47,352 nucleotides of DNA from Phycisphaerales bacterium (GTDB taxonomy: Bacteria > Planctomycetota > Phycisphaerae > UBA1845 > PWPN01). Positions 1 to 47,352 of this stretch are shown piece after piece. The translations under genes and the position numbers were made by a program. The notes under the pieces were generated by a model. It was given only the letters and a program-made list of their open reading frames with translations, was not told the DNA's origin and did no database searches. Location: the NCBI GenBank assembly GCA_012729595.1, contig JAAYCU010000129.1, positions 1 to 47,352 of the forward strand. Reading direction: 5' to 3'. Numbering within the stretch: position 1 is the first letter of the stretch; the number at the start of each line of letters is the position of its first letter.

Positions 1-81
1 GTTGGCGATGTGCTGGCGACTGCCCCGCTTCTCATCGCAGGCGAGCACGACCCTCTCCCGTAAATCCATTGAGTAGGTCAT
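1..81 (-). CDS. IS630-family transposase, N-terminal fragment (runs off the window edge)
   Basis: Minus-strand translation from ATG at 81 gives MTYSMDLRERVVLACDEKRGSRQHIAN. YSxDLRERV is the typical IS630 N-terminal HTH start. Too short for the ORF track. Confidence 0.8.
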   Translation of the reverse strand, partial: MTYSMDLRERVVLACDEKRGSRQHIAN

Positions 82-125
82 GCATATATATCGGCAAATG
101 CTACGCTATTTCGTGAAATGCTCTA
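1..125 (-). mobile_element. Left end of an IS630-family insertion sequence
   Basis: On the minus strand TAGAGCATTTCACG lies about 40 nt upstream of the transposase ATG. The TA at 124-125 fits IS630 TA target specificity. The other end is outside the window. Confidence 0.7.
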
Positions 126-355
126 GTGTCAAGCTATATATATAGAATATTTCATGCGGATGTACGATGGTAAAGGATCTGTGTGTATAAGTCGATGTGG
201 GTAGTTTGTCGCAGTGCGTCAGGAACTGGTTTCATCTTGGACGTATCATCTGCTGCAAGGTCGAGTAGGTTTCCTCGCAATGGGGCAGTTCCTGCATGGG
301 CCGGTGACTCTTGCTCGAGGCCGGTCTGTTCATGCCACTTGCGAAAGTTACGTGT

Positions 356-1552
356 TCATGTCCCGAAGACCCGGCGGCGAGTGCGACGGTTGATGACTGG
401 AACCAATGTGTTGGCAACGAGCAGAGCCCAGTAGCCCGCGGCTGGAACACCTACCGCGATGCGCAGCAGCATGGCGACGATTCCAATAACCATACCGAAG
501 CGGATGTGCCCGCGGGTTGTGAGTGGCGAACTCGTAGGATCAGGGGCCAGCAGCACCAATACCAGCAGAAATTCTCCGGCGGTCAACTGGTATGTCAGAT
601 ATACCAGCCCGACGGGCAGTCCTTCCCAAACCGCGGCCCCAGGCAGCCAGAAATGGGTTATCTCGCCGTTTTCACTAAGCACGTGGAGCGGCAGGATAAA
701 GATCATGGCGGCGGCAGCCAATACCGCGGACAAAAACATGGGCCAGCGAAGAAACCCGCGCCACAACAGAAGCAGCCCCGCCACCAGTGAGGCCAACACA
801 CAGGCCGTCCCGATGGCCCCACCGCCCAGCCCGGCGATAGCCTCGGGCCAGGGTGGCAATCGATCGCGGATCAACTCGGCCAGAGCGGCCGAGGATGAGG
901 ATGGAGATACCCTTTCAAGAGCTGATTGGAGTGTTTCGGATATATTGGGGACGATCCACGCTTCCGTGCCGGCGGGCGGGGCGGCCGAGGCCCAGGTCTG
1001 CAAGGCCGGCAGCGGTCGCCCCCGGGTCAGGTTTCCCCAGAGCAAATGCCCGGCGGCCAGGACGGGCTGCTCGGCACGCGTAACCTGATCATGAAAGAGC
1101 ATTTGCATCGCGACCCGGGCCAGGGCGACCGGATGCCAGGTGTAGTTGCCTAATCCGCCCCCCAGATTCTGGCCAACTGCGACCGAGACAATCGAACCCC
1201 AGACCACTACCCGCCAGTCGATCAGTGGGGGCAGGGTTAGGGCGAACAGCAGACCGATCAGCAAGGCATGGCTCTCCGACCAGGAACGCCCCCGGCGAGT
1301 CAACAGGCTGAAGACGGATTCGGCTAACAGAGCCACGGCTATGGAGATGGCCGCCACCCGGATCACCGGCCAACCGAACAGAATCAGCCCGGACAGCAGC
1401 ACCACCGAGGCTCCGACCAGAAAGGTCCAGGAGATGAATGAGACACCCGCCGGACCATGACAGAAAGGCGCAACCCCGAGACGCAACGTGCCGGGTTCCG
1501 GTAAGAGAATCGGCTGCGGATCGCGCGTGTGTTGCGGATGTCTGCTCACCAT
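356..1552 (-). CDS. rnfD: RnfD/NqrB-family membrane subunit (divergent)
   Basis: Multi-TM protein with LFALTLPP, GGLGNYTWHPVALAR, APDPTSSPLTTRG and ALLVANTLVPVI, matching RnfD blocks. Overlaps the rnfC stop. Confidence 0.8.
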   Translation of the reverse strand: MVSRHPQHTRDPQPILLPEPGTLRLGVAPFCHGPAGVSFISWTFLVGASVVLLSGLILFGWPVIRVAAISIAVALLAESVFSLLTRRGRSWSESHALLIGLLFALTLPPLIDWRVVVWGSIVSVAVGQNLGGGLGNYTWHPVALARVAMQMLFHDQVTRAEQPVLAAGHLLWGNLTRGRPLPALQTWASAAPPAGTEAWIVPNISETLQSALERVSPSSSSAALAELIRDRLPPWPEAIAGLGGGAIGTACVLASLVAGLLLLWRGFLRWPMFLSAVLAAAAMIFILPLHVLSENGEITHFWLPGAAVWEGLPVGLVYLTYQLTAGEFLLVLVLLAPDPTSSPLTTRGHIRFGMVIGIVAMLLRIAVGVPAAGYWALLVANTLVPVINRRTRRRVFGT

Positions 1553-2898
1553 TGCACCTTCAGAGGAATAAGATATTTCAGTCTAGCGGCCGCTTCCGAT
1601 AAGGGAAGCTCGGCCGGGCAGACGAAACTGCACAGGCCGCATTCGAGACAGGCATGTGGCCAGAGGGGCAGCGCCTCCTCAATCTGGCCTCGTTCGTAGG
1701 CATCGAGCAAGGCACGCGGATCAAGACCTACCGGGCAATCGTCCTGGCACCGTCCGCAACGCACGCAGGGGCCCGGGTTGGCGAGGTAATCATGATCGCG
1801 ACCGACGGCCAGCAGGCGAGCGGTTTGCCGCGTGACTACGGATTCGACCGAGGCAACGGCCCGGCCGGTCAGCAGCGGACCCTCGATGAGCCGAAGCACC
1901 GGCCCGGTCAAGCCAACGTGTTGCAGAACATCGGCAAAGGGCGTGCCCAAGGGAATGAGGTAGCGGCCTTTTTTCCGCACCGCATCGCCAGTGACGGTAA
2001 CGAGCCGCCGCGTCAGGGGACGACGATGAAGACTGGCGTTCTCCAGGGCGAGCAACGCTTCGATTGCCAGTACGAACGCCCCGATCCTTGCCGGCGACGA
2101 ACCGTAGGGCGGTTCCTGGCCGGTGACGGCGTGGGTTAACAGGTTGGGATGGGTCTGCGGGTATTTATTGGGCAGGCCAAGGACACGCACGGGCTTTCCG
2201 GTGGCGGCCGCCCGGCAGCGCCGCACACGATGCGGATCGTAGCGATCGACCAACAGCCAGAGCCGCCGGGCTTTCAGGGTCTTACGCAGACGCACGGCCG
2301 AAGAAATTATGGTATCCAGCGAGGTGTCCAGCAGGTCGTTTCGGTCGTCCGGTTCGGGCTCGAAGTCGAGCGCGTTGATAATCAGATCGTTAAGGCGTTC
2401 GGTGGCTGCTTGGCGCAACCGGCGGCCGAGCGGGGTGGCGGACTGTCCGAAGTCGATCAGACCGGCCTCATCGGCCAACTCGGCCAGTTGCTCGATTGTG
2501 AGCGGGGCGGTGGACGCGAGGGCCATGCTGGGCTCGGAAGACTCGGCGACGGGTGGGGCGGTTGCTATGCGGACGGCCGGCACGTCGCTCTGCCGGACGG
2601 TATCGACGCTTTCAAGGGCGACCACTTTGCCGGCCAGCGGAGCATGGACGTCAAGGCTGTCGGGTTTTTCGCCCCGGCCGATGACCTGACCCGCTTGGAC
2701 CCGTTGCCCAACCTGCACGACGATCCGGGCGGCCGGCCCGTCATGCTGGATCATCGGTACGCACAGAACCGGCGGGTCCGGGAAATCGCGGATTCCCCGT
2801 GGCACGGCCAGATCGCGGCGGACGGGCAAGTACAACCCGCCGCGAAAGCTACGCCGACGACGAAAAAGGCTGTTCAGGCGAATCGATATTCCTCCCAA
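1546..2898 (-). CDS. rnfC: RnfC-like electron transport subunit with 2x[4Fe-4S] (divergent)
   Basis: FRGG start, sandwich-hybrid segment VQVGQRVQAGQVIG...VHAPLAGKV, SLBB-like PLGTPFADVL, and two motifs CVRCGRCQDDCP and CLECGLCSFVCP. Confidence 0.85.
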   Translation of the reverse strand: MGGISIRLNSLFRRRRSFRGGLYLPVRRDLAVPRGIRDFPDPPVLCVPMIQHDGPAARIVVQVGQRVQAGQVIGRGEKPDSLDVHAPLAGKVVALESVDTVRQSDVPAVRIATAPPVAESSEPSMALASTAPLTIEQLAELADEAGLIDFGQSATPLGRRLRQAATERLNDLIINALDFEPEPDDRNDLLDTSLDTIISSAVRLRKTLKARRLWLLVDRYDPHRVRRCRAAATGKPVRVLGLPNKYPQTHPNLLTHAVTGQEPPYGSSPARIGAFVLAIEALLALENASLHRRPLTRRLVTVTGDAVRKKGRYLIPLGTPFADVLQHVGLTGPVLRLIEGPLLTGRAVASVESVVTRQTARLLAVGRDHDYLANPGPCVRCGRCQDDCPVGLDPRALLDAYERGQIEEALPLWPHACLECGLCSFVCPAELPLSEAAARLKYLIPLKVQW

Positions 2899-3493
2899 GA
2901 AACTCCGACTATGGGAACCGAAGCGGCCGAAACTGTCAAAACCAGCCGAGGGGTGGCGACCGAACCGCTCGGCTTTCAGGTATTCAGATGATTAATCGCG
3001 AAGCGAGGGTGTTGTGTCATGTTGGCAAGCTCGTGGTCGAAAGGCTCGTGACCTTATCATTGGTTGTGTCACTCCGGCACACTGGGGTGGGCGGGCCGTC
3101 AAATTTCTTGTCCAACGTGTTTAATTAAGATATGTGTGGGCAACATGGCATTTTGGTATGTGCCCGTGACGGCTTTGCGGGTGCGAACCGTGCGATTTCA
3201 TACTGCATGGCCCGGCCTCGGTTCCTGCCCGGTCCCGTGCCTGCGATCCTGACCAGTCGCGGCGCTTCCGAACCCGCTACTGGTATGCCCCGGTATCCAG
3301 AAAAATGCTGGCCGAATAGGCTTCCATATCTTATTGAACATAAGTCCTTGCTCCTCCACGCCTACCAACGGTAGGAGCTCAATGGTGGAAGTTCAGGCAG
3401 GGGGGTTTGCTCCCAGCCAAGCAAGCTGTTAGAGTTTTTCAGGGCGGGCTGGGCCACTATTAAACCGGCCGTGCGGTTTCGGAGACTTAATTA

Positions 3494-5299
3494 ATGACCT
3501 GGCAGGCATGGTTTACACTCGCGGTGGTGGGTCTGATTTTCGCGGGTCTGTTCCGGCGTATTGGTCCGCCTGATGTACTTATGCTTTCCGGCACCATCCT
3601 GGTCGCCTTGGTCGGCATAATCTCGCCCCAGGAAGCCTTTCTAGGCCTGTCCAACGAGGGGATGCTCACCGTCGCGGCTTTGTTCGTGGTCGCTGCCGGT
3701 CTTCGTGAAACCGGCGTACTCGATCTTATTGGACACCATGTCATGGGCCGGGCTCGGAAAGAGCGCGGGGCCATTCTTCGCCTGGTTCCGCCGGTATTGG
3801 GCATGTCCGCGTTCCTCAACAACACCCCCGTCGTAGCCATGCTTATCCCCATCGTTTCCGACTGGTGCCGGAAAAACCGTATTTCACCATCGCGGATCAT
3901 GATCCCGATTAGTTATCTGGCTATTCTGGGCGGCACCTGCACCCTGATCGGCACCAGCACCAACCTTGTCGTCAACGGCATGATGATCCAATCGGGGATG
4001 AAGGGGATGTCGCTCTTCGAGTTGGGTTATCTCGGTCTGCCTTACGCGCTGATCGGCGTTATCTACCTCCTGGTAATCGGGAGACGGCTTTTGCCCAACC
4101 GCAAGGATCTGCTCGAGCAGTTGGGAGATTCCCGCCGCGAATACCTGGTGGATATGATGGTGCAGCCCGGTTGCCGGCTGATCAATCAGCGGGTTGATCA
4201 GGCCGGTCTGCGCCGCCTGCCCGGTCTGTTTCTTATCGAGATCAATCGCGGCGAGCAGATCATCACTCCGGTTCGCCCCGACGAAAGACTGTGCGAAAAC
4301 GATCGCCTCACTTTTACCGGGGTGGTCAGCACGATTGTCGATCTCGAACGTATCCCCGGACTGGTACCGGTAGTCGATGACAAATACATCGCCGCCGATT
4401 CCGAGCGGCGCGAACAGCGACTCTGCGAGGCGGTTATTTCCCCTACGTCGCCCGTTCTTTATAAAAGCATACGCGACGCGAATTTCCGCGCGCTCTATAA
4501 CGCCGCGGTTATTGCCGTCCATCGCGGCGGGGCCCGCCTGCAGGGTCGTATCGGAGATATTGTCCTCTGGCCCGGCGATACCCTTTTGCTCCAGACCGAT
4601 CCGCATTTCGCCACCGCTCACCGCAACAATACGGATTTCTTTTTAGTCGGTGGGGTGGAGGGCGCACGGCCGGTTCGGCATGATCGGGCCTGGCTCGCTC
4701 TCGGACTGCTGGCGGTTCTGATTGTTCTAATGACTCTGTCCACCGGCGGGATAGGTGGGATCGGCGGGATCCCCATCGCCCTCTCGGCCTTTCTGATTGC
4801 CGGCCTGATGATCGGAACGCGTTGCCTGTCCGCGGCCGACGCCCGCCAGAGTATCGATCTGCAGGTACTGGTCACCATCGCCGCGGCTTTCGGGATGGCC
4901 CGGGCCCTGGATAACTCCGGCGCTGCCGATTATGTGGCCCAAAAGGTATTGCTGATTGATACCAGTCATGCCCTCGGTCTATACCTGGCCTTGGCCGTCG
5001 TATACCTGGTCACCTCGCTTTTGACCGAAATGATTACCAATAACGCGGCGGCTATCCTGGTCTTTCCTTTCGCCCTCGCCCTGGCCAATAAGATTGGGGT
5101 TGATCCTAGACCTTTCGCTATCGCCGTTACCTTTGCCGCCTCCGCCAGTTTCGCCACGCCTATCGGTTACCAGACTAACATGATGGTATACGGGTTGGGC
5201 GGGTATCGGTTCAGCGACTTTGTCCGGGTGGGCTTGCCTCTTAATCTGCTGCTTGCCGTCGTGGCCGTCCTGCTTATTCCTCTTATATGGCCTTTTTGA
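3494..5299 (+). CDS. SLC13/CitMHS-family permease with two TrkA-C (RCK_C) domains
   Basis: SAFLNNTPVVAMLIP, GGTCTLIGTSTNLVV, TEMITNNAAA, FATPIGYQTNMMVYG and a central soluble region. Confidence 0.9.
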   Translation: MTWQAWFTLAVVGLIFAGLFRRIGPPDVLMLSGTILVALVGIISPQEAFLGLSNEGMLTVAALFVVAAGLRETGVLDLIGHHVMGRARKERGAILRLVPPVLGMSAFLNNTPVVAMLIPIVSDWCRKNRISPSRIMIPISYLAILGGTCTLIGTSTNLVVNGMMIQSGMKGMSLFELGYLGLPYALIGVIYLLVIGRRLLPNRKDLLEQLGDSRREYLVDMMVQPGCRLINQRVDQAGLRRLPGLFLIEINRGEQIITPVRPDERLCENDRLTFTGVVSTIVDLERIPGLVPVVDDKYIAADSERREQRLCEAVISPTSPVLYKSIRDANFRALYNAAVIAVHRGGARLQGRIGDIVLWPGDTLLLQTDPHFATAHRNNTDFFLVGGVEGARPVRHDRAWLALGLLAVLIVLMTLSTGGIGGIGGIPIALSAFLIAGLMIGTRCLSAADARQSIDLQVLVTIAAAFGMARALDNSGAADYVAQKVLLIDTSHALGLYLALAVVYLVTSLLTEMITNNAAAILVFPFALALANKIGVDPRPFAIAVTFAASASFATPIGYQTNMMVYGLGGYRFSDFVRVGLPLNLLLAVVAVLLIPLIWPF

Positions 5300-5453
5300 A
5301 TGAACGTCGATTTCCCGATACGCTGCGGAATCGGACACTAAAGTATGTTTTCCAGGCAGCGGACGTGGCGTAGCCGCTTTTGACACACTCAGCACGTCGT
5401 GTATACTTCGATTGTCATATGTTGTCAGTCCGTACTTGAGTGGGAGCCAAGTC

Positions 5454-6059
5454 ATGAACAGCGCGATTGTTGTACTAATTGTGATCGGGGTGATCGCGAT
5501 TCTTGTGATCGCCTGGGCGATTGGAATTTATAACCAATTGGTACGGCTGAGGAATCGTTACAAAAACTCGTTCGCCCAAATCGAGGTCCAGCTCAAGCGG
5601 CGATATGATCTGATTCCGAATCTGGTGGAGACGGTCAAGGGGTATATCAAGCATGAACGCGAAACCCTGGAGGCCGTGATCCAGGCCCGCAATCAGGCGG
5701 TCGGTGGATTGCAGAGGGCCGCCGCTGATCCCGGCAACGCCGAAGCGATCAAGGGGTTGGGCGGAATGGAAACGGTGTTGACCGGCGCCATTGGACGGTT
5801 GTTCGCTTTGGCCGAGGCGTACCCTGACCTCAAGGCCAATCAGAATATGATGCAGCTCAGCGAGGAATTGACCTCGACGGAAAATAAGGTGGCCTTCGCC
5901 CGGCAGGCCTTTAATGACTCGGTAATGAACTATAACACCTACAAACAAAGTTTTCCGCCCATTATTCTGGCCGGAATGTTCGGCCATGGCCAAGACGCTG
6001 CCCTCCTCGAATACGAGGATCGACAGGCCATTCAGGCGGCTCCGAAAGTCTCGTTCTGA
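5454..6059 (+). CDS. lemA: LemA family protein
   Basis: N-terminal TM, then YNQLVRLRN...QLKRRYDLIPNLVETVKGY...EAYPDLKANQN. ATG at 5454 follows GGAG. Confidence 0.92.
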   Translation: MNSAIVVLIVIGVIAILVIAWAIGIYNQLVRLRNRYKNSFAQIEVQLKRRYDLIPNLVETVKGYIKHERETLEAVIQARNQAVGGLQRAAADPGNAEAIKGLGGMETVLTGAIGRLFALAEAYPDLKANQNMMQLSEELTSTENKVAFARQAFNDSVMNYNTYKQSFPPIILAGMFGHGQDAALLEYEDRQAIQAAPKVSF

Positions 6060-6196
6060 ACCGCTCTGACGTTCAACGGGTTCGCAGGTACCACGTGATG
6101 TCCGGATCACTCCGGAGAGTTTCAGTATTCATCTCGAATGGATCATGCGCCGATTGCACAACCTTTGTTTGCATCGTTTAAAAGCGAGCAGTGAGG

Positions 6197-8146
6197 CTAT
6201 CCGGCTGCGGGGACCGAAGCTGGTTGGGTGGCCGGTATGAGGATTTGGTCAAAACGCTGAGCCCACTCGGGTCCGAACTGGTCAGGGATCGAAGCCTTGA
6301 GGCGTGCCAGGAATTCTCGGGCGCTTTCGGGATTGCTTTGGGCGGTTTCCTCGGCGTATCGAAGCAGACGCTCGGCGATAGCCGCCCGGACTTCCGGTAG
6401 TTTCGCGAGAGCGGCGAAAGTAATGGCATTTTCTGGCGAGGGAATACGCAAGCTGATATCTATATGCTTGGTTGCTATGCGCAGCCGACGGTCTGGCTGG
6501 TCTCCAAAGGCGGCTTCGGCCGCTCGGGCATAGGCCCCGACTGCTTCGTTAAGTTGGTTGGCCAGTACTAGGGCGTCTCCCAGTTGTTCGCGGATTTCGG
6601 CAAGGCGAACGCGTTCGCTGGGGGCGGAGGTGGTCAGAAGGTGATCGAGATCGGTCAGTAGGTCGGCACGGGCGGTGGCTATCGCGGCGTCCTGCCCGGT
6701 CCAGGAATCAAGGATGGCCTGCTGTTCGTCAGCGGGTAGACCGGTGAAAAGCTGCCGGTACGCGGTCCAAGCGGCTTTGGTAACCAGGGGGGATTTTTCG
6801 TTTTTGGCATCGAGCCGGTCACGAAGCGGTTTAAGGTGTTCGATTTTTGATCCCAGACGAGCCAGGGCCTCGGCCGCCGCCTCGCGCGTGCCGGGGTCGG
6901 GATCGTTCTCCAGCCGATCGATTAACAGAGGTATATGCTCGGCATTGCCGATCCGCCCGAGTCCGCGGATGGCCGCCTTGCGGATGGTGGCGGCTGGCTC
7001 ATCCGGTCCGGCAAATCCGGCCAACACGGGCAAGGCCGGACCGTCCCCGATTCGCGACATGGCCGTGATAATGTTTTCACGAAGGGTGGGGTTCTGTATC
7101 GGCAAGTTAATACGTTGAATAAGGGCTTCCGCGGCTTCGCGACGCACCTGATCGGTGACCCCCGAGGCCAATTGGCCCAGCAAGCTGAGTGCCTCCGCCG
7201 CACGCGCGGCAACCGCTTCATCGGGATCGTTCAACCCCGCGATACAATCAGCGATAGCCGCCGGATCCTGAAGCAGACCGAGGGCGTGATAAATGGTCGC
7301 CCTTACTTCGCCCGGCTGACCTTTCGCGAGCATGGTCCGCAGCAACGGGGCATCGGCTGGTACGCGGATATCGCGGAGCAGTTCGACGATGCGCTGGCGG
7401 ACGAGCGGATCGGAGTCGTCGAGCATGGAGCGGACTTTTTCGAGTACGCCGTTAGCCGGCTTGATATTCTTGTTCAGCCCGTCGTGCATGATTTCGAGGG
7501 CCGTTTCCCGCTCGGCAGGCACCATCGATTGCAGCCATCTAAGGAGTAATGTGGTCTGGGCTGCCTCGGGAGAGAGATCGAAAAGGGCCTTCATGTTGGT
7601 CTTCAGGGCTTCGGATAGCAGCCGGCCGCGGTGGCTTTGCAGGCTTGCCTGGACCGAGGGGTCGTTATAATGGGCCAGGGCTCTGCCGGCTTCACGCTGA
7701 AGAAGCTGATCGGGCTGTTGCAGGAAACGCAGGAGGTGCGGGGCGTATCTTGGATCCTGGGATTTCGTTGCGGCGATAGCCTGACAGATAGCCATCTTCG
7801 CGGAGATTTCATTTTTGCGCTCAAACAAAGTGATAAGCCGTTCCGCATTGTCCGCCAGATCGTTTTCCAGGATTGTGACGGCGGCTGCTTTTTTGGTCTG
7901 AATATCGTCCTCTCCCGTGAGGGTCAGAATAAGGTCGGCAATATCCGGCTGAGTAGAGGGCGGCACTGCGGCGGTTTGCGTCGCGGCTGCCGGCGGGGGC
8001 TCGGCCGTGGCGTTTTCCGAGCGGGCCGATCCGGGGTTCAGCAACAGCAGGAATCCAGGCAGGACCGATAATACTAAGGGTTGCATCCGCCGCCAGGGTC
8101 GTGGAAGCGCTGAAATGCCGACATGCCTGTACCGCGGAGGGTTCAT
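6197..8146 (-). CDS. Exported HEAT-repeat protein
   Basis: Hydrophobic signal-like segment and Pro/Thr linker, then repeated LxDxDPxVRxxAAxAL units. Start uncertain (possibly MQPLV). Confidence 0.75.
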   Translation of the reverse strand: MNPPRYRHVGISALPRPWRRMQPLVLSVLPGFLLLLNPGSARSENATAEPPPAAATQTAAVPPSTQPDIADLILTLTGEDDIQTKKAAAVTILENDLADNAERLITLFERKNEISAKMAICQAIAATKSQDPRYAPHLLRFLQQPDQLLQREAGRALAHYNDPSVQASLQSHRGRLLSEALKTNMKALFDLSPEAAQTTLLLRWLQSMVPAERETALEIMHDGLNKNIKPANGVLEKVRSMLDDSDPLVRQRIVELLRDIRVPADAPLLRTMLAKGQPGEVRATIYHALGLLQDPAAIADCIAGLNDPDEAVAARAAEALSLLGQLASGVTDQVRREAAEALIQRINLPIQNPTLRENIITAMSRIGDGPALPVLAGFAGPDEPAATIRKAAIRGLGRIGNAEHIPLLIDRLENDPDPGTREAAAEALARLGSKIEHLKPLRDRLDAKNEKSPLVTKAAWTAYRQLFTGLPADEQQAILDSWTGQDAAIATARADLLTDLDHLLTTSAPSERVRLAEIREQLGDALVLANQLNEAVGAYARAAEAAFGDQPDRRLRIATKHIDISLRIPSPENAITFAALAKLPEVRAAIAERLLRYAEETAQSNPESAREFLARLKASIPDQFGPEWAQRFDQILIPATQPASVPAAG

Positions 8147-8342
8147 CCGATTCAGGTTTCCTGCTCTGGGCTGGTTTGGAACTCGCGTAACCGATGCTTT
8201 CTAACCTAAAGTCCGAAAAACTTCAAGTTAAATAAAAGGTAACGCCGGTTGGCACGGCCTCAAGACCGTTTCGACCGCCTATAACAACATTCCATAAATC
8301 AGACCCTTAGCGGACCAAATAGTTAGGTCGTTAGGAGTTTTT

Positions 8343-9536
8343 TCATGGGTCCATACCGATGGCGATTATGGTAATGTCGTCGATCGGCCATGATGAATGT
8401 TCATTCCGACGTAAGCGGTCGCGGATATTCTCCAGAGCGGGCACTGGCCCGGCGCCGGTCAACAATTCAAGCCAAGGAGTATGCAGGAGGCTCTCTTCCC
8501 CGCAGACCTGTTCGTCGAGCAGTAGAGCCTCGATGCCATCACTGAAAAATAGCAGAACGTCGCCGGGTTCAAAGGAGTGCTGGACTATTTCAAAGGACTG
8601 ATCGGGCACGACGCCGAGCAGGCCGCCATCACTGCGTATCTGGCGGGCGGGTTGGCCGGGACGAATCAGGACGGGGTATGGCAGCCCGGCCCGAGCCCAG
8701 CGGATCTGCTTGGTTTCGCGGTCGAGGATTGCATTGAGAGCGGTAATAAACAGACCTTGGCTTAGGTTGGCGTTAAGCAACTCTATGTTGAGTCGGCTGA
8801 GCAGTTCGCCGGGCTCGACAATCCGATAGGTGTCGTGGTGGATGATTTTGTTGGCCGCCAGGGAGTTTTTAATAAGGATGGTCAGCAGGGCGGCGGGTAG
8901 TCCGTGACCGGTGGCGTCCGCCAGCGAAAAGCCAAAGCGGTCTTCGTCGATCCGCGAGAAATCGTAGATATCACCGCTGACATGGTCCGCGGGGAGAAAA
9001 AGCGTATGAATCGTAAAGGGGGCGGTGTCCTGTAAGGGAGGCGGAAGCAGGTCGCGTTGAATTTGGCTGGCCAACTGGATTTGGTCGGTCAGGGCTTTCG
9101 TGTCCGACATCCATTCTGCATCGCGCCGCTTGAGTTCAGCCAGTTCTTGTTGCATGCGGAGCATGGGGCTGCGGATTTCGCAGAGCGCCTGAATACGGCC
9201 GGCCAACTCGTCGGCGGTGTTGCGGTCGGTAGCGAACCGGATACTGAAATCCTGGGTGTTGGCAGGACGATCCGTCAGGATGTTCGTGGTCGAGGGCATC
9301 ACCAGAGCCGCGCAGGCATGTCCGGCGACCTCGGCCAGCAGGCGATCCATCACATCGGCCGGTCCGTCATGGCTCGGTATGATCACGCAAACGTCGGCCG
9401 AGGGTGAAACCCCGCTGGTCAACGCTTTTTCCACCGACCGGATGGATACGCGGGCTTTGAGCCGACCGAGGGCGGCCCGTAGGCTCCCGGGGACGGGCTG
9501 GTCATCGACAATGAGTTGAACATGCGGTATCGACAA
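8343..9536 (-). CDS. PP2C-type (SpoIIE/RsbU) Ser/Thr phosphatase with degenerate N-terminal receiver-like region and coiled coil
   Basis: ASQIQRDLLP, VSGDIYD, LADATGHGLPAALL, FFSDGI, DDITII. Confidence 0.88.
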   Translation of the reverse strand: MSIPHVQLIVDDQPVPGSLRAALGRLKARVSIRSVEKALTSGVSPSADVCVIIPSHDGPADVMDRLLAEVAGHACAALVMPSTTNILTDRPANTQDFSIRFATDRNTADELAGRIQALCEIRSPMLRMQQELAELKRRDAEWMSDTKALTDQIQLASQIQRDLLPPPLQDTAPFTIHTLFLPADHVSGDIYDFSRIDEDRFGFSLADATGHGLPAALLTILIKNSLAANKIIHHDTYRIVEPGELLSRLNIELLNANLSQGLFITALNAILDRETKQIRWARAGLPYPVLIRPGQPARQIRSDGGLLGVVPDQSFEIVQHSFEPGDVLLFFSDGIEALLLDEQVCGEESLLHTPWLELLTGAGPVPALENIRDRLRRNEHSSWPIDDITIIAIGMDP

Positions 9537-9852
9537 CGAATGGCCTCGCTCCGAGATGCTCCGGCGAATACCAGGACTTGTACCGGGCCGGTTCGCCGAA
9601 TGCGTATCGTTAGTAGATGCTTCGGCTGAAATACCTACGGACTTAATGTTTCAGGCCCGAGAAAAAGAAAAATATTGGACGTTGTGGCATTGCCGCATCA
9701 CGATAAGCCTTGACTTTTCGCCAGGCTCCAAGGCGTGGGATTTGGCGAAAACCATACTGGAGCAACCGACATGGCGGCCGATGTGATGCCTGTCGCACCG
9801 GAGATTGCCGTTTTATCGCTACCTGGAATCATAGACTATAATATTCCGCATC

Positions 9853-11283
9853 ATGAAAGCTAGCGAACTGTTAAGATTGGGTTTCCCGGACGGCCCGGTG
9901 ATCGCGATGGCCCGGGCGGCGGCCGGTACCGCGCGGATGGCGGGCAAGAGCCGGCACGAGGTCAAAAGCCTGCTCGGCTCGATCCTGGCCGACCCGCAAG
10001 CGTTCGTGAACGATCCGTTATTCGGTAAAGTAGCCACCTCCCTCGCCCAATCGGGCGCGGCCCGGCCGGCAAAGAGAAAGCACCGGGAATACGAGCTGGG
10101 CACGCTGGATTACGGGCGAGCCGAACCGCTGGACTACGCCGTCTGGGGCGAGGACATCGACCCGCAGGCCCATCAGCAGATGCGTAACGCCTGTGCTTTG
10201 CCGATCTCGGTGAAGGGGGCGTTGATGCCGGACGCGCACGTAGGCTACGGCCTGCCGATCGGCGGCGTACTGGCCACGAACAACGCGGTAATCCCCTACG
10301 CGGTCGGGGTGGACATCGCCTGCCGGATGATGATGACCGTGTTCGATCTGCCGCCGGAGCGGCTGAACGAGCAGTCCGACCGGTTCCGCAGGATACTGGA
10401 GGAGCAGACGCGGTTCGGCGTCGGCTCGGAGTGGAAGCCGCGCCGCCAGCATCCGGTGATGGACGAGGACTGGCGGATCACGCCGGTGACCGCCAGGCTC
10501 AAGGATCTGGCCTGGAGCCAGTTGGGTACCAGCGGGTCGGGCAACCATTTCGCCGAGTTCGGCGAATTCATGCTCGATAAGCCGCTGGGCCATCTGCCGC
10601 CGGGGCGCTACCTGGCCCTGCTCTCGCACAGTGGCAGCCGGGGCACGGGCAACAAAATCGCCACCCATTACAGCAAGTGGGCGATGAGCAAGCATCGCAA
10701 GATGCCGAGTTCACTGCGGCACCTGGCCTGGTTGGACCTGGACGAGGACGGGCGGGAGTACTGGGCGGCGATGGAGTTGATGGGCCGCTACGCGTCGGCC
10801 AACCATCATATCATTCATCGGCAGGTGGTGGCCGCCGTGGGAGAGCCGCCCGCGTTGCAGGTGGAGAACCATCACAATTTCGCCTGGAAAGAGCAGCACG
10901 ACGGGCGGGAAGTGATCGTACATCGCAAGGGGGCGACCCCGGCCGCCAGAGGCGTGCTGGGGATCATACCGGGTTCGATGGCCACCCCGGCTTTTCTGGT
11001 CGAGGGGCTGGGCGATCCGCGTTCGCTTTCGTCGGCCTCGCACGGCGCGGGCCGGCGTATGTCCCGCGGCGAGGCCTCGCGCACGTTCCGCTGGCCGCAG
11101 GTCAAGGCCTTTCTGGCCGAACGCGGTGTGCGCCTGCTGTCCGCCGGCCTCGACGAAGCCCCCTGGGCCTACAAGGACATCGAGGCCGTCATGGCCGCCC
11201 AGCACGACCTCGTTCACCCGCTGGCCCAATTCATGCCCCGTCTCGTCCGCATGTCCCGCTCCGGCGAACCGCCGGAGGATTGA
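9853..11283 (+). CDS. rtcB: RtcB family RNA ligase
   Basis: MPDAHVGYGLPIGG, VGVDIAC, QLGTSGSGNHF, HSGSRG, HHNF, HRKGAT, SHGAGR. Confidence 0.95.
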   Translation: MKASELLRLGFPDGPVIAMARAAAGTARMAGKSRHEVKSLLGSILADPQAFVNDPLFGKVATSLAQSGAARPAKRKHREYELGTLDYGRAEPLDYAVWGEDIDPQAHQQMRNACALPISVKGALMPDAHVGYGLPIGGVLATNNAVIPYAVGVDIACRMMMTVFDLPPERLNEQSDRFRRILEEQTRFGVGSEWKPRRQHPVMDEDWRITPVTARLKDLAWSQLGTSGSGNHFAEFGEFMLDKPLGHLPPGRYLALLSHSGSRGTGNKIATHYSKWAMSKHRKMPSSLRHLAWLDLDEDGREYWAAMELMGRYASANHHIIHRQVVAAVGEPPALQVENHHNFAWKEQHDGREVIVHRKGATPAARGVLGIIPGSMATPAFLVEGLGDPRSLSSASHGAGRRMSRGEASRTFRWPQVKAFLAERGVRLLSAGLDEAPWAYKDIEAVMAAQHDLVHPLAQFMPRLVRMSRSGEPPED

Positions 11284-11352
11284 GCTTACGATTGGCTATC
11301 GAAACCCGTTGCGTGAGTCATCCTCGCCCCGGTCTAACCCGGATAGGGGAAC

Positions 11353-11390
11353 TGACAGAGTGACAGAGCGATAGCGTGACAGAGAGACGA
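11353..11390 (+). repeat. Short tandem octamer repeat (TGACAGAG-like)
   Basis: tgacagag-tgacagag-cgatagcg-tgacagag-agacga, read directly. Confidence 0.6.
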
Positions 11391-11517
11391 TCGCGATGCT
11401 CCTCTGCCCATTCCGCTGCATTGGGCAACGGGCGTTTCGCGTGGTATGCTTGATTAGCGGCGATGCGGGTCGAGGACCGCGTTTTCAGGAGGCCGTGCAA
11501 GAACAGGCGGGTCAATC

Positions 11518-12339
11518 ATGAGCGGGCACCTACTCATTTCCACTTCCTGCGGGTTAGGGTTCACTATCGCCGCCGTCGGGGCCTGGCTGCGACTGGGACG
11601 ACCGTCGCGCCGGCCGGTGGTGCCGGTCAATTTTCTCGCCATCCTGGTCACGCTGCTGACCGTCGCCTACCTGCTGAATTCATCGCTGCGCAACGGGCTG
11701 TTCGAAACATTTCAGAACGAGCACGGCTCGGCCCTGGTGTTGGCCTTGTTGCTCGCCCTGGTGGGCATCGGCACCCATCGCTCGGCTTCCCTGCGCGGGC
11801 TCGACGTTTTTTTGTTCGGCTTGGCCGCGATTGTCGGTTGGGTCTCGCTCGGGTTGCGTCCGCAAACGGCCGGCGGGGTCATGCAACATAGCTGGTTCGT
11901 AAGCCATGTACTGGCCTTGGCCATCTCCCTGGCCTGCTTCGCGATCAGTGCCTCGGCCGGGGCGGCTTATCTGTTGATTCACCGTCTCCTGCGGCATAAA
12001 CAGCCTTCGGTGTTGCTCGGCCGGATGGCCTCGCTGGAAGCCCTCGAACGGTTCGGCCGCTGGTCGCTGCTGATCGGGTTTCCGATGTTTACCTACGGCC
12101 TGCTCACCGGTATATGCGGTTTGGCCCACCGCGTCGCCCCCGGCGAAACGCTATCGGTGACCGATCCCATGGTCGCGTATTCGCTGGCGGCCTTCGTCCT
12201 TTACGCGGCGATGGTTGGTTGCGTTTGGTTCGTCCCGCGGATTCGCGGTCGGCTGGCCGCCGCTTTGGCCATCGTCGGCGTTGCCGCGATTCTGGCGGGT
12301 TTTGTCCTGGTCGAATTAGTGGCGTCCGTGCATCGATGA
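11518..12339 (+). CDS. ccsA: Cytochrome c assembly protein (CcsA/HemX-like)
   Basis: About 8 TM segments, WFVSHVL, SLEALER and GFPMFTYGLLTG. ATGA overlap with hemA. Confidence 0.75.
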   Translation: MSGHLLISTSCGLGFTIAAVGAWLRLGRPSRRPVVPVNFLAILVTLLTVAYLLNSSLRNGLFETFQNEHGSALVLALLLALVGIGTHRSASLRGLDVFLFGLAAIVGWVSLGLRPQTAGGVMQHSWFVSHVLALAISLACFAISASAGAAYLLIHRLLRHKQPSVLLGRMASLEALERFGRWSLLIGFPMFTYGLLTGICGLAHRVAPGETLSVTDPMVAYSLAAFVLYAAMVGCVWFVPRIRGRLAAALAIVGVAAILAGFVLVELVASVHR

Positions 12340-13631
12340 GAACGCTGGTTATAGGTTGTAATCACCGCACCGCTCCCGTCGAGCTGCGCGAGAAGATCGC
12401 CTTCGACGATGGGGCCGGCGTCCGGGCCTTGGCCCGCTTTCGCGAGCGGTTCGGCTCGGCCGAGGCCGTCCTGCTTTCCACCTGCAACCGCGTCGAGTTG
12501 TACATCGCCCGACCCGTGGGCGACTCGCCGAGTATCGCCGAGGCCATCGCGTTCCTGGCCGATTGTCACGCCCTCGCCCCGGCGCGGATCAGCGCCAATC
12601 TCTACAGCTACGAAGATGTCGAGGCCGTCCGGCATTTGTTTCGGGTGGCCGGCTCGCTCGATTCGATGGTCCTGGGCGAGTCCCAGATTCTGGCCCAGAC
12701 CCGCGCGGCCTTTGATCTGGCCCGCGCCGCCGGAACGGTCGGCCCGCGCCTCGAAGGGTTGTTTCAGCAGGCGTTGGCGGTCGCCAAGGAGCTGCACTCC
12801 CGCACCGAGCTGGCCGTCGGTCGGCTCAGCGTGGGCAGCACGGCCGTCGATCTCGCCCGCCAGGTGTTTTCCCGCTTCGACGACAAGTGCGTGCTGATGA
12901 TCGGAGCGGGCATGATCGGCAAGCTCACTCTCCATCATCTGCTGGACATGCACCCCGGGCGTCTGCTGCTGGTCAATAGGACCGAGTCCCGTTCGGCCGA
13001 ACTGGCCCAAAGGCTGCGTTTGCGGCATGTTGGGCTGATCGAGGTCGTACCCTTTGATGCCCTGATCGATGCGGTGGTCGAGGCGGACATCGTCATAAGT
13101 TGCACCGGGGCGAGCGCGCCGATTCTGACGGCCGATAATTTCGCCGGTATCCCCGCCCGGCGGAGGTATCGTTCGCTCCTGCTGATCGACATCGCCGTTC
13201 CCCGGGACATCGAGCCTTCCGTCGGCGAACAGGACAGCGTTTTTCTTTACAACATCGACGACTTGCAGGCCGTGACCGAATCCAACCTCGCCCGCCGGCG
13301 GCAGGCGGTCGAGCAGTGCCACGCCATCATCGAAAGCCACGTGATCGAATTTGTCGAGCGGCGTGGCCGGGCGGACATTGGACCCCTGGCGGCCGCCCTC
13401 CACGAGCATTTCCGCCGCGTCGGCCGCGACGAATGGGAGCGCATTTTGCCCAAGCTCGAATCCGCCTCTCCCCACGATCGCGAATTGATCGAGCAGATGC
13501 TCCACCGCATCGTCCAGAAACTCCTCCACGACCCGCTCGACCGCCTCCACGACCGCGCCGATCAGGGCGCCGCCTTCACCCAGGCCGAAACCCTCCGGGC
13601 CCTGTTCAACCTCAACGACCGCGACGAGTAA
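12336..13631 (+). CDS. hemA: Glutamyl-tRNA reductase
   Basis: GCNHRTAPVELRE, LSTCNRVE, SLDSMVLGESQILAQ, IGAG, IDIAVPRDI. True start is the ATG at 12336, not 12114. Confidence 0.96.
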   Translation: MRTLVIGCNHRTAPVELREKIAFDDGAGVRALARFRERFGSAEAVLLSTCNRVELYIARPVGDSPSIAEAIAFLADCHALAPARISANLYSYEDVEAVRHLFRVAGSLDSMVLGESQILAQTRAAFDLARAAGTVGPRLEGLFQQALAVAKELHSRTELAVGRLSVGSTAVDLARQVFSRFDDKCVLMIGAGMIGKLTLHHLLDMHPGRLLLVNRTESRSAELAQRLRLRHVGLIEVVPFDALIDAVVEADIVISCTGASAPILTADNFAGIPARRRYRSLLLIDIAVPRDIEPSVGEQDSVFLYNIDDLQAVTESNLARRRQAVEQCHAIIESHVIEFVERRGRADIGPLAAALHEHFRRVGRDEWERILPKLESASPHDRELIEQMLHRIVQKLLHDPLDRLHDRADQGAAFTQAETLRALFNLNDRDE

Positions 13632-13641
13632 CACGAAGCCA

Positions 13642-13752
13642 CCAGCCCGAAGCAGTTTACCCGATGTGGCGGGCAAGCGAGGGGTTTACTTGCCAGCCCG
13701 CAGCGTTTACCTCGCTCGCCACGGTATTTCAACCCTGAGGCTCTCGACGGGC
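13642..13752. repeat. Cluster of degenerate REP-like motifs downstream of hemA
   Basis: Direct repeat ccagcccgaagcagtttacc (13642) / ccagcccgcagcgtttacc (13693); inverted gcaagcgagg / cctcgctcgc; ccctgaggctctcgacggg. Confidence 0.5.
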
Positions 13753-13825
13753 GGGCCTCGGCGGGCCGTGTCGGGCCCGCGAGAGTTCTTCTCTCTTCAC
13801 CAGCGCGGACGACGGAGGGGCAAAC

Positions 13826-13873
13826 AGACGGAGCGACGGCGGGATAGAGGTAACGAGCTACCGAGCGATAGAG
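13826..13873 (+). repeat. Degenerate tandem octamer repeat, six units
   Basis: agacggag-cgacggcg-ggatagag-gtaacgag-ctaccgag-cgatagag; same family as 11353-11390. Confidence 0.5.
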
Positions 13874-13981
13874 CGCACCGCCTGGCATCCGCGTGCCCCA
13901 CCTCGTTCCGACGTGGGGGAAGCGATGATCGGCTGGCCGTGCGAATCAGGGGCGGATTGAGCGAAACTATCGCGGACAAGT

Positions 13982-13999
13982 AACCTCCTTAAGGAGGTT
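13982..13999. other. Perfect 18-bp palindrome AACCTCCTTAAGGAGGTT
   Basis: Read directly from the sequence. Confidence 0.85.
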
Positions 14000-14009
14000 T
14001 CCCCGCCAC

Positions 14010-14381
14010 GGGCTGATAGGCCGGCCGTTAGTACGTGTTTCGCGACCATGCAAACCCTGCTGGCATGTCCCATCAGAACCCCAAGCGCAAGCGCGGGGCC
14101 GAAGGAGGGAGGTTTTCGGCGTTCGTTGAGACACACGTTACCGGCCCACTCGCTCCCGCTCGGGGTTCAGATGGGGCACGCCCTCGGGCGTGTGTGTCGC
14201 TGAACACATACGGCCGTTCTACGGCCGGTCGGCCTCGGCGCCCATGAATCCCCCTCTCGCCGTCATCCCCGCCAGTTTTCAACGGGCTTCTCCCCCGGTC
14301 GATAAGCCCGTTGGAAACGGGCTCAACAACATTCGCATACGCCCAACCGAACCAGTCGTACAACGACTGGCCTATCAGCCC
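14010..14381. repeat. REPIN-like unit: two inverted ATAG-footed REP hairpins with an internal palindrome
   Basis: Left arm gggctgATAGGCCGGCCGT...(insert)...TCTACGGCCGG; right arm CCAGTCGTACAACGACTGGCCTATcagccc (14352-14381); internal aacgggctt (14281) / aagcccgtt (14304). Confidence 0.75.
14031..14211. mobile_element. Putative 181-bp MITE inserted in a REP loop
   Basis: Imperfect TIRs gtacgtgtttcgc / gctgaacacatac (10/13). Flanks ggccgtta (14023-14030) / ggccgttc (14212-14219) look like a TSD. Long internal hairpin. Second partial copy at 37841-37974. Confidence 0.65.
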
Positions 14382-14569
14382 TTCGGAAATGACCGCTGAA
14401 GCGGCCTTGCAGTTTTGCCCCGCTGCCAACCGAAACAAAACGGCGCAAGTGGTGCCACCTTGAGAACCATGACCCCATATCCGGTTTCCGGCATCCACCA
14501 ACTTTTGAAATCCGACCACATTACCGTTATCCTGCCGACGTTTGCATTATCGGTAAAAGGGGCGAATGA

Positions 14570-17500
14570 ATGGCGAGACGGAATACAACGGGTCCGGCGG
14601 CCGCGGAAACAACGAGCGCGGCTTTCGCGCGGTCTGTTACCGAAGCCTATCTGTCGGAATTGCACAACATACGGTCAACGGGTGCCGGAGTGCCGGAAAT
14701 CCCGTATTACCCCGCCCTGGCGAATCTGTTCAACGCCGTGGGCAAGACGCTGAAACCGAAGGTCCGCTGCATCATCAGTATCCAGAACCAAGGGGCGGGT
14801 ATACCGGATGGTGGCCTGTTTACGGCCGACCAGTTTCAGAAACAGGCCGATTCAACTCCCGCGAGAGGCCAGCTTCCCTCACGAGGGGCGATGGAAGTCA
14901 AAGGCACCCGTGAGGACGTTGCCCGAATCGCTCAAACCGAGCAAGTCAAAAAGTACCTCGAACGATACGGCATCGTCATCGTGACCAATCTGCGGGATTT
15001 CCTGATTGTCGAGCGTGGCCCCGCGCAACAGCCCGTGGTGGCGAGGGAATTGTTTTCCCTGGCCGACGACGAGGAGGATTTCTGGCGAAACAAGGCCGCC
15101 CACCCCCGAGCCACCGCCCAACAATGCGGCGAGCGGTTCATCGAGTTCATCAAGCGGGCCTGCCTGCATAATGCGCCATTAACGAACCCGAAAGACGTTG
15201 CCTGGTTTCTGGCCTCGTATGCCCGCGACGCCCTGGCCCGGGTCGAGGGCCATAGGCAGCTTCCCGCCCTGCAAGGGGTCCGCACGGCCCTGGAACAGGC
15301 GTTGGGTATGAGATTCACCGAGGAGAAGGGGGAGCACTTTTTCCGGTCCAGTCTCGTGCAGACGATTTTCTATGGGGTCTTTTCCGCCTGGGTGCTCTGG
15401 CATCGGGAGAACCCCGGCCCGCGTGCGCGCTTCGATTGGCGAAACGCGGCCTGGACGTTGCACGTCCCCTTCATTCGCACGATATACGAGGAACTCGCCA
15501 AACCAAGCCGGCTCGGCCCTCTGAATCTGGTGGAGGTCTTGGAATGGGTGGCCGGCGTCTTGAATCGCGTGGACCGGGCGGAGTTTTTCGGAAGGTTTCA
15601 GGAGGAGCACGCCGTCCAGTATTTCTATGAACCGTTCCTGGAGGCCTACGACCCGGATTTGCGCAAGGAAATGGGGGTCTGGTTCACCCCGCCGGAAATC
15701 GTGAAATATCAGGTGGCCCGCGTCGATACCGTGTTGCGCGAGGAATTGGAACTGCCCGACGGCCTGGCGGATCCGAACGTCATCATACTGGATCTGTGTT
15801 GCGGGACTGGGGCGTATCTGGTCGAGGTCATCCATCGTATCGCCGAGACGCTCCGCGACAAAGGGGGCGACGCCCTGCTGGCCTCGGACCTGAAGAAAGC
15901 CGCGATGGAGCGGGTATTCGGTTTCGAGATTCTGCCCGCGCCCTTCGTGGTGTCGCACCTCCAACTCGGCCTGATGCTTCAGACGCAGGGGACTCCGCTG
16001 TCGCATCAGGAAGGCGAGCGGGTCGGAGTCTATCTGACCAATGCCCTGACCGGCTGGGAACCGCCGAGAGGGGTGAAAGCCACCCTGCCTCTGTATCCCG
16101 AATTACAGGAGGAGCGGGACGCGGCCGAGGAAGTGAAACGCAAGAAAAAGATACTGGTTATTCTGGGCAACCCGCCATACAACGCCTTTGCCGGAGTCAG
16201 CCCGGAGGAGGAGCAGGGACTTGTAGAACTCTACAAGAAGGACTTGAACACGCCCGTACAGGCCGGCGGCTGGGGCATCAGGAAATTCAACCTGGATGAC
16301 CTGTATATCCGTTTCTTCCGCCTGGCCGAACGCCGTATCGCCGAGATGACCGGCAAGGGGGTGGTGTCGTTTATCTCCAACTTCTCCTATCTGGGAGACC
16401 CGTCATTCGTCGTGATGCGCCAGCGTTTTCTGGGCGAGTTCGATAAGCTCTGGTTGGACTGCATGAACGGTGACAGCCGCGAAACCGGCAAGCTCACCCC
16501 GGAAGGCCGTCCGGACCCGTCGGTATTCTCCACCGAATACAACCGAGAGGGCATCCGCGTAGGTACAGCCGTCTGTGTCATTGTCCGCAAAACAAAGCGG
16601 GAGAAGGCCCCGACTGTCCGGTTCCGTCATTTCTGGGGAGTGTCGAAAAGGGCCGACCTGCTTACGAGTCTGGACGCCAGGAATTTCGACAAGGCATACA
16701 CCCGGGCCACGCCCAGCCGTCAGAATCGCTATTCCTTTCGGCCGGAGGAGGTCGCGAAGCAATACCAGTTATGGCCTCTTGTTCCAGAACTTGGAATCGC
16801 ACACTTCAACGGTCCTGTTGAACGGCGTGCTGGTGCATTGATTTCCATAGATCCTCAACCACTTCTGGAGCGATTGCGTGCATACTTCAACAAGGAGGTT
16901 TCCAATTCGGAAGTGGCAGCCCATTATGCTTCACTCATGATGACGGGCAATCGTATTGTTGGCCCCGAGGCAAGAAAAAAGCTATTACGTGAGCATATTT
17001 TTGATTCATCATTTATCGTGCGGTATCCATTCAAGGTCTTCGATATACGATGGGCGTACTTGGCGAATATACGCCCGCTTTTCAGTGAGCCAAGCCCAGA
17101 CCTGCTGAAGCACGCAATGCTTGCTTCCAATCATTTTTTCATCACTCGCGATACCGCCGACAAGGCGAAAGAAGGACCACCATTTTACTTTGCTCCTATT
17201 GTTTGTGATTACGACTGCATATCCGGACATGCGCGTCATTTTCCGATTCTTTTAAAAGCGGATACGAACGGCGCGCCTGGCGAGAACGGTTTTTTCGACA
17301 ACGAGCAGCCTCACGTAAACTTATCCAAAGCTGCCCGCGCATATCTGGCCAAGCTCGGCATCAAGGATCCGGACAAGGATATGAAAACGGCGAGCCTGAT
17401 CTGGCTGCACGCGCTGGCGATCGGCTACAGCCCGGCGTATCTGACGGATAACACCGACGGCATCAGGCGGGACTGGCCGCGCATTCCGCTGCCCGATTCG

Positions 17501-18109
17501 CGCAAGGCCCTGGAAGCCTCGGCCGCCCTGGGCGAGAAGGTGGCGGCGCTGTTGGATACGGAAAAAGAGGTGCGGGGCGTTACCACGGGCCGAATCAGCC
17601 CGTTGTTCAGGACTATCGGGAATATCGCCAAGGTCGGGGGCGGGGCCATCAATCCCAGCAGCGATGATCTGGCGGTGACGGCCGGCTGGGGGTACGCGGG
17701 CAAGGAAGGCGTGACCATGCCGGGCAAGGGGCGGGGGGTAGTGCGGCCTTACGATGGTACCGAGAAGCGGGCCATCTCGGCAGCGGCGAAAGCGCGGAGG
17801 ATGCCCCTGCGTACAATCGTGGAGTTACTCAAGCCGGAAACGGCCGACGTGTATCTCAATGATGCCGTCTTCTGGCGGAACATTCCGGCCGAGGTTTGGA
17901 ACTTTCATATCGGCGGCTATCAGGTCATCAAGAAATGGCTGAGCTATCGCGAACGGAACCTGCTCGGCCGTAACCTGAAACCGGAGGAAGCCCGGGAAGT
18001 GACGGGTATAGCTCGCCGCATCGCGGCCCTTGTTCTCCTGCAACCGGATTTGGACGAGAATTACCGACGGGTCAAGGACTCGACTTATCCATGGACGGCC
18101 GTTAGCTGA
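14570..18109 (+). CDS. Single-chain restriction-modification enzyme: N6-adenine MTase with Type ISP-like C-terminal specificity region and putative N-terminal PD-(D/E)xK nuclease; no helicase
   Basis: YFYEPFLEAYDP, GVWFTPPEIV, motif I LDLCCGTGAY, motif IV ILGNPPY, N-terminal PDGGLF...EVKG, C-terminal DWPRIP and WNFHIGGYQVIKKWLSYR. Confidence 0.88.
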   Translation: MARRNTTGPAAAETTSAAFARSVTEAYLSELHNIRSTGAGVPEIPYYPALANLFNAVGKTLKPKVRCIISIQNQGAGIPDGGLFTADQFQKQADSTPARGQLPSRGAMEVKGTREDVARIAQTEQVKKYLERYGIVIVTNLRDFLIVERGPAQQPVVARELFSLADDEEDFWRNKAAHPRATAQQCGERFIEFIKRACLHNAPLTNPKDVAWFLASYARDALARVEGHRQLPALQGVRTALEQALGMRFTEEKGEHFFRSSLVQTIFYGVFSAWVLWHRENPGPRARFDWRNAAWTLHVPFIRTIYEELAKPSRLGPLNLVEVLEWVAGVLNRVDRAEFFGRFQEEHAVQYFYEPFLEAYDPDLRKEMGVWFTPPEIVKYQVARVDTVLREELELPDGLADPNVIILDLCCGTGAYLVEVIHRIAETLRDKGGDALLASDLKKAAMERVFGFEILPAPFVVSHLQLGLMLQTQGTPLSHQEGERVGVYLTNALTGWEPPRGVKATLPLYPELQEERDAAEEVKRKKKILVILGNPPYNAFAGVSPEEEQGLVELYKKDLNTPVQAGGWGIRKFNLDDLYIRFFRLAERRIAEMTGKGVVSFISNFSYLGDPSFVVMRQRFLGEFDKLWLDCMNGDSRETGKLTPEGRPDPSVFSTEYNREGIRVGTAVCVIVRKTKREKAPTVRFRHFWGVSKRADLLTSLDARNFDKAYTRATPSRQNRYSFRPEEVAKQYQLWPLVPELGIAHFNGPVERRAGALISIDPQPLLERLRAYFNKEVSNSEVAAHYASLMMTGNRIVGPEARKKLLREHIFDSSFIVRYPFKVFDIRWAYLANIRPLFSEPSPDLLKHAMLASNHFFITRDTADKAKEGPPFYFAPIVCDYDCISGHARHFPILLKADTNGAPGENGFFDNEQPHVNLSKAARAYLAKLGIKDPDKDMKTASLIWLHALAIGYSPAYLTDNTDGIRRDWPRIPLPDSRKALEASAALGEKVAALLDTEKEVRGVTTGRISPLFRTIGNIAKVGGGAINPSSDDLAVTAGWGYAGKEGVTMPGKGRGVVRPYDGTEKRAISAAAKARRMPLRTIVELLKPETADVYLNDAVFWRNIPAEVWNFHIGGYQVIKKWLSYRERNLLGRNLKPEEAREVTGIARRIAALVLLQPDLDENYRRVKDSTYPWTAVS

Positions 18110-18186
18110 GGGAATGACGGCGATGCGGGGTACGTTCCGCTCCTTACCATTGTGATTCGCCGAATATTCGCGAAAGGACAGGCCCT

Positions 18187-18314
18187 AAAACGGGCTCGAG
18201 GTTTGTCGAGGGAATGGGATACCTTGCCTTGGACCAGCCGTAGAACGACTGGCCTATGAACCCTTCGGAGAAGACCGGTAAACCGGCCTTTGCGATTTGT
18301 GCCCACCGCCGACC
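18187..18314. repeat. Half-REPIN; imperfect direct repeat of about 14315-14431
   Basis: aaacgggctc ... CCAGCCGTAGAACGACTGGCCTAT (18234-18257) ... cccttcgga..gaccg, colinear with the copy upstream of the RM gene. Confidence 0.75.
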
Positions 18315-18900
18315 CTCCGTCACCTTGTCTCCCCCATACCCTCTCCCGTTCCGCCCACGCTTACGCACCCGGACCGCCCCAACGTGTTTTATAAATGACC
18401 ATTCGCCGGCACCCGTTCCGCGCGCTGGGGGAAACATGACGCCGCATGGAACCGAGTATTCGCTATGGCCCACGAAACGAGCCAACCACTCAATAAAATA
18501 TTCCCCCTTTCGAATCTCAAAAATCCCGCCGGGTCTCGACGCTGCTCCCGATCTCGCCTTCGGATCAGGATGGGAATATAAAAAAGCGCCAAACGAACCC
18601 AAATGGCTAATCGTGCATAACGCCATTTATATTAAGAAGATATGGGTGATGCAGTGGCTCCTGAACACCTCGGAAAGCCTGGCCGGGTCGGGTTTCCCCC
18701 TTCACTATCCACCCCTGAATCTCCCTCCCTCGGTTCGCCCGTCCATTCATTGCTGGTGGATTTGCCGTGTACGTGCCTTTTTGGTACATTACCAAGTCTG
18801 TAAATATGCTCCGGCCCGGATTCCACTGTTGAGGGGAATGAGTTACTCCTTGCGGCGGGGTCGCGGGTTGGTTGTTGTTCTTCTAAGGGAGCCATCTGAA

Positions 18901-19164
18901 ATGGCAGTACGTATTCGTTTGAAACGCATTGGGTGTCGCCATCGGTCGGCTTACCGCGTGGCCGCAATGGACATTCGACGGGCTCGCGATGGGCGGGTAC
19001 TCGAGGAGCTGGGGTATTACGATCCCTGCAACGCCAATCCTGACCTGCGGATCAAGCTCAACCAGGAGCGGATCGCGCATTGGCTTGGGGTTGGGGCCAC
19101 GCCGTCGGATACCGTTCGCAACCTGCTGAAGAAAACCGGCACGGCTGCGGGGGCGAAAGGCTGA
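18901..19164 (+). CDS. rpsP: 30S ribosomal protein S16
   Basis: MAVRIRLKRIG...RDGRVLEELGYYDP...WLGVGATPSDTV; ATG at 18901. Confidence 0.97.
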   Translation: MAVRIRLKRIGCRHRSAYRVAAMDIRRARDGRVLEELGYYDPCNANPDLRIKLNQERIAHWLGVGATPSDTVRNLLKKTGTAAGAKG

Positions 19165-19173
19165 GACAGCGTT

Positions 19174-19893
19174 GTGCGGATCGACGTTCTGACCCTGTTT
19201 CCCGAAGCGCTGGACCCGTTTTTCTCGGCCAGCATCATCGGGCGGGCTCAGACGGCCGGCTGCGTGTCGATCCGTTCAACAAACATCCGCGATTTCGCCT
19301 TGGACGCCCGCGGGACCGTGGATGATCGGCCGTTCGGCGGTGGGCCGGGCATGGTACTGATGTGCCAGCCGCTCTTCGACGCGGTCGAGAAACTGGAGAC
19401 GGAAGAGCCGGTGCCGGCCACCCGGATTCTGCTGACTCCCCAGGGTGAACCCCTGAACCAGGCCCTCTGCCGCGAGCTGGCGGCCTTGCCGCGCTTGTTG
19501 GTTATTTGCGGCCACTACGAGGGATTCGACGAGCGGATCAGGCTGGGTTTGCGCCCTCGGGAAATATCCATCGGCGATTACGTGTTGTCCGGCGGTGAGG
19601 CGGCGGCCATGGTCCTGATCGACGCGGTGGTGAGGCTGCTGCCGGGCGCCTTGGGTGACGAGGAGTCCTGCAACGACGAGTCCTTCTCCCACGGGTTGCT
19701 GGAATATCCGCAATACACCCGACCCCGGGTGTTTCGCGAAATGGACGTGCCCGACATATTGCTCTCCGGCGACCACGCCAGGATCGAGCAATGGCGACGT
19801 GAGCAGGCTGTCGAGCGGACGGCAAGACGCCGGCCCGACCTGCTCGATAAATGGAAACAAGACAAGGTTGACGATTCATCCATGAAGGAGTGA
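19174..19893 (+). CDS. trmD: tRNA (guanine-N1)-methyltransferase
   Basis: [51 protein letters not shown]. Confidence 0.97.
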
Positions 19894-19897
19894 CGAT

Positions 19898-20308
19898 ATG
19901 ATCCACCACCTGATCGAGGCGGTTGAGCAAACCAGCAAAAAGTCGGATGTTCCGAAGTTCAATATCGGCGATACCGTCACCGTCAAGGTGCGGATCATCG
20001 AAGGTGACAAGCAGCGCGTGCAGCCCTATACCGGCGTGGTCATCGCCCGCCGGGGCCGAGGTCTGGGCGAGACTTTCACCGTGCGCCGGATCGTCAACAA
20101 TGAGGGCGTGGAGCGTGTCTTCCCCCTGCATTCCCCCAAGATCGCCGGTGTTGAGGTCGTCCGCGGCGGGCACGTGCGGCGGGCCAAGCTCTATTATCTC
20201 CGCGATCGCGTGGGCAAGGCCCAGCGCTTACGCGAAAAACGCCGCGGTCTCGGCAAGTCTGCGGGCAAGAAAAGCAAGACCGCCGAGCCTGTCGCCAGCG
20301 AGGCTTGA
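19898..20308 (+). CDS. rplS: 50S ribosomal protein L19
   Basis: [40 protein letters not shown]. Confidence 0.97.
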
Positions 20309-20404
20309 TCTCGCTCTCCGCGACAGGGTGGGGCAACGATGCGGAGGCCGGCAATCTGTCCGCGTTCCGTATCACCCACCGCTTCATGATCGGGGACCGT
20401 TTTC

Positions 20405-20773
20405 ATGGACGATCGCGCCGTTCTGGGACGCAAGGGAGAAAGACTCGCCTTGCGGTTCCTGCGCCGCAAGGGCTGTAAACTGGTCACGCGAAATTACCGT
20501 TGTGCCGGCGGAGAGCTCGATCTGGTGCTTCTGGACGACGAAGTGGTGGTTTTCGTCGAGGTTAAAACCCGCACCGGCCGCACCCATGCCGACCCCGAGG
20601 ACGCGGTTAACCTGCCCAAGCGGCAACGTATAATTCGGGCCGCCCGCTACTTCCTGCAACAGACGGATTCCTTCGATCGTATGTTTCGTTTCGATATAGT
20701 CGCGATTACCCGTGAGGACGACGGGGAACTGGCGGTCGAACATTTTATCGACGCCTTCGAACCGGCGGATTGA
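20405..20773 (+). CDS. yraN: YraN (UPF0102) family protein
   Basis: LGRKGERLA, RNYRCAGGELDLV, VFVEVKTR, RFDIVAI. Confidence 0.92.
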   Translation: MDDRAVLGRKGERLALRFLRRKGCKLVTRNYRCAGGELDLVLLDDEVVVFVEVKTRTGRTHADPEDAVNLPKRQRIIRAARYFLQQTDSFDRMFRFDIVAITREDDGELAVEHFIDAFEPAD

Positions 20774-20778
20774 CACCC

Positions 20779-21558
20779 ATGCCAGCCGAACTATTCGATA
20801 CCCACTGTCACTTGACCTTCAAGGAACTGTTGCCCGAGAGCGACTCGGTTATCACTACGGCCGCGTCCGTTGGCGTCACCCGCATCCTCACCGTGGCCTG
20901 CCATGCCGAGGAGATAGCGGCCGCCGAGGCCCTGGCCGAGCGACACCCGGGCATCCGGTTGGCCGGCGGCGTCCATCCGCATGAGGCCCGTTCCGCCGAT
21001 GACGAAGTGTTGAGCCGTTGGGCCGCCTTCTGGCGGACGGCCGGGGTCGTCGCCGCTGGCGAAATGGGCCTCGATTATCATTACGATTTCAGTCCGCGAG
21101 CGGTACAGCAGGAGGTTTTCCAGTGCCAACTGGACCTGGCCCGCGAGGCCGACCTGCCGGTCATTGTTCATTGCCGCGAGGCCCACGCCGACGTGGTCCG
21201 TATCCTTGCCGAGCAGGGTTATGTCGACCGCGCGGTCGTCTTCCACTGTTTCAGCGGTAGCCTGGCCGAGGCCCGCGAGTTGTGGGCCAACGGCTGGTGG
21301 ACCTCTTTTACCGGCGTGATCACCTTCAAGAACGCCGACGCTTCGCGCCAGGTGTGTGCCCAGGCCCCGGCGGATCGGTTGATGTTCGAGACGGACGCGC
21401 CTTACCTTTCCCCCGAGCCGATGCGGAAGGTCCGACCGAATACCCCGGCCTTGATGATCCACACGGTGCGCTTGGCCGCCGTTTTGCGCGGTTGCACGTT
21501 CGATGAACTGGCCGAAAACAGCACCACCAACGCACTGGGGTTCTTTCGTATCAGGTAG
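20779..21558 (+). CDS. tatD: TatD family hydrolase/DNase
   Basis: DTHCHL, GVHPH, GEMGLDYHY, VHCREA, HCFSG, FETDAPYLSP. Confidence 0.94.
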   Translation: MPAELFDTHCHLTFKELLPESDSVITTAASVGVTRILTVACHAEEIAAAEALAERHPGIRLAGGVHPHEARSADDEVLSRWAAFWRTAGVVAAGEMGLDYHYDFSPRAVQQEVFQCQLDLAREADLPVIVHCREAHADVVRILAEQGYVDRAVVFHCFSGSLAEARELWANGWWTSFTGVITFKNADASRQVCAQAPADRLMFETDAPYLSPEPMRKVRPNTPALMIHTVRLAAVLRGCTFDELAENSTTNALGFFRIR

Positions 21559-21606
21559 CCCGACGACCTGCTTGTGCGACCATCGCGGACGCTGAAAAAT
21601 GCGCGC

Positions 21607-21658
21607 AAAAAGTCGCCCGCGCTTTGGGGGAGGTTAGAGTCGCGGAGAGCGCGGGCGA
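21607..21658 (-). terminator. Intrinsic-terminator-like hairpin, minus-strand orientation
   Basis: 11-bp stem tcgcccgcgct (21613-21623) / agcgcgggcga (21648-21658), followed on the minus strand by CTTTTT. The loop is long (24 nt). Confidence 0.55.
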
Positions 21659-21882
21659 AAGGGAATGGACTGTTTATGAATACAACAAGCACGACCGGCA
21701 GAGCCGATCGCCCAGACATGGTCCTAAAACCAAAACATTCCTCCAGAATATTACGGCCGGCCAGGCCGTTGATAGGCTCTATTTGCCTCGGTTACACATG
21801 CTCGGCCGACCCAGATTTGACCCCTTGGGGGCGGCGGAACGGCAATGATTCCAAACACTACCCTACGTATAACACGACAGTA

Positions 21883-21911
21883 AGTCTAACCGTTGGCATC
21901 GGTATTTTCAA
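21883..21911 (-). promoter_or_regulatory. Sigma70-like promoter, minus strand
   Basis: TTGAAA (21911-21906), 17 nt, TAGACT (21888-21883), with an AT-rich tract upstream. Confidence 0.45.
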
Positions 21912-22203
21912 TCGTAATTCTTATAAACAGATAAGTATATTTTTGCCATGAATAAGTATTATTCATTTACAATAAATAGCTAAGCCCCTAAATTGACAAT
22001 AATGTTCGTATACACAACAAGATCGTATAATGGGCAATATGGATAATCATGAGACGAGAAGCCGTTTTGGTTGGCATGACGTTTGGCCGTCATCGCGGAA
22101 TGATTCCGGTTCTATTGTAATTTGGCAGAACCGTTTATTCACGGTCCAGCCCATTCGCTTGGGACCCGGGGAGATTGTAGATATTTGTGGTTGTCGCAAG
22201 ATT

Positions 22204-22212
22204 TGTTATGAT
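22204..22212 (+). promoter_or_regulatory. Extended -10 element (TGnTATGAT) upstream of uORF-secDF
   Basis: tgttatgat about 30 nt before the uORF start. No clean -35. Confidence 0.35.
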
Positions 22213-22244
22213 CGGGCACCTCGAAACTTGTCGATCAGGAGCTG

Positions 22245-22667
22245 ATGAGCATGTCCTGGTTTAGAGTCTGGGCTTTTCTGTGCTTGCTGCTGGGAACGTC
22301 GGCCTTGCCGGCGATCAGCCGGAGTGCGTCTGCACAACCGCCCATGGCTTATGACCGGGCCGAGTCTGTGCCGACAGAATCGGCGTCCGAAGGCCAGCCA
22401 CCGATTGATGCGGACAACGAAGAAAAGTCTTCCGCATGCTTCTGCGTTCCGCAGGTTGACGTATGGGACGGCCCGACGACCCGGCTGACGTTGACAGGGG
22501 CGGGTCAAGTATTGATACCGACCTTGATGGGGATCCATGCGGATTGCCCATCAACCCTGCCGAACGGGGGTCGGCATTTTATTACCGTCTGTCGTTTTCC
22601 GACCGGGCCAACCGCCCGCTACTGGCTGGCCAATCGCTACCCTCATGCACCTCCGGGACAGGTTTAG
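22245..22667 (+). CDS. Secreted upstream ORF ending in HAPP; candidate translation-arrest monitoring peptide for secDF
   Basis: SD AGGAG before ATG, signal peptide ending ASA, low-complexity spacer, C-terminus RYWLANRYPHAPPGQV*. Lies 205 nt upstream of secDF. Confidence 0.7.
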   Translation: MSMSWFRVWAFLCLLLGTSALPAISRSASAQPPMAYDRAESVPTESASEGQPPIDADNEEKSSACFCVPQVDVWDGPTTRLTLTGAGQVLIPTLMGIHADCPSTLPNGGRHFITVCRFPTGPTARYWLANRYPHAPPGQV

Positions 22668-22872
22668 GAATCCGGCGAACCGATCGGATTCTCTGGCCGC
22701 CGGGCCCGCGAGCGGAGGTGTTCATTCTATTGTTGCACCAGTTCGCAAAGGGCTACGCGGTTGTAGTCGGTCAAAAACTCAAATACGCATATTTACGGGT
22801 GATAGCGACACGTTCGGGTTTAGATTCATAATGAATTTCGTTAGTTGGTCGTTTTTTCAGTGAGGAACAGTC

Positions 22873-25800
22873 ATGGGCGAGAAGAACCTTTGGTGGAAAG
22901 TCCTTTTGATTTTCGTGCTGGTCGGCATGTGTGCTTGGCAACTCTATCCGGTCGATCAGAAGCTGCGGGGTGGTATCGACTTGGTCGGCGGTTATAGCCT
23001 GTTATTTGAAATCGACGAAAGCGATATGGGTAGCGAGGAAAGACAGAACCTGGCCGAGCGGGTGATGACCGTACTCAAGCAGCGGGTGGATCCGCAGGGC
23101 AATCGCAACCTCGTGTGGCGTCCGATCGGGCAGAACCGTCTGGAAATACAGATGCCTCGCCCTATGGGAGACGTGCAGGGGCCGCGCGATGCCTTTGAGA
23201 AGGCCCGTACGCAACTTGCGGCCAGCAATATCACCGCGGCGCAGATTCGGGCGGTTATGAATATGCCTTTAGAGCAGCAGGGTGAGGCCTTCGCCGGGCT
23301 GGTACGTGATGTCAGCCGACGCCAGAGTCTCTTCGATGGGCTGGTCGAGAACCAGAAACAATACGAGGAAATCCGGCAGCAGGTCGAGCGGCCCGCAGCC
23401 ACTGACCCGGCTGTGGAAGCGGAAGCAGAGGCGGACTCGGAGACACCGCCGGCCACCCAGCGGATCGATGCCGATCAATATCAGAAGCTTGATCGCTTGC
23501 TGGAGGAACGCCGTGGATTAATTGCTCAGATATTGCAGACCAATATTGCCATGGACCGGTTGGAGGATTTGCTGGCCCTCGATCCGAAATCCACGCTTCG
23601 CAAGGAGGGCCTGGAGGAGCTTTTCGAGCAGCATCCGAACCTGGCCTCTCGGATTGAAACCCTGGCGACCGCGTATGACGCCTATTCCAAGAACAAAGGG
23701 ATGCTGGATGATCCTTCGGACCTGATGCGCATGCTCCGGGGGGCCGGCGTGTTGGAGTTCCGTATTCTGGCCATGCGGGATTCGCGTTCGCCGAATATGC
23801 TGGAGTCCTCACAGCCGCAGTATAACGAGTCGGTTGACCGCTACGTCGAGCAATTGGCTAAATACGGTCCGCGCTTACAGGCTGGGGACAATTACCAGTG
23901 GTTCAGGACTTCCGATCCAAACGACGACAGTTGGAAGTATCCCGGTTACATAGTTCAGGAATACATGGGTCACCCTTACGTACTGGCATTTTCGAACCAT
24001 GCGAGCGATATGGTATTGATGAATGATCGGACATGGTCGCTGAAGAGTGCCCGTCCCAGCCGCGATCAGATGGGAAGACTGGCCATAAGTTTCGCTCTGG
24101 ATCCGCGGGGTGGAAACCGATTCGGGGCCATGACCGGAAACAATATTGATCGGCCTTTGTGTATTTTCCTGGACAATCAAGCCATCTCGGCCGCGACGAT
24201 CCGAAGTCAGATTTATGATCGTGGGGAAATCACGGGGAACTTCTCGCCGGATTACGTTAATTATATGGTAAGCACGCTGGAGGCGGGGGTCTTGCCGGCC
24301 CGGCTGCGGGAAGTGCCCTTGCAGGAAAAGAACATCGGCCCCTCGCTGGGCCAGACCAACCGAGAGAAAGGCACGCGGGCGGTTATGATCGCTTTCGCAG
24401 CCACCGTGGCCTTCATGATTCTCTACTACGCTTATTGTGGGATGATCGCGGACATCGCGCTATTGATGAATCTGGTGCTTACCTTGGGAATCATGTCGTT
24501 TCTTCAGGCGACCTTTACCCTGCCGGGTATCGCGGGCCTGATCCTAACCTTGGGTATGGCCGTGGACGCCAACGTGCTGATTAACGAACGCATCCGAGAG
24601 GAGCTGGGGCGTGGTATTTCCGTGCGTATGGCGGTCAAGCTGGGTTACGAGAAAGCCTTCAGCGCGATTCTCGACTCGAACGTGACCACGATCATGACCG
24701 CGGTGATCCTGGCCTCGCTGGGCAGCGAGGAAATCAAGGGGTTCGGGATGACCCTGGGGATTGGTTTGGTTACCAGCATGTTCACCGCTCTGTTCGTGAC
24801 CCGGCAGTTTTTCCACGTCATGGTGCCGACGACGTTGAAATCGACGGAAACGCGGAAGGCCTGGCTGACGGCGGGGATCATGGGTCTGGTCTGCGGGTTC
24901 TTCCTGGCGCTCGGGGCCCTGTTCAATGCTCCGGCGGAGCGGGTCGATTCGACTCTGTGGCAGTTGGGCCGCTTCCTGCTGTGGCTGTTCGGCACGGCGG
25001 TGGTCTTGCTCGTGGCGATGTGGGTGTTCCGGTTTTTTTATTACGCGACGGGACGTCAGAAGAACAACCGCCTGTCCATGATGAAGTTGCTGAGCAAGAC
25101 GAGCGTCAACTGGATGGCCAAGTACCGCGCGTTCTGGGCGGTTTCGGCCGTGGTCATCGTGGGGGGCATCATCCTGGAATTGCGGGTGAATTACGAGGAT
25201 TACCTGGACATCGAGTTTATCGGGGGCACCAGCGTGCAGGTGCAATTGAAGGACACGCCTGAATTGCGGGAGGAATTCCGCGTGCAGGCCGACGAGAAAC
25301 TACTGAGCGATTACATCGGCACCAGTCCGGGGGAGAGCAATCCGGAGTTGGCGACGGGCTGGCTGCGTCAGGCGGCGGACCTGCTGGATCAAGCGGAGAT
25401 CAAGGATTTGGGTAAGGGACGCTATCAGATTGGTTTGCCCGGAGATTTAAGCACGTCTCAAATCCGCGGCTTGTTGTTAACCCCGCGATTGGAGGCTGGC
25501 ATTGCACGCGATGGGATCTCCGATATGCCGGGCGGCGTGTACGTTCAATTCGGAGAACGGGATCCATCTCATGCGGTGTGTAACCTGGTCGAGCAGCTAG
25601 CGCGGTTGGCGAGCGAGGGACGAATCGAGGATGCTCGCCGCGAAGCCCAGAACCAGAAAGAACTATTGGGTCGGTATCCGGAAGGTCAGCAGATACAGGC
25701 CTTAGTGCAGGATAAGAAGCTACAGGGTCCGGAACTGGCGGCGGGCCTGACGGAGCTTGGTACACGGCTTGAAAATTGGCCGGCCGAAACGGTCAAGGAG

Positions 25801-27183
25801 CGAATCGCCGAAGCTGCGGCCATGGCCCGTTCAGCGGCGGAACGGTTGCGACTGGCCCGGGTGCAGATGGTCGAGTCAGATACGCCAGACGGACAACCCT
25901 CGTTCGAGATCATTTGTACCGAGCCGAATAAGAATCTCGTGGCCGAAGCCCTCTTGGCCAGCATGGGCAACATTTTGCAGGTAGTCCTTCCGATTGAGGC
26001 TAATCTGGTCAAGGATATTGACAAGGCGGCGGACGGTATCTTCCCGATTCGGCCAGAGGATGATGTGCTGGGTGTAGTCGTTGGGAGCGATGACGAGCAT
26101 TCGGTAGCGGAGTTCAAAGGCGGATTCGCATTGGTCTTTGACGATCTTCGGCCGCCGCAGAGTGCCGAAGACATCGAAAAGCGGCTACGGGACATGCGCT
26201 TGCAACCGGACTTCGAGGATCTGGCTTGGCGGCAACCTCGGGTCGTGGGTCTGGAACCGGTGGCAGAGGCATCCTCTTTGGGGGGGGCCATGCTGTACAA
26301 GAAGGTAGCCATTCTGGTCAAGGACGATCAGGCGTTGTATGTAGTGGGCGAGGATAATGATGGTTGGCGCAGAATGGCGGAGCAGGAGTTGTATCTGGCT
26401 CAGGCCGCTCTGGCCAGCACGCGTTCGCTGGAGCGGGTGACGCAGTTCGCCCCGCAGGTAGCCGCCGAAACCGCCCAGAAGGCGATTATCGGCCTGATTC
26501 TCGCGTTGATCGCCATCGCGGGTTATCTGTGGATGCGGTTCGGGTCGGTGCAATTCGGCGTGGCGGGCATCATCGCCTTGTACCACGACGTGGCCGTCAC
26601 TCTGTCCGCCGTGATGGTCTGCCATCATTTGCATGATACGGCCGTCGGCCAGGCGTTGTTGTTACAGGATTTCAAGATCGACCTGACCATCATCGCCGCC
26701 ATGCTGACCATCGTCGGTTTCTCGATCAACGACACGATCGTAATTTTCGACCGGATCCGCGAGTTGCGCGGGCGGCTGGCGACGGTCTCGCCGACCCTGA
26801 TTAACACGGCCATCAACCAGACCCTGTCCCGAACCATCATCACTTCGTTCACCACTTTCATCGTGGTTTTGCTGATGTACATATTTGGCGGCGACGGGGT
26901 GCATGGTTTTGCCTTCGCGATGATCATGGGGTGCCTCAGCGGCGTGTACAGCACGATCGCGATCGCGACGCCGATGCTCCAGCACCCGCGGGCGATGTGG
27001 ATCACGACCATATTCCTCGGCTCGGTCACGGCGATCGGCATCGTGTACACGATCAGCGCCCAGTTCCCCACGATCCGGACGGTGCTGATTGGGATCGTGA
27101 TGGTGCTGGCCGCCATCGCGATTATCAAGCAGGTTGCCGGTATGCTCGCGGAAAAGGCCGGCCGCCCGGCACACGCGGCGTAA
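22873..27183 (+). CDS. secDF: Fused SecD-SecF translocase subunit, unusually large (1436 aa)
   Basis: GIDLVGG, IGPSLG, TLPGIAGLILTLGMAVDANVLINERIREE, DIEFIGGT, GFSINDTIVIFDRIRE, INQTLSRTIITS. Confidence 0.95.
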   Translation: MGEKNLWWKVLLIFVLVGMCAWQLYPVDQKLRGGIDLVGGYSLLFEIDESDMGSEERQNLAERVMTVLKQRVDPQGNRNLVWRPIGQNRLEIQMPRPMGDVQGPRDAFEKARTQLAASNITAAQIRAVMNMPLEQQGEAFAGLVRDVSRRQSLFDGLVENQKQYEEIRQQVERPAATDPAVEAEAEADSETPPATQRIDADQYQKLDRLLEERRGLIAQILQTNIAMDRLEDLLALDPKSTLRKEGLEELFEQHPNLASRIETLATAYDAYSKNKGMLDDPSDLMRMLRGAGVLEFRILAMRDSRSPNMLESSQPQYNESVDRYVEQLAKYGPRLQAGDNYQWFRTSDPNDDSWKYPGYIVQEYMGHPYVLAFSNHASDMVLMNDRTWSLKSARPSRDQMGRLAISFALDPRGGNRFGAMTGNNIDRPLCIFLDNQAISAATIRSQIYDRGEITGNFSPDYVNYMVSTLEAGVLPARLREVPLQEKNIGPSLGQTNREKGTRAVMIAFAATVAFMILYYAYCGMIADIALLMNLVLTLGIMSFLQATFTLPGIAGLILTLGMAVDANVLINERIREELGRGISVRMAVKLGYEKAFSAILDSNVTTIMTAVILASLGSEEIKGFGMTLGIGLVTSMFTALFVTRQFFHVMVPTTLKSTETRKAWLTAGIMGLVCGFFLALGALFNAPAERVDSTLWQLGRFLLWLFGTAVVLLVAMWVFRFFYYATGRQKNNRLSMMKLLSKTSVNWMAKYRAFWAVSAVVIVGGIILELRVNYEDYLDIEFIGGTSVQVQLKDTPELREEFRVQADEKLLSDYIGTSPGESNPELATGWLRQAADLLDQAEIKDLGKGRYQIGLPGDLSTSQIRGLLLTPRLEAGIARDGISDMPGGVYVQFGERDPSHAVCNLVEQLARLASEGRIEDARREAQNQKELLGRYPEGQQIQALVQDKKLQGPELAAGLTELGTRLENWPAETVKERIAEAAAMARSAAERLRLARVQMVESDTPDGQPSFEIICTEPNKNLVAEALLASMGNILQVVLPIEANLVKDIDKAADGIFPIRPEDDVLGVVVGSDDEHSVAEFKGGFALVFDDLRPPQSAEDIEKRLRDMRLQPDFEDLAWRQPRVVGLEPVAEASSLGGAMLYKKVAILVKDDQALYVVGEDNDGWRRMAEQELYLAQAALASTRSLERVTQFAPQVAAETAQKAIIGLILALIAIAGYLWMRFGSVQFGVAGIIALYHDVAVTLSAVMVCHHLHDTAVGQALLLQDFKIDLTIIAAMLTIVGFSINDTIVIFDRIRELRGRLATVSPTLINTAINQTLSRTIITSFTTFIVVLLMYIFGGDGVHGFAFAMIMGCLSGVYSTIAIATPMLQHPRAMWITTIFLGSVTAIGIVYTISAQFPTIRTVLIGIVMVLAAIAIIKQVAGMLAEKAGRPAHAA

Positions 27184-27210
27184 AGCCGATAGTTGCATAA
27201 CGGAAGGATT

Positions 27211-27242
27211 CAAAGCCCGGGGATGAAGATCCCCGGGCTTTG
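27211..27242 (+). terminator. Intrinsic terminator after secDF
   Basis: Perfect 14-bp stem caaagcccggggat / atccccgggctttg, 4-nt loop, followed by ttct. Confidence 0.85.
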
Positions 27243-27584
27243 TTCTGCGCCGGGTGGGTTATTCACCACCAAGCTCGCCAACCACGGAGATAAGACGGAG
27301 ATAAGAGAGACGGGGGAATACGCCGCTTTTCCACGGCCTACCCGCGAACTTCCAGATGCCGCACGACCAATCGAATGGCGTCGTAGGGAATCTCGCCGCC
27401 AAGTTTGTCGTAAAGGGGCCATGAGGATTCATTCACATTTCCGCGTATTTTCTGATAATATCGTTCGAGACCGGGAACCGACGATTCGGGTATACGTTCG
27501 GATTTCAGGGAGGGGCGGGCCTACAATGGATAAAACTGGCTACCGGATTCGTTTTTTTTCGAGACTTGATTGGGAAGGTGCATC

Positions 27585-29930
27585 ATGATCGTATGGCGAA
27601 CCTTGGGGTTGGGACTCGGGCTGCTGATCGGGGTTTGTTTGGTTCATGGTCAGGAGCCCGTGGCGGCCGGTCAGGTCAAAACTTCTTTACTGGCGGATCG
27701 CTCGGCCATCACGCCCGGAGGGACCGTCGAATTGGCGGTCGTTTTCGAAATCCCCGACGGCTGGCATATTTATTGGCGGAACCGGGGCGAGGGGGGGATG
27801 GAGACGACCTTGGCCTGGAAACTGCCGGATGGTTTTGTCCTCGGCCCCGTGCGTTTTCCGCGGCCGAAGCGCTATATCGACGCGACCGGGGCCCATACGT
27901 TCATTCTGGAACGGCGGCCGGTGGTTCTCGCGGAACTGCGAGCCCCGAGTGACATCCAGGCCGGTCAGTCCGTGGAAATCGAAGTGGATGCCCGCTGGGC
28001 CGCCTGTAAAGAGTCCTGCGTTCTGGGCGCGGAGCGTTTGAAGCTGACCCTGCCGGTGACGGCCGACGCCGAAGAAGCGAAGTTGCTTCACGAGGATCAG
28101 TTTACGTTCGCCCGTGGGCAAGTGCCCTTGCCGATGGAGGAGGCGGCGTATCTCAAGCGTTTTGAGGCGAAGGCTAACGTGGACCGGATTCAATCGGGAA
28201 AGAAATTCGAGGTCGCGGTGGTCATCGAGGTGGCGGACGGATTTTATCTGTATGCACATGAACCGTTGGCGCAGGGACTCAATCCCACGGACCTGTTCCA
28301 TGACAGTGTAACCGGGCTGGTCTTCGATCGCCCCCGCTTTCCGCCGGGGCAGATGATCCAATCGTACGGCATGACCTTCTCGGTGTACAAGGACCGGGCG
28401 GTGGTGATTCTGCCGGTCGAGGCGCATGTGTTGCCGGCCGGAGAGGAAGTGCGCATCGGTGGAGTGTTGACCTATCAGGCTTGCAGCGAGCAGACGGGGC
28501 AATGCATGATGCCGACGGCGGCGGAGTGGTCGCTCACGATTCCGGTGGCCGACGCCGGCGAGGCGGTACGGACGGCGAACGAAGAATTGTTCAGGAGTAC
28601 GGCGGACTATCAAGCCGCTGGAGCGGGCAAGGGGCCGGACGGTCGAACACCATCAAGCGAGGCGGGGCAGGGTTTCACGCTGGACAGCGTGGTGCGGACT
28701 ACCGCCCGGCAGCGTGAGTATCCGCTGGCGGTCTGGCTGATATTTGCTTTTCTGGCCGGCGTGATCCTCAATATCACGCCCTGCGTCCTGCCGGTGATCT
28801 CGATCAAGGTGCTCAGTTTCGTGCAGCAGGCGAGCGAGTCGCCGGCCAGGGTATTTCGACTTGGGTTGGCTTTTTCGTTGGGGATGCTGGCGATTTACAA
28901 CGTCCTGGCGATCCTGGCCACGGCGGCGGGGCTGGTCTGGGGTCAGCATTTTCAGAGCCCGACGTTTACCCTGGTGATGGCCTCGGTGATCTTCGTTTTC
29001 GGATTGAGCGTTTACGGAGTGTTTACCCTCGGCGTGCCGCGGGCGGTGGGCGATCTAGCCGGGCAGGCTGAGGGTGAAGGTTATCTCGGCTCGGTCGCCA
29101 AGGGAGCGTTGGCGACGTTGATGGGGACGCCTTGCCTCGGGCCGTTTTTGGGGTCGGTGCTGGTGTGGTTGGCGACCCAGCCGCCGGTTTTGGTGTTCCT
29201 GATTTTCAACACGATCGGGTTGGGGATGGCTTTGCCCTATATTCTGTTGACCGCGCGCCCAGGCTGGCTGCGTTTCGTGCCCAAGGCCGGTCCTTGGCTG
29301 GAGACGTTCAAGCAGGCGATGGCCTTTTTGCTGATGGGCACGGTGATCTACCTGTTAGGCATCCTGAATAAGCAACTCGGCGGGTCGGCGGTAGTCTGGT
29401 CACTGGTCTTGCTGATGAGTCTGGCGATAGCCTGCTGGATCATCGGTCGCTGGCTGACTGCGGAAACCTCGGCCGGCGGGCGGATGATTGTTCTGGCCGT
29501 CGCCGTGGGCGTTGCCAGCCTGGGCGGATGGGTGAGTTATGGCCGCGGGTTCCGGCCGCCGTCAGATAGCGTGTTGCCCTGGGTGCCGTTTTCGATGGAG
29601 AAACTGACCGAGTTGACCGCCGAGGGACGCACCGTGTTCCTCGACATCACCGCGGACTGGTGTCCGAACTGCAAGTACAACATGGAATTCGTCTTTCATA
29701 CGGAGGAGGTGGCGGAGGCCATTCGGGAATATGATGTGGTTCCGATGCTGGCGGACTGGACGGGGCAGGATCCGACCATTGGCCGGCTGGTGAACATGCT
29801 GGCCCCCGGTGGCAGCGTGCCCTTGTGTGCGGTATTTCCCGCAGGCCGCCCAGATGAGCCGATCGTCATGCTTGAAATCGTCACCAAGCGGCAGGTGATC
29901 GAGGCCTTGCGACAGGGGTCGGGGAGGTGA
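27585..29930 (+). CDS. dsbD: Thiol:disulfide interchange protein DsbD (two N-terminal Ig-like domains, TM domain, thioredoxin domain)
   Basis: GWHIYWRNRG, ACKESC, YQACSEQTGQC, LNITPCVLPVISIK, GTPCLGP, TADWCPNCK. Confidence 0.9.
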   Translation: MIVWRTLGLGLGLLIGVCLVHGQEPVAAGQVKTSLLADRSAITPGGTVELAVVFEIPDGWHIYWRNRGEGGMETTLAWKLPDGFVLGPVRFPRPKRYIDATGAHTFILERRPVVLAELRAPSDIQAGQSVEIEVDARWAACKESCVLGAERLKLTLPVTADAEEAKLLHEDQFTFARGQVPLPMEEAAYLKRFEAKANVDRIQSGKKFEVAVVIEVADGFYLYAHEPLAQGLNPTDLFHDSVTGLVFDRPRFPPGQMIQSYGMTFSVYKDRAVVILPVEAHVLPAGEEVRIGGVLTYQACSEQTGQCMMPTAAEWSLTIPVADAGEAVRTANEELFRSTADYQAAGAGKGPDGRTPSSEAGQGFTLDSVVRTTARQREYPLAVWLIFAFLAGVILNITPCVLPVISIKVLSFVQQASESPARVFRLGLAFSLGMLAIYNVLAILATAAGLVWGQHFQSPTFTLVMASVIFVFGLSVYGVFTLGVPRAVGDLAGQAEGEGYLGSVAKGALATLMGTPCLGPFLGSVLVWLATQPPVLVFLIFNTIGLGMALPYILLTARPGWLRFVPKAGPWLETFKQAMAFLLMGTVIYLLGILNKQLGGSAVVWSLVLLMSLAIACWIIGRWLTAETSAGGRMIVLAVAVGVASLGGWVSYGRGFRPPSDSVLPWVPFSMEKLTELTAEGRTVFLDITADWCPNCKYNMEFVFHTEEVAEAIREYDVVPMLADWTGQDPTIGRLVNMLAPGGSVPLCAVFPAGRPDEPIVMLEIVTKRQVIEALRQGSGR

Positions 29931-29975
29931 GACGGAGAGAGGGGGGATGATGAGATTGCTGTTCGGGAGATCGAC

Positions 29976-30878
29976 TTGAGCGACGAAAAGGTATCCATAC
30001 TACTGGATACGGATATCGGCAGTAACATTGATGACGCGGTGGCGCTGGCGTATCTGCTGAAGCACCCGCGCTGCGAGCTGCTGGGCGTGACCACGGTGAG
30101 CGGCCAGCCGGTGGTCCGGGCTCGGCTGGTCAGCGCGGTATGCACCGCGTTCGGCCGATCGGAGGTTCCGGTTCATTGCGGGGCGGCGGCCCCGTTGCTG
30201 ATTGACCAACAGCAGTTAACGGTCTCGCAGTCCACGGTACTCGAACATTGGCCGCACCGTAGCGACTTCGACGAGAACACCGCCGTCGATTTTCTGCGTC
30301 GGACGATTCGCGAGCGTCCCGGGCAGATCACCTTGTTGAGTATCGGGCCGTTGACCAATATCGCTTTGCTCTATGCCCTGGATCCGGAGATTCCACTTCT
30401 GCTCAAGCGGCACGTGATGATGGCCGGTCTTTATTTTGGGCGGCAACCGGGTTATGGGCTGAGGGAATGGAATGCCCTGGTTGATCCGCATGCGACGGCG
30501 ATCGTTTTCGCCAAGGGCCCGGCCGACACGCGTTGCGTAGGGCTGGATGTGACCGTGCCGTGCCGGATTCCGGCGGAAGGCTTCCGTGATCATTTTCGCG
30601 ATGGTTCGTTGCGGATTATCCACGATATGGCCGAGACGTGGCTGGCCGGACGCAGCGAGGTTATTTTTCACGATCCGCTGGCGGCGGCCTGCGTGTTCCG
30701 GCCGGATTTGCTGCGTTGGACCCAAGGGCACGTGGAGGTGGAATTACAGAGTGTATCTCTGCAAGGGTTGACGGCGTTTTCCAAGAATATTCATCGAAAG
30801 ATTCATCAGGTGGCCGCCGAGGTCGATGCCCCGGCATTCTTCAAGCATTATTTCGAGATCAGCACCCGATTCGCGTGA
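29976..30878 (+). CDS. Inosine-uridine preferring nucleoside hydrolase
   Basis: LDTDIGSNIDDAVAL, IGPLTNIA, EWNALVDPHA, GLDVT, HDPLA. Start codon uncertain. Confidence 0.9.
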   Translation: MSDEKVSILLDTDIGSNIDDAVALAYLLKHPRCELLGVTTVSGQPVVRARLVSAVCTAFGRSEVPVHCGAAAPLLIDQQQLTVSQSTVLEHWPHRSDFDENTAVDFLRRTIRERPGQITLLSIGPLTNIALLYALDPEIPLLLKRHVMMAGLYFGRQPGYGLREWNALVDPHATAIVFAKGPADTRCVGLDVTVPCRIPAEGFRDHFRDGSLRIIHDMAETWLAGRSEVIFHDPLAAACVFRPDLLRWTQGHVEVELQSVSLQGLTAFSKNIHRKIHQVAAEVDAPAFFKHYFEISTRFA

Positions 30879-31034
30879 CGATCAATTTTGTGATAGGTCA
30901 GACCAATCACAGAACTCGGCCCGATTTTGATAAGTTGTGTGTGTTGGGGTTTTGCAGGGTCTTCATGGGTTTTCTCCACGCCGTTAAAGAATGGTTTAAG
31001 CTGCCAGAAGATGCTTGATTGATCGCTTAAACCT

Positions 31035-31595
31035 TTACGGCAACTCCAATGGGCGGGCGAGGCGTTCTTTCTCCGACTCGCGGATGGCCCGCTCCTGATC
31101 GGTCCATTTTTTGTAGAATTCGGCGGTTGACATCCACTGGCTGGTGATCCGGCCTTGTCCCTGTTCGTCGCGATGAAAAAGAAGCACCCCTCGGCCGTCC
31201 TGTTTCAGCAACATGTCAATAGGGCTGGTGAAGGCGATAATAACTGGTTCGGAGGCGATCATGGCGTAATATCGCTCGGCGTCGTTGGCGTAAGCTAGGA
31301 ATCGTGCTTCGCCGGGCAGGATGGCGGGCAGGATTTGCCAGCGATCTACGCTTTCCTGAAGGGTGGCCATGGGTTTGTGTAATCGGTCTAGCGTGGTGCC
31401 AAGCGTTCGTTGGTCTCTTTGCCAAGCCAGTAACAGGGTGACTACTAGCACGAGGATAACGAATTGGGCCAAGGAAAGCAGTATCCATCGTCGTTGCCGT
31501 CGCAGCCTGACTTTCGCCGCCTGCTGCTTGGCGTCGACGTGTAACCGTGTGGCGGGTCGGTTAACACCGACCGGTATCTGCTGGACCCAAAGCAT
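31035..31595 (-). CDS. Hypothetical single-TM membrane protein
   Basis: 186 aa ORF with GGAG before ATG, a basic stretch, then one TM helix. Fills the gap and is co-oriented with the PPIase gene. Confidence 0.65.
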   Translation of the reverse strand: MLWVQQIPVGVNRPATRLHVDAKQQAAKVRLRRQRRWILLSLAQFVILVLVVTLLLAWQRDQRTLGTTLDRLHKPMATLQESVDRWQILPAILPGEARFLAYANDAERYYAMIASEPVIIAFTSPIDMLLKQDGRGVLLFHRDEQGQGRITSQWMSTAEFYKKWTDQERAIRESEKERLARPLELP

Positions 31596-31783
31596 GGGTT
31601 AGTCTCCGCATTCACCGCACAGGTGAAGCAATTAGTGAGTCCCGCGGATAGCGATATCCTGCTGCCCATTATAGGGCAATTCGGGGATTACGACAATACA
31701 CTGTTTATCGGTGAGTAAGTGTACGCAAGTTTAATTGGCAACAGAGGATAGCATTTCTCGGTGATTCTTTAATACTTTTAAGA

Positions 31784-32866
31784 TTACCGGCCGTGTTCGC
31801 GTTGGTATTGGCTGTTCAGTTCGGGATCGAGCACGCTGATAGCCGCGGTATCTAACAATTCCTGTTGCAATTCGTCCTGACGCAGGCGGATCAGGCGATC
31901 AAGGAAACGTTGCCGTAAGGTCTGCGGGTCGGCCTGTTCGAAGCTGACCTGGCTGGCGGGGAAACGCCTCTCCAGTCTAAGGATCTGATAGACGCCGCCT
32001 TCGTGAATTGTTGTGGAAATCGCGCCTTCCTGAAGCTGGAAGGCGGCCTCGCGGATCAGGGGGGAGACGGCCGGGTCGTGTCGGGTGAAGGGCGGCAGTA
32101 ATCCACCCTGGTCGGCGGTCAAGGGGTTTTCGCTAAACTGGCGAGCGAGCAGTTCGAAGTCCTTGCCGGATGCCAGCAGGGTGCGGATGTTCCGGGCGGC
32201 CTCCAGGCTCGACAGTTGTATATGCCTGACCTGGATTCGTTCGGCATAGTCCAGGTTGTATTGCTCGCGGAGCATGGCCTCGCTGATCTGCATTTGCTCC
32301 GTTTCCGCGACGGCGATCTTGCGCAGTAAGGCGAGCGTTTCCATACGCAGATCCCATTCCCGGGTCGAGATATTTTTCGCCCGGAGGATCTGTTCCAGTT
32401 GGCGTTGGGCGGCGGGGCGATCGAGTGGAGGCGTGTCGGGGCGGACGATGGGGGTGGCGATCCGCTGGAGGGCGTTTTCATGCTCGGTGGCGACGTCGGC
32501 CGGCGTGATCGAAAGGCTCAGGTCCGCGGCCCGCTGGCGGGCGAGTTGCAGGAGGATTAACTGCTCCAATATCTTCAGGCCGTGGCTGTGGATCAGCAGT
32601 TCGGTCAACTGTGATCGGTAAATGGGCTTTCCGCCAACTTTGGCGACAATCGCGTCGGCGGGCGGTTCATGGTCGGTGGCGGTGGCCGGCTGCGATGATA
32701 ACGCATCTCCGGTTGGCTTGGGCGCCGCCGACGGTGTTTCATTTGGCGCGGGTGTTTCCCAGGCGGTGAATACGGATGGGCCGGTCGATACGTTCTGCTG
32801 CTGGCAGCCGGAAAGCAGGATCGTCGTAAGCAAGCCGAGCAAGCCACATAATCGTGCCATGAGCAA
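31784..32866 (-). CDS. Parvulin-type peptidyl-prolyl isomerase lipoprotein (PrsA/SurA-like)
   Basis: Lipobox LLSGC, IVAKVGG, VRHIQL, DFELLARQFS, QGGLL, AAFQL. Confidence 0.85.
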   Translation of the reverse strand: MLMARLCGLLGLLTTILLSGCQQQNVSTGPSVFTAWETPAPNETPSAAPKPTGDALSSQPATATDHEPPADAIVAKVGGKPIYRSQLTELLIHSHGLKILEQLILLQLARQRAADLSLSITPADVATEHENALQRIATPIVRPDTPPLDRPAAQRQLEQILRAKNISTREWDLRMETLALLRKIAVAETEQMQISEAMLREQYNLDYAERIQVRHIQLSSLEAARNIRTLLASGKDFELLARQFSENPLTADQGGLLPPFTRHDPAVSPLIREAAFQLQEGAISTTIHEGGVYQILRLERRFPASQVSFEQADPQTLRQRFLDRLIRLRQDELQQELLDTAAISVLDPELNSQYQREHGR

Positions 32867-33022
32867 CCCTTTCCATTGGTTCGTGCGGCATTAGTGGCTT
32901 GAAGCTACTGGCGCAGGCGGGGCTGGTCAAGAGGGCGTCGAGTCTGCCGCTTGGAGTCGGCGATGTTTTATCTGGTGGCACGTGCGTTTACAATGGGAGT
33001 ATAGCTAGGCACAAAGGATGTC

Positions 33023-34147
33023 ATGTTCATGGAATCGATGTTTTTTCAGCGCAGGATGACCCGGCGGGTGATGGTGGGACCGGTGGCGATCGGGGGGGGC
33101 GAGCCGGTGCGGTTGCAGTCCATGACCAGCACTCCCACGCACGATATCGAGGCGACGGCGGGGCAGATTCGCCGGCTGGTGGAGGCGGGCTGCGAGCTGG
33201 TCCGGGTGGCCGTCCCGGAGCCGAGGGATACCGCCGCGCTGCCCGAGCTGATCCGGCAAAGCCCGGTGCCGATAGTCGCCGATGTGCATTTTCATTATCA
33301 GCGGGCGTTGGAGGCGGTGGCCGCCGGTGTGCATAAGATTCGTCTGAATCCCGGAAACATCCAGGACCGTAAGCAGATCGAACGGGTGATCCACGCCTGC
33401 CGGGACGCGGGCATTCCGATCCGCATCGGGGTTAACGAGGGCAGCGTCGTCGAGCGGCGGGAGGCGACGGCGCGGGCCGACGAACTGCGCTGGCTGATGG
33501 CCGACCGGCGCGGGGCCTTGATCGATTTGATGGTTCGGAAGCTGGAGGAATATATTCGCCTGTTCGAGGCAAACGGTTTTTACGATCTGGTTCTGGCGGC
33601 CAAGAGCCATGACGCGGCGGTGGTGATCGAGGCTTACCGGGCGCTCGGCAAACGGTTCGATTTCCCTTTGCATCTGGGTGTGACCCATGCCGGTCCGCCG
33701 GAAACGGGGCGGATTCGCTCGGTGGCCGCCTTGGGCACGCTACTGGCCGAGGGGATCGGCGACACGATCCGTATTTCCTACGCGGCCGATCCGGTCGAGG
33801 AGGTGTTGGACGGCAAGGAATTGCTTTGCAGTCTGGGACTGCGGCCGCGAAATGAGCCGGAGCTGATCGCCTGTCCGACCTGCGGGCGGATCGAGGTGGA
33901 CCTCGTCGATCTGGTCGGCCGGGTGCGGGCCAAGCTGGCCGAGATCAAGGCCCCGCTCAAGGTGGCGGTCATGGGCTGTGCGGTGAACGGGCCGGGCGAA
34001 TGTGAGGGGGCGGATGTAGCCATCTTCGCCGGCCGGGGCAAGGGAATGATCTACGTGCGCGGCGAACGGAAGCGGGTGGTAAACGAAGCGGAGATGCTCG
34101 ACGCTTTGCTGGAGGAATGTCGGGGGCTGATAGCAAAAAGCCGCTGA
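33023..34147 (+). CDS. ispG: (E)-4-hydroxy-3-methylbut-2-enyl-diphosphate synthase
   Basis: QSMT, VADVHF, RLNPGN, IRIGVN, PLHLGVT, GIGDTIR, IACPTCGR, AVMGCAVNGPGE. Confidence 0.96.
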   Translation: MFMESMFFQRRMTRRVMVGPVAIGGGEPVRLQSMTSTPTHDIEATAGQIRRLVEAGCELVRVAVPEPRDTAALPELIRQSPVPIVADVHFHYQRALEAVAAGVHKIRLNPGNIQDRKQIERVIHACRDAGIPIRIGVNEGSVVERREATARADELRWLMADRRGALIDLMVRKLEEYIRLFEANGFYDLVLAAKSHDAAVVIEAYRALGKRFDFPLHLGVTHAGPPETGRIRSVAALGTLLAEGIGDTIRISYAADPVEEVLDGKELLCSLGLRPRNEPELIACPTCGRIEVDLVDLVGRVRAKLAEIKAPLKVAVMGCAVNGPGECEGADVAIFAGRGKGMIYVRGERKRVVNEAEMLDALLEECRGLIAKSR

Positions 34148-34789
34148 TGTTGGATTTGTGCAGTAGTCAGACGTTTGTGGTGTCGAGCAGGTTGGGCATG
34201 GCAGTGGGCATATCGTTCGCGTTTTCAATCAGCGTTTTGGGTAGATCGCCGTTCACGTCCAGGATGCCCCGGGCTAGTTCGGAACGCAGGCCCGGCATAT
34301 TGATGATCGGAAACGCTCGGGCTTCGAACGGTACGGCCTGCAAATTGACCTGGCAGTTTGATCGATCCGCATAATGGGCAATGGGCTGAGCAGATGATCC
34401 AGCAGAAAGGGGTAGATGGTAAGGTTCTCATGGAGCTGCGTCTGTCCGGCTTGGTTCATACGCTGGACGTGCGCCTTCAGGAAGCGCCGGACATAGCCTG
34501 AATCACGTAAGTGGTTCTCCCGGACGAACCGACGGTCCGGGATGATCGCCTGTTGACTGCGTGGTCAGGGTCATCGATTACCGTCAGCCCAAGACCTTGG
34601 AGGGCTGCGACGGGCAGAGCCTATAACGGGCCGTGAATCAGGCTGTGGATTTGATGTCAAGAACACTGAGCATATAACCAAAGCTATCGGGTCCAGGCTG
34701 ACAACTCTTTCCCGATACGGTCATGCAAGCCGCCAACTTGTGTATTGGAGCTCTGCAATATGCCTAACCCGTCGCAACGCGCGGGGGGG

Positions 34790-35941
34790 TTACGACTGCT
34801 CGGATACCGCAGCCGCCGGCTCGACCAGAATCGGAAAGACGGAACGATAGTCCGGTCGGCGGGTGATGCGTGTTTCCACCTTGATCCGCCAGGAGTAACG
34901 CGGGTAACCCTTTTCCTGCGGTAAGGAGCTGGCCGGCTGATCTGCGGGGATAATCAACTCGCCATTGACCATGAGTTTCTCGCCGGGACGAACCGGCGGA
35001 TTTTCCAATAGGGCAATACGCTGCTGGTAATGCGTGTGCGTGTCATAGTGAGTGCTTTTTCCGCTTCTCCGCTGCGTAATCGCCTCGCAGGATAATGAAA
35101 CTTCAAGTTGCCGAATATCCAGGAGCGTGAAGACGGTTTGTTCAATGGAAACCGCCAGCCGGTCGCCTAACGCAAAGGTCGGGCCGTTAACGAAAACCTC
35201 CGCGTCTCCAAGCTGGTGCAACAATAAGTGCCAATAGATGAGCATACACGAAGGGGCTAAACCAGCACCCGCATATATTAACGAAGCTATGATCACAAAC
35301 TGGCCGTAAGGCGGTTCGGCTACGCGGCAATAATGACCAATGGTCAGCATTCCGACGGCAAACCATACACCGGTCATCAGTAAGGCCACTCGGCGGCGAT
35401 CGGCAATGCGACTGACCGGCGGAACAAGATACCACCCATGCTCCGACGGATACGGTGACCGGGCTTCGGCCAGCCAGCCTTTGCCGAGCGTGTATATGAA
35501 GCCGGCCGCAATCCAGAACAGCATGGGGGACAGCATCAAGACGTAAGGTATGAAACTGTATTCGCGCACCAGAAAAGCCTCGGACGGATCGTGCGGATTG
35601 TAATAGGCTTCATAGCTGTCTCCGATAACGAAACGGGAGTTCAGCTCGCTGGCCCATTCGTGTCCGCTACTTTCGTCCAGCGGAGTCACCAGTGCGCAGG
35701 TATACGTTACTCCGTCAACTTCGTAGCGATAATGAATCACCGGTTTATACGAAGTGCTGATTTGGCCTTCACTGTTCGTGGAGGTATGCGATTCGATATC
35801 CTTGGATAATACCGTGGCCTGGACCGGTCGATAGGTGCTGATTATCCGATGCTGATTCCAGACCATGCTCACGCCAATACCCATGAATATCATCGGAAAC
35901 AGGACGAAAGCCAGCAGAAAGAGTCGCAAAAACGTTTTCAT
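34790..35941 (-). CDS. DUF3592-domain membrane protein
   Basis: TM, then YKPVIHYRYEVDGVTY...YYNPHDPSEAFL, then TMs and an arrestin-like C-terminus. Start probably MKTFL at 35941. Confidence 0.75.
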   Translation of the reverse strand: MKTFLRLFLLAFVLFPMIFMGIGVSMVWNQHRIISTYRPVQATVLSKDIESHTSTNSEGQISTSYKPVIHYRYEVDGVTYTCALVTPLDESSGHEWASELNSRFVIGDSYEAYYNPHDPSEAFLVREYSFIPYVLMLSPMLFWIAAGFIYTLGKGWLAEARSPYPSEHGWYLVPPVSRIADRRRVALLMTGVWFAVGMLTIGHYCRVAEPPYGQFVIIASLIYAGAGLAPSCMLIYWHLLLHQLGDAEVFVNGPTFALGDRLAVSIEQTVFTLLDIRQLEVSLSCEAITQRRSGKSTHYDTHTHYQQRIALLENPPVRPGEKLMVNGELIIPADQPASSLPQEKGYPRYSWRIKVETRITRRPDYRSVFPILVEPAAAVSEQS

Positions 35942-35993
35942 GCGAAATATCTCCGACCAAGCCACGCATTTCAATGCGTCCTAAGAACAACGA

Positions 35994-37820
35994 TCAGACG
36001 AAAATCGCGGTCACCACCGTCCAGCCTACCGCCGCTAGAGCGGCAGCGGCCGTTGCTTGTGGGATCTGCGTCTTGACGTGGTCCATCAGATCGCAACCGG
36101 TACACATCGCGCTGAGTACGGTGGTATCCGAGATCGGTGAGCACTGGTCACCGTAAACGCTGCCGTTCAGGGTCGCCGCGAAGCACAGAGCCATAAACAG
36201 TTGCGGGTGGGCCAGACCCTGTCCGTCGGCTACTGCCCACGCCAAGGGCATGGCCAGAGGAAAAGCTACCGCGAAAGTGCCCCAACTCGTCCCCGTGGAA
36301 AAGGCAATCGCCATGGTCATCGCCTGCATCATCACCGGTAGAATCCAGTATGGAATCCGTTCGCCCAGCAGTTCGACCAGGAAAATCCCCGCACCGGCTT
36401 GTTCACTGATACGTCCGATGGTTATGGCCAGCAGCAACACTACCGAACCGAGCACCACACCCTTTAATCCGTCGGCAAACCCTTCCATAAGTTGTCGTAA
36501 CTTCATGCCTCTCAGCAAGGTCAGGGTTATAGCCGACAATAATGCCGCTCCAAAGGCCCACAGCACTTCCGGTAAGCCACTGGTTATGAACGTGCTCACC
36601 GCAATACCGATTAGGATCGTCAACGGGGCGAAGAATTCAATTACATGTGGGCGATAACCTGGTGGCACGCGGGAGGTTTGCAGCTCCTTGGCGCTGAGCG
36701 GCTCGGCATCGGGAGCATCAAGTTCGCCGGTAGTACGTGCCCGCAAGATCGCCGCCCGCATTTTTCCGCCAAGAAATGCTGATCGTTCGATGCTCAACAG
36801 AAAGGTGGCGGCTACCGCCAGCCAGGCATAAAAGAACAAGGGAATGCTCTTGAAGAAAAAGGCCACTCGGTCCGCCTCGGTCGCCAGCCAGGGTACGCCG
36901 GCAACGAAGATCAAGGCTTGCACGTAGCCCGGCCAGGCATTGAACGCCAGCAGCAAGGCGATAGGTGAGGCGGTCTAATCCACGACATAGGATAATTCTT
37001 CGTGGCTGACACCTTCCCGGTCGGCCAGCGGTTTGACCGTTGTACCCACCAGCACCGTACTGACCGTTCCACCCTGAAAAAAGATCACCCCCAAGATCCA
37101 GGCGACCAGCTTGGCCGATCGCGGTCCACGTACCATCCGGCGGGTCATCATATCAGCGAAAGCCTGAGCCGCGCCAGTGCGCGACCAGACCCCCATCAGC
37201 CCACCAAGCAGCCATAAATACAGAATAAGCACCTGGGCGGCTTCCCGACTCATCAGAATGCCGACTAGCACCTGCCCGGTAAGATCGTAACGACTCAGCA
37301 GTAACGCTCCGGTTACGATACCCCCGAACAAGGCGGCCAGCGGCTCGCGGGTCATCCAGCATAAAAGCACCGCCGTCAAGGCCGGCAACAGGGACCAATA
37401 GCGCCAGTGGGGGTTGGCTCGAAGCCGAAAATATCTACGCTCCGCTCCCTCGGCATCGAGCGCCGCCTCATAGACGTATTCTTCTTTAACCTCGGGAGAT
37501 AAGCCATTGTGGTTCAGGTGCCGCACCAGCTCGGGTCGCAACCTGGAATCGATAAGGGGGGTTATTTTGTCCAGATATACGGGTTGCTCGCGGTGTACGT
37601 AATACAACCGCCCCTGCTCGTTCTCGTGAACGTCGAGGGCGATCTTTTCCACGGTCCAGGTCGGCGGGACATATCGGCCGACCCTATAACCGGCCAGCAA
37701 AGCCAGTAGGAACACCCAGAAGGCCGGGGTTCGAGTTATGCGCGCGACGGAAGCCAACAAACGTCGCGTCTCGCTCCCCGAGCCTCGGTTATTCACCAAC
37801 CCATCTCCGACAAACACCAT
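35994..37820 (-). pseudogene. NhaC-family Na+/H+ antiporter-like gene interrupted by an in-frame TAG
   Basis: ORFs 36975-37988 and 35994-36956 share a frame: [24 protein letters not shown]. Family motifs [10 protein letters not shown] and [14 protein letters not shown] are present. Confidence 0.85.
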
Positions 37821-37840
37821 GATGCCAAACGATTCATCGC

Positions 37841-37974
37841 GGCATGGCCCATCAGAACCGCAAGCGCAAGCGCGGGGTCGAAGGAGAACAAAGCCCCAGT
37901 ACTCGAAGCGATATTCTACACCGGCCGGTCGCTTCCTCTGCGTGTCCTGATGGCATGCGCGCTGAACACATACG
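37841..37974. repeat. Second, left-truncated copy of the MITE/REP-like element at 14031-14211
   Basis: 37841-37886 matches 14062-14107 at 43/46 nt. cgctgaacacatacg is identical at 37960-37974 and 14198-14212. Confidence 0.85.
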
Positions 37975-38115
37975 CGGGCATTGTCCACGAAGCCGTGCCC
38001 CTCGGCAACCGCGAACCCATACCATCTGTCTCCAGCTCTGGCGTGGGCGGCGGCGCGTATGTAGAATCGCTCCCTTCATGTAGACAACGTTTCTTGGGAG
38101 CAAAGGAGAATCCCC

Positions 38116-39707
38116 GTGATCAGGCATAGCATTCATCCGCGACATTGGAGCAGGTTAATCGTTTTCGTCCTGCTTGGCTTGAGTATGCCGGCGTCCGCCG
38201 TCACGTTGCCAGCTATCATCGGAGATCACATGGTATTACAGAGGGACATGGATGCCCCTCTCTGGGGTTGGGCCGAGGCCGGAGAAACGATCAAGGTTAA
38301 CGGAAACTGGAATGATCAGTGGGTCGAGACCCGAACCGACGCGGCCGGCCGATGGGTGGTACGGTTGCCGACCCCTCCGGCCGGGGGGCCGTTTGAAATC
38401 ACCATTCAAGGCCGTGAGACGATTACTCTGAAGGATGTCCTGGTCGGCGAAGTCTGGATCTGTTCCGGGCAATCCAACATGCATATGTCGCTCAAGCCGA
38501 CGGTCAACTGGCACACGGGCTGTCTGAACTATGAGAAAGAAGTGGCCGAGGCCCACTTTCCACATATTCGCCTGTTGACCGTTGAGAGGCGCGCTTTCAG
38601 CGAACCCCTTTCCGACTGCCAAGGTAGTTGGCAACCTTGTTCTCCGGATACCGTTGCCGAATTTTCCGCGGTTGCCTACTTCTTCGGTCGCCGATTACAC
38701 AGGCAATTGAACCTGCCCGTTGGTCTTATTAACACCTCCTGGGGAGGGACCGCGATCGAGTCATGGACCCCGATGGAAATTCTGCAAGGTGAACCTTTAT
38801 GCGCGGACATTCTGGACAAGTACCACAAGGCTGTCCAACGATTTCCCGCCGCCATGGAGGAATATCGGCGGCAGTTGACCTCCTGGGTTGAGCGGGTGAT
38901 CGAGGCTCGTGAACAAGGCCGGCTGAATCCTCCTATGCCGGGCGCGCCCCCCGGTCCGGGTTTGCGGGATAGCCCGGCCGCTATATACAATGCCATGATT
39001 GCGCCGTTGGTGCCTTTCGGAATCCGGGGGGCCATATGGTATCAGGGAGAGTCTAATGCCAGTGACCCTGCTCGCTACCGCGTACTGTTGCCCGCGATGA
39101 TTTCAGGATGGCGTACAATCTGGCAACAGGGTGATTTCCCCTTTTATTTCGTGCAATTGGCCAGTTGGGACGTAACTCCAGCACCGAATCTGACCCCGGA
39201 AGGTTGGGCTGAGCTCCGGGACGCACAACGAATGACCCTTGCCCTGTCTAATACCGGCATGGCCGTCACCGTGGATATCGGGGATAAATACGATATTCAT
39301 CCCCGTAATAAGCAGGAAGTCGGCCGACGCCTGGCCCTTTGGGCTTTGGCAAGAACCTATGCGCAAGATGTCATATATTCCGGCCCACTTTTTAAATCCA
39401 TGTCGGTCGAGGGAGATCAGGTCGTACTCCAGTTCGATCATGTCGGAGGAGGGCTGGTTTCCGCCAGTGCCCGTCAATCAAAGGTTTTCTAGTCTCCGGT
39501 GCCGATCAGACCTTTTATCCGGCCGAGGCCAAGATCGTCGGAGATACGGTCGTGGTTCGAGCCGACGCGGTACCCGAGCCGGTCGCGGTACGTTATGCTT
39601 GGTGGGATAATCCTGAAATCGGTTTGTCCAACAAGGAAAACCTGCCCGCCTCGCCTTTCCGGACGGATGACTGGGTAGGCATACGCATCAAACCGGATAC
39701 CGAGTGA
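38116..39707 (+). pseudogene. Sialate O-acetylesterase (SASA, SGNH) with a frameshift near the 3' end
   Basis: GEVWICSGQSNM, WGGT, WYQGESN, DIHPRNK. The frame stops at 39492, but the -1 frame from about 39477 continues [10 protein letters not shown]...PVAVRYAW...[11 protein letters not shown] to TGA at 39707. Confidence 0.85.
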
Positions 39708-39715
39708 TAAACCAC

Positions 39716-40114
39716 TTACAATAATTCGGTCGGCAGGATATCGTCATTTGATGAAGGTCGAGGCGGCGGTGGCTCGTTTCCTCTGGTCGTGGGGTATCGC
39801 GATGGCGTATAAGATTGCTCGCTAGCGGCCTCTAGCGCCATGCTGGAAGGCTCGAAGGCCTCTTGTGCATGCTCCAGCCAAGTGGCCAGGAGCAGCGCGT
39901 TGATTTTGTAGCGAAGGTAACGCCCCTCGCGCTGGATGCTTACGAGATCGGCGGCTTTAAGCTCTTTCAAATGAAACGAAACTGCGTTAGGGGCCAAGCC
40001 AACCATACGACCGAGTTCACCGGCCACCATCGGTTCCCGGCATAAAGCCGATAGTATCCTCCGCCGATTTTCGTCGGCCAAGGCCTTGAACACTCTGTCG
40101 TATAAGTTATTCAT
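39716..40114 (-). CDS. ArsR/SmtB family transcriptional regulator
   Basis: VFKALADENRRRIL, VSFHLKELKAADLVSIQREGR. Pro-rich C-terminal tail. Confidence 0.9.
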   Translation of the reverse strand: MNNLYDRVFKALADENRRRILSALCREPMVAGELGRMVGLAPNAVSFHLKELKAADLVSIQREGRYLRYKINALLLATWLEHAQEAFEPSSMALEAASEQSYTPSRYPTTRGNEPPPPRPSSNDDILPTELL

Positions 40115-40493
40115 GTTCAACAATTCAACTAATGTTGGCATATGAGCTTGGTTCTGTCAACCCCGGAAATTGTCAATCTGAGGGTTTTCGGGACAATACT
40201 GGGGTTATTGGCGTAATTGGAGATTAAATACAGTAGTACTTGCGTGGGATTCCTGATATCTGGTTAACCCTCCGTGTATTGGCGGGGACTAACTCCAGGT
40301 ACTGAAGGGGATTGGGGGTCGCATATTTTTTTGTATGACGTGTCAGGCAACAATTCGGAATGCCGGTATGGCAAGCAGTCCGTCCTCCCCAAAATGTTTG
40401 CGGAACGGTTCGACGGTTGTGTGCGGGTCCATTAGAATACCCGCCGACTTCGCTTGATACGCGAGCAGGAAACGGTTTTCGAGGGAGTGGACA

Positions 40494-41744
40494 ATGCACA
40501 AGCAGGGTAAGCGTCGGACTGTTGTGGGTGTGGTGGGGGTGTTGGGTCTGCTGCTGTGCATGAACAGCGGCGTAAGCCTGGCTCAGCCGGCTGGACAGGT
40601 TGACTCCGCAGGGGCTCGGCTGGCTCAGGCCGGTGTGCAATTGGCTTGGCAGATATCCCTGCCTCTGGCCCATTCCGTTTCCATCCGCTCCTACCACCTT
40701 ATGGAAGAGAATATTTACGCCCTGGCCAGCGATGGGAAGGTGCATTGCGTCCGTGCGGACATTGGCCGGTACCGCTGGGTATGTCAGGTTGTCGGCAAGA
40801 CGGACACATTATGGCCGCCGGTGCTCTATCCGGCCTCGTGGGGTGACGAATTGGGTGGCGCGGCAGTTGGTTTTACGCGCATACATGATGTAGTTTTCTT
40901 CAGCACCGTCGGAGGAATCAAGGTTGGTACCCGCAGGACTCAGGCGGTCAATAAGGCCGCTGCAGTCATGGGGCCGAATGCCATTTACACAATTGAGCTC
41001 GATAAGTGTGTGGGTAAATATAACATCGAGGAGAGGTATCTGGATTGGCAGATACGCAGCAACGATTTACTGCAAATTTCCCCATTGTATCTGGCCGATC
41101 AGGGCCAGTTGGTTTTTGTCGACGAGGGGGGGCGAGTTGCTTCGGCCGATGGTGACGACAAGGAGGAGATATTCGATCAGCGAGTAGATGGTCGGCCGTG
41201 TGGTTGGCTGGCCGGTGATGCCGAAGGTATCTACCTGGTCACGGACCAGAATCTGTTTTATCACCTTGATCGGCGGACGGGTGAAGCGTTAGGGAAATAT
41301 TACCTGATGGCCGCCCCCGATGGCGGGCCGGTAGTTAAGGACGAGCATATTTACCAAGCCATGGCTCCGCGCGGCGTGGTCCAGATCAATAAAGCCCGGC
41401 AGGCTATCGGCTGGCGGATCGATCAAGCTCGGCGCTTCCTGGCCGAATGGCCCCGGCAGGTGGTCCTGTTGAATACGAACCATCAACTTGTGTTCGTAGA
41501 TCCGTTAAGCGGCAAAGTCGAGCGGTTAACCGATCTGGGCGAACCCTGTGATGGCATCAGTAATACGGTCAACGACGCGGTATTTATCACTACCCGTGGT
41601 GGTACTATTCGGTGTCTTCGCCCGTTGGGTAGCGAGCCGCTAACGGCTGCCGACTTTGCGACCCGGACGACCGCGTTGATGGAAACACACGATAATTCGC
41701 TCGACGAATCATCCGAGCCGATCTCAACCGATGGCGAACTGTAA
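40494..41744 (+). CDS. Exported PQQ-like beta-propeller (BamB-like) protein
   Basis: Signal peptide ending SLA. Repeated blades such as IYALASDGKVHCV...GRYRW and FYHLDRRTG. Confidence 0.7.
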   Translation: MHKQGKRRTVVGVVGVLGLLLCMNSGVSLAQPAGQVDSAGARLAQAGVQLAWQISLPLAHSVSIRSYHLMEENIYALASDGKVHCVRADIGRYRWVCQVVGKTDTLWPPVLYPASWGDELGGAAVGFTRIHDVVFFSTVGGIKVGTRRTQAVNKAAAVMGPNAIYTIELDKCVGKYNIEERYLDWQIRSNDLLQISPLYLADQGQLVFVDEGGRVASADGDDKEEIFDQRVDGRPCGWLAGDAEGIYLVTDQNLFYHLDRRTGEALGKYYLMAAPDGGPVVKDEHIYQAMAPRGVVQINKARQAIGWRIDQARRFLAEWPRQVVLLNTNHQLVFVDPLSGKVERLTDLGEPCDGISNTVNDAVFITTRGGTIRCLRPLGSEPLTAADFATRTTALMETHDNSLDESSEPISTDGEL

Positions 41745-41946
41745 CATGCCGTGCCGAGAGCGGCTTACGGTTACTCATGTTGTTCCGTGCTTGCCGTTGA
41801 TTCCCCGCCCGAAGGCACGCACAAGAGGGAAATAGTCGCCTTTCGGAGCCATCGGGCCCTGGGCTCTCTGTTGGCCACGGGGTGTACGTCGAAGCCCTTG
41901 GATGGTGCGTAATCAAGCTTCAGTGCCATGCATTTCAGGCCTTCGG

Positions 41947-44900
41947 TTACGGGGAACAGTATATGTTCGCGAGGTTTCCCGCTCCGCTCAGGCACGCTTG
42001 GAAAACAGCGAAATCATCCTGGTTGATCACCCCGTCGGGGTACAGGTCTGCCTTGGCGCAATCTCCTGTGGCGGGTGACATATTATAGCATCTTTGCAAT
42101 AGTCCGAAGTCCTCAAGGTCTACATCGCCGTCGCCGTCAAAGTCTGCTGGTACGCGTGGTGCGCCGACGATAAGGTCATCGAGTCGTAATTCCGCACGTG
42201 CCCCGGATTCCCCCATTTTGTGGTAATAACGCCATAGAATCTGCACGTAAGGCTGGTTGAGAGCGGCGGCCGGTAGCATGGCCGTCTGCATGGTTTGAAT
42301 CTCCCCGTTGGGTCCGGCGACGTATTCCACCGGCTGGTCGTCCCGGAGCACATCGCTGAACTCCCCGGTAATGCCCAGGCGGTACTGAAGACGCAGCCCG
42401 TAAACGCGTGAATTCTGGAGAACGGTTCCCGCCGTCCATCCCACGGAAACCCAAGGGGCCCCTTGGGTATTCACGGCTAACAGGGCCCCGCCAAGGTCAC
42501 GCTCTCGGCCGGTATTGATGAATGATATACCGTCCTCGCCGAGCCCGTTCAGGCGGGTACGCCGCGTAGCGTTATATGGGAAGCCGATCGTGTTGCTATC
42601 GTCATCATGATAATCGTCATGCGGAATGAAATAGGCGAATTGCAAAGGGCTATTCAGATCAGGATCCGATTCGTCGCTTTGCAGGAAGAGTATATTTTCG
42701 GGAAAGACATGCTCGGCATGCGTTGGATCCCACTCAGTGAAGGAGAATCCTCCCTGATTAAGATTCCATGCCGCCGGATAGACCAATACCCGGAACGTGA
42801 TGGCGACCGGTGAGTTATATCCGTCGTCGGCGGTCACCGTTATTACGGCATCGCCCTGATACAGCGGCGCCAGGGTCAACACATTGCCGGATACCGTCGG
42901 CTCGACGACCAGGGGCTTGTCGGCCTCCGCGCTGAAAATTAACACATCGCCATCCGGATCGATAAAACGGGATGATAAATTGACCAGGGTCGGCGTTCCC
43001 ACAACCGCCTCGGTAAACGGGATCGCCTCGGCCGGTTGCGGAGGCTGGTTGGTTCCTTCCATCGGCAAACCTTCCATCGCGATATTGTCGAAGCGGTTAT
43101 TGCCCTCCGTGCCCGAAGCATTAGAGCCGCCGAACATAATACGCACAGCGAATTCAGGATTGTCATTAACTCCGGGGATTCCCGAGAAATCAAAGCTGTA
43201 CGTCTGGTATTGCTCGGTAATCTCGATTTCCTCTGCCCTTGGAATCCAGGGCTCCTGATCGCCAAGCCGGTAGTAGATGGATTGTGTCTGCGCTCCGTTG
43301 ACCGTCCGAGTTACGGCGTAGGACAGGCTGATATACTGATAGCCGGTTGTCGGAAGCTTCAGTAACAATTCGCGAGTGTTGGACGGGTTGCGGACGCGCA
43401 GGGCATAACCGGCGGGCTGATCCATTCGAGCGTTGAGTGTCGTGCCGGGATCGACGCGATCCATATATCCGCTGCCGGAGCCCGGGTAGGTGATCTGGTC
43501 CCCCGGTATAATCGAATATTCCGACATGATGGTAGTTAATGTACCGCTTGGTAGAGAATTACAATGCCAGTAATGCAGAAGGGAAGCCGGGCAGGTATAG
43601 GCGGCCTCGTTCAGCGCGCTCCATGTTCCGTTATGTAGAATGCGCGCCTTGATCGCCAATGGGCCTGTTAGCGTTATGTCGCTGTTGTAGATCAGTGCCG
43701 AAGGCGATACGCCGCCTCCGGGCAAACGCGGATCATCGCCGTTCTTCGTATAATATACGGTGCCCGAGGCGTTCGGATTCTGGATGGTCAGGGTGTCGTC
43801 AATAGAGGCGTCGCCGCCATGCATAGACTGACCGTTGATCAGGAATGCCGGTGCCCCGACCGACGGATACCAAGCGGGATTCTTGCTGGTAAACTGGCCG
43901 AGTACGGTATTCGTGCGTCCGGGTATGTACTGTTGCAAAAGACGGTTGCATTCGGTCAGCCACTCGTTGTTTCTCGTATAGGGGGGGCCTGTCGGACGCC
44001 GAGTATCGCCCCAGCGCGCCGACTCTCCAACTATCGCCCGGTCGATCTCGTTGACCCGATTCGCGAATAGCGCCGCGAAGTTGGACGGTGTTAGCACCCC
44101 ATTGTTGAACATGTGCTTATGGGCCCGATCGGCGAACAGCATCCGATATTCCGGATTGGCGATCCATTTCTGATGCAGCCCTGTCGGCGCCATGGGGTTG
44201 TTTTTAGTTGTAACATCCTCAGTGGGCAGCCAGACATATCCGGTGTCCAGGCAGTGCTCGGCGTCCCACATATGCCAGCGCCAGCGGCCAGCGGGATCGA
44301 AACGATTACAGGACGCGAACCAATTGGATCCGTCCCAGTCCGCGTTGCCGAGATAGAAATTGGCGATCATATAATCGATGAATTCCTCGACGGCCAGTTG
44401 TTGCCGGAGGTTATCGAGGGCGGTTATGGGGTCGGGTGCGGTTGCGGAAAGTGCGAACATGGCCAGGTAGTCATCATTACTTCCCTTAACCACCGTATTG
44501 GCGTTGTGCTTCAGTGCGTCGTAATCCTCGCCATCGCCGCCCAGGTATGACGCAGCAAACCAATGATCCGGACGTTCCTGTACCCAGTACATCCCCCAAT
44601 ACAGGCCGTTGAGATATAAATGTATAGGCCGTCCCTGACTGGCGTATCCCCCCATCGCCAATTGCAGATCGGCGGCCACCCGGTCGCGAACATAGGTTGC
44701 GCGTACCTTTTGAACGACATCACCGTCATATGCCCACGTCATATTGTGACGCGCATCAAGAATCAGATTTTCGAAACTGCTCGCCGCATGCTCTCCGAAC
44801 AGTGGATAATCCAGTGAACCGCCATACCCACCGCGAAATCGTAGACGCAGCGAAAGCTTGAAAATCGACCAACGGAACAGAGACGATCCGCCCTGCATGC

Positions 44901-46083
44901 GGACGCCGCAATTCGTGGCAAATGCCTCGGTGCCCGTGGGATCGATGAATTCCACCGAGCCGGCTCGTTCCGTGCCATCCTGGTTTTCATGGGTATAAAT
45001 CCCCATTGGTGAGCCAAAGAAATGCTCCAACGGGACGACCACCGACACCGTCGGAACAGCTTGCAGATCGCTTTTAAGCGTTGCCGCATACAAATGGCCG
45101 AACAGGCCTGACGGGGAAGCGATATCCGGATCCACCTGATAATCGCCGGGTTGCTCCTTGTACGTACCCCCGGGCCAGATTGCCGGATAACCCGTCGGCA
45201 CCACCTGCTCGCCGGTTGACGGGTTCGTGGCCTGCACCAATACCTGATTCAGGAAAATGTATGTGTGGGTAACGATTGTCGATGAAAGATACCCGCTTTT
45301 AAATGCCGCCGCCCGCAGGCAAGTCGTAGACGCAACTGCAATCGGCTGGGATGGATTATAAATAATTCCGGTGCTAGCCGTCGGTTCCGAGGTGTCTATG
45401 GTATACCGAATCACCGCGCCCGGCGTCGCGCAGGTCAGATGGACCAGGAACGGGGTTTCATAGAACCCGCGGGTAACACTGAACGAAGGCTGATCCACAA
45501 CGCCCGCGTGAGTTCCGGTATTGGCCGCTCCGATGGTAACGCCCGTCAAATAACCGGTATTGCTATCCGCTCCTATGCCGTAGGATACCAGCCCCCGTTG
45601 CATGGGATAATTCGAATGAGCATGCTCGATGGTCACGCCGTCGGGTCGCACCAGAGCCACGCATTCCCCTTCGCGGGAAAGGGCGAAGGTGGTATGTAAC
45701 TTTCCCAAATCATCCACGAATGGGTAACCGTATTTCGCGACTTCCTTTTTGGAGGCGTATACAACCAGATAGCCGTTCGGCGCAATACTGTAGCCTGCCG
45801 GAAACTGCCACTTGGTCAGATTGTTAGTATTGTCCGTGAGATACCACCCCGCTAAATCGATCGTTTCGTCGGATAAATTATGCAGTTCTATCCAGTCCTC
45901 GTAGACATGCTCTCCGTTGACGATAGTGAATAGATTGAGCGATGGTAAGGGGCGCAATGCGCTGATATCCGAATTGACGGCCATAAATTCGTTAATGACG
46001 ATGTCCTGAGACATTGTCGGGGCCGCCAAGGCAAGCATTCCTATCAGGACAAGCCGCCACGAGGTAGCAGTCATAGACGACAT
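41947..46083 (-). CDS. Secreted multidomain protein: lamin-tail, Fn3-associated, CotH kinase, Ig-like and C-terminal dockerin-like domains
   Basis: IVINEFMA...DWIELHN...GWYLTD (LTD), IRYTIDTSEP, LYLNGLYWGMY..QER, NADWD..NW, WDAE (CotH), PADFDGDGDVDLEDF...ADLYPDGVINQDDF. Confidence 0.88.
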   Translation of the reverse strand: MSSMTATSWRLVLIGMLALAAPTMSQDIVINEFMAVNSDISALRPLPSLNLFTIVNGEHVYEDWIELHNLSDETIDLAGWYLTDNTNNLTKWQFPAGYSIAPNGYLVVYASKKEVAKYGYPFVDDLGKLHTTFALSREGECVALVRPDGVTIEHAHSNYPMQRGLVSYGIGADSNTGYLTGVTIGAANTGTHAGVVDQPSFSVTRGFYETPFLVHLTCATPGAVIRYTIDTSEPTASTGIIYNPSQPIAVASTTCLRAAAFKSGYLSSTIVTHTYIFLNQVLVQATNPSTGEQVVPTGYPAIWPGGTYKEQPGDYQVDPDIASPSGLFGHLYAATLKSDLQAVPTVSVVVPLEHFFGSPMGIYTHENQDGTERAGSVEFIDPTGTEAFATNCGVRMQGGSSLFRWSIFKLSLRLRFRGGYGGSLDYPLFGEHAASSFENLILDARHNMTWAYDGDVVQKVRATYVRDRVAADLQLAMGGYASQGRPIHLYLNGLYWGMYWVQERPDHWFAASYLGGDGEDYDALKHNANTVVKGSNDDYLAMFALSATAPDPITALDNLRQQLAVEEFIDYMIANFYLGNADWDGSNWFASCNRFDPAGRWRWHMWDAEHCLDTGYVWLPTEDVTTKNNPMAPTGLHQKWIANPEYRMLFADRAHKHMFNNGVLTPSNFAALFANRVNEIDRAIVGESARWGDTRRPTGPPYTRNNEWLTECNRLLQQYIPGRTNTVLGQFTSKNPAWYPSVGAPAFLINGQSMHGGDASIDDTLTIQNPNASGTVYYTKNGDDPRLPGGGVSPSALIYNSDITLTGPLAIKARILHNGTWSALNEAAYTCPASLLHYWHCNSLPSGTLTTIMSEYSIIPGDQITYPGSGSGYMDRVDPGTTLNARMDQPAGYALRVRNPSNTRELLLKLPTTGYQYISLSYAVTRTVNGAQTQSIYYRLGDQEPWIPRAEEIEITEQYQTYSFDFSGIPGVNDNPEFAVRIMFGGSNASGTEGNNRFDNIAMEGLPMEGTNQPPQPAEAIPFTEAVVGTPTLVNLSSRFIDPDGDVLIFSAEADKPLVVEPTVSGNVLTLAPLYQGDAVITVTADDGYNSPVAITFRVLVYPAAWNLNQGGFSFTEWDPTHAEHVFPENILFLQSDESDPDLNSPLQFAYFIPHDDYHDDDSNTIGFPYNATRRTRLNGLGEDGISFINTGRERDLGGALLAVNTQGAPWVSVGWTAGTVLQNSRVYGLRLQYRLGITGEFSDVLRDDQPVEYVAGPNGEIQTMQTAMLPAAALNQPYVQILWRYYHKMGESGARAELRLDDLIVGAPRVPADFDGDGDVDLEDFGLLQRCYNMSPATGDCAKADLYPDGVINQDDFAVFQACLSGAGNLANIYCSP

Positions 46084-46362
46084 AACATACTCCAGCAGAT
46101 ATCGATTTGATCCCCATCTCTGATACGCGAAAAGGCAGACAAACGCTGGGGAACGCGCCGTTTGCCGGCCCCTGAAGGCCGAATGCGTTTTTATTGTTAT
46201 CGCGCCATGGTCCGGTCCGATGTCCCGCCCGGTATTGTTGGACTTGTTTGTCCATCGCCGTTACCGGGGTGCGGGTCGCAATCTACTCGGATTCGCGTTG
46301 CGCCCGTAATGGCTGCGTGAACCACTTCCCGACCAGTCGGCGGCGCGATGCTTAAGCAATTT

Positions 46363-47055
46363 TTACTTGGCCTTGGAATCCGTTGTAACGCGATTAGCAG
46401 GGCGGCGACGATTGCATACCATCAATCCGCCTGCCAAAAGCAGCAGAGCGGCCGGTTCCGGAATCACATGCACGCCCGGGCTGCCGATGTCTCCGCTCAA
46501 CGCGGCCCATGAGTTTTGCATATCTCCGATGGACGACAGGGTCCACTCGTACGGATCATTCATTCCGAGGCCGGCCTGGCTGACCCATCCGCTGGCCCCG
46601 TCCGTGCGGATGCTGCCAGGGAAAACCTCATCCCCGTAGGTCAGGCGATCGACGAGTATGCCAAGCGCGTCGTAAATATTAATCTCGTCTGCGCGCCCGA
46701 GATTATTTCCGGTCGGGTTGCCCAAATCTCCGATGATCTTGATCGACATATCCAAAGACCACTCGTCGCGAAATCGTTCAACGGTTGTTTCTGTGATGAT
46801 CACGGATTCGCCCGGCATGACTATGCCGAACGAACTTAAATCAAAAATTCCTGGAGTCCGTTTATCGTCATCAAAACTCCAACCGTCCATATCGATCGGT
46901 ACGCTCCCTATGTTCGTCAGCTCGATGAATTCCCGTTCGCGATTACTACTGCTGTCGACCGCGCCTCGGTACATATACTCGGTAATGCGTATGTCGGCGC
47001 CGACGGCGGACGTGATTAGAACAAGCGACACAAAGGCTGTGATAATTTGTTTCAT
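46363..47055 (-). CDS. PEP-CTERM protein with lamin-tail domain
   Basis: SD AAGGAG then MKQII signal peptide; IRITEYMY...EFIELTN...GWSFDD; IPEPAALLLLAGGLMVCNRRR. Confidence 0.9.
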   Translation of the reverse strand: MKQIITAFVSLVLITSAVGADIRITEYMYRGAVDSSSNREREFIELTNIGSVPIDMDGWSFDDDKRTPGIFDLSSFGIVMPGESVIITETTVERFRDEWSLDMSIKIIGDLGNPTGNNLGRADEINIYDALGILVDRLTYGDEVFPGSIRTDGASGWVSQAGLGMNDPYEWTLSSIGDMQNSWAALSGDIGSPGVHVIPEPAALLLLAGGLMVCNRRRPANRVTTDSKAK

Positions 47056-47352
47056 GATTTTCTCCTTGAGATAAGTGTTTTTCGTGATCCGCGTGAGTTT
47101 CTGGGTGGCAGAATCCGACAGGCTAAGCTCAGAGCCGTTGGCGAGTGCGCCAGCGTAGTGCATTAACCCCCCAGTCGCTCTACTCTAATATTCAATTGTA
47201 CCTATTTGCCGCTCAAATACAAATCAATTGGGCGTAACTCGCCAAGCGCGCCCACGTAACGTCCTATAATACAAGCATTTACAGCTTGCGGTTGTTTGAT
47301 ATAGTGGGCCTCCCGAGGGGAACATTGCTTGTCAAGGACGATGTTCGACCCA

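Follow-up and report, generated by a model that had tools for sequence, protein, structure and literature searches.

Export-monitoring arrest peptides are textbook cases of nascent-chain signalling. To our knowledge, nearly all mechanistic work on them has been done with Arg-containing motifs and with the ribosomes of E. coli or B. subtilis. The locus described here, from a Phycisphaerales bacterium, raises the question of what is made by a short ORF that ends in H-A-P-P and precedes secDF, in the place where yajC often lies. It was found in a stretch of 47,352 nucleotides, hereafter the window, and an earlier note on this DNA read it as a HAPP-variant arrest peptide giving feedback control of SecDF. 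The observation itself, a leader ORF with a HAPP end upstream of secDF, is confirmed; the interpretation as a whole is partly supported. By analogy with known Sec monitors, the HAPP leader most probably arrests the ribosome that translates it and in this way reports export capacity, a type of switch known from other bacteria.

The leader ORF

Read from its upstream ATG, the ORF (22245..22667, + strand) encodes 140 aa and ends in ARYWLANRYPHAPPGQV before the stop. Its Shine-Dalgarno (SD) sequence, AGGAG (22237..22241, +; read from the sequence), is spaced 3 nt from ATG 22245 vs 9 nt from the in-frame ATG 22251. In two congeners the sole ATG is the equivalent of 22251, with identical SD and spacing, and the public gene call, which carries no name, is 138 aa. 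On these three grounds (SD spacing, congener ATG and gene call) the leader most likely starts at ATG 22251 and not at 22245, giving 138 aa plus stop (22251..22667, +; coding part 22251-22664) and the C-terminus WLANRYPHAPPGQV. The motif is encoded by CAT (22644-46), GCA (22647-49), CCT (22650-52) and CCG (22653-55); three further codons lie between the motif and the stop, TAG (22665-67). By analogy with ApdA/ApdP, the Pro134 (CCT) and Pro135 (CCG) codons (22650..22655, +) are the predicted P-site and A-site codons; the residues of the three-residue tail GQV, which with the stop spans 22656..22667 (+), are not conserved. The earlier note was thus correct in giving the ORF its own SD, a HAPP-GQV end and Pro codons at 22650-22655, and less likely to be correct in its 140-aa length and start. 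Among 20,902 genome-wide six-frame ORFs of at least 80 aa, HAPP with 1-3 residues after it closes two, and x[AG]PP of any kind, again with 1-3 residues to follow, closes 41; the HAPP ending is more than chance.

Conservation is limited to three blocks. The signal sequence (residues 1-28; 22251..22334, +) has R5, a hydrophobic core that closes with LPA, and ASA/Q after it. This call combines conservation, an AlphaFold helix and reading by eye: the hydrophobic N-terminus, R5 included, is kept in the conservation profile, AlphaFold models residues 3-22 as a helix (pLDDT 94/86), and the putative signal peptidase site A-S-A/Q after residue 28 is the author's reading rather than a predictor's. A hydrophobic 12-mer near the N-terminus was found, at a strict hydrophobicity cut-off, in 49 of the 57 related loci with a tail of 3 residues or fewer. 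The mid block (residues 67-78; 22449..22484, +) follows the pattern P..D.WD....R in the conservation profile, here PQVDVWDGPTTR; W72 is kept in 76 and R78 in 73 of 84 aligned sequences. The C-terminal block (residues 125-135, WLANRYPHAPP; 22623..22655, +), the putative arrest sequence, is the most strongly conserved part of the protein, with the consensus WLxCRY(A/P)HAPP across the leader family. P134 and P135 are the sole invariant residues (84/84), and the last three residues are variable. Judged from the alignment, this pattern of conservation is that of a leader peptide.

The leader appears to have no folded domain. AlphaFold prediction from 84 sequences gave a pTM of 0.26, showing no more than the signal helix plus a short one at 120-129, and the ESM Atlas model has a pLDDT of 0.41. 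Searches with the leader ORF returned no Pfam family at E <= 0.01 and no NCBIfam match, and unnamed clusters only in the ESM Atlas. A profile of the 84 leader sequences found no PDB chain at E <= 10, in a library that may lack chains of ApdA/ApdP, SecM or VemP of sufficient length. Within these limits, no sequence homology of the leader to ApdA/ApdP, SecM or VemP was detected (Pfam E <= 0.01; PDB E <= 10). The conserved hydrophobic N-terminus and the helix at 3-22 support the Sec signal peptide claimed earlier, and the absence of Pfam, NCBIfam and PDB matches bears out a middle without recognisable domain. The claim that conservation would be confined to the signal peptide and the (R/H)APP end holds for both elements and fails in its "only", for the block at 67-78 is also kept.

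Conservation and synteny in relatives

A profile built from 13 homologues matches 28 of the 35 genomes of the host's family, covering 13 of its 16 genera, and five family genomes missed by the profile have a LAPP, QAPP, QGPP or HAPP ORF at the same place. Across 27 loci of the family, 110-283 nt separate the ORF from the secDF that follows, and the terminal motif is HAPP (23), HGPP (2), NAPP (1) or NPPP (1). Such an ORF was present in 8 of 10 other families of the order (one genome each) and YajC in one, with the tenth giving no clear assignment; HAPP itself occurs in three further families besides the host's. In a representative library, 89 leader matches were obtained at E <= 1e-3, 65 of them with HAPP. 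Furthermore, when 80 related MAG loci were scanned up to 450 nt from secDF, 58 contained an ORF (60 aa or longer) with a terminal x[AGSP]PP plus 0-3 aa; the controls gave 1/80 on the antisense strand and 0/80 in other frames inside secDF. The family, order and MAG sets overlap, and the genomes are kin. A word-index protein search, a method blind to the leader family, matched just the window's own protein, and related-locus searches with single leader proteins found one relative each.

The first motif position is variable within the order, where L, T, C, I, V, Q and N also occur, and Arg is found there in none of 87 motif-bearing representatives and none of 74 motif-bearing loci. Subfamilies otherwise unlike in sequence all end in x(A/G)PP plus 2-3 residues. 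In 10 genomes outside the order, secDF is directly preceded by YajC (9) or L19 (1), and one family inside the order also has YajC there. In nearly all genomes of this lineage, which is made up of uncultured Phycisphaerae-like planctomycetes of digester and sludge origin, the only secDF is preceded by a His/Asn/Gln-Ala-Pro-Pro leader, at the position that yajC occupies in the lineage's neighbours. The expectation that motif and synteny are kept in relatives was strongly borne out (28/35 genomes; 58/80 loci against 1/80 antisense), as was the position in yajC's usual place, with secDF 205 nt on and YajC in that place in 9 of 10 outgroup genomes.

The presumed regulated target, secDF (22873..27183, +), encodes a 1436-aa fusion (Pfam SecD_SecF_C 6.6e-61, SecDF_P1_head 3.2e-20) and is the genome's sole true SecDF; three other loci that weakly match PF02355 are open frames of 1047-1108 aa. 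YajC is still encoded in the genome, on another contig. Descent of the leader from YajC was considered and rejected: there is no Pfam match, hence none to PF02699, and hhalign against the YajC alignment gave a probability of 0.13%. In the host genome, no PP-type uORF was seen before secA. The yidC of this genome sits at a contig edge. A complex prediction with the periplasmic P1 region of SecDF (27-495) and the leader (28-138) returned "no answer" with a score of 0.00, which is no evidence either way.

Geometry and codon usage

W72 stands a median of 62 residues before P134, and exactly 62 in 37 of 84 sequences (sd 3.1); the stretch from the signal sequence to W72 runs from 35 to 84 (sd 8.9). 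The mid block recurs at 56-65 residues in subfamilies with unrelated arrest-proximal sequences. Exactly 3 aa follow PP in 22 of 27 family loci and 51 of 87 representatives. From LPA to P134 there are 97 to 145 residues in the family (median 113), and in the wider MAG set the hydrophobic core lies a median of 114 residues from the motif. Reported signal-to-arrest spacers are 131.5 or 71 for SecM and 133 for VemP (medians), and 54 for MifM. By this measure the leader spacer is in the range of Sec monitors, unlike that of the YidC monitor MifM.

Within the HAPP codons, comparison with those of the window gave 68 synonymous and 5 non-synonymous changes out of 104, which shows that selection is on the peptide rather than the RNA. 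The first Pro codon is CCG in 32 sequences, CCC in 7, CCT in 21 and CCA in 13, where Pro codons elsewhere in the same ORFs predict 40, 19.7, 6.8 and 6.5 (chi-square 46, p 5e-10, a p-value inflated by kinship). It is thus biased to CCU/CCA; the second Pro codon is unbiased (p 0.34).

The spacer and coupling to secDF

The leader and secDF are separated by 205 nt in the window (22668..22872, +) and by 110-283 nt across the 27 family loci. A hairpin directly follows the stop (22667..22692, +; alternative stem CCGGCG/CGCCGG at 22672-22677/22697-22702), and two congeners have an equivalent stem; over the 27 loci its stability is not significant (mean z -0.61). The secDF SD, GAGGA (22862..22866, +; read from the sequence), appears as GAGGAA at -11 in 13 of 27 loci, and a search for conserved k-mers in the 27 spacers found the SD alone held in position. 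The whole spacer folds no better than its shuffles (z 0.61), and neither an Rfam nor a tRNA scan of 21300-23000 gave a match. A sigma-70-like match at 22805-22832, inside the spacer, leaves room for independent secDF transcription.

Several routes by which a parked ribosome might expose the SD were tried in silico, with outcomes that were negative or at chance level. Predicted SD accessibility over 27 loci is 0.43 free vs 0.45 with a parked ribosome, which is no effect; a duplex between the SD region and the 60 nt next to the arrest site scores a mean z of -0.14 vs shuffles; and the ORF 3' end takes a 32% share of SD pairing vs ~29% predicted by its length (author's estimate). In RNAalifold on three congeners, CCUC of the A-P-P codons pairs with GAGG of the SD. 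As both sides are invariant, without covariation, and the HAPP codons pair no better than other windows across 27 loci (median percentile 0.37; 3/27 at or below 0.1), the HAPP codons are rejected as a general anti-SD; such a role is possible in CCUCC-bearing loci, roughly one third (21/73). Thermodynamic predictions thus show no consistent SD masking or unmasking at leader-secDF loci, and the model of an SD-masking hairpin is not readily carried over to this lineage.

Proposed mechanism

The leader is probably a Sec-targeted regulatory peptide of the RAPP-like "RQH" arrest class, in a lineage-specific H-A-P-P form. The observations behind this reading are the anatomy, conservation, fixed spacings, codon bias, synteny and absent folded domain; from known monitors we infer stalling, export-dependent release and coupling to secDF, as follows. 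Translation would begin at ATG 22251, and the signal sequence would carry the nascent chain to SecYEG. The 11 conserved residues, then in the upper exit tunnel, would aid a stall at Pro134/Pro135. Active translocation would pull on the chain and release the stall; at release, the D-x-W-D...R block, about 62 residues back, would be beyond the tunnel, at or past the translocon. When export is poor, the ribosome would remain at the leader's final codons, raising expression of the downstream secDF. Across the 205-nt spacer, such a parked ribosome could act through refolded mRNA, a block to transcription termination, or protection of the transcript.

A more specific form of this mechanism may be entertained, though we consider it unlikely. 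The leader may hold a built-in ruler, in which D-x-W-D...R is a handle about 62 residues from a stall site with a His-based motif. At arrest the handle should just be exiting the periplasmic side of SecYEG, where SecDF or a periplasmic factor could grasp it and release the ribosome; the system would then measure the activity of SecDF itself, not general Sec flux. The order-wide exclusion of Arg from the motif hints at a lineage-specific fit of arrest peptide to ribosome.

The same facts have to be weighed against other readings. That the ORF is due to chance or mis-annotation and has no function would agree with the lack of a named homologue in any library, and is refuted for practical purposes by the comparative data: frame and SD are kept across 13 genera, the motif changes are overwhelmingly synonymous (68 vs 5), and the antisense control is 1/80 vs 58/80. 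The ORF might instead encode a small exported or membrane-anchored translocon accessory protein in YajC's place, with the conserved blocks as protein contacts and no stalling. In favour of this, YajC is what lies at the ORF's position in 9 of 10 outgroup genomes and in one family of the order; the ORF combines a signal sequence with two conserved blocks, and no RNA switch was detected. YajC, however, is still encoded elsewhere in the genome and shows no kinship to the leader, and a predicted fold is absent. Subfamilies otherwise unlike still share the x(A/G)PP end plus 2-3 residues, the tail length and 62-residue spacing are fixed though the intervening sequence drifts, and the codon bias is limited to the first Pro codon; shared ends, fixed spacings and codon bias would be unexpected for a binding motif, and the accessory protein is accordingly quite unlikely.

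One point against an arrest peptide is that the motif Arg, essential in ApdA/ApdP, is absent at this position throughout. A first residue that can be H, N, Q, L, T, C, I or V may matter little, and an ordinary EF-P-sensitive Pro-Pro pause is conceivable, which would sense translation capacity (EF-P activity or prolyl-tRNA supply) with the signal sequence incidental. Only the two prolines are invariant, rare Pro codons are enriched at the first of them, and Fujiwara et al. ascribe differences between HAPP, QAPP and RAPP in vitro and in vivo to EF-P (PMC10987492). Such a pause would give no role to the conserved block at a fixed 62 residues and does not account for the hydrophobic N-terminal segment in 49/57 motif loci, a spacer length that suits Sec monitors, or a target gene that is secDF every time; it is very unlikely. 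A true arrest peptide could also act on transcription or mRNA fate, by blocking termination or Rho loading after the stop or by shielding the transcript, and would differ from the preferred mechanism in the last step only. An SD-unmasking structure was not found, the spacer is long (110-283 nt), and in the window and its congeners the 3-residue tail sets the front edge of a parked ribosome approximately at the stop, before a GC-rich stem (footprint estimated from general knowledge). On the other hand, the post-stop stems of the window have no U-run, no terminator-like site was called from 22667 to 22872 (+ strand), the first 40 nt after the stop (C 0.33, G 0.30) form no clear C-rich, G-poor loading site, and mean stem stability is not above shuffles. 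This route is a possible one, if somewhat unlikely.

The literature searched yielded no published experiments on this leader peptide or on ribosomes of its lineage. The lineage offers a natural series of about 90 diverged leader sequences, in which one can ask what substitutes for the Arg contact, how far the 11 tunnel residues account for the arrest, and what purpose the fixed 62-residue spacing and 3-residue tail serve. Should the 2024 catalogue already contain the peptide, what this analysis adds is the ruler, tail length, codon bias, yajC displacement and one-order restriction.

Comparison with known arrest peptides

ApdA and ApdP, the RAPP arrest peptides upstream of secDF, were reportedly described by Sakiyama in 2021. 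They are like the leader in gene position, signal or anchor, and a C-terminal x-A-P-P, and they differ in having Arg at the first motif position, where the window has His. In ApdA/ApdP the motif Arg sits in a pocket of the 23S rRNA, bound by five hydrogen bonds; no other side chain of the motif contacts this rRNA, and an R-to-A change does away with stalling (Morici 2024, PMC10951233); the His, Asn or Gln of the leader family cannot make the same contacts. SecM and VemP are also Sec-targeted leader peptides with long spacers, whose arrest is released by export. Their spacer is reported to hold a regulatory element, a precedent for the mid block of the leader, and the SecM arrest sequence as given in the source text drawn on (R-A-G-P) differs from H-A-P-P. 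YajC has the same place before secDF in relatives outside the order and is unrelated in sequence.

The closest description is that of the RQH class, RAPP-like arrest peptides that monitor Sec (Fujiwara et al. 2024, Nat Commun, PMC10987492). There, H-A-P-P is among the RAPP-like query motifs for uORFs of secA and secDF, the survey lists 11 uDF groups, and the RQH groups are said to share nothing except the motif (PMC10987492). At the sequence level, the anatomy of the leader agrees with every feature by which the paper recognises such peptides. Among these are a same-strand uORF of secA, secDF or yidC (the leader ends 205 nt before secDF, and 27 family loci are alike), an N-terminal signal or transmembrane segment, for which the paper used SignalP and DeepTMHMM (here the hydrophobic block), a spacer of more than 30 residues from the signal to the end of the conserved sequence (here a median of 113), and more than two motif uORFs within one order (here HAPP in 23 of 27 loci of one family). 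The earlier idea of a planctomycete HAPP-variant arrest peptide thus stands as to its RQH-type anatomy; as a new variant it does not, since the published family already includes H-A-P-P upstream of secDF.

Three members of the class are instructive. uDF_RQH_Enterobacterales (Alteromonas), whose arrest induces the downstream secDF2 (PMC10987492), controls a second secDF copy and uses a second stem-loop that masks the SD and whose mutation restores expression; the window genome has one secDF, and no conserved equivalent of the stem-loop was found at the leader loci. uDF_RQH_Lachnospirales resembles the leader in being a secDF uORF that begins with a localisation signal and carries H-A-P-P at its C-terminus, and its numbering (H129, PP131, end 135) suggests the same 3 residues after the motif. 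Its H129A change in HAPP compromised arrest with B. subtilis ribosomes, and H129A and PP131AA served as arrest-defective controls. In vitro, this one tested HAPP peptide arrested efficiently with B. subtilis ribosomes alone; it gave a weak stall of E. coli ribosomes and a low arrest index in B. subtilis cells (PMC10987492), a point that counts against the arrest reading of the leader. It is from Firmicutes, the text cited describes no mid block or ruler in it, and the likeness is by description, not sequence. uDF_RQH_WSZJ01 (Planctomycetota, class MHYJ01), like the leader, is a planctomycete secDF uORF with a RAPP-like end, apparently with 3 residues after the motif (R104APP, construct end 110), and it arrests with fAP > 0.9 (PMC10987492); unlike the leader it has Arg rather than His, is ~110 aa long and comes from another class of Planctomycetota. 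By this comparison, the HAPP leader upstream of secDF fits the published RQH class, which already includes both H-A-P-P and a validated planctomycete RAPP peptide.

The leader ORF and its surroundings

A small open reading frame ending in His-Ala-Pro-Pro (HAPP) plus three residues lies directly upstream of secDF, as an earlier note on this DNA had claimed; this holds up apart from the start codon, which is corrected here. The fused SecDF (1436 aa) starts at 22873 on the forward strand, 205 nt downstream of the leader, and its Shine-Dalgarno (SD) sequence, GAGGA, is read at 22862-22866. The longest leader frame, on the same strand, opens at 22245, closes with TAG at 22665-22667 and gives the 140 aa ORF with its own SD that had been proposed. 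The SD (AGGAG, 22237-22241) and the ORF stand; the start at 22245 most probably does not. Since the SD lies 9 nt from the ATG at 22251 and 3 nt from that at 22245, both congeneric genomes have an ATG only at the place of 22251 with the same SD in front, and the public gene call is 138 aa, the ATG at 22251 is taken as the start. Numbered from it, the C-terminus, ...ARYWLANRYPHAPPGQV, carries H132-A133-P134-P135 followed by G-Q-V, and the proposed HAPP-GQV end is read directly (codons CAT GCA CCT CCG, 22644-22655, forward strand). The leader matched nothing in Pfam, NCBIfam or PDB sequences, in agreement with the absence of a recognisable domain noted before.

The genome has only one real SecDF copy, and its YajC is encoded on another contig. 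On the 5' side of the leader lies TatD, then a 690-nt gap. This stretch (21559-22236) holds no convincing gene and no Rfam match; an AT-rich sigma-70-like site is present at 21966-21994, and a metatranscriptome contig overlaps 21627-21674, then continues into unlike sequence. The wider surroundings consist of housekeeping and envelope genes (S16, TrmD, YraN, DsbD, parvulin). Envelope-biogenesis genes surround the locus, since secDF is followed directly by DsbD (thiol:disulfide interchange, 27570-29930), with a parvulin-type PPIase (31784-32866, reverse strand) close by. A large ORF at 14570-18109, adjoining the rpsP-trmD cluster, combines an N6 DNA methylase domain with a C-terminal specificity domain of Type ISP in a single polypeptide and is restriction-modification-like. 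Elsewhere in the genome, no ORF with a Pro-rich C-terminal motif was found upstream of secA, and yidC is interrupted by a contig end.

The leader stretch is found at 95-100% identity in bioreactor and biogas-fermenter contigs (runs X1, X15, X17 and X20), and other habitats are also represented among the matches listed. A 223-nt contig from a metatranscriptome library is identical to 22239-22461; the RNA library may contain DNA and the contig gives neither strand nor ends, and it is at most a hint of leader transcription. Strain variants in three other runs fall at third codon positions (22349, 22478) and at first or second positions (22558, 22560, 22614), with none within 22623-22655.

Distribution upstream of secDF

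Six-frame reading of the whole genome gives 20,902 ORFs of 80 aa or more; two of them terminate in HAPP with 1-3 further residues, and 41 in any x[AG]PP with a tail of that length. A single-sequence search recovered relatives in 17 of 41 genomes, many matches being weak. A profile built from 13 sequences found it in 28 of the 35 family genomes, spanning 13 of 16 genera; across 166 genomes of the order outside the family it gave only two weak matches, both interrupted by in-frame stops. In the 27 family loci that include the secDF start, the leader lies 110-283 nt from secDF and ends in HAPP (23), HGPP (2), NAPP (1) or NPPP (1). A profile search of 1.84 billion representatives returned 89 proteins at E <= 1e-3, mainly with HAPP (65), NAPP (11) and HGPP (6), and more rarely with NPPP (2), QAPP, NGPP or QPPP (1 each); the two lacking these motifs are a truncated sequence and one with LAPP.

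Beyond the reach of the profile, secDF was located by its N-terminal 150 residues and the preceding DNA was read. Five family genomes missed by the profile have pre-secDF ORFs ending HAPPIA, LAPPCA (twice), QAPPAA and QGPPAR. When ten other families of the order were sampled by one genome each, eight had an x(A/G)PP-type ending before secDF (HGPP, LAPP, HAPP three times, TGPP, CGPP and IGPP, plus 1-3 residues), one had YajC, and one was unclear. A SecDF-alignment scan of species-representative genomes gave 80 loci, all from MAGs titled Phycisphaerae, Phycisphaerales, Planctomycetales or Planctomycetota; for two of them the DNA before secDF is shorter than 300 nt. In 58, an x[AGSP]PP ending with 0-3 further residues closes an ORF of 60 aa or more that lies no more than 450 nt from secDF; the same criteria gave 1 of 80 on the reverse complement and 0 of 80 in other frames inside secDF. 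With a looser tail limit 74 of the 80 have a motif ORF, HAPP in 40, and since these loci overlap the other genome sets and are all kin, the counts describe one lineage, not independent events. Motif and synteny, which the earlier note expected relatives to share, are thus kept.

Ten genomes outside the order in which the query located secDF, four belonging to other orders of the class and six to other classes, contain no x(A/G)PP-type leader ORF before secDF. The gene directly 5' of secDF encodes YajC in nine (Pfam-confirmed) and ribosomal protein L19 in one; the leader is therefore, among the genomes sampled, a trait of one order, in which it fills the position held by yajC in neighbouring lineages. 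Descent of the leader from YajC was considered and rejected, the two being unrelated in sequence.

Anatomy of the leader family

Information content in an alignment of 84 representatives peaks in three regions only: the signal sequence (M1, R5, a hydrophobic core and T-L-P-A), a mid-block P..D.WD....R at residues 67-78 (W72 in 76 of 84, R78 in 73), and the C-terminal block W-L-x-C-R-Y-(A/P)-H-A-P-P at residues 125-135, with both prolines invariant. An isolated Pro at residue 41 is also conserved. Conservation had been predicted for the signal peptide and the (R/H)APP end alone; both are conserved, and the exclusivity fails at residues 67-78. After the motif, number is kept and identity is not: the tail is three residues long in 22 of 27 family loci and 51 of 87 representatives. 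The distance from W72 to P134 has a median of 62 residues (sd 3.1; exactly 62 in 37 of 84) across unconserved sequence, and W72 stands 35 to 84 residues away from the signal sequence (sd 8.9).

A search of 57 related loci found a D-x-W-D/H-type block in 26, and in 21 of these the Trp lies 56-65 residues before the first Pro. The block also accompanies differing C-terminal contexts (...EAGTLPIVSHAPP, ...SRPNRPHAPP and ...DPNHRAHAPP). A separate subfamily in related MAGs (loci L088, L089, L094-L096, L098-L102, L104, L107, L108, L111, L112, L114, L117 and L121) ends ...LH(R/H)P(A/T/V)(Y/H)xA(H/L/Q)APP plus 1-2 residues, and a mid-block ...FVAxxxAKP..., about 50-60 residues upstream, replaces the Trp block. 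One congeneric genome, G003 (L039/L070), has ...CRYHNPPPSFS* where the window has ...RYPHAPP...; this three-proline variant keeps the three-residue tail and likewise the Trp spacing (60). AlphaFold, given the 84-row alignment, predicted no structure beyond the signal helix and a short helical stretch at 120-129 (mean pLDDT 66, pTM 0.26), and the ESM Atlas model has a pLDDT of 0.41. The models point to a leader peptide and not a folded protein.

Codon usage at the motif

Across the four HAPP codons, 26 family loci differ from the window by 68 synonymous and 5 non-synonymous changes in 104 codons, a pattern of selection acting on the peptide. The first Pro codon in 73 distinct loci is CCG in 32, CCC in 7, CCT in 21 and CCA in 13, against 40, 19.7, 6.8 and 6.5 expected from Pro codon usage over the 100 codons before it in each ORF. 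CCU and CCA are thus preferred and CCC avoided (chi-square 46, p 5e-10, a statistic inflated, like the others here, by kinship among the loci). The second Pro codon is unbiased in the same test (p 0.34), and the Ala codon GCA is over-used (18 of 65 versus an 11% background). The Pro asymmetry would be expected if the first Pro occupies the P site of a stalled ribosome. Possible reasons why the bias runs this way are tRNA isoacceptor choice, avoidance of C runs and an anti-SD-like CCUCC, which is present at the motif in 21 of 73 loci.

Proposed coupling to secDF

The step from the parked ribosome to secDF is the weak point of the arrest interpretation. The predicted fold of the 205-nt spacer is no improvement on shuffled controls (z 0.61), and only a weak, U-rich local hairpin is predicted at the secDF SD. 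With the mRNA masked as far as the leading edge of a ribosome parked at Pro134, the mean predicted SD accessibility over 27 loci moved from 0.43 to 0.45, and complementarity between the arrest-proximal region and the SD was no better than in shuffles (mean z -0.14). A GC-rich stem after the stop codon occurs in the window and two congeners with one compensatory change; across the family, the stability of post-stop stems did not exceed that of shuffles (mean z -0.61). In the three congeners RNAalifold paired the A-P-P codons with the secDF SD without covariation, and the family-wide test of this pairing was negative. The pairing partners of the SD in the ensemble are, by our own estimate, spread about in proportion to segment length. 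No conserved spacer element other than the SD was found, and Rfam gave no match.

Either a species-specific switch beyond the reach of such prediction operates, or the coupling is of another kind. In one variant the parked ribosome would act through transcription termination or transcript stability, with which the lack of a recognisable SD-masking switch in the RNA predictions agrees. The spacer also contains a sigma-70-like hexamer pair, GCGACA-16-CATAAT (9 of 12), at 22805-22832, which is not conserved in two congeners and, judged by its sequence, could permit leader-independent transcription of secDF. An arrest peptide with feedback on secDF is the best available interpretation and probably the right one; a pause or arrest of the ribosome at Pro134/135 is likely, and control of secDF by such an arrest according to export status is held with less confidence.

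Comparison with known arrest peptides

Fujiwara et al. 2024 (PMC10987492) describe a screen of about 30,000 GTDB genomes for uORFs of secA, secDF and yidC that lack an annotated function and combine an N-terminal signal and a conserved C-terminus with a spacer longer than 30 residues. The resulting RQH family of RAPP-like motifs, explicitly including H-A-P-P and Q-A-P-P, spans nine phyla in 19 order-level groups, of which 11 precede secDF. In uDF_RQH_Lachnospirales (H129APP), H129A compromised arrest on B. subtilis ribosomes; arrest was minor with E. coli ribosomes, and B. subtilis cells gave a low in vivo index. uDF_RQH_WSZJ01 (R104APP), from an order in class MHYJ01 and with a synthetic gene labelled Planctomycetes bacterium, gave fAP > 0.9. 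In uDF_RQH_Enterobacterales the arrest opens an SD-masking stem-loop and induces secDF2. The same paper reports LPPP leaders upstream of secA in three planctomycete orders, Phycisphaerales among them. Full-text searches for HAPP or arrest peptides with Planctomycetota/Phycisphaer* returned no further relevant paper, and HAPP is unmentioned in a 2025 EMBO J paper and the 2026 LudP preprint.

The leader agrees with the RQH family in every sequence-level criterion, and it is best read as a member of this known kind, possibly one already catalogued. Several tested members apparently also have three post-motif residues, to judge from the construct numbering. The Arg of the RAPP motif is buried in a 23S rRNA pocket (Morici et al., PMC10951233); in the lineage described here Arg is at the first motif position in 0 of 87 representatives and 0 of 74 motif-bearing loci, the window having His, its relatives Asn or Gln, and more distant ones Leu, Thr, Cys, Ile or Val. 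A further difference from RQH is the mid-block ruler. Added here, besides the finding that the predictions contain no recognisable SD-masking switch, are the order-wide distribution in the place of yajC, a motif that never carries Arg, a ruler of 62 residues between a conserved mid-block and the Pro pair, the fixed three-residue tail and the codon bias at the first Pro.
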